From an uncultured Gammaproteobacteria bacterium (GTDB taxonomy: Bacteria > Pseudomonadota > Gammaproteobacteria > Xanthomonadales > BPKI01), in assembly GCA_964526035.1 (NCBI GenBank), contig CAZGKE010000005.1, positions 1 to 47,570 on the forward strand: a DNA stretch of 47,570 bases, given 5' to 3'. Shown one piece after another: positions 1 through 47,570 of this stretch (position 1 is its first letter; each line of letters begins with the position of its first letter). A model generated the notes under the pieces. That model was not told the DNA's origin, searched no databases, and saw nothing but the letters and a program-made list of their open reading frames with translations. Both the position numbers and the translations under genes were made by a program.

Positions 1-70
1 CCGCAGGCACCCACACTGCACGCGATGGCAGGCTGGTCGGGGCGCGACAACGAAGCAGGGCGCGCGCCGC

Positions 71-1387
71 TCAGCCCTGCAGGTCGGCTGTCCCACCTCG
101 TGAGGTCGCGACGCCTTCGGTCCCCGCATTCGGATCCTCGAAGACGATTTCGTCGAGCTCGCCCTCCCATTTGGCCACCACCGTGGTGACCATCGCATCT
201 CCGGTGATGTTGACCGCAGTTCGCACCATGTCAAGAAGGCGGTCGATGCCTATGATCAGGCTGATCGCCTCCACCGGCAGACCGACCTGATTCAGCACCA
301 TGGCCAGCATGATCAGGCCGACGCCGGGCACCCCGGCGGTACCGATCGATGCCAGGGTTGCCATCAGCACCACGGTGAGAATCTGGGCCAGATTGAGGTC
401 GAGTCCGTAGACCTGGGCGATGAACACCACGGCGACACCCTGCATGATCGCGGTACCATCCATGTTGATGGTGGCGCCCAGCGGTACCGTGAAGCTGGCC
501 ACTGAGTTGTTCACGCCGATCTTCTTCTCCACGGTGCGCAGGGTGACCGGGATGGTGGCGTTGCTGCTGGCAGTGGAGAACGCGAACAGCTGCGGCGTGC
601 GCATCTTGCGCAGGAAAATGAACGGGTTCAGCCCGGTGAGGGCCTTGAGCAGCAGCGGATAGGTGATGAAGGCATGCAGCAGCAAGGCCACCAGCACCAG
701 CAGGAAGTACCAGGCCAACGGGGCAAACGCGGACAGGCCCGTTTCTGCGGCAAGTTTTGCGATCAACGCGAACACGCCGTATGGCGCGAGCTTCATCACG
801 ATGTCGACCAGCTTCATCACCACTTCGTTCCAGTCCTCGAACTGGGCCGACAGACGGCGCCCGGTCTCGCCGGTCAGTACCAACGCCAGCCCGACCAGAA
901 TGGCGAAGACGATGATCTGCAGCATGTTGCCTTCGGCCATGGCCTGCACCGGGTTGCGCGGCACCATGTTGATGAGCACATCCTGGATGGAAGGAGCCAC
1001 CGGCGCCGCGAACTCGCCGACCGCAAGTTCCGTGTCCTTTCCAGGGCCGACCAGCAGGGCGAGTGTGAGCGCGAAGGTGACCGCGAGCGCGGTAGTGGCG
1101 AGATACAGGGCAAGCGTGCGCAGGGCCAGTCGGCCAAGGCGGGCCGGGTCGCTGAGTTTGCTGGTGCCGGTCACCAGCGACACGAACACCAGAGGCACCA
1201 CCAGCATCATCAGTCCAGCGATGAAGATCTGTCCGACCGCACGGAACAGGCCGTCGGTCAGCCACGCGTGCACCGACGGCTCTGCCTGACCGGCGAGATT
1301 GACCAGGGCACCGACCACGGCACCCGCCACCAGGCCGATGATGATCTGTGCGCTCAGCGAAAGTCTTCGCGGTGCGGTCTCGGTCAT
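71..1387 (-). CDS. Dicarboxylate/amino acid:cation symporter (DAACS family)
   Basis: Motifs FSTASSNATIP, PLGATINMDG, ASIGTAGVPG, DRLLDMVRTAVN; start moved to MTETAPRR behind a GAGGA RBS. Confidence 0.95.
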   Translation of the reverse strand: MTETAPRRLSLSAQIIIGLVAGAVVGALVNLAGQAEPSVHAWLTDGLFRAVGQIFIAGLMMLVVPLVFVSLVTGTSKLSDPARLGRLALRTLALYLATTALAVTFALTLALLVGPGKDTELAVGEFAAPVAPSIQDVLINMVPRNPVQAMAEGNMLQIIVFAILVGLALVLTGETGRRLSAQFEDWNEVVMKLVDIVMKLAPYGVFALIAKLAAETGLSAFAPLAWYFLLVLVALLLHAFITYPLLLKALTGLNPFIFLRKMRTPQLFAFSTASSNATIPVTLRTVEKKIGVNNSVASFTVPLGATINMDGTAIMQGVAVVFIAQVYGLDLNLAQILTVVLMATLASIGTAGVPGVGLIMLAMVLNQVGLPVEAISLIIGIDRLLDMVRTAVNITGDAMVTTVVAKWEGELDEIVFEDPNAGTEGVATSRGGTADLQG

Positions 1388-1415
1388 GCCTTGTTCCTCG
1401 GGCGTCGGGGTGCCG

Positions 1416-1421
1416 ATTATA
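1416..1421 (-). promoter_or_regulatory. Putative sigma70 -10 box for the symporter
   Basis: Perfect TATAAT on the minus strand 28 nt upstream of the ATG; no clear -35. Confidence 0.45.
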
Positions 1422-1430
1422 GGCGCTGCG

Positions 1431-3257
1431 TCATGGGCTGCCCGCAACGTCGGACTCAACGCGATTGCGTCCTTTCCGCTTTGCCTCATAAAGGGCGACA
1501 TCCGCGCGCTTGACCAGATCGGTGGCGTCGGTCGCTGTGGCGGGCGTGATGCAGGCGGCACCAGCGCTGATGGTCATGACGTTTGCGTTCTGCGGCGGGC
1601 CCGCTGGCAGCGCCAGACGCTCGATTGCCGCGCGCATCGACTCGGCCAGCAACAGTGCGCTGGCAAGGTCGGTCCGAGGCAGGACCGCGGCAAACTCCTC
1701 TCCGCCGAAGCGAGCCAGCAGATCGCTGCTGCGCTGCGTGCACCCAGCCAGAGCGGTGGCAATCTCGCGCAGACACGCGTCGCCGGCCAGGTGGCCGTGG
1801 ACGTCGTTGAAGTCCTTGAAATGGTCAACGTCGAGGAGGATCACCGACAGCGGTTCCTCAAGGCGCTGCATGCGCCGCCATTCGGCGTCCAGCACCTCTT
1901 CGAAGCGGCGTCGGTTGGCGATGCCTGTGAGGCTGTCGAGTTGACTGATCTCCTCAAGCTGCCGGTTCGCTTCGCGCAGCTGCCTGTTGGCAGCCTCGGC
2001 CGCTTCGTGCGCCAACTCGACGCGTCTGGTTTCTGCGCCCAGCTCGGCAGTGCGCGCCTGCACCTGCTGCTCGAGCTGTTCGCGCGAGCGGGTTTCAATG
2101 TCGAGCTTCTCGCGCCTGAGCAGATTGATCCTGTCGCCCAGCGCAAAGGCCAGCAGCAGCATTTCCAGTGCTGAGCCGATCTGTGCGCCGTACAGCGTGA
2201 CGAACACGCGGGGCAGTAGACCAAAAAAGGTCATCACGTAGGCGATGACGCCCAGGACCAGCGCCGAGCAGGCGATCAGGTAGAAGCGCGCAGGCAGATA
2301 GCCCCGCCGCAACGCCACGATGCCCGCCGGCAGGTAGATCAGGCTGGCGAACAGCGCAGCCAGCGCGAGCAGGTTGCTGGCCAGCCACCACTGTCCCAGT
2401 GCGCCCGACGTTGCAGCCGTCAACGCGAGTGCGGAAATGCCGTGCAGCGCGTAGTGAAACGGGGGGCTGTTGCGCTTGAGCTCGAGAAACACCTGCACAA
2501 AGCGATTGCCGGTAAGCAGCGCGGCGACGATCAGAACGAAGCTGCTGTGGATGTTCCATCCCGTCGCGTTGGGCCAGAGCAACTCGAAGCCGATGCCGGC
2601 GCGCGCCACCCAGATCATTCCAAAGCTCCCGGCGTACAGCACGTACCAGAAATACACGCGATCGCGCACGACGAAGCCAAGGAACAGGTGGAACAGTGCC
2701 AGCGCGAGGATGAGCCCGCCGTAAATGCCGTTCAACAAGCTGAAGCGGCGCAGCCAATCGCTGAAGTCGCGCTCACTCTGCAGGCCGTCAACGAAACGAA
2801 CGGGGGCCAGATAGCCGTCGAAGCGGCCATCGAAACGCAGCAGCAGCGGGTAGCCGTCGTGGCTGGGCAACGGCAGCGAGAGGAAGTCGCTGGGCACGCT
2901 GCGTTCGCCGATGGTGAGGCTGGTGCCGGTGCGCGAGAAGACGCTGCCGTCGGTGGCGAATACCTCCACCTGATGCCAGAAGCGGCCGGGTCTGAGCAGC
3001 AGCGGTTCGCCCTGATCGAGGCCGTCAAGGTCCAGCCATGCCCACCAGATCCGGTTCTGTTCGGCGCGCTGCAGCGAAAACGGAACCACGCTGTGCGCCG
3101 GCGGTCGACGAGGAAGTGCATGCGCCTGCAGCGACGCTTCGGCATCGGGCAGGACACGCAGGCGCTGCAGGGTCTGGTCAGCGTCCAGGGGTTGGGCAAG
3201 CGCTGCCCCGGCGGCCCAGCCCAGGATCAGCACAGCCAGCCAGCGAAGCGATCTCAA
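1431..3257 (-). CDS. 7TMR-DISM-type sensor diguanylate cyclase
   Basis: Signal peptide, periplasmic domain, 7 TM-like segments ending LEMLLLAFAL, coiled coil, DSLTGIANRR, RSSD I-site, RFGGEEF; TTG start overlapping the arsC stop is inferred. Confidence 0.9.
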   Translation of the reverse strand: MRSLRWLAVLILGWAAGAALAQPLDADQTLQRLRVLPDAEASLQAHALPRRPPAHSVVPFSLQRAEQNRIWWAWLDLDGLDQGEPLLLRPGRFWHQVEVFATDGSVFSRTGTSLTIGERSVPSDFLSLPLPSHDGYPLLLRFDGRFDGYLAPVRFVDGLQSERDFSDWLRRFSLLNGIYGGLILALALFHLFLGFVVRDRVYFWYVLYAGSFGMIWVARAGIGFELLWPNATGWNIHSSFVLIVAALLTGNRFVQVFLELKRNSPPFHYALHGISALALTAATSGALGQWWLASNLLALAALFASLIYLPAGIVALRRGYLPARFYLIACSALVLGVIAYVMTFFGLLPRVFVTLYGAQIGSALEMLLLAFALGDRINLLRREKLDIETRSREQLEQQVQARTAELGAETRRVELAHEAAEAANRQLREANRQLEEISQLDSLTGIANRRRFEEVLDAEWRRMQRLEEPLSVILLDVDHFKDFNDVHGHLAGDACLREIATALAGCTQRSSDLLARFGGEEFAAVLPRTDLASALLLAESMRAAIERLALPAGPPQNANVMTISAGAACITPATATDATDLVKRADVALYEAKRKGRNRVESDVAGSP

Positions 3258-3631
3258 GTAGCGTCCTGCGACGGCAGCGATGCCACCCATTCGAGAACAG
3301 CTTCGGGTGGTCGTCCAATCACGGCGTCCGTCCCGACTTTCACGATCGGGCGCTGCAACAGATGCGGATGGGCGGCGATCGCTTCGAGGATGCGAGAGTC
3401 CGGGCACGAAGGGTCGTCCAGTTGCAGTGCCAGATACTCCGGACTGTCACTGCGCAACATCTCGCGCGCGGGTCGGCCCAGCGCGGCATGCAGGGATCGC
3501 AATGTGTCGAGATCCGGCGGAAATGTCAGGTACTCGATGATCCTCGGTTCGATGCCGTATTCGCGCAGAATTTCGAGTGCGGCGCGCGATTTGGAGCAGC
3601 GTGGGTTGTGAAACAGGGTGCAGGAGCGCAT
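3254..3631 (-). CDS. arsC: ArsC family (glutaredoxin-type) reductase
   Basis: HNPRCSKSR, LLQRPIV and IGRPPE motifs. Confidence 0.9.
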   Translation of the reverse strand: MRSCTLFHNPRCSKSRAALEILREYGIEPRIIEYLTFPPDLDTLRSLHAALGRPAREMLRSDSPEYLALQLDDPSCPDSRILEAIAAHPHLLQRPIVKVGTDAVIGRPPEAVLEWVASLPSQDAT

Positions 3632-3855
3632 CGATGGGTTTTCGGCTTGTGTGCCGGTCATCTTAGCCCGGAAATTTCATGAGCTCGCGCGATGACCGCG
3701 AGAGCGTGTGAGATTCATGAAGCATGCGGGCTAGCGCATGGCCGGTGAGCAGCGATGGACGGTTACGCTGCAAAGGACCAGGAGGTGCCCGCTCCGACCT
3801 GCTGCGCGTGTCTGCCGACTGCCCTGGTTTTTCTGCATCGGGCTACACTCGCGCC

Positions 3856-4635
3856 ATGGTTCCGCTGGTCGACAGTCATTGCCATCTGGACGTGCCGGAG
3901 TTCGACGCCGATCGCCTGGAGGTGCTGGCGCGGGCGCGCGCGGCCGGTGTGCATGTGCAGGTTATCCCCGCCATTTGCCGCGCTTCATGGCCTGCGCTGC
4001 GCGCGCTGTGCGCGGCCGAGTCTGGCCTGTTTGCCGCCTACGGAATGCATCCGATGTTTCTCGATGAGCATTGCGATGGGGACGTCGATGCGCTCGCCGA
4101 CTGGCTGCGGGAATCCCCTGCTGTAGCCGTGGGTGAGTGCGGACTGGACAACTACATCGACCACCCGCGGCTCGACCGTCAGCACTCGCTGTTCGAGGGG
4201 CAACTCGCCGTCGCCCGCGAGTTCGGCCTGCCGGTGATCCTGCACGCGCGACGCGCGATCGATGCAGTGATCGCTTCGCTGCGTCGGATCGGCGGGCTGC
4301 GCGGCGTGGTGCACAGCTTCGGCGGCAGCGCGCAACAGGCGGAGCAGCTGTGGCGCATGGACTTTCATATCGGCATCGGCGGGCCGGTGACCTACCCGCG
4401 GGCCAAGCGGCTTCGCTCCTTGGTGGCCTCGATTCCGGCGGAGAGCCTGCTTTTGGAAACCGACGCGCCGGATCAGCCGCTTGCGGTTCATCGAGGGCAG
4501 CGCAACGAGCCCTGCCGCCTGCCGGAAGTGTTGGCAGAGGTCGCGGAGCTGCGCGGCACGACCCAGGAGGCGCTCGCCGAGCAGCTGTGGCGCAATGCTC
4601 GCGACCTGTTCGCATTCCCCGATTCTGCCCCGTAG
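3856..4635 (+). CDS. TatD family deoxyribonuclease
   Basis: DSHCH, GECGLD, LPVILH, LETDAPD motifs; start moved to MVPLVDSH. Confidence 0.93.
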   Translation: MVPLVDSHCHLDVPEFDADRLEVLARARAAGVHVQVIPAICRASWPALRALCAAESGLFAAYGMHPMFLDEHCDGDVDALADWLRESPAVAVGECGLDNYIDHPRLDRQHSLFEGQLAVAREFGLPVILHARRAIDAVIASLRRIGGLRGVVHSFGGSAQQAEQLWRMDFHIGIGGPVTYPRAKRLRSLVASIPAESLLLETDAPDQPLAVHRGQRNEPCRLPEVLAEVAELRGTTQEALAEQLWRNARDLFAFPDSAP

Positions 4636-4659
4636 TGCCCAAGGCCGCTCTGTCGGGCA
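4632..4659 (+). repeat. Possible GTAG-type REP
   Basis: GTAG followed by TGCCC...GGGCA imperfect palindrome; single copy in the window. Confidence 0.3.
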
Positions 4660-4719
4660 GGACCGCGGAACTACGTTGCGCAGCGTTCGCGACTGTTTGC
4701 GGTGCTGCTCGCGGTATTC

Positions 4720-6705
4720 CTACCAGTGGATTCCGCGCATCAGCGCCGCAAACGCCATCTGCTCGTTCGACGGCTGCACCGGCTCCGCGCCCTTTTCACC
4801 CTTCGCGGCGGAGGAGTCCGGGAACAGGCGGAAAGCGGTGTTCATCATCACCTCCCAGACTTTCGGTGCCAGCGCATACAGCACGGCGCCGAAGATGCCG
4901 AGGCGGGTGGCGATGCGCCCCGGTCGTTCGATGATGGCGCGCACCACCAGGTCGGCGGCTTCGTCCGGACTCAGGGTGGGCACGCTCTGGTAGATCTTGG
5001 TGGGCGCGATCATGGGCGTGCGCACCAGGGGCATGTTGATGGTGGTGAACACGATGTTGTTGTCGGAGAACTCCGCCTGCGCGCAGCGAGAAAACGCATC
5101 CAGCGCCGCCTTGGAGGCGACATAGGCGGAAAAGCGCGGTGCGTTCGACAGGACCCCGATGGAGGAGATGTTGATGACGTGCCCGGCACGACGTTCGGTC
5201 ATCGACGGCAGGCAACCCATGATCAGTCGCAGCGAGCCGAAGTAGTTGAGCTGCATGGTGCGCTCGAAGTCATGGAAGCGGTCATAGCTCAACGCGATCG
5301 ATCGTCGGATCGAGCGGCCGGCATTGTTGATCAGGATATCGACATGGCCGTGGTCCTTCATCACCTGCGCAATGAGGTCATCGCAGCTCGACAGTTCGGC
5401 GAGGTCGGCGCTGTAGGTGTAGGCCTCGCCGCCGAGCGCCTCGATCTCGGCCTTGGTGGCGTCGAGCTCTTCCTGCTTGCGTGCCACCACGATGGTCTTG
5501 GCGCCGGCCTGTGCCAGCTTGAGCACGGTGGCCTTGCCGATGCCGCTGGTGCCGCCGGTGACGATGACCACCTTGCCCTTGACCCGACCGGCAAGAGAGC
5601 GGTCGACGTGCAGGTCGGGGTCGAGGTGGCGTTCCCAGTAGTCCCAGAGCCGCCAGGCATAGTCTTCAAGCCTCGGTACCGAGATCTTCGAACCCTTCAG
5701 GGCTCGCTCCACCTCGCGGGTGTCGAAGCGGGTCGGGTAGGTGACGAACTTCAGCACGTCGCGGGGGATGCGATATTCGCGCAGCAGCACCGCGATCAGG
5801 CGTCGCACCGGCGGCAGATTTCCGACTGCCTGCTTCACCATCGGCGGCACGAAGGCGAACATTCGGGCGTCGACGCGCATGGTCATCAGCGGCGCATGAC
5901 CGGCGCTGGCGAAAATGTTCAGCACCTCGCCGACGCGCATTGGCTGCGGATCCACGAGATGGAAGCAGCCGCCGTCGAGGCCCGGCTTGTGGGCGATGTG
6001 ATCCATGGCGTCGGCGACGAAGTCGACCGGCACCACATTGATGCGGCTGCCCTCGATGCCGATGGTCGGCATCCACGGCGGCAGCATTTCGCGCATGCGC
6101 TTGATCAGGGTGAAGAAATAATAGGGTCCGTCGATCTTGTCCATCTCGCCGGTCTTTGAGTGGCCGACGACGATGCCCGGGCGATAGATGCGAAACGGCC
6201 GCTTGCATTCGTTGCGCACGATGCCTTCGGAATCGTGCTTGGTGCGGAAGTAGGGGTGATCCAGGCCTTCTGCTTCGTTGAACATGTCCTCGCGGAACAT
6301 GCCGGGGTAGAGGCCGGCGGCGGCGATCGAGCTGACGTGGTGAAAACAGCCCGCGTTCAGCGCTTCGGCCAGCTGCACTGCGTTGCGGGTGCCGTCGACG
6401 TTGGCCACCATCTGACTTTCGGCGTCAGCCTCCATGTCGTAGATGGCTGCCAGATGGAAGAAATGACGGATCTTGCCCTTCAGCGACTTCAGGCTGGCTG
6501 CAGTCAACCCCAGCTTCGGCTTGCTCAGGTCACCGCTGATGCCGACCAGGCGCTTGGAGTCGACGCCCAATCGCTGGCGCAGGGCATCGAGCTTTTTCTG
6601 GGAGCCGCGCCGCACCAGCACATAGATGGTGCCCTTGCGCTTCAGCAGGTTGGCGATCAGATGACGTCCGATGAAGCCGGTGCCGCCGGTGACGAAGTAA
6701 TTCAT
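4720..6705 (-). CDS. Two-domain fatty acyl-CoA reductase (Marinobacter Maqu_2507/AcrB-like; extended SDR plus classical SDR)
   Basis: TGGTGFIG and TGGTSGIG Rossmann motifs, YFRTK and YVASK catalytic motifs, NNAGRSIRRS, DRFHDFERTMQLNYFG; 661 aa. Confidence 0.9.
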   Translation of the reverse strand: MNYFVTGGTGFIGRHLIANLLKRKGTIYVLVRRGSQKKLDALRQRLGVDSKRLVGISGDLSKPKLGLTAASLKSLKGKIRHFFHLAAIYDMEADAESQMVANVDGTRNAVQLAEALNAGCFHHVSSIAAAGLYPGMFREDMFNEAEGLDHPYFRTKHDSEGIVRNECKRPFRIYRPGIVVGHSKTGEMDKIDGPYYFFTLIKRMREMLPPWMPTIGIEGSRINVVPVDFVADAMDHIAHKPGLDGGCFHLVDPQPMRVGEVLNIFASAGHAPLMTMRVDARMFAFVPPMVKQAVGNLPPVRRLIAVLLREYRIPRDVLKFVTYPTRFDTREVERALKGSKISVPRLEDYAWRLWDYWERHLDPDLHVDRSLAGRVKGKVVIVTGGTSGIGKATVLKLAQAGAKTIVVARKQEELDATKAEIEALGGEAYTYSADLAELSSCDDLIAQVMKDHGHVDILINNAGRSIRRSIALSYDRFHDFERTMQLNYFGSLRLIMGCLPSMTERRAGHVINISSIGVLSNAPRFSAYVASKAALDAFSRCAQAEFSDNNIVFTTINMPLVRTPMIAPTKIYQSVPTLSPDEAADLVVRAIIERPGRIATRLGIFGAVLYALAPKVWEVMMNTAFRLFPDSSAAKGEKGAEPVQPSNEQMAFAALMRGIHW

Positions 6706-6866
6706 TGAGGCTCCCCCGGGAATGAATGCAGCGCTTGGTCCGGACCATAAGATAGCCGCGTGGACTGCCCATGCCTAGGGAAGCTCCTGACAAGTCCTCG
6801 CGCCCTGCGCCGGGGGCGGTCTGGAAAGCTCCTCGGCGCATGCCGTTTGGCCCCATCGACATTGCG

Positions 6867-6896
6867 TTGACCCCCGCAGCGGCCGCGTGCTAGAAA
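6867..6896 (+). promoter_or_regulatory. Putative sigma70 promoter for ACBP-TetR
   Basis: TTGACC-N18-TAGAAA with a TG extension. Confidence 0.4.
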
Positions 6897-6942
6897 CGGC
6901 TCCGGCGCAGCGGGCGCCCTTTGGCAGTCTGGAGAGCGGGCA

Positions 6943-7200
6943 ATGGCGGACCTCAAGACCGAATTCGAAGAAGCGGCGAAGAAGGCCATGAACCTGGCCG
7001 AACGTCCGGACAACGACACCCTGCTGCGAATGTATGCGCTCTACAAGCAGGGTTCTGCCGGGGACGTATCCGGCCCCAAGCCCGGCTTTTTCGATTTCGT
7101 CGGCACCGCCAAGTACGAGGCCTGGGCCAAGCTGGCCGGGACCTCCGAGGACGAGGCGATGAAGAAATACGTCGACCTGGTCAACAAGCTCACGGGCTGA
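6943..7200 (+). CDS. Acyl-CoA-binding protein (ACBP)
   Basis: LRMYALYKQGSAGD, KPGFFD, KYEAW, AMKKYVDLV. Confidence 0.95.
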   Translation: MADLKTEFEEAAKKAMNLAERPDNDTLLRMYALYKQGSAGDVSGPKPGFFDFVGTAKYEAWAKLAGTSEDEAMKKYVDLVNKLTG

Positions 7201-7217
7201 GGCCGCGGGCCCCGCGT

Positions 7218-7850
7218 GTGGCCACCAATACCCGCCAGCGTATCCTGGATACCAGCCTCGTCCTGTTCAACGAGCAGGGTGAGCCCAATGTCACCACCAA
7301 CCATATCGCCGACGAACTGGAAATCAGTCCAGGCAACCTTTACTACCATTACCGCAACAAGGACGACATCGTCGAGCACCTGTTCGCCCGGTTCGAGGCG
7401 CGCATGGACGAGGTGCTGGTGCTGCCGGGCGAGCGTCTGCCGGACCTCGAGGACATCTGGCTGCAGCTTCACATGGTGTTCGAATGCATGTGGGACTATC
7501 GCTTCGTCTACCGCGACCTGGTCGACATCCTCAGCCGCAACCGCAAGCTGCGGGCGCACTTCGGCCGCATTCTGCGGCGCGCCTCGGTCAACGCGCGTGG
7601 GGTCCTGAGCGGTCTTGCGAAAGCCGAGATCCTGCGCGCCAGTGCGGCGGAGATCGACGCCACCGCCGACAACATCCTGCTCATCTCCACCTTCTGGCTC
7701 AACTTCGACGCCGTTCGCCAGGGCCGCATCGGCCACGTCGACATCGACCTGCGCGGCGGCATCTTCCAGGTGATGATGCTGCTGGCGCCGCTGTTGCGCG
7801 ACGCCGAGCGCGTGCATCTGCACCGCCTCGCCGCCGCCTACCGGAAATGA
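7218..7850 (+). CDS. TetR/AcrR regulator, PhaD-like
   Basis: TRQRILDTSLVLFNEQGEPNVTTNHIADELEISPGNLYYHY helix-turn-helix; GTG start inferred. Confidence 0.9.
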   Translation: MATNTRQRILDTSLVLFNEQGEPNVTTNHIADELEISPGNLYYHYRNKDDIVEHLFARFEARMDEVLVLPGERLPDLEDIWLQLHMVFECMWDYRFVYRDLVDILSRNRKLRAHFGRILRRASVNARGVLSGLAKAEILRASAAEIDATADNILLISTFWLNFDAVRQGRIGHVDIDLRGGIFQVMMLLAPLLRDAERVHLHRLAAAYRK

Positions 7851-7877
7851 AAACGCCCCGGGCATGCCGGGGCGTTT
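7851..7877. terminator. Bidirectional intrinsic terminator
   Basis: AAACGCCCCGG-GCATG-CCGGGGCGTTT between convergent genes. Confidence 0.85.
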
Positions 7878-7890
7878 CGTTTCACGTGAC

Positions 7891-8283
7891 TTACCTGCTC
7901 AGCGACTTGATCTGCCGATTGAGCTCGGTGACGCGCACGGTGAGCTCCTGGATTTCGGCGCGCGACGGAACGCCGAACCTGTTCAGAACGCCGCCGACCA
8001 CGTTCTCGACCGTGCTGCCGGCACGCTCGAAGCCCTTTTCGACGCGCTTGCGCACCGGCACCAGGATGTCCTTGAAGCCCTTGTTGACGTCCTTCGCGAC
8101 GGTCCTGGCCATCTTCTCCGATCGGTTCTGCAAGGTCTTGCCCTCGCTGACCAGACTTCCGAAGGTGGAGCGGCCCTTCTGCTGGGCGATGGATACGGCG
8201 CCGAGTCCGGCCAGCCACATGTCGCGGGCGAGGTCGGTGCCGTTGCGGTTCGGGGTGCTGCGGGTGCGGGTCTGCTTGCTCAT
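7891..8283 (-). CDS. Phasin (PhaI/PhaF-type granule-associated protein)
   Basis: MWLAGLGA...G...F..LVSEG and GVPSRAEIQEL signatures; GGAG RBS. Confidence 0.85.
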   Translation of the reverse strand: MSKQTRTRSTPNRNGTDLARDMWLAGLGAVSIAQQKGRSTFGSLVSEGKTLQNRSEKMARTVAKDVNKGFKDILVPVRKRVEKGFERAGSTVENVVGGVLNRFGVPSRAEIQELTVRVTELNRQIKSLSR

Positions 8284-8422
8284 GGAGTCTCTCCGGTCTG
8301 GGTTCGCGCTGCGTGGCGCTCGCCGCGAACACTAGCCACGGCCTCTAGAACAATCACACTACGCTTGCCTCGCGTCGCGCCATTGCGGATGCTTGGCGCC
8401 GGACCACAGCGGAGTGCGCGAC

Positions 8423-9271
8423 ATGGGCAGATCCTGGACGGCCTTTCCTCACCCGGACAAGGCCTTCGACTACAGCGGCACGAAACTGCAGAAGGCCTGG
8501 GGCGAACTGCATTGCGGCGACCAGGAGCCTTTTCCAGACGAGGCGCGACTGCAGGAGTTGCTCGCTGCAGCCGGGAAGGGCGGGAAGGCGCCGGCTTCGG
8601 GCAGGGCTGCGGAAACGCTGCAGGATGCCTGGCGTGCCTTCCACCGCGGCGACTTCCAGCAGGCGGTGGAACTGGGTGAGTCCCTGGGCGTGGCAGGCGC
8701 CACGGTCGCCAACAAGGCCGAGGGCATTCACGCCGTTTACCTGGTCGACGACGACAAGACGAAGCTCAAGCATTTCATGAACTGCGTGGAGCGCGCCGAG
8801 GCTGCCATGGCGGCGCTGCCGAAGGACGCCAACGCGCACTACTTCCGGGCCTTTGCGCTGGGTCGCTACAGCCAGGGCATCTCCATCACCAAGGCGCTGT
8901 CGCAGGGGCTGGCCGGCAAGGTCAAGGAAAGCCTCGACCTGGTCCTGAAGCTCGCCCCGAAGCACGCCGAGGCGCATATCGCACTTGGCCTGTACCACGC
9001 CGAGATCATCGACAAGGTCGGCGCCATGATCGGTGGCCTGACCTACGGCGCCAAGGCGGCAACCTCGATGGAACATCTCGAGAAGGCGCTGAAGCTCACT
9101 CCGAAGGCACCGATCGCCTGGATCGAGTTCGGCAACGGGTTGATCATGTTGCACGGTGACAAGAAGCTGGGCGAGGCGGAGAAGGCATACGCCAAGGCTG
9201 CGGCGATCAAGCCGATTGACGCCATGCAGGCCCTTGATGTGGCTTATGCCAGGGAGCAACTGGAGGACTGA
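8423..9271 (+). CDS. Hypothetical all-helical/TPR-like protein
   Basis: Host-like codon use, GGAG RBS, helical repeats (AHYFRAFALGRYSQ, AHIALGLYHAE). Confidence 0.8.
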   Translation: MGRSWTAFPHPDKAFDYSGTKLQKAWGELHCGDQEPFPDEARLQELLAAAGKGGKAPASGRAAETLQDAWRAFHRGDFQQAVELGESLGVAGATVANKAEGIHAVYLVDDDKTKLKHFMNCVERAEAAMAALPKDANAHYFRAFALGRYSQGISITKALSQGLAGKVKESLDLVLKLAPKHAEAHIALGLYHAEIIDKVGAMIGGLTYGAKAATSMEHLEKALKLTPKAPIAWIEFGNGLIMLHGDKKLGEAEKAYAKAAAIKPIDAMQALDVAYAREQLED

Positions 9272-9345
9272 AGCCCTCCCACAGGCAAGAAGGTCCGATG
9301 CCCCGAGGGCTGGCTTCCCGGAGGCAAGAAGGCCCGGAGCCCCTT

Positions 9346-9371
9346 GTGGGAGCGGCCTCAGCCGCGACCGT
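9346..9371 (+). repeat. GTGG-headed REP-like element, copy 1
   Basis: GTGGGAGCGGCCTCAGCCGCGACCGT, 24/26 identical to 38905-38930. Confidence 0.7.
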
Positions 9372-9407
9372 TCGGGTGGTTCGATGCGTTGCGCGTCGGG
9401 GGCAGAG

Positions 9408-9737
9408 TCAGAGCGTCTCCACGCGCGCGGCGCAGATGAAGTCATTCTCGGACAAGCCGCCGACGTCATGGGTGCTGAAGAACACCCTGCAGCGGTTGTA
9501 GCCAACTGCCAGATCGGGGTGGTGGTCTTCGCGATGGGCTACCCACGCCACTGCGTTCACGAACGCCATGGTGTGGTGGTAGTCCTTGAACTCGAAGGTC
9601 TTGGTGATGCCGTCGCCGCTGCGCTCCCAACCGGACAGCAACGCGAGCATGTCGTCAGCGCGTGCTTCGTCGACACGATGCTCTTCGCCGCGGCGTGGGG
9701 AGCAGCGTAGTGCGGCCATCGCTTCAAGGGTAGGCAT
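9408..9737 (-). CDS. phhB: Pterin-4-alpha-carbinolamine dehydratase
   Basis: EDHHPD and [13 protein letters not shown] motifs. Confidence 0.93.
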
Positions 9738-9864
9738 TGTCAGATCTCCGTCGACAGTTGGGTACGCGAGTCTACTTGGCCCATCCTGGCCAGGCCATGA
9801 CGTCGTTCACTGGGCAGCAGGGATGAGCCGCTACAATGGCGACCATGCCAACGAAACCACAGAC

Positions 9865-10455
9865 ATGATCAATATCAGCCCCGTCGCCCAGCAACACTTC
9901 CAGCGTCTGATCGAGCAGCAGGACGAACCCGGTCTCGGCATCCGCCTGAGCGCCCTGCGGGGCGGGACGCCGGCCGCCGACTGCCATCTGGAGTTCTGCG
10001 GCGCTGCTGACCTTGCCGGTGACGAATGGGCGCTCGACTGCGAAGGCTTCACGCTCTGGGTCGAGGCGGGCAGCGTGAGTTTTCTCGACGGCGCCGAAAT
10101 CGATCTGCGCGAAGAAGGTGCGGGCAGCGCCCTGAGTATCCGGGCGCCGCGGCTCAAGGGCGATGTGCCCGGCGCCGAGGCCAGCCTGGTGGAGCGCGTT
10201 CGCTACGTGATGGACGCCGAGATCAATCCCGGCGTCGCCTCGCACGGCGGCCGCGTTCACCTCGAAGAAGTCCGTGCGGACGGCACCGTGGTGCTGCGCT
10301 TCGGCGGCGGTTGCCACGGTTGCGGCATGGCTGACGTAACGCTCAAGCAGGGCATCGAGAAGACCCTGATGACGCGCATCCCGGAAATCACTGCAGTAGT
10401 GGACGCCACCGATCACAGCACCGGCGCCAATCCGTATGTGGCGCGGGTGGGGTAG
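9865..10455 (+). CDS. nfuA: Fe-S biogenesis protein NfuA
   Basis: Degenerate A-type domain plus Nfu domain [25 protein letters not shown]. Confidence 0.93.
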
Positions 10456-10460
10456 GTTGG

Positions 10461-10507
10461 TATCGGCTATCAGCCATCAGCAACAGCTCGCGGCGTGACG
10501 CCGCGAG
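10461..10507. repeat. Heptamer run plus perfect hairpin
   Basis: TATCGGC-TATCAGC-CATCAGC, then CTCGCGGCGT-G-ACGCCGCGAG. Confidence 0.55.
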
Positions 10508-10619
10508 GCATGTCAGGAGGGACGCATGAGCTCGTAGTGCGGCAACCCATGGTGCCGTTCTTTGGCGCGTGGGTTGGCGATGTCGATACAGGCGACCCGG
10601 AGGGCCGCCGCCACACCGT

Positions 10620-10952
10620 TCACTTGAACTCGCGAAGATCCTTCAGATCGCCCTTCTGGCGCGCATAGAACGCAGCCAGGTCGCGGATGTCGCGGTCGCT
10701 CAGGGTGGCCATGAAACCGGCCATGATGGCGTTGTCGCGCTCGCCGGACTTGTATGCCCGCAGGGTGTGCACGAGATAGTCCTCGTACTGACCGGCGAGT
10801 TTGGGGTAGCTGGGATCGGTGGAGGTATTGCCGTCGGTACCGTGGCAGGCCTGGCAGATCTGGGATTTCTGCTGACCGGCTACCGGGTCACCGGCATGAA
10901 CCGCACCGACAGAAGCAAACAGGGTGAACGCCAGCAGGGGAGCGAACTTCAT
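10620..10952 (-). CDS. Periplasmic monoheme cytochrome c (c553/c4-like)
   Basis: Signal peptide, CQACH, YPKLAGQ, distal Met (NAIM). Confidence 0.93.
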   Translation of the reverse strand: MKFAPLLAFTLFASVGAVHAGDPVAGQQKSQICQACHGTDGNTSTDPSYPKLAGQYEDYLVHTLRAYKSGERDNAIMAGFMATLSDRDIRDLAAFYARQKGDLKDLREFK

Positions 10953-11284
10953 TCTGCGGCCTCCTTCAGGCTGGACAGGAAGGCGGAAATGTCGGCGATA
11001 TCCTCATCGCTGAGCGACTCGCCCTGTGCCCGCATGGTCGGGTGCGGGCGCAGCCCGTCGCGGTAAAGGTTCAGTGAATCGACAAGATACCGGTAGTTCT
11101 GGCCGGCGATCTTCGGCACGTGGTAGTGCGGATAGACGTTCTTGTAGCCGGGAACGCCGTGACAGCCGGTGCAGGTGTAGGCCTTGATCCGGCCCTGCTC
11201 GATGTCGCCCTCGTTGGCTGTCGCCAGGCCGGACAGCGCGAGGAGAAGCACGAGCAAACTGGGTGTGACGTTCGGTCGCATCAT
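10949..11284 (-). CDS. Periplasmic monoheme cytochrome c (c553/c4-like)
   Basis: Signal peptide, CTGCH, PKIAGQ, HPTM; ATGA overlap with the next gene. Confidence 0.93.
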   Translation of the reverse strand: MMRPNVTPSLLVLLLALSGLATANEGDIEQGRIKAYTCTGCHGVPGYKNVYPHYHVPKIAGQNYRYLVDSLNLYRDGLRPHPTMRAQGESLSDEDIADISAFLSSLKEAAE

Positions 11285-11484
11285 TTGAGAGCGTCGTTGA
11301 ATGGGATTCGGTGAAAGGAGGGCGCCGGCAGCCGCGGCAAGGCGCGGAAGTATAGCGGCGACGATGCGTTCCCTGCCAGCGGACCGTTCCGGATGCTGCC
11401 CGACGGCTGCCGGCGCAGCCGATGGTGGTGATCGTCGGCCTGGCTTGGCACAATCGTCGGCCTGTTCCGCGGAATGCCGAGTCG

Positions 11485-13089
11485 ATGTCCTACCTAGCTC
11501 TCGCCAGAAAATGGCGGCCGCGGCGGTTCGCCGAACTGGTCGGCCAGGAACACGTTGTGCGGGCGCTGGGCAATGCGCTGGACAGCGGTCGACTGCACCA
11601 CGCCTTCCTGTTCACCGGTACCCGTGGCGTCGGCAAGACCACCATCGCGCGGATCTTCGCCAAGTCACTGAACTGCGAGCGCGGCGTGTCGTCGGAGCCA
11701 TGCGGTGAGTGCAGTACCTGTGTCGAAGTCGACGCCGGACGCTACGTCGACCTGATCGAAATTGATGCTGCCAGCAACACCGGCGTGGACAATGTTCGCG
11801 ATCTCATCGAGAAGGCGCAGTACTCACCGAGTCGTGGCCGCACCAAGGTCTACCTGATTGACGAGGTGCACATGCTTTCCAAGCCCGCCTTCAACGCGCT
11901 GTTGAAGACGCTTGAGGAGCCGCCCGGACACGTCAAGTTCCTGCTCGCCACGACCGACCCGGACAAGCTGCCGGTGACGGTGCTGTCGCGATGCCTGCAG
12001 TTCAACCTCAAGCGGTTGAGCCTGGAGCAGATTGCTGGACAGATGCAGTCCATCCTCGCTGCCGAAGGCATCGAGTCGGAAAACGGCGCCGTCGCGGTGC
12101 TGGCTGAGGGCGCCGACGGCAGCCTGCGCGATGGCCTTTCCCTGCTCGACCAGGCCATCGTGCACGGTGGCGGCCGGGTGCTGGAAGCGCAGGTGCGGGA
12201 CATGCTTGGCAGCATCGATCGCGACCGTGTCCTGGTGCTGATCGACCATCTCGCCGCAGGCGACGGCGGCAAGCTGCTCGACGAGGTGGAATCGCTGGCC
12301 GAGCTGTCGCCTGATTTCGCCGCCGTGCTGAGCGGAATTGCCGAGGCGCTGCATCGTATGCAGCTCGCCCAGCTGATGCCGGAGCGTGCCCGCAGCGACG
12401 CGCTGGCACCGGCCATCAGCGCGCTCGCTGCTCGCGCGAGTCCCGAGGAAGTCCAGCTTTGGTACCAGATGGCGATCGCCGGGCGCCGCGATCTTTCCCT
12501 GGCGCCGACGCCGCGCACCGGTTTCGAGATGGCGCTGTTGCGTATGCTCGCGTTCCGGCCGGGCGGTGCAACGCCGGAGCGCAAGACCCCCACTGCAGCG
12601 CCGCTGCGCAACCATGCCGGACCGACACAGGTGCCGAAGACCGCTGTAGCGACTCCAGCCGCCATGATCCGCGAGGTGCACGCACCGCTGGCCGAGTCCC
12701 TCGAAGTCGATCAGGACAGCTGGCCGAGTCTACTGGAGTCTTGCGAGCTGGCCGGGCCCAATCGGGTGTTTGCATCCCACACGCTGTTCCTGTCGCTGCA
12801 AGGTGATCGACTTGCGGTGGCCTTGCGCGCCGACGATGCGCACCTGCGCAGCCCGCGTGCGGAAGCGGCGCTTGCGAAGGCCTTGAGCACACGACTGGGT
12901 CGGCCGCTCAAGCTCAGCGTCGAACTTGCCGAAGGCGAGGGTGAAACCCTTGCCGAGCGCGAGGCGCGCCTTTCCGACAACCGCCACCGCGCCGCTCTGG
13001 ATGCCGTCGATTCGGACCCCGTGGTCGCCGCGCTCAAACGGAATCTTGGCGCCCGGGTCATTCCCCAATCCGTGAAGCCTTTGGATTAA
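11485..13089 (+). CDS. dnaX: DNA polymerase III subunit gamma/tau
   Basis: [29 protein letters not shown] motifs. Confidence 0.97.
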
Positions 13090-13093
13090 CGCC

Positions 13094-13420
13094 ATGATGA
13101 AAGCACAGATTGCCGGTCTCATGCAGCAGGCCAAGAAGATGCAGGAGGCCATGGAGAAGGCCCAGGAGGAGCTGGCGCGGGCCGAGGTTGTGGGCCAGGC
13201 GGGAGGAGGCATGGTCACGGTCACCATGAACGGTCGCCACGAAGTGCGCAGGGTCGAGATTGATCGTCAGCTGTTCGCCGACGACGCCGAGATGGCGGAA
13301 GACCTGGTCGCTGCAGCCATCAACGATGCGGTGAACCGGGTTGCCGAGCTCAGCCGCGAGCGCATGGCCGGTCTCGGCGCGGGCATGAACCTTCCACCTG
13401 GCATGAAGTTGCCATTCTAA
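13094..13420 (+). CDS. ybaB: YbaB/EbfC nucleoid-associated protein
   Basis: [21 protein letters not shown]; located between dnaX and recR. Confidence 0.95.
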
Positions 13421-13432
13421 GAATATGAAACA

Positions 13433-14035
13433 TTGAGCTTTTCACCGCTGCTATCCGAGCTGATCGAGGCGCTTCGCGCGCTTCCAGGGGTGGGTCAAAA
13501 GACCGCTCAGCGCATGGCGTTCCAGCTGATCGAGCGTGATCGCCATGGGGCGCGGCGGCTGGCCTCGGCGCTGGTCGCCGCGGCTGACCGCATCGGGCAT
13601 TGCGAGCGCTGCCGCACTTTCAGCGAGAACCGCCTGTGCGCCACCTGCCAGGCTTCAGGTCGCGATGAAGCCATGCTCTGCGTGGTGGAGACGCCGGTCG
13701 ACCAGCTCGCCATCGAAACCGCGACCGGCTACCGCGGTCGCTACTTCGTGCTGCTGGGTCGCCTGTCGCCGCTGGATGGACTTGGGCCGGCCGAACTGGG
13801 CATGGACCTTCTCGCGCGGCGCCTCGCCGAGGGCGAAACCCGGGAAATGATCATCGCCACCAATCCCACCGTCGAAGGCGAAGCCACCGCGCACTATCTC
13901 GCGCAGATTGCCCGCGGCGCCGGAGTCCAGGCCACCCGCATCGCCCACGGAGTGCCCATCGGCGGTGAACTCGAGTTCGTCGATCGCGGCACTCTTGCGC
14001 ACGCCTTTGGAACCCGCCACCAGGTCGAAGTCTGA
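13433..14035 (+). CDS. recR: Recombination mediator RecR
   Basis: [11 protein letters not shown], Zn finger, [18 protein letters not shown]; TTG start. Confidence 0.96.
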
Positions 14036-14043
14036 GGAACCCC

Positions 14044-14388
14044 ATGTCCAATACGCTCTTTGCCAAGATCATCCGCCGCGAGATTCCCGCGGATATCGTC
14101 TTTGAAGATGATGAGGTGCTGGCATTCCGCGACATCAACCCACAGGCGCCGGTGCACGTGCTGTTCATTCCGAAGAAGCCGATCGCCACGCTTGACGATC
14201 TGATCGTGGCCGATGACCCACTGGTGGGTCGGCTGGTCCGCGCGGCGGCAGAGTACGCGCGTCGCGAAGGCCTGGCGGACACGGGCTATCGCACCGTGAT
14301 CAACTGTGGCGATGACGGTGGCCAGACCGTCTACCACCTGCATTTGCACCTGCTTGCCGGTCGCCGCCTGGAGTGGCCTCCGGGTTGA
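14044..14388 (+). CDS. hinT: Histidine triad nucleotide-binding protein
   Basis: FRDINPQAPVH and GQTVYHLHLH. Confidence 0.93.
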   Translation: MSNTLFAKIIRREIPADIVFEDDEVLAFRDINPQAPVHVLFIPKKPIATLDDLIVADDPLVGRLVRAAAEYARREGLADTGYRTVINCGDDGGQTVYHLHLHLLAGRRLEWPPG

Positions 14389-14390
14389 AG

Positions 14391-14900
14391 CTACCAGTGG
14401 ATGATGCGCGGCCCCCAGATGCCGGGCACGAAGTGCGCACGCGCGTGCCAGCGGTAGCCGCGGTCGGGCACCCGTTCCGACCACAGGTAGACGGTATCGG
14501 CCTCGACTGCCGGATAGCGATATTCGTATTCACCGACCTTGCCTGTCTCGAATCCGACCAGCGTGCCGGCAATGGTGATGTCACGGCCCTGCTCGAAGAT
14601 GGCTGGATCGTAGAAGCGGTCGCGACAGGCAAGGAAGCGCCCCAGCGGTTCGTAGTCCCAGCGTGGCCGCGCCACCATGTCGAGCGGACGTCCAAGGATT
14701 TCAAAGCAGGTCCGTTCTGCCTCCGGCACCACCGAGACAATGCTGCCGCCCCAGCGCACTCGTTCGCCTGTGGGGCCAGCCTGGTCCGGCAAGCTAGCGG
14801 CAAACTGTCCCTGCAGCGGTTTCGGCGCGCTGGCGCAGGCCGCAAGCCCGAGCGCCAGAACAATGGCCAGGCTGGTGGAAACGAACGGGGATGTGTTCAC
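14391..14900 (-). CDS. Slp family outer-membrane lipoprotein
   Basis: Lipobox LAAC, VRWGGSI, GRF...FYDP, GEYEYRYP; GTG start behind GAGG. Confidence 0.88.
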   Translation of the reverse strand: MNTSPFVSTSLAIVLALGLAACASAPKPLQGQFAASLPDQAGPTGERVRWGGSIVSVVPEAERTCFEILGRPLDMVARPRWDYEPLGRFLACRDRFYDPAIFEQGRDITIAGTLVGFETGKVGEYEYRYPAVEADTVYLWSERVPDRGYRWHARAHFVPGIWGPRIIHW

Positions 14901-14928
14901 GATTGACCTCGAGGTTGCGGGAGACAAT

Positions 14929-16920
14929 TCACTCCGGGGTGACTGCGCGTCGCGGCCGGTAGCCCCGAATCTTCTGGCGCAGTTCAGCGACGGCTTCCGC
15001 CGATGGATCGCTGGTTGCGTACCTGAGACCGATAAACCGTTTACGAAGTTCGTCAAGGGTCGATGCTTCATGCGGGAGACTGCGCGCTGCGCGCCCCAGC
15101 CATTCTTCCGGCCCTTCGTTGTGCCGCCGCGGTACGCCCGCCGCGGCCAGGCGCTTGCCGAGCAGCCGCCAGTGGCGCAGCAGCGGATCCTCGCTGCGGT
15201 GCGTGCCGCGCAGCGCCAGCGCCACCCAGGCCAGGGACAGGGTCGCGAATGCTGCCACCAGCGCCAGCCCCAGATCACGCCAGTTTGCGTCTGGCACGCC
15301 GAACGGGCGCAACACCTCGCGCTGGCGCAGCGCATTGAACTGCAACACCGCACTTACCCAACGATGACCGATCCAGTCGCCGACCTCGCCCAGCTGCGCC
15401 CACCAGGCGCGAGTGCGTTCACCTGCAGCGCGGCTTGCCGCGCCGAGGTCGCTGAATACGCGCTCCGGTGCGACCGCCGCGGTCGGATCGATACGCACCC
15501 ATCCCTCGCCGTCCAGCCACACCTCATTCCAGGCGTGGGCATCCGAATGCAGCACCAGCCAGTAGTCGCCGAGTGCGTTGTACTGACCGCCGAGATAGCC
15601 GGTGACCACGCGAGTGGGTATGCCCGCAGCGCGCATCAACACGGCAAACGCCGACGCATAGTGTTCGCAGAAGCCGTCGCGGGTCTCGAACAGGAAATCG
15701 TCGACCGAGTTGCGGCCCAGCAGGGGCGGGGCCAGCGAGTAGATGAAGACCTCGTTGAACCACGTGAGCGCGCGCCCGATGATGGCGCGATCGTCGCCGC
15801 CGTGTTCGCTTCGCCATTGCTGTCCAAGCGCCACGCTGCGCGGGTTGAAATCGGGCGGCAGATCCAGGGCCAGCTGGCGCCAGGTGGTGCGCAGTTCCGG
15901 CTCCATCCGATAGTTGATGGCTGAAACCAGTTCGTAGCGCTCCACCCGGCTCAAGGGATGCACAGAGCGCATCACGCGGTCCGAGCTCAGACGCAGTCCC
16001 TGTGGCGCCTCGAGCGGCACGTCCAGCGCCATCACCCATGACTGTTCAGTAGGCTCCAGCGTGATCTGGTAACGCACGGGCGTTCCCTGGGGTTCGAGTT
16101 CTCCGGCCTCGATGTTCCTCACCAGGTAGTTGAGCCGGGTCCAGGCGCGGCCGTCGAACTCCCAGAGAACCGGTCCCCGCCAGAAGCGCTGCTCCGGTGG
16201 CGGCATTCGCCCCTCGATCATGCTGACCCGGAACGCCGGAGACTCGTCGGCGAGCAGCAGACTCATGTCGCCAGGCGCCATGCGGTCGCTGACGCCGGTG
16301 CGTCCCGCGGCCGGGTCGAGCGGGGTGCCCCACAGTGGCGCACTCAGCCGCGGGACCAGCGCGAACAGAAACACTGTAAGCGGCAGGGCGAGAAGCGCGG
16401 CTGCCAGCGCAGGGCGCAGCCGCTGGCGCCAGGCGAGAGCGCCCTGGACGCGCCATCCCTGCACTTCGCCACGCGGCTCGGTGAACTCGCGCAGACCGGC
16501 GAAGATCAGCACTGCGCAGAATCCGACGTAGAGCGTGAGCGTGAGGCTCTCGGAGAACAGAAACTGCGTGAGCAGCACGAACAGGCTGAAAACAGCCACC
16601 AGGCGGGCGTCGCGGCGTCGCTCGCTCTCCATCAGCTTCAGCACCAGCATGGTAGCGAGGAGGGCGCTGCCGGCATTGCGTCCCACCAGGCTGCCGTAGT
16701 ACCAGCCGATCAGCAGCGTCATCCCGAGCACCAGCCCAAGCCGAACCAGTTTGGGAATGGCCACTCCCATGCGCTGACGCTGCAGCAGTCGCAAGAGCAC
16801 CATGGCCACCAGGCCGACCCCAAGCCACCAGGGAAGGCGGGCGAAATGGGGCGCCAGGCAGGCCAGCAGGATGATCGCCGCCCACAGGAATCCGCGGTGG
16901 CTGAGACGGGTCTCAGTCAT
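14929..16920 (-). CDS. DUF3488 plus transglutaminase membrane protein (TgpA-like)
   Basis: TM region; GFCEHYA, DAHAW, RIDPT catalytic triad. Confidence 0.92.
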   Translation of the reverse strand: MTETRLSHRGFLWAAIILLACLAPHFARLPWWLGVGLVAMVLLRLLQRQRMGVAIPKLVRLGLVLGMTLLIGWYYGSLVGRNAGSALLATMLVLKLMESERRRDARLVAVFSLFVLLTQFLFSESLTLTLYVGFCAVLIFAGLREFTEPRGEVQGWRVQGALAWRQRLRPALAAALLALPLTVFLFALVPRLSAPLWGTPLDPAAGRTGVSDRMAPGDMSLLLADESPAFRVSMIEGRMPPPEQRFWRGPVLWEFDGRAWTRLNYLVRNIEAGELEPQGTPVRYQITLEPTEQSWVMALDVPLEAPQGLRLSSDRVMRSVHPLSRVERYELVSAINYRMEPELRTTWRQLALDLPPDFNPRSVALGQQWRSEHGGDDRAIIGRALTWFNEVFIYSLAPPLLGRNSVDDFLFETRDGFCEHYASAFAVLMRAAGIPTRVVTGYLGGQYNALGDYWLVLHSDAHAWNEVWLDGEGWVRIDPTAAVAPERVFSDLGAASRAAGERTRAWWAQLGEVGDWIGHRWVSAVLQFNALRQREVLRPFGVPDANWRDLGLALVAAFATLSLAWVALALRGTHRSEDPLLRHWRLLGKRLAAAGVPRRHNEGPEEWLGRAARSLPHEASTLDELRKRFIGLRYATSDPSAEAVAELRQKIRGYRPRRAVTPE

Positions 16921-17920
16921 CGTCGCCTCCTGCGCGTGGCATCAATGCCAGCGCGCGCAGGCACTGCTCACAGAATTGCTGCCCGTGCCCGGGTCCGATC
17001 ACCTGGTCGGGGAGGCGCAGCAGAAACGCGGAATCACTGCTTCGCGCATCGAGTACCCAGCGCGTGAGCCTGGCGATGCGCGCTTCGTGATCGAGCCCCT
17101 GCAGGCGATCGAAATCGAACACGAGCAGATCACCACGGGTATCACGGAAGTCCTTGCTGAGCAGTCGATCGGCCCGGGCGCTCGCCTTCCACGCCACCAG
17201 GCGCAGCGGGTCGGAACGCTGGTGATCGCGGATGCCCTCCAGCTCCTCCCCTTCGCGGCGCCGCAGCGCGGCGCCGCTGCCGGCGCCGTCCGGCAGCGGC
17301 GGGGCTCCGGCCTCGGCGCGCGGATAGACCAGCAGCGAGCAGTCCGGGTGCACCCAGCTCCAGGCCACGAACAGTCCAAAGGGGATTTCGGTGTCGACCC
17401 GCAGTCGCCCCAGCTTCAGCCAGCCGCGACGCGAGGTGGCCACTTCGAGATGCGCAGCCGAAACACCGTCGGCGGCGACATGAATCTCGTCGCGGGAAAT
17501 ACCGCGCGAGATTCTCACGCCCTGCCGCGACCTGCCGTCCGCGGCACCGAGACTGACCTTGACGCGCATGGGATGACCGGCGTGAACCGCGTCAGCGTCA
17601 ACGCGATGGACAGTCAGGCGATTCAGGTTGCGAAACGTCTGGTGCAGACTGACGTGGGCGATCGCCGCTATCAGGAAGGTCAGAAGCAGCGCCGGGTTGT
17701 TGGTGTAGTTCAGCCCGGCCAGCAGCATGCCCACCGCAACCACGCTGAAGAACATGCCGAACCCGGTGGGGAGGATATAGATGCGCTTGCGATGCAGGGT
17801 CAGTGGCAGCGGTTCCGGCGCGCGCAGGCGGGTCAGCGCTGGCAGACGCCGCTCGACCCAGGCCAGCAGGCGTACCCGCCAATGACTGTTCCTCGTCTTC
17901 ACCTCAGTCCACGGCGACAT
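16913..17920 (-). CDS. DUF58 family protein
   Basis: IYILPT, NYTNN, IRDHQRSDPLRLVAWKASAR; start uncertain. Confidence 0.88.
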   Translation of the reverse strand: MSPWTEVKTRNSHWRVRLLAWVERRLPALTRLRAPEPLPLTLHRKRIYILPTGFGMFFSVVAVGMLLAGLNYTNNPALLLTFLIAAIAHVSLHQTFRNLNRLTVHRVDADAVHAGHPMRVKVSLGAADGRSRQGVRISRGISRDEIHVAADGVSAAHLEVATSRRGWLKLGRLRVDTEIPFGLFVAWSWVHPDCSLLVYPRAEAGAPPLPDGAGSGAALRRREGEELEGIRDHQRSDPLRLVAWKASARADRLLSKDFRDTRGDLLVFDFDRLQGLDHEARIARLTRWVLDARSSDSAFLLRLPDQVIGPGHGQQFCEQCLRALALMPRAGGDDD

Positions 17921-18848
17921 CGTCCAGCAGGCGCCGGGCGAGGGTGTCGCGATCGGCGCCGGTTTCGCCGCCGGGAATCAGCCGATGCGCGGCGACCGCC
18001 ACGAACACCGCCTGCACGTCTTCGGGCAGGACGAAACCGCGCCCCGCGGTGAGCGCCCAGGCACGCGCGGCGGCAAGCAGGGCCAGTCCGGCGCGCGGCG
18101 ACAGGCCGACACGGATTTCCGGGTGGCGTCTGCTCGCTTCAAGCAGATTCAGGACGTAATCGACCAGCGCGTTGCTGGTGGTGATTCCGGCGACCGATTC
18201 CTGAAGCGCGCGCACGCGTTCGGCGTCAAGGAACGGCTGCAGGCCGACCAGCATGCGTCGCCTGTCCGGCTGGGTCAGCATGAGGTGTTCGGCCTTGCGG
18301 TCCGGGTACCCGAGGCCGATGCGCAGCAGGAATCGGTCGAGCTGCGAGTCGGGAAGAGGGAAGGTCCCGGCCAGATCCACTGGATTCTGCGTAGCCACCA
18401 CGAAAAAGGGCTGCGGCAGCGGGTGGCTGATACCGTCCACCGTCACCTGGCCTTCGGCCATGGCTTCGAGCAGCGCGCTCTGGGTCTTCGGCGTTGCCCG
18501 ATTGATTTCATCGCCGAGCACGAGCTGGGCGAAGATCGGGCCAGGATGAAAGTTGAAGCCGACCTGATCGCGATCGTAGACGGACACTCCGAGAATGTCC
18601 GAGGGCAGCAGGTCGGACGTAAACTGCACGCGCTGGAAGCTGAGTCCGACGCTGGCGGCCAGCGCGTGGGCAAGCGTGGTCTTGCCGACACCAGGCAGAT
18701 CCTCGATCAGCAGGTGCCCGCCAGCCAGCAGCGACGTGAACGCGAGGCGCACCTCGTGCGGCTTGCCGAGCACGATGCGATTGGTCTGCTCGATGGCGCC
18801 AGCGAGCGCTTCGAGCTGTCGGGAGTCGGGATGCGGCGAATCAGCCAT
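17904..18848 (-). CDS. MoxR family AAA+ ATPase
   Basis: EDLPGVGKTT, DEINRA, ATQNP, QLDRF. Confidence 0.95.
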   Translation of the reverse strand: MADSPHPDSRQLEALAGAIEQTNRIVLGKPHEVRLAFTSLLAGGHLLIEDLPGVGKTTLAHALAASVGLSFQRVQFTSDLLPSDILGVSVYDRDQVGFNFHPGPIFAQLVLGDEINRATPKTQSALLEAMAEGQVTVDGISHPLPQPFFVVATQNPVDLAGTFPLPDSQLDRFLLRIGLGYPDRKAEHLMLTQPDRRRMLVGLQPFLDAERVRALQESVAGITTSNALVDYVLNLLEASRRHPEIRVGLSPRAGLALLAAARAWALTAGRGFVLPEDVQAVFVAVAAHRLIPGGETGADRDTLARRLLDDVAVD

Positions 18849-18930
18849 GGAGTCGAAACAGAATGTGAACCAACGGGCAGTGTAGCCTTCCATTGGTGAG
18901 GATTGAATCGATGAAGCCTTTGATCACGGC

Positions 18931-20802
18931 ATGACTGCCCGCAGCACCTTCTGGTGGCTGTGGGCGGCGCTGCTGGCAGTCAAGCTGGGGCTGGCGGCCA
19001 CGCTGGAGCTGTTCGGTGACGAGGCCTTCTACACTTGGGAAAGTCGGCACCTGGCGGCCGCCTACAGCGACCTGCCTGCTCTGACCGCATGGCTGATCGC
19101 GGCGGGTCGAGAACTGCTGGGCGACCACGTACTGGGAATCCGCGTGCCGTTCCTGGCGCTTGCGGCGCTGCTGCCGTTCCTGGTGCTGCGCCTGGGTCGT
19201 CGCTGGGCGGGCGAGGAGGATGCGTGGCGCGCAGCGCTGCTGGCGCTGCTGCTGCCGCTGTGCGCCAGTCTGGGGGTGCTGGCGCTTCCCGATGCGGCCC
19301 TGCTGGTGCTCGCGCTGCTCGCCCTGGACAGTTTCGACCGTTCGCTGCGCGACAACAGCATCCGCTGGTGGCTGGCGACCGGTTTCTGGGTGGCGTTGGG
19401 CCTCAACGTGCATTTCCGCTTTCTGGTCCCGGTGGCGGCGGCGCTGCTGGTGCTGTTGTTCAGTCCCAGGGCGCGCCCCGCATGGCGCTCGCCCGGCCTG
19501 TGGCTCGCCTTTTTTATCGCTGCAATGGGACTGGTGCCGCAGGTGCTTTACCACATCGATAGCCGCGGCGTGGCGCTGGGCTTCCAGTTCGTCGAGCGGC
19601 ACCCCTGGTCGTTCCAGTGGCAGGGCCTTCTGCATCTGCCGGTGCAGGCGCTGGTGACCACACCTCTCCTCTATCTGGGACTGCTGCTGTCGTTGTTTGC
19701 CGTACTTCGCGGTCGCCCTTCCGCGGCCCCCCGTGACCTTCTGCTGGCGTTTGCCGGCCTGCCGATTCTGATCTACATGGTGGGCGCGCTGTTTGCCGAC
19801 AATGCGCGCACCAACTTCCACTGGCCTCTCATCGGCTACCTGCCGCTGCTGCCGGTGCTGCCGCTGTGGTGGCGTTCGGCCACAGCGGCATGGCCGGCGG
19901 CCGTGCGTGGCGGCGTGCTTGCCGCGACACTGGGCATGGCGCTGGCCGGGTCCGCCGTGGCACTTGGCTACCTGGCGCTGGCCGCGCGATCACCCTGGAC
20001 CGCGGCGCTCGCCAATTACAAGGCTTTCCCCTCCAATCTGACCGGCTGGCGCGAGGCCGCCGAATCGGCATGGCGCCAGCTCGAGCGTCCGGAACTCGCC
20101 GGAGCCGACCTGTTGGCCGACAACTTCATGATCGGCGCCCAGCTGGAGTTCGAACTGGGTGGCGTGTGGCCGGTGTATGTGCTCGATCACGCTCGCAATC
20201 ACCACCATGGTCGTGCTGCGCAGCTCGCGCAGTGGGGGCGCGATGAGCGTGGATGGCGTGAACATGGTGCCAGCCGCGCATTGCTGGTCGTTGAAGACAC
20301 CGCGGTGGGTCTCAAGGATCGACCGTCCTGGTACCACGAACTGTGTGCGCGACTCGGCAACATGCGTCTGCTCGGCGAGCGGTCTCTGTTCGCCGGCCGG
20401 CGGCGGTTCCTTTACTTTCTCGTCGAGCAGTCCAGCGACGCGGCGGACGGACACTGCGAGATTCCGGCGCTTGCCTATATCGACCTTCCCGAGAAACACG
20501 AGGTGCTTCGCTCCAGGCCCTTGCGTCTGAGTGGCTGGGCGATCCAGGACGGCGTTGGAATCCGCTCGGTGCAGGTGCTGATTGATGGGAAAGAGGTTGC
20601 GGTCGCGGACTACGGAGTGCCGACCCCCGGTGTGCATGCACAGTGGCCGTTCTCCACCGACCCCAATCACCCCGATGTTGGTTTCACCGCAGACCTCGAC
20701 CTGTCATCGCTGGCGCCAGGTCGCTACCGTATCGCGCTGCGGCTGACCGGAAGGGATGGCTCGGTGCGTGAGTTCCCCGAGGAATCTCTGGTGGTCCGAT
20801 AG
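18931..20802 (+). CDS. GT-C fold glycosyltransferase (GT39/ArnT-like) with C-terminal Ig-like domain
   Basis: FGDEAFY...AYSDLP N-terminal loop, many TM helices, beta-rich soluble tail. Confidence 0.8.
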   Translation: MTARSTFWWLWAALLAVKLGLAATLELFGDEAFYTWESRHLAAAYSDLPALTAWLIAAGRELLGDHVLGIRVPFLALAALLPFLVLRLGRRWAGEEDAWRAALLALLLPLCASLGVLALPDAALLVLALLALDSFDRSLRDNSIRWWLATGFWVALGLNVHFRFLVPVAAALLVLLFSPRARPAWRSPGLWLAFFIAAMGLVPQVLYHIDSRGVALGFQFVERHPWSFQWQGLLHLPVQALVTTPLLYLGLLLSLFAVLRGRPSAAPRDLLLAFAGLPILIYMVGALFADNARTNFHWPLIGYLPLLPVLPLWWRSATAAWPAAVRGGVLAATLGMALAGSAVALGYLALAARSPWTAALANYKAFPSNLTGWREAAESAWRQLERPELAGADLLADNFMIGAQLEFELGGVWPVYVLDHARNHHHGRAAQLAQWGRDERGWREHGASRALLVVEDTAVGLKDRPSWYHELCARLGNMRLLGERSLFAGRRRFLYFLVEQSSDAADGHCEIPALAYIDLPEKHEVLRSRPLRLSGWAIQDGVGIRSVQVLIDGKEVAVADYGVPTPGVHAQWPFSTDPNHPDVGFTADLDLSSLAPGRYRIALRLTGRDGSVREFPEESLVVR

Positions 20803-20938
20803 CGATGGGATCGTATTCCAGTCAGCATCCGGGCGTTCACATTCAGGGCGTTCTCCTGACGGTGCGCCGGTTGACATCTGCTCCACATTGCTCGCATCTA
20901 GTATCGGAGCAACCACGGACCGCTTCAAGGCAAGACTC

Positions 20939-21868
20939 ATGACTTCCCGTTGCCTCCGGATGCATCTGTTGCCGGCTCTCCTGGTCCTGGCGTGGACTCC
21001 TTCCGTGGCACAACAGAACGTCCTGTTCGTCCGGGGCGCCGATCGCTCCGGCGGATTCCTTGAAGCGGGCAACGACGCCGAGCGCACCGAACAGCTCGCC
21101 GACATCTTCAACATGAGCACGTCCGGTGGAAACCACGGCTGGGGCGAACTCCGCCAGGCGCTGGAGGCCGACGGTTACACGGTTGAGCAGATCACCGAGC
21201 AGGCCGAGAACCAGAGCGGTCCTTCGCAGGGAATCGCGGTATCGTTCGAGCAGATGGATCTCTCGCAATATGACGTCATCGTGCTCGGCTCCAACAATGC
21301 CGTCTATGACACGGCCGGCATCGACGCGCTGGAAAACTGGATTCGCGCCGGCGGCGGCGCCCTGTTCATTTCGGATGCCAACTTCGGCAGCGACTGGGCC
21401 GATGCGCCTGATTCCGACCAGCAGTTCCTGGATCGATTCGGTCTGGTGATGAACCAGGATCAGGGGACTTATTCGCTGCGCCGCAGCAGCGGGGACTTCG
21501 CAGTGCCCGACCACCCGATCCTGGTCGGCGTGGACGAATTCGATGGCGAAGGCGTTTCGCCTGTTGTTGCCGTCGATCAGGGAACGGTGCTGGTGGGTGC
21601 CAAGGACAACACCCGCGTCAACGAGCCCCCTTTCGGTGCCAACAACCAGGGCCAGAGCCGTGCGGTCACGCCGCTGGACGCTGCACTTCTGGTGCTTGAA
21701 GCGGATGCCGGACGCCTTGCCGGGCACTTCGACCGCAACACCTTTTTCAACCTCAACGGCGCCGGGACCAGCATCCATCGTTTCGACAACATGACCTACG
21801 CGCTCAACCTGTTTGCCTGGCTCGCCAACCGCGACCTCGACAGCGTCTTTGCCGACGGCTTCGAATAG
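20939..21868 (+). CDS. Secreted acidic protein, class I GATase-like (DUF4350/ThuA-like) fold, GFE tail
   Basis: Signal peptide, LSQYDVIVLG...WIRAGGGALFISD, ends DSVFADGFE. Confidence 0.75.
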   Translation: MTSRCLRMHLLPALLVLAWTPSVAQQNVLFVRGADRSGGFLEAGNDAERTEQLADIFNMSTSGGNHGWGELRQALEADGYTVEQITEQAENQSGPSQGIAVSFEQMDLSQYDVIVLGSNNAVYDTAGIDALENWIRAGGGALFISDANFGSDWADAPDSDQQFLDRFGLVMNQDQGTYSLRRSSGDFAVPDHPILVGVDEFDGEGVSPVVAVDQGTVLVGAKDNTRVNEPPFGANNQGQSRAVTPLDAALLVLEADAGRLAGHFDRNTFFNLNGAGTSIHRFDNMTYALNLFAWLANRDLDSVFADGFE

Positions 21869-21930
21869 GTCGCCGACCCGCAAAGATCGGAGGCTGCCAG
21901 CACATACAGCTGCGTCGCGGGTCGGGTCGA

Positions 21931-22515
21931 TCAGGGTACAGCGATGCCCGCCTGGCGCAGCAGACGGCACAGGCCGATCAAGGGCAGGCCGATCAGCGCG
22001 GTGGGGTCTTCGCTTTGCACGGCATCGAAGAGGCTGATGCCGAGGCTCTCGACCTTGAAGCTGCCGGCGCAGTCGACCGCCGGTTCCCGCGCCAGATAGC
22101 GTTCTATCTCTTCACCGTCGAGGGGGCGCAACAGCACCTCGGTACGGTCGCTCCAGGAAGCGCGGAAGCCGTCGCTGACGCGCACGACGCTGACCGAGGT
22201 GTGGAACGCAATGCGTTGGCCGGCGCACAGCCTGAGCTGTTCGGCGGCACGCTCCACGCTTCCGGGTTTGCCCAGGGCGCGCCCGCCAAGGTCAGCGGTC
22301 TGGTCGGAGCCGATCACGCAAGCTTCGGGAAAGCGGGCAGCAACGGCGTCGGCCTTGGCTTCGGCGAGCCGCAGCGCGAGCTGCCCCGGCGCTTCGTCGG
22401 GATGCTGGCTTTCGTCGATGTCCGGACTGAGCGCGCGGAACGGCAGGCCGAGGCGCTTGAGAAGTGCCGCACGATACGGCGATCCCGAGGCCAGAATCAG
22501 ATCCATGTCAGTCAT
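21931..22515 (-). CDS. maf: Maf family nucleotide pyrophosphatase (YceF-like)
   Basis: LILASGSPYR, IGSDQ, DCAGSFKVE, LIGLP. Confidence 0.93.
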   Translation of the reverse strand: MTDMDLILASGSPYRAALLKRLGLPFRALSPDIDESQHPDEAPGQLALRLAEAKADAVAARFPEACVIGSDQTADLGGRALGKPGSVERAAEQLRLCAGQRIAFHTSVSVVRVSDGFRASWSDRTEVLLRPLDGEEIERYLAREPAVDCAGSFKVESLGISLFDAVQSEDPTALIGLPLIGLCRLLRQAGIAVP

Positions 22516-22987
22516 GGTTGCCCGGGCGGCGCGCTTCAGGCGGCGCCTCGACCAGACCAGAGGTGGCTTCGCAGGCCTGTTCCAGGTCGCGTCCGGCGGC
22601 GACCAGCTGCGCCAGATGCGTGGCCAGGCGTTCGCGCGAACGAGCCACCGATGTCAGCGCCTCGTCAAGCGCCTGCTGGGTGGCCTCGGTACCGTGGCGC
22701 TGGATCCACAGGCGATGTTCGAGCACGTCGCGCAGCGCCAGCCGTACCTGTTCGCCGGAATCCAGCGAGGCCATCGCCACGGCGCTGATGTCGGCTGGAA
22801 CCTGGCCCACCACGTCCTGCAGGGAATGCATGCGTCGGCGGCATTCATGCAGCTGGGCCTCCAAGCCGTCGATTTCGTCGAGCAGACTGGCCAGCGTGGT
22901 CTGCCGGCGCATCCACCCACGATGGCGCAGCCACCAGACCAGCAGCAGCAGGGTCACGCCGACGAGCAGGGCGAGCAGCAGTTCCAA
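22508..22987 (-). CDS. Hypothetical membrane-anchored coiled-coil protein
   Basis: N-terminal hydrophobic helix then coiled coil; overlaps the maf start; TTG start inferred. Confidence 0.65.
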   Translation of the reverse strand: MELLLALLVGVTLLLLVWWLRHRGWMRRQTTLASLLDEIDGLEAQLHECRRRMHSLQDVVGQVPADISAVAMASLDSGEQVRLALRDVLEHRLWIQRHGTEATQQALDEALTSVARSRERLATHLAQLVAAGRDLEQACEATSGLVEAPPEARRPGNHD

Positions 22988-23088
22988 ATGGGCGGGTTCG
23001 GGTCGTCGGCGGGCCGGGATTCGCCAGTCTGCCCGACGCGGCGCGCGCCCGCAAAGCCTGCGCGAAAACACGAGCAGGGACTTATTCC

Positions 23089-23117
23089 TTGACGCTTGTC
23101 GGCGCCGACCCTATCAT
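23089..23117 (+). promoter_or_regulatory. Sigma70 promoter of yceD-rpmF
   Basis: TTGACG-N17-TATCAT. Confidence 0.8.
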
Positions 23118-23126
23118 CGCGCGCCC

Positions 23127-23639
23127 ATGTCTGCCGGCCTGCCCGATCGAGTGGACGCCTGGCGGATGGTGGCGCAGCGCAGATTGTTCTCGGGCGCAGC
23201 GCCGCTGGCGCAGATGTCCAGGCTTCGCGACCTCCTCGCCGATGCTGTCGGCGACGCCCGCTATGAAATCGAGTTCGGCACCGACGAGTTTTCGTGGCCG
23301 TTCGCGGCGGTGAGGGTCACCACCGAGCTGCATCTGACGTGCCAGCGTACGTTCGAGGTGTTTGCGCTGCCGATAGAACTGGACAGTCGCCTGGGTCTGA
23401 TTCGCGACGAGCGCGAAGAAGCCGCGCTGCCGCCGGGCTACGAAGCCCTGCTGGTGCCGGAGGACGGCCACCTGGCGCCGCTCGACCTGATCGAGGACGA
23501 GCTGCTGTTGCAGGTGCCGGTGGCACCCCTGTCGCCGGGTGGGCCGGAGGATGGACAGGCGGTGTGGAGCACCGGCGAGGCTGAAGACGGCGGGCGCGAG
23601 AATCCCTTCACAGCCCTCAAGGACTGGAAGAAGCTTTAG
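23127..23639 (+). CDS. yceD: YceD (DUF177) protein
   Basis: LTCQRT, LIEDELLL, ENPFTALK; upstream of rpmF. Confidence 0.92.
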   Translation: MSAGLPDRVDAWRMVAQRRLFSGAAPLAQMSRLRDLLADAVGDARYEIEFGTDEFSWPFAAVRVTTELHLTCQRTFEVFALPIELDSRLGLIRDEREEAALPPGYEALLVPEDGHLAPLDLIEDELLLQVPVAPLSPGGPEDGQAVWSTGEAEDGGRENPFTALKDWKKL

Positions 23640-23663
23640 ACTATTGTTTTTCGGAGTAATGAA

Positions 23664-23864
23664 ATGGCTGTCCAGAAAAGTCGTAAATCGCCGTCGAAGC
23701 GCGGCATGCGTCGTTCCCATGACGCGCTGAAGTCGGCGCAGCTGTCGACCGACCCGACCACCGGTGAAACCCATCTGCGTCACCACATCACCGCCGATGG
23801 CTTCTATCGTGGTCGCAAGGTCATCGAAGTGAAGAGCGCCGTCGCGGAAGACGACGAGGACTGA
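23664..23864 (+). CDS. rpmF: 50S ribosomal protein L32
   Basis: [31 protein letters not shown]. Confidence 0.98.
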
Positions 23865-24106
23865 ACCGTATCCATCGGCGTCGTCCTGAACGGCGCCCGT
23901 TGCATGCGTTCGGCGATCGGCAGCGTGTCGGAGGGACTTCTTCTGAGCCGTCTTCGGATTCGTGAATACGGCTCACGTGAGTTGCTCTTTGCACCCTGTC
24001 GGTCGTCTGCATGTTTGATTCGCCCATCGGGTGCGCTGGTCTCGCGGCGCCGGGGCATACCGGCATTCCCCCATGAGGGGCGGCCCTCGTTCGGGGAGGA
24101 AGGGCT

Positions 24107-25075
24107 CTGATTCACTCACGAATAGCGGGCACCGGCAGTTTCCTGCCGGAACGCATCGTCACCAATGCCGAGATGGAAAAGCTCGTCGACACCACCGACG
24201 AGTGGATCCGTGATCGCACCGGTATCCGCCAGCGCCACATCGCCGCCGACGGGCAGACCACCGGAGATCTCGCCTACGGCGCGGCGCTGCGCGCCATGGA
24301 AGCCGCGGGTATCAGTGCGGCCGAGATCGATCTGATCGTGGTCGGCACGACGACGCCCGACCTCATTTTCCCGAGTACCGCGTGTCTGCTGCAGCATCGG
24401 CTGGGCGCCAATGGCTGCGCCGCGATGGACGTCAACGCGGCCTGCACGGGTTTCATCTACGCGCTGGCGGTCGCCGACAAGTTCGTGCGCGCTGGCGGCG
24501 TGCGCAACGCCCTGGTGATCGGCGCCGAAACGCTTTCGCGCATGCTCGACTGGTCCGATCGCGGCACCTGCGTGCTGTTCGGCGATGGCGCCGGTGCGGT
24601 GGTGCTGCAGCCCGACGAAGCGCCGGGCGTGGTCTCCACCCATCTGCACGCCGACGGCGGCTACAAGGAATTGCTGTACAACCCGGTCGGCGTGTCGGTC
24701 GGCTTCAAGGACGAGAAGAACCACGGCGTTCGGGTGCTGATGACCGGCAACGAGGTGTTCAAGGTTGCGGTCAAGACGCTGGATTCGGTGGTCGGCGAAA
24801 CCCTTGAGGCCAACGGCCTGGAAAAGAGCGACATCGACTGGCTGATCCCGCACCAGGCCAATCTGCGCATCATCACCGCCACCGCCAAACGACTGTCCAT
24901 GTCGATGGACCGTGTGATCGTCACCGTCGATCGCCACGGCAATACTTCGGCCGCTTCGGTGCCGATGGCGCTTGATGAGGCGGTACGTTCGGGCAGGATC
25001 AAGCGCGGAGAACTGCTTCTGCTGGAGGCCTTCGGCGGAGGCTTTACCTGGGGCTCGGCGCTGGTGCGGTACTAG
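24107..25075 (+). CDS. fabH: Beta-ketoacyl-ACP synthase III
   Basis: [26 protein letters not shown]; extended to a CTG start to include [11 protein letters not shown]. Confidence 0.95.
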
Positions 25076-25080
25076 AGAGC

Positions 25081-25113
25081 CGGGACCTCGGGACCGCGGG
25101 ACCCGGGACCCGG
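25081..25113 (+). repeat. CGGGACC(N) 7-8-mer tandem array
   Basis: Four units; inverted partner at 25256-25276. Confidence 0.75.
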
Positions 25114-25240
25114 AAAGGCGGTTCGGCGAGTGCGATGGGGAATCTCCAGCGTGCAGGTTTCGGGTTTGCGCTCCCGTTCAGCATAGGAGAGTGGTGAGAG
25201 TCCCGGTGAAGAAGAGCATTGAAGTGGCAGGAAACCTCGC

Positions 25241-26215
25241 ATGACTACCTCGACACCCGAATCCCGGGTCCCGAACAACACGTCCCGGCTTGCTTTCGTC
25301 TTCCCCGGCCAGGGCTCCCAATCGGTCGGCATGCTGACGGCGCTGTCTGAAGCGCAGCCTGAAGTCCGCGAAACGTTCGCCGAAGCCTCCGAGGCGGTCG
25401 GCTTCGACCTGTGGAAGTTGTCCCAGGAAGGCCCGCAGGAGGATCTCAACCGCACCGAGAACACCCAGCCAGCGCTGCTGGCCGCGGGCATGGCCGTATG
25501 GCGCTGCTGGCTGGCGCGCGGTGGGGCGCAGCCGTCGCTGCTGTCGGGGCACAGTCTCGGCGAATACACGGCGCTGGTGTGCGCCGGGGCACTCGCGTTT
25601 GGCCAGGCCGCGCGCCTGGTGCGTACCCGCGGACAGCTGATGCAGGCGGCCGTGGCTGAGGGCCAGGGCGCGATGGCGGCCGTACTGGGGACCGAAGATG
25701 CGCTGGTCGAGCAGGTCTGCGCCGAAGTCGCGGGTGACGAGGTCGTGCAGCCGGCGAACTACAATTCGCCTGGCCAGATCGTGATCGCCGGTCATTCTGC
25801 AGCAGTTGACCGCGCGCTTTCGGCGCTGGCGGGCCGCGGCGTTCGCAAGGCGGTCAGGCTTCCGGTCAGCGTTCCCTCGCACTGCGGGCTGATGCGCGAG
25901 GCCGCTGATCGGCTAGCGGAAGCGCTCGCGGGCACCGATATATCTATGCCAAAAATACCTGTTATTCATAATGTTGAGGCAAAAACCTCAAGTGATGTGG
26001 TGTCAATCCGCGCAGCCTTGGCGGCCCAGCTCCACCGGCCGGTGCGCTGGACTGAATGCGTGCAGGCGCTCGCTTCCGGAGGGGCCGACCGAATTGCAGA
26101 ATGCGGACCCGGCAAGGTGCTGGCGGGGCTGGTGAAGCGCATCGACAAGAGCCTCGATGCGCGGGTGCTGGGTCACCCTGAAGACATGGATGCTGCCCTG
26201 GCTGCCTGGGCCTGA
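25241..26215 (+). CDS. fabD: Malonyl-CoA:ACP transacylase
   Basis: FPGQGSQ, GHSLGE, VSVPSH motifs. Confidence 0.96.
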   Translation: MTTSTPESRVPNNTSRLAFVFPGQGSQSVGMLTALSEAQPEVRETFAEASEAVGFDLWKLSQEGPQEDLNRTENTQPALLAAGMAVWRCWLARGGAQPSLLSGHSLGEYTALVCAGALAFGQAARLVRTRGQLMQAAVAEGQGAMAAVLGTEDALVEQVCAEVAGDEVVQPANYNSPGQIVIAGHSAAVDRALSALAGRGVRKAVRLPVSVPSHCGLMREAADRLAEALAGTDISMPKIPVIHNVEAKTSSDVVSIRAALAAQLHRPVRWTECVQALASGGADRIAECGPGKVLAGLVKRIDKSLDARVLGHPEDMDAALAAWA

Positions 26216-26242
26216 ACTTCTCCATCCATCGATAATGAGCGC

Positions 26243-26992
26243 ATGAGCACGAAACGACCCCTCGACGGCGATATCGCACTGGTCACTGGAGCCAGCCGTG
26301 GCATCGGCGCGGCGATTGCCGACGAACTGGCGGCGCAGGGTGCGCGCGTCGTCGGCACCGCCACCAGTGAGGCCGGTGCGGCGGCCATTGCTGAACGGCT
26401 TGCTGCCCATGGCGGTCAGGGCCGAGTGCTGGACGTGACCGACGGCGCGGCGATCGAAGCCCTGATCGAGGCTGTGGCCGGCGAACTCGGAGCGATCAGT
26501 ATCCTGGTCAACAATGCCGGGATTACCCGCGACCAGCTGCTGCTGCGCATGAAGGAAGACGACTGGCAGGCCATTCTCGACACCAACCTGTCGTCGGTGT
26601 TTCGAACCTCGAAGGCGGTACTGCGAGGCATGATGAAAGCGCGCAAGGGTCGCATCGTCAGCATCGCCTCGGTGATCGGCCTGACCGGCAACGCAGGACA
26701 GGCCAACTATGCGGCGGCCAAGGCCGGCATCATCGGTTTTTCCAAGTCGCTGGCCCGCGAAGTAGGCAGCCGCGGCATCACCGTAAACGTGGTGGCGCCG
26801 GGATTCATCGATACCGACATGACGCGGGCCTTGCCGGAGGCGCAGCGGCAGTCCATGCTTGGGCAGATTGCACTTGGCCGGTTGGGGGAATCCGCTGATA
26901 TTGCGCGCGCCGTGGCGTTCCTGGCCTCGTCCGCTGCGTCCTATATCACCGGCGAGACCCTGCACGTCAATGGCGGCATGTACATGCCCTGA
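26243..26992 (+). CDS. fabG: 3-oxoacyl-ACP reductase
   Basis: [21 protein letters not shown]. Confidence 0.97.
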
Positions 26993-27090
26993 CGCCGTTC
27001 GCGGCGCGGGGGAATATTGAACGATTTGTGGCGTGGTGCGTGGCCTTCATCTACAATCCGCGCGCTTTCAACCGGGAGGTCTTGGTACCC

Positions 27091-27330
27091 ATGAGCAGCA
27101 TTGAAGAACGCGTCAAGAAGATCGTCGTCGAACAGCTTGGCGTGAAGGAAGAGGAAGTCACCCCGACTGCTTCCTTCGTGGACGATCTGGGCGCGGATTC
27201 GCTCGATACGGTGGAACTGGTGATGGCGCTCGAGGAAGAGTTCGAGTGTGAGATTCCCGATGAGGAAGCCGAGAAGATCACCAGCGTCCAGCAGGCCATC
27301 GATTACATCAAGGCCCACGTGAAGTCCTGA
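27091..27330 (+). CDS. acpP: Acyl carrier protein
   Basis: [12 protein letters not shown]; GGAGG RBS; TACAAT at 27052. Confidence 0.98.
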
Positions 27331-27342
27331 GGCTTCCATGGC

Positions 27343-27366
27343 GACACGGCGGGTTCCCGCCGTGTC
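27343..27366 (+). other. Strong hairpin after acpP (mRNA stabiliser or partial terminator)
   Basis: GACACGGCGGG-TT-CCCGCCGTGTC, no U-tract. Confidence 0.6.
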
Positions 27367-27444
27367 CGCCGGTCGTGACGCAATGCATGCTGGCTTGCGT
27401 CGCGGCGCTCTGCGTACCCCTTGCATCGTTTCCGAGGTGACCTC

Positions 27445-28683
27445 ATGAGCAAGCGACGCGTTGTCGTTACCGGCCTCGGCATCGTCTCGCCCGTGGGCAA
27501 TGACGTGCCCAACGCCTGGGAAAGCATCGCCAACGGTGTTTCCGGCATAGGCCCGGTGACCCACTTCGATGCCAGCACTTTCCCGACCCGTATCGCGGGA
27601 GAAATTCGTGACTTCGATGCGGCAGCATGGATGCCGCCGAAGGATGTCAAGAAAATGGATCCCTTCATGCACTACGGCCTGTCGGCTTCGGTGCAGGCCC
27701 TGCGTGATGCCGGGATGGAGGTGAGCGAGTCCAATGCCGAGCGAATCGGCGTAGCTGTCGGCGCCGGAATCGGCGGTATCGCGGCGATCGAAAAGACCTC
27801 GATCCAGTTCGCCGAGTCCGGCGTGCGCAAGATCTCGCCGTTCTTCGTACCGAGTTCGATCATCAACATGGTTTCGGGGAACCTGTCGATCATGACCGGC
27901 ATCAAGGGGCCCAATCTGGCCGCGGTGTCGGCCTGCGCCACCGCCAACCACAACATCGGGCTGGCCATGCGCATGATCCAGTACGGTGATGCCGACGCCA
28001 TGGTGGCCGGCGGGACCGAGTATGCGACCACCGGCGTGGCGATGGGCGGCTTCTGTTCGGCGCGCGCGATGTCCACGCGCAACGATGAGCCGACGCGTGC
28101 CAGTCGGCCCTGGGACAAGGATCGCGACGGTTTCGTCCTTGCTGACGGCGCCGGGGTGCTGATCCTCGAGGAGTACGATCATGCCCGGGCGCGCGGCGCC
28201 CGCATCTACTGCGAGCTAGTCGGCTTCGGCATGAGTGGAGACGCTTACCACATGACCGCGCCCAGCGAGAACGGCGAGGGCGCGGCGCGCTGCATGACGA
28301 ACGCACTGCGCGATGCAAGGCTCGCGCCGGATGCGGTCGGCTACGTGAACGCGCACGGCACGTCCACGCCCTTGGGTGATCTCGCCGAAGTGCAGGCGCT
28401 CAAGTCCTGCTTCGGGGATCACGCACGCAAGCTGATGGTGAGTTCGACCAAGTCGATGACCGGGCACCTGCTGGGCGCCGCGGGCGGCGTCGAGGCCATC
28501 TTCTCGATTCTGGGCCTTTACCATGGCGTGATCCCGCCAACCATCAACCTCGACCAGCCGGGCGAGGGCTGCGACCTCGATTTCGTGCCCAATACCGCGC
28601 GCGCCGCGCAGGTCGATGCCGTCTTGTCCAACGGCTTCGGCTTTGGTGGAACCAATGCCTCGCTGATCTTCCGCCGCATCTGA
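27445..28683 (+). CDS. fabF: Beta-ketoacyl-ACP synthase II
   Basis: [28 protein letters not shown]. Confidence 0.97.
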
Positions 28684-30008
28684 GCGCACCCGTAAACACG
28701 CTGCATCGAGTCCTTGACGGCGCCCGCGACCTGGCGCCGCTGGCGGCCGCCTTTCCACAGCGCTATCCGCTGCTTCTCGAAAGTGCGGGTCGCGGCCCGC
28801 TCGGACAGCATGACCTGCTGCTGGCCTGGAACGGCGAAGCCATCGAGGCGGCCCACGGCGATACCAGCTTCGCCGCGCGCTTCGACAGCGCCCATGCGGC
28901 CGTTGCCATCGCGGAGGATGATGCGGCCCCGCTCTTCGTCGGCGGCTGGTGCGTGTTTCTCGCCTACGAGTACGTCCAGGCCATCGAACCAACGCTGCGA
29001 TTGCAAGCGGCGGCATCGCCATTCCCGGTCGCTCTGGCGCTGCGTTGTCCCGCCGCAGTGCTGGTCGATCACCGGCGCGACCAGACCGTGCTGGTCGCCG
29101 AGTCGAGCGCCGCCCATTGGCTTGACGACATGGCCGCCGACCTCGCTTCCACGCCTCCGATGCGTCGACGCGAATGCCTTGCCACCACAGTCGAAGAGGA
29201 TCCCGCCGAGCGTTTCCTCGCGGGCGTCGAAACAGTGCTCGACTACCTGCGTGCAGGCGATGCCTTCCAGGTCAATTTGTCGCGCGGCTGGTCGCTGCGG
29301 CCCGTGGACGGGCTGCGCCCGGTGGATCTGTACAGCGCCCTTCGCGCGGCCAACCCCGCGCCGTTCGCCGGACTGCTGCAGTGGCGGGGCGAGGCTCTGG
29401 TCAGCTCTTCTCCAGAGCGGCTGGTGCAAGCCGCCGCGGGCATGGTGCAGACGCGTCCCATCGCCGGAACCCGGCCGCGCGGCGACGACGCCGACACTGA
29501 CCGCGCCCTGATTGCGGAGCTCATCGGAAACCCGAAGGAGCGCGCCGAGCACATCATGCTGATTGATCTCGAACGCAACGACCTTGGCCGCGTGTGCGTG
29601 CCGGGAAGCGTGCAGGTCAGCGAACTGATGGCGGTGGAGAGCTACGCCCACGTGCACCACATCGTGTCCAACGTGCGCGGTGCGCTGCGCAGCGGGGTTA
29701 CGCCGATGCAGATCATTGCTGCGGTGTTTCCAGGGGGCACGATCACCGGTTGCCCCAAAGTCCGCTGCATGCAGATCATCGCCGAACTGGAAATGACCGG
29801 GCGCGGTCCGTATACCGGAGCCCTGGGCTACATCGGACGCGACGGCCGCATGGACATGAACATTCTCATCCGCACGCTGTGGACCGACCGCGGGCAAGTG
29901 CTGTTCCGTGCCGGGAGCGGCATCGTGGCCGATTCCGATGCGCATCGTGAGCTCGCCGAGACCCGCGCCAAGGCGCGCGGCCTGCTGCGCGCGTTCGGCA
30001 TGCCGTGA
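28680..30008 (+). CDS. pabB: Aminodeoxychorismate synthase component I (PabB/TrpE-like)
   Basis: [36 protein letters not shown]; open frame extends upstream to a CTG overlapping the fabF stop. Confidence 0.88.
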
Positions 30009-30826
30009 GCTGGCACGTGCTGGTGAACGGGGAGTCGGCCAGCGCGGTCTCCGTGAGTGACCGCGGGCTGCTGTACGGCGACGGCCTGTTCGAGACTCTC
30101 CTTGTCGATCGCGGCCACGTGGCGCTGTGGGCGCAGCACCTGGCGCGGTTCAACGATGGTTGCCGGCGACTCGGTCTGCCGCTGCAGGACGATCAAACTT
30201 TGGTGCGAGAAGTGGCGGAAGTCGCCCACGCGCGACCACGCTGCGTTGTGCGCCTGAGCCTGACCCGGGGCGAAGGCGGACGCGGCTATGGGCCTTCGCA
30301 GGGTCCCGCCACGCGCATCGTGGCCGCCTTTCCCGCGCCCGAGGTTCCGGCTTCCACCTATCTGCGTGGCGCAACCCTGCGCTGGTGCACCCTTCGACTG
30401 GCGCGTCAGCCGCGGCTCGCGGGCATCAAGCACCTCAATCGCCTGGAGCAGGTCATGGCGCGCGCCGAGTGGTCGGATCCCGATTTCGATGAGGGGCTGC
30501 TCGTCGATTCCAGGGGTGCGCTGACCTGCGCCACTGCAGCCAACGTCTTTCTGGTGCGCAACGGCAGGCTGTTGACACCACGACTGGACCAGGCAGGGGT
30601 CGCGGGAACCTGCCGTGCATGGATCATGCAGGCAACGGCATGCATCGAGCGGCGACTGGGCGTTGGCGATGTCGAGACTGCCGATGAGGTCTTCATCTGC
30701 AACAGCGTTCGCGGCATCCTGCCCGTGGCCGAGATCGGATCGCGCAGGTACCATCGCGGTGCGGTGACCCGAGGCCTGATGGCCGACCTCCACAGGGATG
30801 AGCCTTCCCTGCAGCCCCAGCCCTGA
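30005..30826 (+). CDS. pabC: Aminodeoxychorismate lyase
   Basis: DRGLLYGDGLFET, GIKHLNRLEQV. Confidence 0.94.
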   Translation: MSWHVLVNGESASAVSVSDRGLLYGDGLFETLLVDRGHVALWAQHLARFNDGCRRLGLPLQDDQTLVREVAEVAHARPRCVVRLSLTRGEGGRGYGPSQGPATRIVAAFPAPEVPASTYLRGATLRWCTLRLARQPRLAGIKHLNRLEQVMARAEWSDPDFDEGLLVDSRGALTCATAANVFLVRNGRLLTPRLDQAGVAGTCRAWIMQATACIERRLGVGDVETADEVFICNSVRGILPVAEIGSRRYHRGAVTRGLMADLHRDEPSLQPQP

Positions 30827-30831
30827 GTGCA

Positions 30832-31947
30832 ATGACCGAACGCAAACCAAGACGCTCCAAGGTTTTCCTGGCCAGCAGCGCTCTGCTGCTGCTGGCGCTG
30901 GCTGCTGCCGGCGTGGTCGGATGGTTCGGTTGGCAGGACTACCAGGTGTTCCGCGATGCGCCGATTGCGTCGGTGGCCAGCGAGCGCGTGCTCGAAGTCG
31001 AGCGCGGCGACTCGTTTCACCGAGTGCTGCGCAACCTGCGGCGGCTTGGTATAGCCGAAGGCGCCGACTGGCAGTGGCAGACACTGGCCTGGGAGACCGA
31101 CGTTGCGCGTCGATTGCAGGTCGGCGAATACACCGTCGGACACGGCATCACCCCGCGCGAGCTGCTGAGCAAGCTCGAATCGGGTCGGGTGATCCAGTAC
31201 CGATTCACCATCGTCGAGGGCTGGAATTTCCGTGAGCTGCGGGCGGCGCTGGCGGCCCATGACGCCGTCGAGCAGACCGTTGCCGATCTGCCGGATGCGG
31301 AGATCATGGCCCTGCTCGACATGCCTGACGCGCATCCCGAGGGCTGGTTCCTGCCAGAAACCTACCAGTTCACCCGTGGCACCACGGACCTGCACCTGCT
31401 GCGACGCGCGCATCTGGCCATGCGTCTGGCCCTGGATGAGGTCTGGGAGGCACGCGCCGAAGGTCTGCCGATCCAGAACGCCTATGAAGCCTTGATTCTC
31501 GCCTCGATCATCGAGCGCGAAACCGGCGTCGCGCATGAACGCGGCGAGATCGCCGGCGTGTTCGCCAGACGCCTGCGCACCGGCATGAGGCTGCAGACCG
31601 ATCCGACAGTGATCTACGGTCGCGGACCGGACTTCAGCGGTCGCCTGCGCCGGGTCGACCTGATCACCGATACGCCCTACAACACCTACACCCGGCACGG
31701 TTTGCCGCCGACGCCCATCGCCCTGCCGGGACGCGCAGCGCTGCTGGCTGCAGTGGATCCGCTGGACGGCGACACCCTCTATTTCGTCTCGCGCGGAGAC
31801 GGCAGCCACCAGTTCTCGCGCACGCTGGCCGAACACAATCGCGCCGTTTCCCGCTACATACTCGGCCGCGGGCGCAATGCTCAACGCAGCGAACCCGCCG
31901 AGCCCGCCTGCAGCAGCGGCGACTGCGGCGATGAAGCCAGTCCGTGA
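30832..31947 (+). CDS. mltG: Endolytic transglycosylase MltG
   Basis: N-terminal TM, ASIIERE, LQTDPT, PYNTY, GLPPTPI. Confidence 0.95.
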   Translation: MTERKPRRSKVFLASSALLLLALAAAGVVGWFGWQDYQVFRDAPIASVASERVLEVERGDSFHRVLRNLRRLGIAEGADWQWQTLAWETDVARRLQVGEYTVGHGITPRELLSKLESGRVIQYRFTIVEGWNFRELRAALAAHDAVEQTVADLPDAEIMALLDMPDAHPEGWFLPETYQFTRGTTDLHLLRRAHLAMRLALDEVWEARAEGLPIQNAYEALILASIIERETGVAHERGEIAGVFARRLRTGMRLQTDPTVIYGRGPDFSGRLRRVDLITDTPYNTYTRHGLPPTPIALPGRAALLAAVDPLDGDTLYFVSRGDGSHQFSRTLAEHNRAVSRYILGRGRNAQRSEPAEPACSSGDCGDEASP

Positions 31948-32570
31948 GCGGCCGCCTGATCAGTTTCGAGGGCGGCGAGGGCGCCGGCAAGAGCACCGTG
32001 ATCGCAGCCGCGCAGGCGTTTCTGGAAGCCTCGGGCATCCAGCCCCTGCTGGTGCGCGAGCCCGGCGGCACCGGGATCGGCGAGCGCCTTCGTGAGGTGC
32101 TTCTGGATGCCGCGATCGACGACATGCGCGCCGAAACGGAGCTTCTACTCATGTTCGCCAGCCGCGCGCAGCTGGTCGCCGAACGTATCCTTCCGTCGCT
32201 TGCGGAGGGCCGCTGGATACTTGCCGATCGATTCACAGATGCCAGCTTCGCCTATCAAGGCGGCGGTCGCGGCCTCGATCCGAACTGGATCGCCGAGCTG
32301 GAGCGGCGCGCCGTCGGGCTGAAACCGGATCTCACTTTCCTGCTCGATATCGGCGTAGCCGAGGGCCTCGCGCGCGCTGGCGGCCGCGGCGACAGCGATC
32401 GCATTGAAGGCGAGCAGGAGGCCTTCTTCGAGCGCGTGCGTGCCTCTTACCTCGCGCGCGCTGCCGCTGAGCCGGAGCGCTTCTGCCTGATAGACGCCGG
32501 CGCCGAGCGCGAATCGGTGGCTGCGGCCGTGACCCGACGTCTGCAGCAATTGGTGGATACAGGCCGATGA
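31944..32570 (+). CDS. tmk: Thymidylate kinase
   Basis: FEGGEGAGKS, REPGGT, DRF, AYQG. Confidence 0.96.
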   Translation: MSGRLISFEGGEGAGKSTVIAAAQAFLEASGIQPLLVREPGGTGIGERLREVLLDAAIDDMRAETELLLMFASRAQLVAERILPSLAEGRWILADRFTDASFAYQGGGRGLDPNWIAELERRAVGLKPDLTFLLDIGVAEGLARAGGRGDSDRIEGEQEAFFERVRASYLARAAAEPERFCLIDAGAERESVAAAVTRRLQQLVDTGR

Positions 32571-33508
32571 CGCTGGCGCGACCCTGGCACGCTGCTCCGT
32601 GGCAGGCGCTGTCTGAACGTCTCGCCGCGGGCGCCTTGTCCCATGCGCTGCTGCTGGCCGGACCGGGGGGGCTCGGCAAGCTCGATTTTGCCGAACGTCT
32701 GGCAGGCGCCCTGCTGTGCCGCGACCGGGAAGTCGATGGCGAGGCCTGTGGCGCGTGCCGAGACTGCGTTCTGCGCGCCGCCGGCAGTCATCCCGACCTG
32801 CAGCGGGTGACGCTCGGCGTCCGCGATGATGGCCGCCCACGCACCGAGATCGTGATCGAGCAGGTGCGTCAGGTATGTGAGTGGCTGTCGCTGACCAGCC
32901 AGCGTGGCGGTGCCCAGGTGGTGCTGCTGGCGCCTGCCGACCGTCTCAACGTGAATGCCGCCAACGCGCTGCTCAAGACTTTGGAAGAACCGGCCGCGGG
33001 GCGCTTTCTGGTACTGGTTGCCGATCAGCCTGCGCGTTTGCCCGCCACGGTGCGCAGCCGTTGCATGCGCTTCGAGTTCCGTCTGCCCGCCCGGCAGGAG
33101 GCGCTCGACTGGCTGCAGGGGCAGGGCGTGGACGCCGCGGCGGCGGCCCGCGCGCTGGCGTGCGCGGCCGGCAATCCCGGGCTGGCGCGCGAGATGCTGG
33201 AGGAAGGTCTGCTCGATCTGCACGCCGCGGTGGTCGAAGACCTTGAGGCCCTGGCCAGCGGCCGCGCGCTGGCTTCGGCAGTAGCGAAGGCGTGGACCGA
33301 CGACCGCCCGGAGCAGCGCCTGGCGTTCGCCGCCGAGCTGGCTTGTCGTCGCGCTCGCGAAGATGCCTTGACCGACCCGGCGCTTTTCAACAAGCTAGAG
33401 AGGTGGTTCGACAGCGCAGGCCGGGTCCGTGAATGGGTGCCGACACCGCTGCGAACCGACTTGCTGTTGACGGAATTGCTGGTCGAATGGCCGCAGTCCG
33501 GGACCTGA
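32567..33508 (+). CDS. holB: DNA polymerase III delta-prime subunit
   Basis: HALLLAG, Zn motif, [15 protein letters not shown]; synteny. Confidence 0.94.
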   Translation: MTLARPWHAAPWQALSERLAAGALSHALLLAGPGGLGKLDFAERLAGALLCRDREVDGEACGACRDCVLRAAGSHPDLQRVTLGVRDDGRPRTEIVIEQVRQVCEWLSLTSQRGGAQVVLLAPADRLNVNAANALLKTLEEPAAGRFLVLVADQPARLPATVRSRCMRFEFRLPARQEALDWLQGQGVDAAAAARALACAAGNPGLAREMLEEGLLDLHAAVVEDLEALASGRALASAVAKAWTDDRPEQRLAFAAELACRRAREDALTDPALFNKLERWFDSAGRVREWVPTPLRTDLLLTELLVEWPQSGT

Positions 33509-33528
33509 GCCGCACAGGGGACTCGAAC

Positions 33529-33900
33529 ATGGTTGCAATTCCCGGCGCCGCCGGAGGTTTTTCCCGCCAGGGCATCCTGGCGCTGACCATCAAGGACAAG
33601 GGCGCGCTTTACAACGCCTACATGCCCTTCATCAAGGGCGGCGGGCTGTTCGTGCCCACGCCGCGGCGCTACAGCATCGGCGACGAGGTGTTCCTGCTGC
33701 TCACCCTGATGGAAGAGAAGGATCGCCTGCCGGTCGCCGGCAAGGTGGTGTGGATCACTCCTGCCGGCGCGCAGGGCAACCGTACCGCCGGCATCGGCGT
33801 GCAGTTCAGCGACAACTCCGACGGTGAAACCGTCAAGACCAAGATCGAAGCCATCCTCGCCGGCACCCTGACTGCGGATCGACCGACGCATACGATGTAG
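33529..33900 (+). CDS. pilZ: Type IV pilus PilZ protein
   Basis: LYNAYMPFIKGGGLFVPT...PTHTM; follows holB. Confidence 0.95.
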   Translation: MVAIPGAAGGFSRQGILALTIKDKGALYNAYMPFIKGGGLFVPTPRRYSIGDEVFLLLTLMEEKDRLPVAGKVVWITPAGAQGNRTAGIGVQFSDNSDGETVKTKIEAILAGTLTADRPTHTM

Positions 33901-33905
33901 GGGTC

Positions 33906-34065
33906 AGGGCTTGGGGCCTAGGGCCTAGGGCCTTTGGCTCGGGGCCTAGGGGACAGCCTGCAGCCCCAATCCGCAGTCGTAGTTTGTGTCACTTCGTGCG
34001 CCGATGGGTATGCGAACGCGAATGCTGTCGGGCCTCGTCATCCCTAAGCCCTAAGCCCTCGGCCC
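33906..34065. repeat. Inverted pair of heptamer arrays
   Basis: (AGGGCCT)n at 33906-33952 facing (CCCTAAG)n at 34042-34065. Confidence 0.75.
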
Positions 34066-34140
34066 ATGGACACGCCTGCCGTTGCCCCCCGCACCCCAAG
34101 CCGGTAGGGTAAAGGGCCACCCGCTGCAATACCCATCCCA

Positions 34141-35916
34141 ATGTGTGGAATCGCTGGAGAAATCCGGTTCGATGGCCTGTCCCCGTCACTTTCTTCCCTT
34201 GAGCGGATGCTCGAGGTGCTGCGTCCGCGCGGGCCTGATCATGCGGGTGTGCATCTGCATGGTGCGGTGGCGCTGGGTCACCGTCGGCTCAGCATCATCG
34301 ACCTTTCGGCGCGCGGCGCGCAGCCGATGGTGGACGCCGAGCTGGGCCTGAGCCTGGTCTTCAACGGCTGCATCTACAACCACCGCGAGCTGCGCGGCGA
34401 GCTGGAGAAGGCCGGCTATCACTTCCACTCGCGCGCCGACTCTGAAGTGATTCTCAAGGCCTGGCATGCCTGGGGCGAACACTGCGTCGACCGCTTCATG
34501 GGCATGTTCGCCTTTGCCGTGCACGAGCGCGATTCCGGTCGCATGGTGCTGGCCCGCGACCGGCTCGGCATCAAGCCGCTGTACCTGGCCGAGCAGCGCG
34601 GCGGGCTGCGCTTTGCATCTTCGCTGCCGGCGCTGCTGGCCGGCGGCGACGTGGACACCACCATTGATCCGGAGGCGCTGCATTTCTACCTGCACTGGCA
34701 CGCCGTCGTGCCGGCGCCGTGGACCATCCTGCGTGGGGTGCGCAAGCTGCCGCCGGCGACGCTGCGCATCATCGAGGCCAACGGCCAGCATCGCGACCGC
34801 GTGTACTGGAACCCGCCCTACGGAACGCCCGAAGACGAGCGCGGCCTGGGTTTCGAGGATTGGCAGGAGCGCGTGCTGGGCGCACTGCGGCTGGCGGTCG
34901 AGCGACGGCTGGTCGCCGACGTGCCGGTCGGCGTGCTGCTATCCGGCGGCGTCGATTCCAGCCTGATCGTGGGTTTGCTGGCCGAAGCGGGACAGCACGG
35001 ACTGGAAACCTTTTCGGTGGGCTTCGAGAGCGTGGGCGGCGAGGTCGGCGATGAGTTCCAGTATTCCGACATCATCGCCCACCGTTTCGACACCCGGCAC
35101 CACAAGATCACCGTCGACAGCCGTTCGCGCCTGCTGCCGGAGCTGCCTGGCTGCGTGCGCGCGATGAACGAGCCGATGGTGAGCCACGACGCCATCGGCT
35201 TCTATCTGCTCAGCGAGGAGGTGTCGAAACACGTCAAGGTGGTGCAGAGCGGGCAGGGTGCCGATGAAGTGTTCGGCGGATACCACTGGTATCCGCCGAT
35301 GCTGGACAGCCGCAATCCGCTGGCCGACTACCAGCGTGGCTTCTTCGACCGCGACGCTGCCGACTACCGCGCTACGGTGATGGAGGAATGGCGTGTGGAA
35401 GGGCTGGCGGAGTCCCATGTCGCCCAGCATTTCGCGGCGCCGGGCGCGCCCGCGGCGGCGGACAAGGCGCTGCGCATTGACACCCATGTGATGCTGGTCG
35501 ACGACCCGGTCAAGCGCGTCGACAGCATGACCATGGCCTTCGGCCTGGAAGCGCGGGTGCCGTTCCTCGACCACGAGCTGGTGGAGCTGGCAGCGCGCAT
35601 CCCGGCGGAAATGAAGATCGACCATGGCGGCAAGCATGTGCTGAAGGAAGCGGCTCGCAAGGTCATTCCTGCCGAGGTCATCGACCGCCCCAAGGGCTAT
35701 TTCCCAGTGCCTGCGCTCAAGTACCTGGAGGGCGACGTGCTCGACATGGTGCGAGGTGTGCTCGCCGATCCGCGCGCCAGACAGCGCGGTCTGTTCCGGC
35801 CGCAGTACGTCGACAGCCTGCTGGCCAGCCCCAATGACCAGCTGACGCCGCTGCGCGGCAACAAGCTCTGGCAGCTCGCCCTGCTGGAGCTGTGGCTGCA
35901 GACGCATGACGTCTGA
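34141..35916 (+). CDS. asnO: N-acetylglutaminylglutamine amidotransferase (asparagine synthase family)
   Basis: MCGI Ntn start, LLSGGVDSS, SGQGADEVFGGYHWY; context of the trio. Confidence 0.92.
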   Translation: MCGIAGEIRFDGLSPSLSSLERMLEVLRPRGPDHAGVHLHGAVALGHRRLSIIDLSARGAQPMVDAELGLSLVFNGCIYNHRELRGELEKAGYHFHSRADSEVILKAWHAWGEHCVDRFMGMFAFAVHERDSGRMVLARDRLGIKPLYLAEQRGGLRFASSLPALLAGGDVDTTIDPEALHFYLHWHAVVPAPWTILRGVRKLPPATLRIIEANGQHRDRVYWNPPYGTPEDERGLGFEDWQERVLGALRLAVERRLVADVPVGVLLSGGVDSSLIVGLLAEAGQHGLETFSVGFESVGGEVGDEFQYSDIIAHRFDTRHHKITVDSRSRLLPELPGCVRAMNEPMVSHDAIGFYLLSEEVSKHVKVVQSGQGADEVFGGYHWYPPMLDSRNPLADYQRGFFDRDAADYRATVMEEWRVEGLAESHVAQHFAAPGAPAAADKALRIDTHVMLVDDPVKRVDSMTMAFGLEARVPFLDHELVELAARIPAEMKIDHGGKHVLKEAARKVIPAEVIDRPKGYFPVPALKYLEGDVLDMVRGVLADPRARQRGLFRPQYVDSLLASPNDQLTPLRGNKLWQLALLELWLQTHDV

Positions 35917-37675
35917 GCGAACCCGACGCGAGGCGCGCCATCCGCGCAGGCGCGATCGTCATCTGCTGCCGAGTGACGCACACACCCGTGAGCCCGACAG
36001 CGAAGCATGGCTTCACTGCGGCTGGGGCCGACTGCTTTTCGCGCACACCTTTGCGGACGCGACGAAACTGGTCGCCAGTCTGGCCGAGGAGGAACCGGAC
36101 GAGCGCGATATCGCCGTCTATGTGGCTGATCCGCACGTGGTGCTTTCCATGGCGCCGCAGGAAGTGTTCCTCGACCCTTCGCACACGCTGCGCCTGTGGA
36201 TGAGCCACTACCGGCCCGCCAGCGACCGCCCGCGCGGGTTCCAGGTACGACGCATGCGCGACAAGGCCGACGCGCTGGCGTCGAACCGCATCTACGCGCG
36301 CCTCGACATGGTGCAGGTGCCGCTCGACTTCTTTGCCAAGAACCTCAACTCGCGGCGGCTGATCTACCTGGTTGCGGCAGACGATGGGGGTCAGGTGTTG
36401 GGCAGCGTCACCGGGGTCGATCATGTGCGTGCCTACGACGACCCCGAGCAGGGCGCCAGCCTCTGGTGCCTGGCGGTCGATCCGGAGTGTTCGCTTCCCG
36501 GGGTGGGCGAAGCCCTGGTGCGCGCGCTCGCCGAGCATTACCAGGCGCGCGGTCGCGCCTTCCTGGATCTGTCGGTGAAGCATGACAACGCGCCCGCTCT
36601 GAAGCTCTATGAGCGCATCGGATTCGAGCGTGTGGCGTGGTTCACCCTGAAGAAGCGCAACCTGATCAACGAGCAGCTGTTCATCGCCCCGCAGCCGGAG
36701 GCGCGTCTCAACCCGTATGCCCGGATCATCATCAACGAGGCGCGACGACGAGGCATCGCGGTCGACGTCGAGGACGAGGAGGCGAATCTGTTCCGACTCA
36801 CCCTCGGCGGGCGGGGCATCGTCTGTCGGGAATCGCTTTCGGAATTGACTTCGGCGGTGGCCATGACGCGTTGCGACGACAAGTCCCTGACCCACCGCCT
36901 GCTGTCTCGCGCGGGGTTGTCGGTGCCTGAGCAGATCGACGTCGGCACGTCCGTGGGAGAAACCGAACGGGAATTTCTGAAGCGACACGGCAGCGTGGTA
37001 GTGAAACCGGCGCGCGGCGAACAGGGCAGGGGGATCAGTGTGGACCTGCGCGACGAGGCGTCTTTGGAGAGCGCCATCGTGGCGGCCCGCGAGCACTGCG
37101 AGCAGGTGCTGATGGAGCGCTTTTGTCCTGGCGGGGATCTGCGCATCGTGGTGATCGGCGGTGAGGTGGTGGCCGCCGCGCTTCGGCACCCCGCTGAAAT
37201 CGTCGGCAACGGTCGCGACAGCATCGAGCGACTGATCGAAGCACAGAGCCGGCGACGAGCCGCGGCCACCGGCGGTGAAAGCCGCATTCCGCTGGATGAA
37301 GAGACATTGCGCTGCGTGGCTCTTGCGGAGCACCAGCTGGCTGATGTGCTTGGCGAGGGCAAGCGGCTCAAGGTGCGCCGTACCGCCAATCTGCATACCG
37401 GTGGCACATTGCAGGACGTCACCGCAGAACTCTGCGATGCCTTGCGCAACGCTGCGCTGAAGGCGTCTCAGGTTCTGGAGATACCGGTGGTGGGACTGGA
37501 TCTGCTGGTGCCCGATCACCGCGCGGCGGTGCACGTGATCATCGAGGCGAACGAGCGCCCCGGGCTCGCCAATCACGAGCCGCTTCCGACCGCGGAACGA
37601 TTCATCGACCTCCTGTTCCCGCAGACCCGGCGCGAGGGCGCCAGGAACCCGGCGCCGGACGTGACTTCGAAGTGA
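35906..37675 (+). CDS. ngg: N-acetylglutaminylglutamine synthetase (GNAT plus ATP-grasp)
   Basis: CGWGRLLF, SLWCLAVDP GNAT; VVKPARGEQGRG, IEANERPGLANH ATP-grasp. Confidence 0.92.
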   Translation: MTSERTRREARHPRRRDRHLLPSDAHTREPDSEAWLHCGWGRLLFAHTFADATKLVASLAEEEPDERDIAVYVADPHVVLSMAPQEVFLDPSHTLRLWMSHYRPASDRPRGFQVRRMRDKADALASNRIYARLDMVQVPLDFFAKNLNSRRLIYLVAADDGGQVLGSVTGVDHVRAYDDPEQGASLWCLAVDPECSLPGVGEALVRALAEHYQARGRAFLDLSVKHDNAPALKLYERIGFERVAWFTLKKRNLINEQLFIAPQPEARLNPYARIIINEARRRGIAVDVEDEEANLFRLTLGGRGIVCRESLSELTSAVAMTRCDDKSLTHRLLSRAGLSVPEQIDVGTSVGETEREFLKRHGSVVVKPARGEQGRGISVDLRDEASLESAIVAAREHCEQVLMERFCPGGDLRIVVIGGEVVAAALRHPAEIVGNGRDSIERLIEAQSRRRAAATGGESRIPLDEETLRCVALAEHQLADVLGEGKRLKVRRTANLHTGGTLQDVTAELCDALRNAALKASQVLEIPVVGLDLLVPDHRAAVHVIIEANERPGLANHEPLPTAERFIDLLFPQTRREGARNPAPDVTSK

Positions 37676-37705
37676 GAGACTCGAACAGCCGTGAGGCATG
37701 AACCG

Positions 37706-38839
37706 ATGACCAGAAAACCCACGCCCCTGAAGCCCGACGGCGAGCGCATCATCAAGCGCCTGTTGTCGCTTCTCGACATCGCCAGCCCCTCGGGATTCAC
37801 CGATACCATCGTGCACCACGTCTGCGAGGAGCTGAGTCGGCTCGGAGTCAAGCATGAACTGACCCGACGCGGCGCCATCCGCGCGACCCTGCCGGGACGC
37901 AGTCAGGCGCCGTCGCGGGGCATCATCGCGCACCTCGATACCCTGGGCGCGCTGGTGCGCCGACTCAAGGACAATGGTCGGCTCGAGCTGGCCATGATCG
38001 GCCACTGGTCGGCGCGCTTCGCCGAAGGCGCGCGCGTCACCCTGTTCACCGACAGTGGCCGTCATCGCGGCACCATCCTGCCGCTGAAAGCGTCCGGCCA
38101 CGTCTACAACGAGGAAATCGATACCCAGCCGGTGGGCTGGGATCACGTCGAGCTGCGCATCGACGAAGCGGTGTTCGACCGCGCGGGACTGGACGCACTG
38201 GGCGTGCAGGTAGGTGACTTCGTGGCCGTCGATCCGCAGCCGGAAGTGCAGGACAACGGCTACATCGTTTCCCGCCATCTCGATGACAAGGCGGGCGTCG
38301 CCGTGCTGCTGGAGCTGGCCCAGCTGGTCACCGAGTCGAAGGTGGAGCTGCCGCTGGATTGCCACCTGCTGTTCAGCATCTCCGAAGAAGTCGGCTCGGG
38401 CGCGTCGGCCATCCTGCATGGCCACGTCGCCGAACTGGTCGCCATCGACAACGGCACACAGGCGCCGGGGCAGGCCAGTCGCGAGTTCGGCGTCACCGTG
38501 GCCATGGCCGATCAGGTCGGTCCTTTCGATTTTCACCTGACGCGGATGCTGCTGGAGCTGGCGAGTGCGCACGACATCGGCCATCAGCGCGACGTGTTCC
38601 GCTACTACCGCTGTGACTCGGCATCGGCGGTCGAGGCCGGCAATGACATCCGCACGGCGCTGCTCACTTTCGGCATCGACGCCAGCCACGGCTATGAGCG
38701 CATCCACCTCGATGCGCTGGAAAGCCTGGTGCGGCTGTTGGCGCTGTACGCGCAGTGCCCGCCGGTCGTCGCCCGCGATGCCGAGGCGCTCGGCCCGGCC
38801 AAGGGCTTCCCGTTCGAGGCGCAGGAGAAGCTGCTTTAG
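37706..38839 (+). CDS. NAGGN-system M42 family peptidase
   Basis: SPSGFT, AHLDTLG, RHLDDKAG, SEEVG, SHGYER. Confidence 0.9.
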   Translation: MTRKPTPLKPDGERIIKRLLSLLDIASPSGFTDTIVHHVCEELSRLGVKHELTRRGAIRATLPGRSQAPSRGIIAHLDTLGALVRRLKDNGRLELAMIGHWSARFAEGARVTLFTDSGRHRGTILPLKASGHVYNEEIDTQPVGWDHVELRIDEAVFDRAGLDALGVQVGDFVAVDPQPEVQDNGYIVSRHLDDKAGVAVLLELAQLVTESKVELPLDCHLLFSISEEVGSGASAILHGHVAELVAIDNGTQAPGQASREFGVTVAMADQVGPFDFHLTRMLLELASAHDIGHQRDVFRYYRCDSASAVEAGNDIRTALLTFGIDASHGYERIHLDALESLVRLLALYAQCPPVVARDAEALGPAKGFPFEAQEKLL

Positions 38840-38904
38840 GTGGGATCGCGCGTTTCAGGCGGGACCAGGGTCGCCCCGAGGGTGCGCTTCAGCGCGAGGC
38901 GCCC

Positions 38905-38930
38905 GTGGGAGCAGCCTCAGTCGCGACCGT
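38905..38930 (+). repeat. GTGG-headed REP-like element, copy 2
   Basis: GTGGGAGCAGCCTCAGTCGCGACCGT. Confidence 0.7.
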
Positions 38931-38992
38931 GGTTTCGCTTCGTGGCCGTGTCCGTGTCGGGGCTGGGCCTCTCCTGCAGGGGCTCTGCGGGC

Positions 38993-39607
38993 TCAACCAA
39001 ACGGATTGAAAAGACGCTCCAGGAACTGGCCGGCCACGCGCGGCTCCAGGATCAGGGTAAACAGTACACCATAGCCTGCACCCCACAGGTGCGCGCTGTG
39101 GTTGGTGTTGTCGCGGCCGCGGCGCTCGCTCCAGATCGAGTAGGCCACATACAAGGCGGCAAACACGATGGCCGGCACCGGGATGAAGAACACGAAGATC
39201 AGCGTCCACGGCTGGATCAGGATGAAGGCGAACAGCACCGCAGACACCGCGCCCGAGGCGCCCAGGCTGCGGTAGCCGGTATCGTGGCGGTGCTTCAGGA
39301 AGCTCGGCAGCATGGCGACGATGATGCCGCCGAGATAGAAGGCGACATAGCCCCAAGCGCCGATGTAGGGCTCGAACAGCTGCTCCATGATCGAGCCGAA
39401 GAAGTACAGCGTGATCATGTTGAACAGCAGGTGTCCGCCGTCGGCGTGGATGAAGCCGTGGGTGACGAAGCGGTGGTACTCGCCGCGATTCACCGCCGGC
39501 GGCCAGAAGATCAGCGTGCCGATGATTCGCGGGTTGCCGAAAGCGGCCAGCGAGACCAGGCAGGTGATCAGTATCAGAGCGAGGTTGGGTCCGGCCTCGA
39601 TATTCAC
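38993..39607 (-). CDS. Rhomboid family intramembrane serine protease
   Basis: HLLFNM, GASG, HSAHLWG. Confidence 0.93.
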   Translation of the reverse strand: MNIEAGPNLALILITCLVSLAAFGNPRIIGTLIFWPPAVNRGEYHRFVTHGFIHADGGHLLFNMITLYFFGSIMEQLFEPYIGAWGYVAFYLGGIIVAMLPSFLKHRHDTGYRSLGASGAVSAVLFAFILIQPWTLIFVFFIPVPAIVFAALYVAYSIWSERRGRDNTNHSAHLWGAGYGVLFTLILEPRVAGQFLERLFNPFG

Positions 39608-40047
39608 GCGTCGGCTTCGATGTGTTCGGCGGCGATCGCCTTGATCTTTGCCAAGAGCGATGCAAGGCCATTGCTTCGCGTCGCTGACAGGTGCGCCTTG
39701 AGCCCGATCTTTTCGACGAACGCCGGCTCGGTATCAAGGATTTCGCACGCGCTGCGCCCCGAGTACACGCGCAGTACCAGCGCGATCAGGCCGGACACGA
39801 TGGCCGAATCGCTGATCGCCTGGATGTGCAGTGCCCTGGCGTCGCCCTGCGGAACCACCCAAACCTGCGACTGACAGCCGTGCAGCCGCCTGTCCTCGCT
39901 CTTCCACTCGTCCGGGAACGGCGGCAGCTTGCGCCCGAGGTCGATCAGGTACTGATAGCGCTCCGACCAGTCGCTGAAGTAGGCGAACTCCTCGGCGATC
40001 GCGCGCTGCGCTTCGGCGGCAGTGGGCTCGGGTGGGGACGTGGTCAT
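39604..40047 (-). CDS. sufE: SufE family sulfur acceptor
   Basis: [29 protein letters not shown]. Confidence 0.94.
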
Positions 40048-41414
40048 CCTGCCAGTTTCCAGCGCGTACCCTGGGCGCCGTCCTCGAGTTCGACGCCCAT
40101 CGCGGTCAGTTCGTCGCGTATCCGATCCGCGGCGGCAAAATCGCGCGTCCGGCGCGCCTCTGCGCGCGCTTCAATGAGCTGCTCGACAGCAGCCGCGTCG
40201 ACGCTGCGTCCGCCGCCGCGCTCCTGCTGGAACCACGCCTCGGGATCCTGCTGCAGCAAGCCCAGCATCGAACCAGCGGCAAGCAACGTGCCCTTGGCCG
40301 CGGCCGTACGTTCACGCGCGGCACGGTCGGCCAGCGCGGCCAGTTCGGCGAGCGCGCGCGGTGTGTTCAAGTCGTCGCAAAGTGCGGCTTCGACGGTTTC
40401 CGGAAGCGGCGCATCCGCGGCCTCCAGGTCGGTCAGTTCGCGCAGCGTCCCGTAGATGCCGTCGAGCGTCCGCACCGCCTGGTCAAGCGCGGACTCCGAC
40501 CAGTCCAGCGGCTGCCGGTAGTGGGCCTTGAGCAGCAGATAGCGCAAGGCCTCGGCGGGCGCATGCCGACGCAGTTCGTCGATCAGCAGGGTGTTGCCAA
40601 GCGACTTCGACATCTTGCCGCCTTCCATGGTGACGAAGCCGTTGTGCAGCCAGAAGCGCGCAAAGGTTTGACCGCCATGCGCGCAGGTGCTCTGCGCGAC
40701 CTCGTTCTCGTGGTGCGGGAACACCAGGTCGACACCTCCGGCGTGGATGTCCAGCGTCTCGCCCAGATGGGTGGCGCTCATCGCCGAGCATTCGATGTGC
40801 CAACCCGGGCGACCCACGCCCCAGGGGCTGGCCCAGCCGGGCAGGTCGGGCGTGGACGGTTTCCACAGCACGAAGTCCGCCGGATTGCGCTTGTACGGCG
40901 CCACTTCGACGCGAGCGCCGGCCACCATTTCGTCCAGCGGACGCCTCGACAGGCCGCCGTAGTCACCGTAGCTGGCGACGTCGAACAGCACATGACCCTC
41001 AGCGGCATAGGCGTGGCCGCGCTCGATCAGGGTCTCGATCATGGCCACGATTTCGTCGATATGTCCGGTGGCGCGCGGCTCGACATCGGGCTGGTCGGCA
41101 CCCAGTGCGGCCATGTCGGCGTGGAACGCTTTGGTGAATCGCGCGGTGATGTCGCCGATCGGCACGCCGCCCGCTGCAGCGGCGGCATTGATCTTGTCGT
41201 CGACGTCGGTGATGTTGCGCGCGTAGACCACACCCGGGTAGCGACGCCGCAGGAGCCGTGCCAGCAGCCCGAACACCACGTAGGGGCGGGCGTTGCCGAT
41301 ATGCGCGAAGTTGTAGACCGTCGGACCGCAGACGTACATGGTGACCCGGTCGGGGTCCTGGGGTACGAAGGTCTCGGTCTGGCGGCTGAGGGTGTTGTAG
41401 AGGCGGATGTCCAT
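40044..41414 (-). CDS. cysS: Cysteinyl-tRNA synthetase
   Basis: [26 protein letters not shown]; start moved to MDIRLYNTL. Confidence 0.97.
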
Positions 41415-41605
41415 GCGCGTCGTTGGGTTGTGCTCCGCAACATTGTAGCCGGACTCGTTCAGTGGATACCTGGTGCGGTGCTCGGGAAACAAGTTGCCGA
41501 ATTCGCGCTGCGGCGGCGATCCCTTGAGTCGGCGTTAAGGATGCGGGTGGTCTAATCTTGTCCACACAAGAAACTGGCCCGCCCCCGGCCACCGAGGAAG
41601 TCCCG

Positions 41606-42121
41606 ATGAGAAGCTTCATCGCTGTCGTGGCATTTGTTGCAATTGCTTTGCCCGGTCTGTCCCGGGCCATCGAGAACGTAAGCTACGCGTATGCGGACGT
41701 TTTGCGATCCGACGCGGTCTACGAAACGGTCCGCGTCAGCCGACCCCGTGAAGAGTGTCATGAGGACACCGTGGTGCACCGCGAAGGATCGAGCGGCGCC
41801 GGCGGTGCCGTGGTCGGCGCCATCATCGGCGGCGTGCTCGGCAACCAGGTCGGCAAGGGCAGCGGTCGCGACGCCGCTACAGTCGCGGGCGCCCTGGTCG
41901 GAGGCGCGATCGGCAGCGAAAGCCAGCGTCGCAACAACCCCGAGCGCTACAGCGAATCGGTGCAGACCCGCTGTCGTATCGTCGACGGCTGGGAAGACGA
42001 GCGCCGCATTGCCGCGTTCGATGTCGAATACAGCTATCGCGGTCAGATTTACATGTCACGGCTGCCCTACGACCCGGGTGAGCGTCTGCGCATCCGCGTG
42101 TCAGTGACGCCAGAGGAGTAG
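41606..42121 (+). CDS. Glycine-zipper 2TM protein (YcfJ-like)
   Basis: Signal peptide, GAIIGGVLGNQVGKGSG...GALVGGAIG, YDPG. Confidence 0.88.
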   Translation: MRSFIAVVAFVAIALPGLSRAIENVSYAYADVLRSDAVYETVRVSRPREECHEDTVVHREGSSGAGGAVVGAIIGGVLGNQVGKGSGRDAATVAGALVGGAIGSESQRRNNPERYSESVQTRCRIVDGWEDERRIAAFDVEYSYRGQIYMSRLPYDPGERLRIRVSVTPEE

Positions 42122-42161
42122 GCCGCGGGCGCGCCCGCCGCCCCTGCCCGGTCAGCTGCAC

Positions 42162-44666
42162 TCAATCGACCGGCGTCTCGAATCCGTCGCCGTGTATTGC
42201 CTCGTTCCAGACCTGGAACGCGCGTGGCGGCGACAGCGTCTGGAAGCGTCCATCGTCGTGCAGCACGTCGGCATGCAGGGTAACCGTACCGTGGCCGTCG
42301 GCGATCCAGGTCGCCGCCCAGGGCTTGGTTGATCCTGTCGCCACGATCTGGCGATTTACCCGGTAGTCGACCCGGACGATCTGCGGGAGGTCGCTGTCGA
42401 TGCCGAACGCCACTGGTTGGCCGGCGATGACTTCGATAGCTGCGCCGGGCGTGGTGATCGCGAGCTGCGCCGCGCTGGCCAGAGCAGGCTCCGAGGCGTC
42501 GATCTGCAGCAGAAAAGCGACCAGCTGGTCACGCTCCGGCGGCGTGAGCGTGGCTATGTCGCCGTGCGCGCCGGACGGGTTGCGTTCGACAAGGACTTCG
42601 GACAAGGTGGCTGCGGAGCCGTCGTGAAGATACGGCGCGGACCCGAAGAGGCCGCGCAGGCTGGGCGTATCCAGCGCCAGCAGTTCCTCACCAAGACGCT
42701 GTCCACTCGCTGCACTCAGCGTGCTGACGTCGTGGCGGTAGCCCTGCGGGCTGTCGGTGAAGGCCGGGCCGGCATGGCAGCGATGGCATGACAGCTGCTG
42801 GAACAGCGCGCGGCCGGCGGCCCCGTCGGCAGTCAGGGTTCCGTTGCTGTCGCGGAACGGGGAGCGGTCGTCGCTGCCGAGGCTGGCGACGAAGGCTGCC
42901 AGCGCATCGAGGTCGTCGGAAAATCCTGCCTTGGGCGGTCCCAGCGGGTGATCGCGACCGTCTGCGAAGTAGTCGGCGTCGTCGATGAAGCCAAGGCCGC
43001 CGAAAAGATTGCGGATCGGTGTCTCGAAGTCCTGGATCTCGTCGAAGTTGCCTGTCCAGTGCACCAGGCCGCGCCCCATGCCGGCGTTGCCGAGCAGGCT
43101 GGTGGTGTTGCGCAGGCCTTCACCGAGTTGGCTGAAGTCCCAGACCTGACCATCGCTGCGCCCATCGAGGTGACAGGCTGCACATGAGAAGTAGCCGTCC
43201 TGCCCCATGCGTGTGTCCATGGCGTTGTAGAAGATGCGCTTGCCGTGCAGCACCTCGGCATCCAGCGGTTCGCTGGATGTGCTGGGGACGCTGCCCAGCG
43301 ATTCGATCGGGCTGGTGCCGTCGTCGAGCTGGTCGCCGACCGCGAGCACGCTGACGGCGCGCGACAGGAAGTTCTGTACGAACAGCCGTCGGAGAACCGG
43401 GTCGTACGCAAGGCCACGCGGCGCGCGTCCGACTTCGAGCTCGGTCAGCTGGCGTCGATTCCAGGGATCCAGTACGAGCACGCGGTTGTTGGTTTCCTGG
43501 GCCGCGAACAGGTGGCTCGAACCGGGCGCCAGGAGCAGGGCGGAAACCCGCCCGGCATCGTCGAGGTCCATGCGGTTGGGGACCAGTTCGACCGCAGCGT
43601 CTGCATCGACCCGGCCGACCAGCGAGCGCAGTGAGCTCTCGAAAGTAAGCGGCTGTCCCTCGCGGAACAGCCCGCGCAGGATGTTGTCCTTCTTGCCGCC
43701 GTACCAGAGATGGGCGCCGTCGGCGCTGAGCGCAAGGCTGGCGATGTAGTTGGGCAGGCCACGTGCAGCCGTACCCGAATCAGGCGAGGTGGTGTCCAGC
43801 GCCAACGAGATGTCTTCGGCTTCGTCGAGGGCCGGCAGTGCGATACGCCAGATGCTGCCGTTCTCGCCTTCGCTGACCAGGCGGCTGACGAAGAGCGCGC
43901 CGCCGTCGGCGCGGATTGCCATGGCTTCGACCGGCCCGCCGAGTTGCAGCGCTGCGCCGGGTTCGGCAGTCACCGGATTGAAGCGGCGCACTGCACCCGC
44001 GCCCGCCATCGCGACGTAGCCGTTGCCGGCGCTGTCGAACAGCAGCGCGACTGGGCGCGATCCGTAGCCGAGATCGATGCTGGCGGTGACCGTTCGCGTT
44101 GCCGGATCGACGCGATGTATCGTGTCCGTGCCGGGGCTGTTCACCCAGACTTGGCCTGCGCCATCCAGCGCCAGCGACGAGGGATGGTCGCCGACATCCA
44201 CTTCCGCGACGAGTTCCAGGAGATCGGCATCGAGAACGCCGATGCTGCCGTGGTCGGGGTTGGCCACCCAGACTTCGCGCCGCGCCGGCTGCAGCAGGAT
44301 CGGTCCGGACGCGACCGAAGGTGATGCCGGCGGCATGCGCACCACCAGCACTGCGGTGGCGCTGGCGAGCCCCTGGGTGGCATGGCGCACCTGCACCAGC
44401 AGGGTGAGCACGCCGGCACCCTGGTACGTGTAGGAGATGCTGTTGCTCGGAAGCCATTCGGTGCGCGGCGTACCGTCACCGAACTCCCAGCGGTACTCAA
44501 GGGCACCACCGCCGGGCACGCTTGCCTGCGCGGTGAACTGCACCGGCTGGCCAAGCACCAGCGGCGACGCCGGCACGCTGTCGATGCCCTGGATCTGCAC
44601 CTGCGCCAGCGCAGGCGTGGCGGCAGCCAGGTACAGCAGCGTCAGCAGCATCCGCAGAGTGCGCAT
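42162..44666 (-). CDS. Secreted PKD + YVTN-like propeller + di-heme cytochrome c (bCcP/MauG superfamily) + Ig-like protein
   Basis: YRWEFGDG PKD, WVANPD/VGDHP repeats, CAACH and CHRCH, RNTTSL, TPSLRG..APYLHDGS, tail EAIHGDGFE. Confidence 0.85.
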   Translation of the reverse strand: MRTLRMLLTLLYLAAATPALAQVQIQGIDSVPASPLVLGQPVQFTAQASVPGGGALEYRWEFGDGTPRTEWLPSNSISYTYQGAGVLTLLVQVRHATQGLASATAVLVVRMPPASPSVASGPILLQPARREVWVANPDHGSIGVLDADLLELVAEVDVGDHPSSLALDGAGQVWVNSPGTDTIHRVDPATRTVTASIDLGYGSRPVALLFDSAGNGYVAMAGAGAVRRFNPVTAEPGAALQLGGPVEAMAIRADGGALFVSRLVSEGENGSIWRIALPALDEAEDISLALDTTSPDSGTAARGLPNYIASLALSADGAHLWYGGKKDNILRGLFREGQPLTFESSLRSLVGRVDADAAVELVPNRMDLDDAGRVSALLLAPGSSHLFAAQETNNRVLVLDPWNRRQLTELEVGRAPRGLAYDPVLRRLFVQNFLSRAVSVLAVGDQLDDGTSPIESLGSVPSTSSEPLDAEVLHGKRIFYNAMDTRMGQDGYFSCAACHLDGRSDGQVWDFSQLGEGLRNTTSLLGNAGMGRGLVHWTGNFDEIQDFETPIRNLFGGLGFIDDADYFADGRDHPLGPPKAGFSDDLDALAAFVASLGSDDRSPFRDSNGTLTADGAAGRALFQQLSCHRCHAGPAFTDSPQGYRHDVSTLSAASGQRLGEELLALDTPSLRGLFGSAPYLHDGSAATLSEVLVERNPSGAHGDIATLTPPERDQLVAFLLQIDASEPALASAAQLAITTPGAAIEVIAGQPVAFGIDSDLPQIVRVDYRVNRQIVATGSTKPWAATWIADGHGTVTLHADVLHDDGRFQTLSPPRAFQVWNEAIHGDGFETPVD

Positions 44667-44680
44667 TCCCGGTCGCCGCC

Positions 44681-46111
44681 TCAGGGCTCGAAGCCGTTGC
44701 GGAACAGGTCGTCCGGCTGGATCACGGTGGCGCCGGTGGAGAAGCGGAAGCTGTAGGCGTTGAAGCCGTTGCCGGCGACATCGCGAACGCCGTCCTGAAT
44801 CAGACTGACCTCATAGGTGGTGTCGGCTTGAAGCAGCGCGTCGGGAATGATGTTGACCACCTGATAGCTGGTGTGGATCACCGTGGTCGCCAGCGGTGCG
44901 CCGCCCACCGGGCGCAGCACGATGTTCTGCGACGTCACTGTCGTCGAATCAAGCGTCTCGTTGATGACCAGACCCACCACGGTGTGCAGCGACTGGTGGG
45001 TGTCGTTGTTCAGCGGCAGGTGATAGCCGACCGTGGGTCGGGTGGTGTCGAGGCCGGCCTGATGGGAGAACAGGTAGGAACGCGAGCCGTCGGTTTCGGA
45101 GGACGATGCGAGCACCAGGTGGCCGAGCGGTATCCACTGAAAGTCACCCGCGCAGCAAGGGTTCGGCGTGAACACCTGCGCAACCTGACGCGTTTCCATG
45201 TTGTACTTCCTGCCTTGGTGGAAGCGACCCGCAAACGCGTACTGGTCCTGGAAGTGCACGTAGCGTCCCGGCAGGTCGTCGTAGGGAATGGTGAAGGTGA
45301 GCTGCAGATTGGTCGGGTCGCTGAAATCGATGACCAGGGTATTGGCGTTGCCCTGGGGGCCGTTGGTGTTGTCGCCGAACATCAGCACCAGATAGTGACG
45401 CCAGACCTGCCAGGCATTGGTGTACTGCCGGTAGTTGCCGATGAGCCGGTCCAGCAGCACCGGGGCTGCCGGATTGCTGATGTCGAACACCGCCACGCCG
45501 TCCTGGCTGTCGGAAGGGGTCAGGAACAGCAGGTTGCCCAGGCGCCACTGGTTGGCGCCGTTGGTCATGCTCGCCAGTTCTCGGACGCTGATCTGGGATA
45601 CGTGAGGCCACCAGCCCACCCGTGCGTCGACGATGTTGTCGCCGAAATGGTAGGGATAGGTATCGACCCAGTTGCCCGGCCAGCCCAGCGGCGGTTGCCC
45701 CGAGGGAAAGCTGCCGACATTGGTGGTCTGCTGAGTGGGCGCCAGCATGTTGGACAGGTTCTGGAACGGACGCGAGCTGGAGTCACCGATTTCCGGAATC
45801 CAGTAGGCGCGCCAGAACACGTCGCCGACCTTGACCCAGGAGTGTCCGTTGACGCCGGTGGCGACGGTGCGCACCAGTTGCGGCGAGGCGGCGTTGGCGA
45901 TGTTGTACGTCCAGGTGCCCTGACCATCGGTGCCGCCGAGATAGAGATAGCCGCGATGGAACGTGGTGATGCGGCCACCGTGGTTCCACATCGAGACCTG
46001 GGTGCCGGCGGGCCAGGTCTGGGTGGGCAGGCCCTGGGCCGATGCTTCGGCCGTGCAGAGGAGGAAGAGCGCGGCCAGGGCGGCCGGGCGCATCGGTCGT
46101 TTCATGAGCAT
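44681..46111 (-). CDS. Secreted LVIVD-like repeat + Big_5-like Ig domain protein
   Basis: Signal peptide, repeats VAVFDISNPAAP / LVIDFSDPTN / TYNIANAASP, DTTRPTV...VRDVAGN...FRFSTG, tail DDLFRNGFEP. Confidence 0.8.
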   Translation of the reverse strand: MLMKRPMRPAALAALFLLCTAEASAQGLPTQTWPAGTQVSMWNHGGRITTFHRGYLYLGGTDGQGTWTYNIANAASPQLVRTVATGVNGHSWVKVGDVFWRAYWIPEIGDSSSRPFQNLSNMLAPTQQTTNVGSFPSGQPPLGWPGNWVDTYPYHFGDNIVDARVGWWPHVSQISVRELASMTNGANQWRLGNLLFLTPSDSQDGVAVFDISNPAAPVLLDRLIGNYRQYTNAWQVWRHYLVLMFGDNTNGPQGNANTLVIDFSDPTNLQLTFTIPYDDLPGRYVHFQDQYAFAGRFHQGRKYNMETRQVAQVFTPNPCCAGDFQWIPLGHLVLASSSETDGSRSYLFSHQAGLDTTRPTVGYHLPLNNDTHQSLHTVVGLVINETLDSTTVTSQNIVLRPVGGAPLATTVIHTSYQVVNIIPDALLQADTTYEVSLIQDGVRDVAGNGFNAYSFRFSTGATVIQPDDLFRNGFEP

Positions 46112-46364
46112 GGCTCCCTCGAAGAGTGACGTGCCTGGTTACAACCCGGGTTGGCGTTCAGACCGGCCACCTGCGGCACGCTCTGTTGCCCTCCCGGCGC
46201 GACGCCCCCTGAGCGAAGGACCGGTTCGGTCGCCGACCATGCTAGCTGCCACCCCAATCGCGTCAAGGCCGCCAGACCCGGGAAAGACCACCGTCCGTCC
46301 ATGCGTCAGGGACTTGCCCGCGCGCCCCTTTTCCGTTTCCCGACCTTGTGCCACACTCCGCCCC

Positions 46365-46469
46365 ATGCCAACCAAGGCCGCCACCGATACTTGTGTCCCC
46401 GCTGGCGTGTCCGGCGCCCGACTGGCTTCGGGCATGACCTCGCGCGCGCGCCGTATCGGATCGATCTAG
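46365..46469 (+). CDS. Putative arg-operon leader peptide (34 aa; alternative start 46434)
   Basis: MPTKAATDTCVPAGVSGARLASGMTSRARRIGSI; TG-n-CACACT extended -10 ends 7 nt before the ATG. Confidence 0.5.
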   Translation: MPTKAATDTCVPAGVSGARLASGMTSRARRIGSI

Positions 46470-46502
46470 TCCGGGCCGGCAGCGTTTCGCATACGTTCTT
46501 CC

Positions 46503-46530
46503 ACCCGGCCCGCGCCGGGTTTTTTCGTTT
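46503..46530 (+). terminator. Intrinsic terminator (attenuator) upstream of argF'
   Basis: CCCGGC-CCGC-GCCGGG followed by TTTTTTCGTTT, oriented toward argF'. Confidence 0.85.
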
Positions 46531-46548
46531 CAGGGGTTCGATCCTTCG

Positions 46549-47568
46549 ATGACCATGCGACATTTCCTCACCACCCAGGACTTCAGCCGCGCCGAGCTGG
46601 ACGCGTTCCTTGAGGAGGCCGCGCGGATGAAGCGCGAGCCTTTCGGCGATGCGCTGAAGGGCAGGGCGGTGGCGCTGCTGTTTCTGAATCCTTCCATGCG
46701 CACGCGCACCAGTTTCGACGTCGGCGTCTGGCAGCTCGGCGGCCACGCGGTGGTGCTGGAGCCCGGCAAGAGCGCATGGGGCATCGAGTTTGAGGAAGGC
46801 GTGGTGATGGATGGCGAGGCCGAGGAGCACATCGCCGAGGTGGCGCGCGTGCTCAGCCGCTACGTCGACCTGATCGGCGTACGCGCGTTCCCGAGGTTCC
46901 AGGACTGGCAGGTCGACCGCCAGGACAGGGTGATCAAGGCCTTCGCTCGCCACGCCACGGTGCCGGTGATCAACATGGAGACCATCACCCATCCCTGTCA
47001 GGAGCTGGCGCACGCGCTGGCGATGCGCGAGCGTCTCGGTGACCTGAGGGGTCGCAAGTACGTGCTGACCTGGACCTATCACCCCAAGCCGCTGAACACC
47101 GCCGTGGCCAACTCGGCGCTGCTGATCGCCACCCGCATGGGGATGGACGTGACCCTGCTGTGTCCAACTCCCGAATACGTGCTCGACCCACGCTATATGG
47201 CGCTCAGCGTGCAGAACGCAGACGAGAACGGCGGCCGGCTACGGGTGAGCCATGAACCCGATGAGGCCTACGCCGGCGCCGAGGTGGTCTACGCCAAGAG
47301 TTGGGGTGCGTTGCCGTACTTCGGCCGTTGGGAAGATGAAAAGCCGATCCGCGAGGCGCACCGCCATTTCATGGTCGACGAGCGCAAGATGGCGCTGACC
47401 GAGGGCGGCCTGTTCAGCCATTGTCTGCCGCTTCGCCGCAACATCAAGGCCAGCGATGGCGTGATGGACGCACCGTATTGCTTCGCCGTCGACGAGGCCG
47501 AGAACCGGCTGCACGTGCAGAAGGCGGTGATGGCTGCGCTGGTGGGTGGTACAGGGCCTAGGGCCTAG
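46549..47568 (+). CDS. argF: N-acetylornithine carbamoyltransferase
   Basis: SMRTR, EEHIAE, HPCQ, YHPKPLN, HCLPLRRN typical of the Xanthomonas-type AOTCase. Confidence 0.93.
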   Translation: MTMRHFLTTQDFSRAELDAFLEEAARMKREPFGDALKGRAVALLFLNPSMRTRTSFDVGVWQLGGHAVVLEPGKSAWGIEFEEGVVMDGEAEEHIAEVARVLSRYVDLIGVRAFPRFQDWQVDRQDRVIKAFARHATVPVINMETITHPCQELAHALAMRERLGDLRGRKYVLTWTYHPKPLNTAVANSALLIATRMGMDVTLLCPTPEYVLDPRYMALSVQNADENGGRLRVSHEPDEAYAGAEVVYAKSWGALPYFGRWEDEKPIREAHRHFMVDERKMALTEGGLFSHCLPLRRNIKASDGVMDAPYCFAVDEAENRLHVQKAVMAALVGGTGPRA

Positions 47569-47570
47569 GG
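47553..47570 (+). repeat. AGGGCCT heptamer array (truncated by the window edge)
   Basis: Same unit as 33906-33952; contains the argF' stop codon. Confidence 0.7.

Follow-up and report, generated by a model that had tools for sequence, protein, structure and literature searches.

The nearest described counterparts of the short peptide reported here, a GFE tag at the end of exported proteins, are the sortase-type sorting signals (PEP-CTERM, GlyGly-CTERM, IPTL-CTERM, MYXO-CTERM, LPXTG), in each of which one short signature recurs on dozens of unrelated exported proteins per genome, restricted to certain lineages and placed behind the same choice-of-anchor bodies that carry the GFE tag. The C-terminal domain (CTD) of type IX secretion (T9SS) is comparable in being a signal devoid of a transmembrane (TM) helix that is found on many secreted enzymes and adhesins, albeit one that folds into a domain some 70-100 residues long. 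Tags that dock by inserting a strand or hairpin (donor-strand exchange in pili, PDZ beta-finger ligands, isopeptide tag/catcher pairs) are short hydrophobic-acidic peptides; they function at either terminus and contain a D/N that is reactive or forms a turn, respects in which the GFE tag would be alike. Finally, PDZ-based selection by GspC in type II secretion (T2SS), as exemplified by EpsC and VesB, also concerns folded periplasmic proteins with a determinant that is specific to a subset and lies close to the C-terminus, and a PDZ-bearing GspC is partly co-distributed with our tag. According to excerpts of the respective papers, T2SS signals are generally viewed as structural (PMC7949064) and the VesB determinant is a folded Ig-like domain rather than a linear motif (PMC12369372). 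The GFE tag, in contrast, is linear, and its co-distribution with GspC has exceptions (see below).

The three genes from which our analysis started lie in the window (the whole 47,570-nucleotide stretch of DNA that was analysed) and were all found as the initial annotation had described them, with signal-peptide-like N-termini (by a crude heuristic of our own) and with ends that read DSVFADGFE, AIHGDGFETPVD and DDLFRNGFEP before the stop codon. ORF1 (20939..21868, forward strand; 309 aa) encodes an exported protein whose predicted signal peptide (20939..21013, forward strand; heuristic only, end approximate) has the hydrophobic core LLPALLVLA followed by SVAQQ, whose body gives weak DUF4350/ThuA matches below the Pfam cut-offs and whose tag core V-F-A-D-G-F-E (21845..21865, forward strand; DNA pattern match 21848-21865) abuts the stop codon at 21866-21868. 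The position of the tag is retained by four orthologs from elsewhere in the order, among which the linker varies, and in an AF2 model of modest quality (mean pLDDT 64) residues 301-309 fall below a pLDDT of 50 with no secondary structure, which predicts a flexible tail. ORF2 (42162..44666, reverse strand; 834 aa) runs from a signal peptide through PKD, a beta-propeller-like region, a di-haem peroxidase-like region and Big_7 to the tag core I-H-G-D-G-F-E (42177..42197, reverse strand), followed by TPVD and the stop; Pfam identifies its PKD, di-haem CCP_MauG-like and Big_7 domains, and the H at position -3 is a rare variant (2/71 tagged proteins). ORF3 (44681..46111, reverse strand; 476 aa) consists of a signal peptide, the Pfam domains LVIVD and Big_5, the tag core L-F-R-N-G-F-E (44687..44707, reverse strand; pattern match 44687-44704), a single P and the stop. 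The ORF3 tag codons are unaffected by strain variants at 44677 and 44714, and both window stops recur unchanged on contigs from further runs, all of one study from which the assembly probably stems. A look-up of RNA data for 42100-46200 listed no match.

Genome-wide, a regular expression over the ORFs tagged 74 products, and removal of three unconvincing ones (C47, C64, C74) left 71, which amount to about 2% of the organism's predicted proteins. Their consensus is [P/G]-[D/E]-x-[IVL]-F-x-[DN]-G-F-E, then 0-6 residues. Across the 71 proteins, position -4 is I in 31, V in 23, L in 14 and M in 3; position -3 is F in 65 and H, M or Y in 2 each; position -2 is most often A (26), R (13), G (9) or S (7); and position -1 is D in 53, N in 16 and S in 2, followed by G-F-E (E in 70, D in one). 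Past the E, 0, 1, 2, 3, 4, 5 and 6 residues occur in 26, 15, 8, 10, 7, 2 and 3 proteins, respectively; these tails are rich in proline and never contain a TM helix, and the last residue of the protein is E in 26/71, with P, G, Q, N, D and A making up most of the rest. Over six-frame stop-to-stop frames of the whole genome (at least 60 aa), [DN]GF[ED] lies 0-4 residues from the stop in 64 of its 183 matches, and the full motif in 25 of 33, with 3 more at 5-9 residues. At the DNA level, the pattern TTYNNNRAYGGNTTYGAR matches 74 times, the reversed control not once, and at most nine codons precede the stop in 66 of these 74 matches. The terminal motif on 71 exported proteins thus goes far beyond chance, and the regularity first noticed at three protein ends is a property of the genome. 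The original proposal of a C-terminal signal is right for most carriers but not for all, given that six further proteins have a copy directly behind the signal peptide and two an internal one; these N-terminal and internal copies make it unlikely that the mechanism depends on a free carboxyl terminus. Since the tag codons vary freely among tagged genes and the downstream DNA is not shared (the commonest 10-mer occurs in 3/71), selection on the tag acts at the level of protein, not DNA, and the unrelated downstream DNA rules out a DNA-repeat origin.

Export of the tagged proteins was assessed with signal peptides and gene starts called by crude heuristics of our own. In its loose form, the heuristic assigns a signal peptide to 50/51 tagged proteins versus 1091/2432 other ORFs, and in its strict form to 36/51 versus 530/2432 (odds ratio 8.6, p 3e-13), which supports the view that the tail marks exported proteins; all tagged proteins appear to be Sec-exported. 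Clustering by body placed 59 tagged proteins mostly in singleton families, the largest paralog group having 4 members. Among their Pfam domains are peptidases (S8, M36, M12B), nucleases of two types, GSDH and CCP_MauG as well as PKD, Big, DUF11, FG-GAP, beta-helix, LTD, CotH and BNR, and most tagged proteins would be enzymes of an extracellular or surface type or resemble adhesins. Members of typically periplasmic families (PQQ/GSDH dehydrogenases, di-haem peroxidase-like proteins, DUF1800) occur among them too, which counts against the tag as a means of sorting proteins out of the periplasm. That the bodies are unrelated, as initially claimed for the three window proteins, agrees with their differing Pfam content. 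The claim needs correcting in that ORF2 and ORF3 correspond to the two halves of one architecture, present as a fusion in two paralogs.

Within the order (Lysobacterales/Xanthomonadales per record titles), 151 genomes were counted by the DNA pattern, and 100 of them have at least 10 matches (median 41 among those 100). About 500 other Pseudomonadota genomes outside the order yield at most 13 matches each, which we treat as background. By these counts, the expansion of the tag is confined to one order, where it spans genomes of 42-69% GC. Cultured carriers include Dokdonella fugitiva and Tahibacter caeni (per record titles), so the link to Dokdonella/Tahibacter-like genomes made in the initial annotation proved correct. 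Orthologs hold on to the tag despite changes in the linker, and in a tag-poor genus it is the invariant Gly that orthologs have lost.

How does the tag compare with the described systems? It has no hydrophobic helix or basic cluster, only 0-6 residues past the motif, and it also sits at the N-terminus of mature proteins; lacking helix and basic cluster, it would be unlike the TM-anchored sortase-type signals in its working. In comparison with PEP-CTERM, the 0-6 residues past G-F-E are non-hydrophobic, and the genome's exosortase homolog (C197, 231 bits) finds no TM-bearing target among the tagged proteins. The tails likewise lack the helix of GlyGly-CTERM, and rhomboid matches to the rhombosortase model TIGR03902 stay sub-threshold (41.5 and 30.3 bits vs a cut-off of 84). 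IPTL-CTERM (TIGR04174) matches above cut-off (C65, C52, C33) and some 16 IPTL-like tails recognised by eye in 85 inspected rows include no GFE-tagged protein. The tails have neither motif nor helix of LPXTG. Two sortase homologs are encoded in the genome. Unlike the T9SS CTD, the tag is a 7-residue peptide and belongs to a proteobacterial order. A BAM beta-signal does not fit an end residue that is E in 26/71 on bodies from soluble-domain families, nor does a canonical PDZ ligand fit a tail of 0-6 residues whose last residue is rarely hydrophobic and which has six N-terminal copies; binding to a PDZ domain as an internal hairpin may, however, be envisaged. The difference from tag/catcher pairs is that for the GFE tag we identified no catcher domain and no sign of covalent chemistry. 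No Pfam domain covers any of the 71 tails, no NCBIfam sorting model matches the 71 proteins at E 1e-5 or better, and no model in Pfam or NCBIfam describes the tag. The consensus of 71 proteins and the domain models therefore uphold the initial view of a conserved tail without TM helix that is distinct from LPXTG, PEP-CTERM, GlyGly-CTERM and the T9SS CTD. We found no description of the tag in the openly available full-text literature that was searched, and the Haft myxosortase preprint (10.1101/2023.06.07.544157) gave no hit in a string search for GFE, IPTL, Xanthomon and Lysobacter.

It is the position of the tag that links it to these systems. The bodies, not the tag, do belong to choice-of-anchor families: NCBIfam choice-of-anchor domains occur in 13/71 (Q in 9, D in 2, B and X in one each) and are above cut-off in 12/71, namely Q in L014, L019, L020, L024, L030, L051, L052, L054 and L070, D in L007, B in L055 and X in L063, while the D domain of L056 remains below cut-off (34.4 bits vs 45). 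In the choice-of-anchor Q proteins, the tag follows 10-20 residues past the domain end. The M36 peptidase L065 fits the T9SS-dependent M36 model NF038113 over positions 19-781 of 869, i.e. all but the sorting domain, and where the model has that domain, the tag ends the protein. RbtA-like and CSLREA proteins, which carry other anchors elsewhere, are tag-ended here, and within this one genome a given body type may be closed by the tag in one protein and by an IPTL-CTERM-like TM tail in another. The tag occupies the position equivalent to known sorting domains. The window adds what may be regarded as a natural experiment: the fused paralogs L015 and L033 are collinear with ORF3 over their N-terminal third and with ORF2 over their C-terminal two thirds, and their junction is untagged; in the split form, the new C-terminus (ORF3) is tagged and the downstream half (ORF2) has a new signal peptide, so that a new end gained the tag. 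To our minds, a short, autonomous and order-specific terminal tag for sorting or docking is the best explanation, one to which we give an even chance of being correct. As for the partner, no receptor, enzyme or transporter emerged from the candidates and neighbourhoods we examined, and no machinery gene recurs beside tagged genes, recurrent neighbours being pairs of ECF sigma factor and Ser/Thr kinase(-TPR) only; hence 'sorting' is argued here by analogy of position. Single-case neighbours are a CHAT-TPR, a transglutaminase-like and a Wzy_C protein. The Omp85 family has three copies in the genome, with nothing unusual about them.

This lack of detected machinery (C13 profile, gene neighbourhoods) would suit a tag that needs no reader at all, a self-sufficient terminal cap whose tight turn guards the free ends of exported proteins against the cell's own abundant secreted exo- and endopeptidases or aids folding, and which spread through descent and convergence. 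Carriers do encode many secreted peptidases, the motif stands at either end of the mature protein yet always few residues from the terminus, and in some lineages tag numbers fall gradually rather than by an on/off switch. A cap's needs are, however, exceeded by seven near-invariant positions kept across the order at 42-69% GC, and a cap would not be expected exactly where genuine sorting domains stand in other lineages, or in other proteins encoded by this genome. Moreover, the near-complete loss from genus g7, together with the decay of the invariant Gly, resembles the loss of a partner, and by prediction the tail is flexible rather than packed. Hence we consider a cap unlikely.

About equally unlikely, in our judgement, is a cleavage site at which an endopeptidase or transpeptidase cuts after D/N and frees G-F-E plus tail for maturation or surface attachment; cleavage at the N-terminal copies would expose G-F-E as the amino end. 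D and N do alternate (53 and 16 of 71) beside an invariant Gly, [DN]-G-F suits what asparaginyl endopeptidases and ligases prefer at P1-P1'-P2', the residues past G-F-E are short and variable like a leaving group, the motif is found at either end and, in rare cases, between domains, and the genome has one C13 peptidase gene. For these enzymes, though, D would be a poorer substrate than N, and it is D that dominates the tag. The distribution of Peptidase_C13 (PF01650) speaks against cleavage as well: it occurs in 0/8 genomes of family f3, 0/17 of f6, 0/17 of f7 and 1/17 of f9, of which f3, f6 and f9 are tag-rich, yet in 17/17 of f12, tag-free genomes among them. With an enzyme pattern independent of tag counts, legumain-type processing was rejected as a general mechanism, and no other candidate enzyme was found.

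A further, rather improbable explanation has the tag as a linear targeting signal for a second T2SS, with the GspC PDZ domain or the secretin vestibule binding the terminal hairpin. The genome encodes such a system (GspC-D-E-F cluster from C69:12209 onward, GspF on C31), and its GspC combines T2SSC with a C-terminal PDZ domain. Taking C69-type secretin orthologs at E 1e-100 or better and at least 10 matches as tag-positive, secretin and tag go together in 94/151 genomes and are both missing from 41/151 (two-by-two table: 94, 10, 6, 41 genomes), while an Xps-type control secretin is present in 147/151 whatever the tag count. The match is perfect in family f12, where the same-genus genomes G094 and G078 have 25 matches with the secretin and 0 without it, and in f2, G135 alone has both secretin and tags. 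Excerpts of PMC12369372 add that the EpsC PDZ domain of Vibrio cholerae is required for a subset of substrates only. T2SS targeting, as the initial annotation had suggested, is hence supported by co-loss with the second T2SS in f12 and f2, but exceptions run both ways and the phyletic support is partial and non-specific. Ten genomes (nine of genus g7 and G084) have the secretin but 0-2 real tags each, and five f7 genomes without it bear real terminal tags (19/30 distinct sampled matches, plus one N-terminal copy), which rejects the second T2SS as an obligate partner. In addition, IPTL-CTERM tails are gone from much the same f2 and f12 lineages, which suggests co-loss of several envelope traits, so the T2SS correlation may reflect lifestyle rather than mechanism. 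A GspC PDZ loop deletion in tag-poor g7 is shared by tag-rich G028; this loop difference in f6 tracks the family, not the tag. As a PDZ ligand, the tag would be atypical in its varying tail, its N-terminal copies and end residues (E, P or G) that are not hydrophobic. Prediction of a complex between the GspC PDZ domain (A1 residues 200-304) and the Big_5-tag part of ORF3 (350-476) scored 0.02 (mark 0.32), which speaks neither for nor against binding. The second T2SS is the only co-distributed system that we found.

That chance, composition, a DNA repeat, mis-assembly or truncated genes explain the tag has next to no probability despite the fragmented, high-GC assembly of 276 contigs, considering the empty reversed-pattern control, the variable codons and unrelated downstream DNA, the recurrence of these ends in cultured strains and in other families with complete genomes, and an aliphatic residue at -4, absent from the query, at 41/41 exact FADGFE-stop sites in other species.

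We therefore return to the terminal sorting or docking tag as our preferred reading. Once Sec has exported a polypeptide, the tag could serve as its individual address label: the exposed, flexible terminus would present a tight [DN]-G turn with a phenylalanine on either side, an envelope component conserved in the order would recognise the tagged end, and this recogniser would route the folded protein from the periplasm outward and/or hold it on the cell surface. What the sequences show is the motif, its place at the terminus, its confinement to exported proteins and to a single order, its retention among orthologs and its equivalence in position to known sorting domains; the turn conformation, the reading by a receptor and an outcome of secretion or surface retention are what we infer. 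We know of no cognate enzyme for the GFE tag. Going further, it is conceivable, although we would sooner bet against it, that the seven residues form a linear either-end label of a new Lysobacterales sorting pathway, read on folded periplasmic proteins by the T2SS or a surface 'catcher'; with the T2SS as reader, this would be the first linear T2SS signal. How Gram-negative bacteria pick folded periplasmic proteins for exit is a long-standing question, and it becomes directly testable here, since so short a motif can readily be grafted or deleted, carriers are in culture and the order includes lineages of natural loss (the same-genus pair G094/G078, genus g7 vs g23, family f7). Should the tag be a label for secretion or display, it would moreover provide a compact tool with which to export proteins from Xanthomonadales cells or display them on the surface. 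For the bacteria themselves, if this further reading is true, about 40-120 client proteins per genome would rely on the tag.

A short motif, [IVL]-F-x-[DN]-G-F-E followed by 0-6 residues, recurs at the ends of exported proteins throughout the source genome (3.66 Mb in 276 contigs at 66% GC, with the window as contig C5). In six-frame, stop-to-stop frames of at least 60 aa, a test free of gene calls, 64 of 183 [DN]GF[ED] matches lie 0-4 residues ahead of the stop, as do 25 of 33 matches to the full motif, with three more at 5-9 residues. The DNA pattern TTYNNNRAYGGNTTYGAR has 74 matches, compared with 0 for its backwards-read control, and a regular expression found 74 ORFs with the motif at their end, from which three (on contigs C47, C64 and C74) were left out as unconvincing. 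Aligned and counted back from G-F-E, the 71 retained tags read I31/V23/L14/M3 at position -4, F65/H2/M2/Y2 at -3, A26/R13/G9/S7 at -2 and D53/N16/S2 at -1, followed by G, F and E (E70/D1), with P/G at -7 and D/E/G at -6. Past the E, a proline-rich tail adds 0 residues in 26 proteins, 1 in 15, 2 in 8, 3 in 10, 4 in 7, 5 in 2 and 6 in 3, and none of the 71 is hydrophobic enough for the transmembrane helix whose absence the initial annotation had claimed. Since tag codons vary freely and the 80 bases 3' of tagged genes have nothing in common (the most frequent 10-mer occurs in 3/71), selection acts on the peptide rather than on a DNA element. Two tags, IFCDGFEAAGCP (L011, C14:30049-31704) and IFCDGFENFSCP (L040, C59:17383-17574), have one Cys at -2 and another in the tail, which suggests a disulfide-closed loop that would display D-G-F-E; F-C-D-G-F-E codons are present in further genomes of the order, too.

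Signal peptides are enriched among tagged proteins as the initial annotation had anticipated, whether crude heuristics are set loosely (50/51 tagged versus 1091/2432 other ORFs) or strictly (36/51 versus 530/2432; odds ratio 8.6), and one tagged protein (L043, C62:8870-9817) has a prepilin-type N-terminal cleavage/methylation motif in place of a classical signal peptide. Most bodies are unrelated to one another: among 59 tagged proteins from our own gene set, the majority have no other family member, and the biggest paralog group numbers four. Pfam matches in tagged proteins comprise subtilases, M36 and M12B metallopeptidases, endonuclease I and an ExeM/NucH-like nuclease, alongside PKD, Big, cadherin-like, DUF11, FG-GAP, beta-helix, LTD, CotH, BNR, GSDH and CCP_MauG-like domains. 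That the tail is C-terminal holds for most of the DNA matches (66/74 lie at most nine codons from a stop) but not for the other eight, six of which sit 0-3 residues past a predicted signal-peptidase site, on bodies such as DUF1800, DUF1996 and a beta-helix protein, and two between domains, one of them ahead of an Lcl_C domain. The motif is thus a tag at the ends of mature proteins, chiefly the C-terminus, and probably needs no free carboxylate.

The three window genes from which the tag was first described are as claimed, with signal-peptide-like starts (by our own crude heuristic), differing Pfam content and the endings DSVFADGFE, AIHGDGFETPVD and DDLFRNGFEP: ORF1 (20939..21868, + strand) has only weak DUF4350/ThuA matches, ORF2 (42162..44666, - strand) combines PKD and Big_7 with a di-haem peroxidase-like region, and ORF3 (44681..46111, - strand) has LVIVD and Big_5. 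ORF3 and ORF2 (42162-46111, - strand) are the split form of one protein of about 1400 aa, collinear at 31-38% identity with two fused paralogs, L015 (C16:29000-33064) and L033 (C35:21747-25976), which are laid out as LVIVD/Big_5, PKD, propeller and di-haem peroxidase-like. No tag lies at the junction of either fused protein; in the split form, ORF3 terminates with the tag and ORF2 gains a new signal peptide. The pair is a natural experiment, in which each separately exported polypeptide bears its own tag. Orthologs of ORF1 occur in only four other genomes among those sampled, and their linkers past the last helix all differ while the tag is retained; the one from g7, a tag-poor genus, has the invariant Gly substituted. 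A modest AF2 model of ORF1 (5-sequence alignment, mean pLDDT 64, pTM 0.73) leaves residues 301-309 unstructured at pLDDT below 50. Contigs from four DNA runs of one study span both window stops, with two variants nearby that leave the tag codons unaltered; as these runs are probably the assembly's own source, they are not independent confirmation.

Where related proteins elsewhere end in a sorting domain, the tag stands in its place. Choice-of-anchor families are named for the different sorting signals that lie behind them in different lineages, and NCBIfam models of such domains match 13/71 tagged bodies (Q 9, D 2, B 1, X 1; one D match is below cut-off), with the Q domain finishing 10-20 residues ahead of the tag. 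L065, a tagged M36 peptidase, aligns with the T9SS-dependent M36 model (705 bits) from position 19 to 781 of an 869-position profile, covering all but its sorting domain, and ends with the tag instead, as do its two nearest relatives (both Lysobacterales MAGs); relatives from other phyla extend 300-500 residues further. For L024, a CSLREA/beta-helix protein, the tag ends only 2/120 best homologs (the query and one other), those with names being mostly labelled Chloroflexi and having different tails. Several of homologs P0003-P0025 bear the label Chloroflexi CSLREA or choice-of-anchor Q; the ends of these homologs consist of a linker rich in Thr and Pro and a short tail free of TM helices (e.g. 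WLYLPLIQK, FFVYLPFIVR), perhaps a further short tag used at C-termini in another phylum. In G078, a tag-free genome, a homolog of a tagged family (L173, G078:C1:1052306-1056247) has a C-terminal 380-residue extension of three tandem repeats (about 125 aa each) replacing the tag. The source genome also has some 16 IPTL-CTERM-like tails ([ILV]P[ED]A..VP, TM helix, Arg-rich end), of which three exceed the TIGR04174 cut-off (C65:3715-3792, C52:2495-2572, C33:17876-17953) and about 13 others make up the remainder; one follows a choice-of-anchor-Q-like end, nine other such ends carrying the GFE tag.

Of 151 genomes sampled from the GTDB order to which the source genome belongs, 100 have at least 10 pattern matches (median among these 41, maximum 118), with 0-7 per strand in the reversed control. 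Families f1, f3, f4, f8, f9 and f11 are tag-rich, f5 and f10 have 11-14 matches per genome and f7 low to moderate counts; f2 is near-empty save one genus (G135, 68 matches), f6 is divided by genus (g7 1-6, g23 21-41) and f12 is mixed even within a genus (G094 25 versus G078 0). Some 200 genomes that represent the class's other families have at most 8 matches each; two of these, G186 and G264, are unpublished and enter with their counts only, 5 and 2. Non-order members of a phylum-level sample (301 genomes) have at most 13. When 30 matches were sampled from five genomes of five families (one at 42% GC), 23 lay at most 11 residues from the stop and three past a signal peptide, the rest being internal ahead of a 140-210 aa domain (2) or unrelated (2). 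Close relatives are labelled Lysobacteraceae/Lysobacterales in record titles. An exact 21-mer for FADGFE-stop has 41 sites in a one-genome-per-species collection, whose titles bear out the initial annotation's mention of such tails in Dokdonella (including D. fugitiva strains) and Tahibacter (T. caeni, one complete genome) and add Aquimonas, Chiayiivirga, Ahniellaceae and Lysobacterales MAGs, seven records being more broadly labelled; in 41/41 the frame is open over 20 upstream codons and I, L, V or M stands at -4, a position absent from the query.

As to what the tag does, a terminal cap without any reader seems unlikely to us. Neighbourhood analysis found no machinery gene recurring beside tagged genes, the recurring neighbours being regulators only. 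Often a tagged gene adjoins an ECF-type sigma factor paired with a large Ser/Thr kinase-TPR (or CHAT-TPR) protein (C16:33096-36712, C19:28811-29413, C86:7607-8515, C14:20273-25011, C143:4383-8795), which suggests dedicated regulation of those exported proteins.

A cleavage or transpeptidation site is, to our minds, improbable. Asparaginyl endopeptidases/ligases have a P1-P1'-P2' preference similar to the [DN]-G-F core, and the genome has one C13 peptidase gene; this candidate was rejected because its distribution is unlike the tag's (f3 0/8, f6 0/17 and f9 1/17 though tag-rich, f12 17/17 including tag-free genomes). An exosortase and two sortases are present, with no TM-bearing targets among tagged proteins, and rhombosortase has no match above model cut-off in the genome, a rhomboid-family gene in the window (39056-39514, - strand) scoring 41.5 bits where the cut-off is 84. 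The sortase matches lie on C45 and C65, away from a VIT and VWA protein followed by a 311 aa ORF lacking Pfam matches (C25:21736-24989; L205:1739-4989), an arrangement like that of the 'marine proteobacterial sortase target' pair, which is one-to-one.

Targeting to a T2SS, with the tag read by a PDZ domain, we regard as quite doubtful. One of three secretins in the genome, that on C69, belongs to a second T2SS locus (C69:12209-16657 and C31:1571-2767) that comprises GspC (with T2SSC and PDZ domains), D, E and F only, in a conserved placement flanked by rho/trxA and ftsEX; no pseudopilin genes adjoin it (L127-L142 compared in other genomes), and it is lost from most of f2, f7 and f12. In the co-occurrence profiling that had been proposed for a transporter, the presence of an ortholog of this secretin agrees well with that of the tag (both 94, neither 41 of 151; perfect agreement within f12 and f2), the exceptions being 10 with the secretin only and 6 with tags only, while the Xps-type control secretin is found in 147/151 irrespective of tags. 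However, genus g7 and genome G084 have the secretin yet only 0-2 real tags each (4/23 sampled matches convincing), whereas five f7 genomes without it hold real tags (19/30 distinct sampled matches C-terminal, 1 N-terminal). Moreover, IPTL-CTERM tails (111/151 order genomes) are absent from most of f2 and f12, their loss falling in largely the same lineages, which points to several envelope traits being lost jointly. A PDZ loop difference in f6 goes with family, not tag, and was dismissed. Finally, an artefact is ruled out by the 74 matches against none, the variable codons and the unrelated downstream DNA.

We conclude that this is a genuine terminal tag under purifying selection, confined to exported proteins and, among the Pseudomonadota sampled, to one order. 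Current Pfam and NCBIfam models leave the tail of tagged proteins uncovered, and we found no description in the main text of openly accessible papers. We give roughly even chances to its being an address or docking label that would act after Sec and be read by some envelope component.
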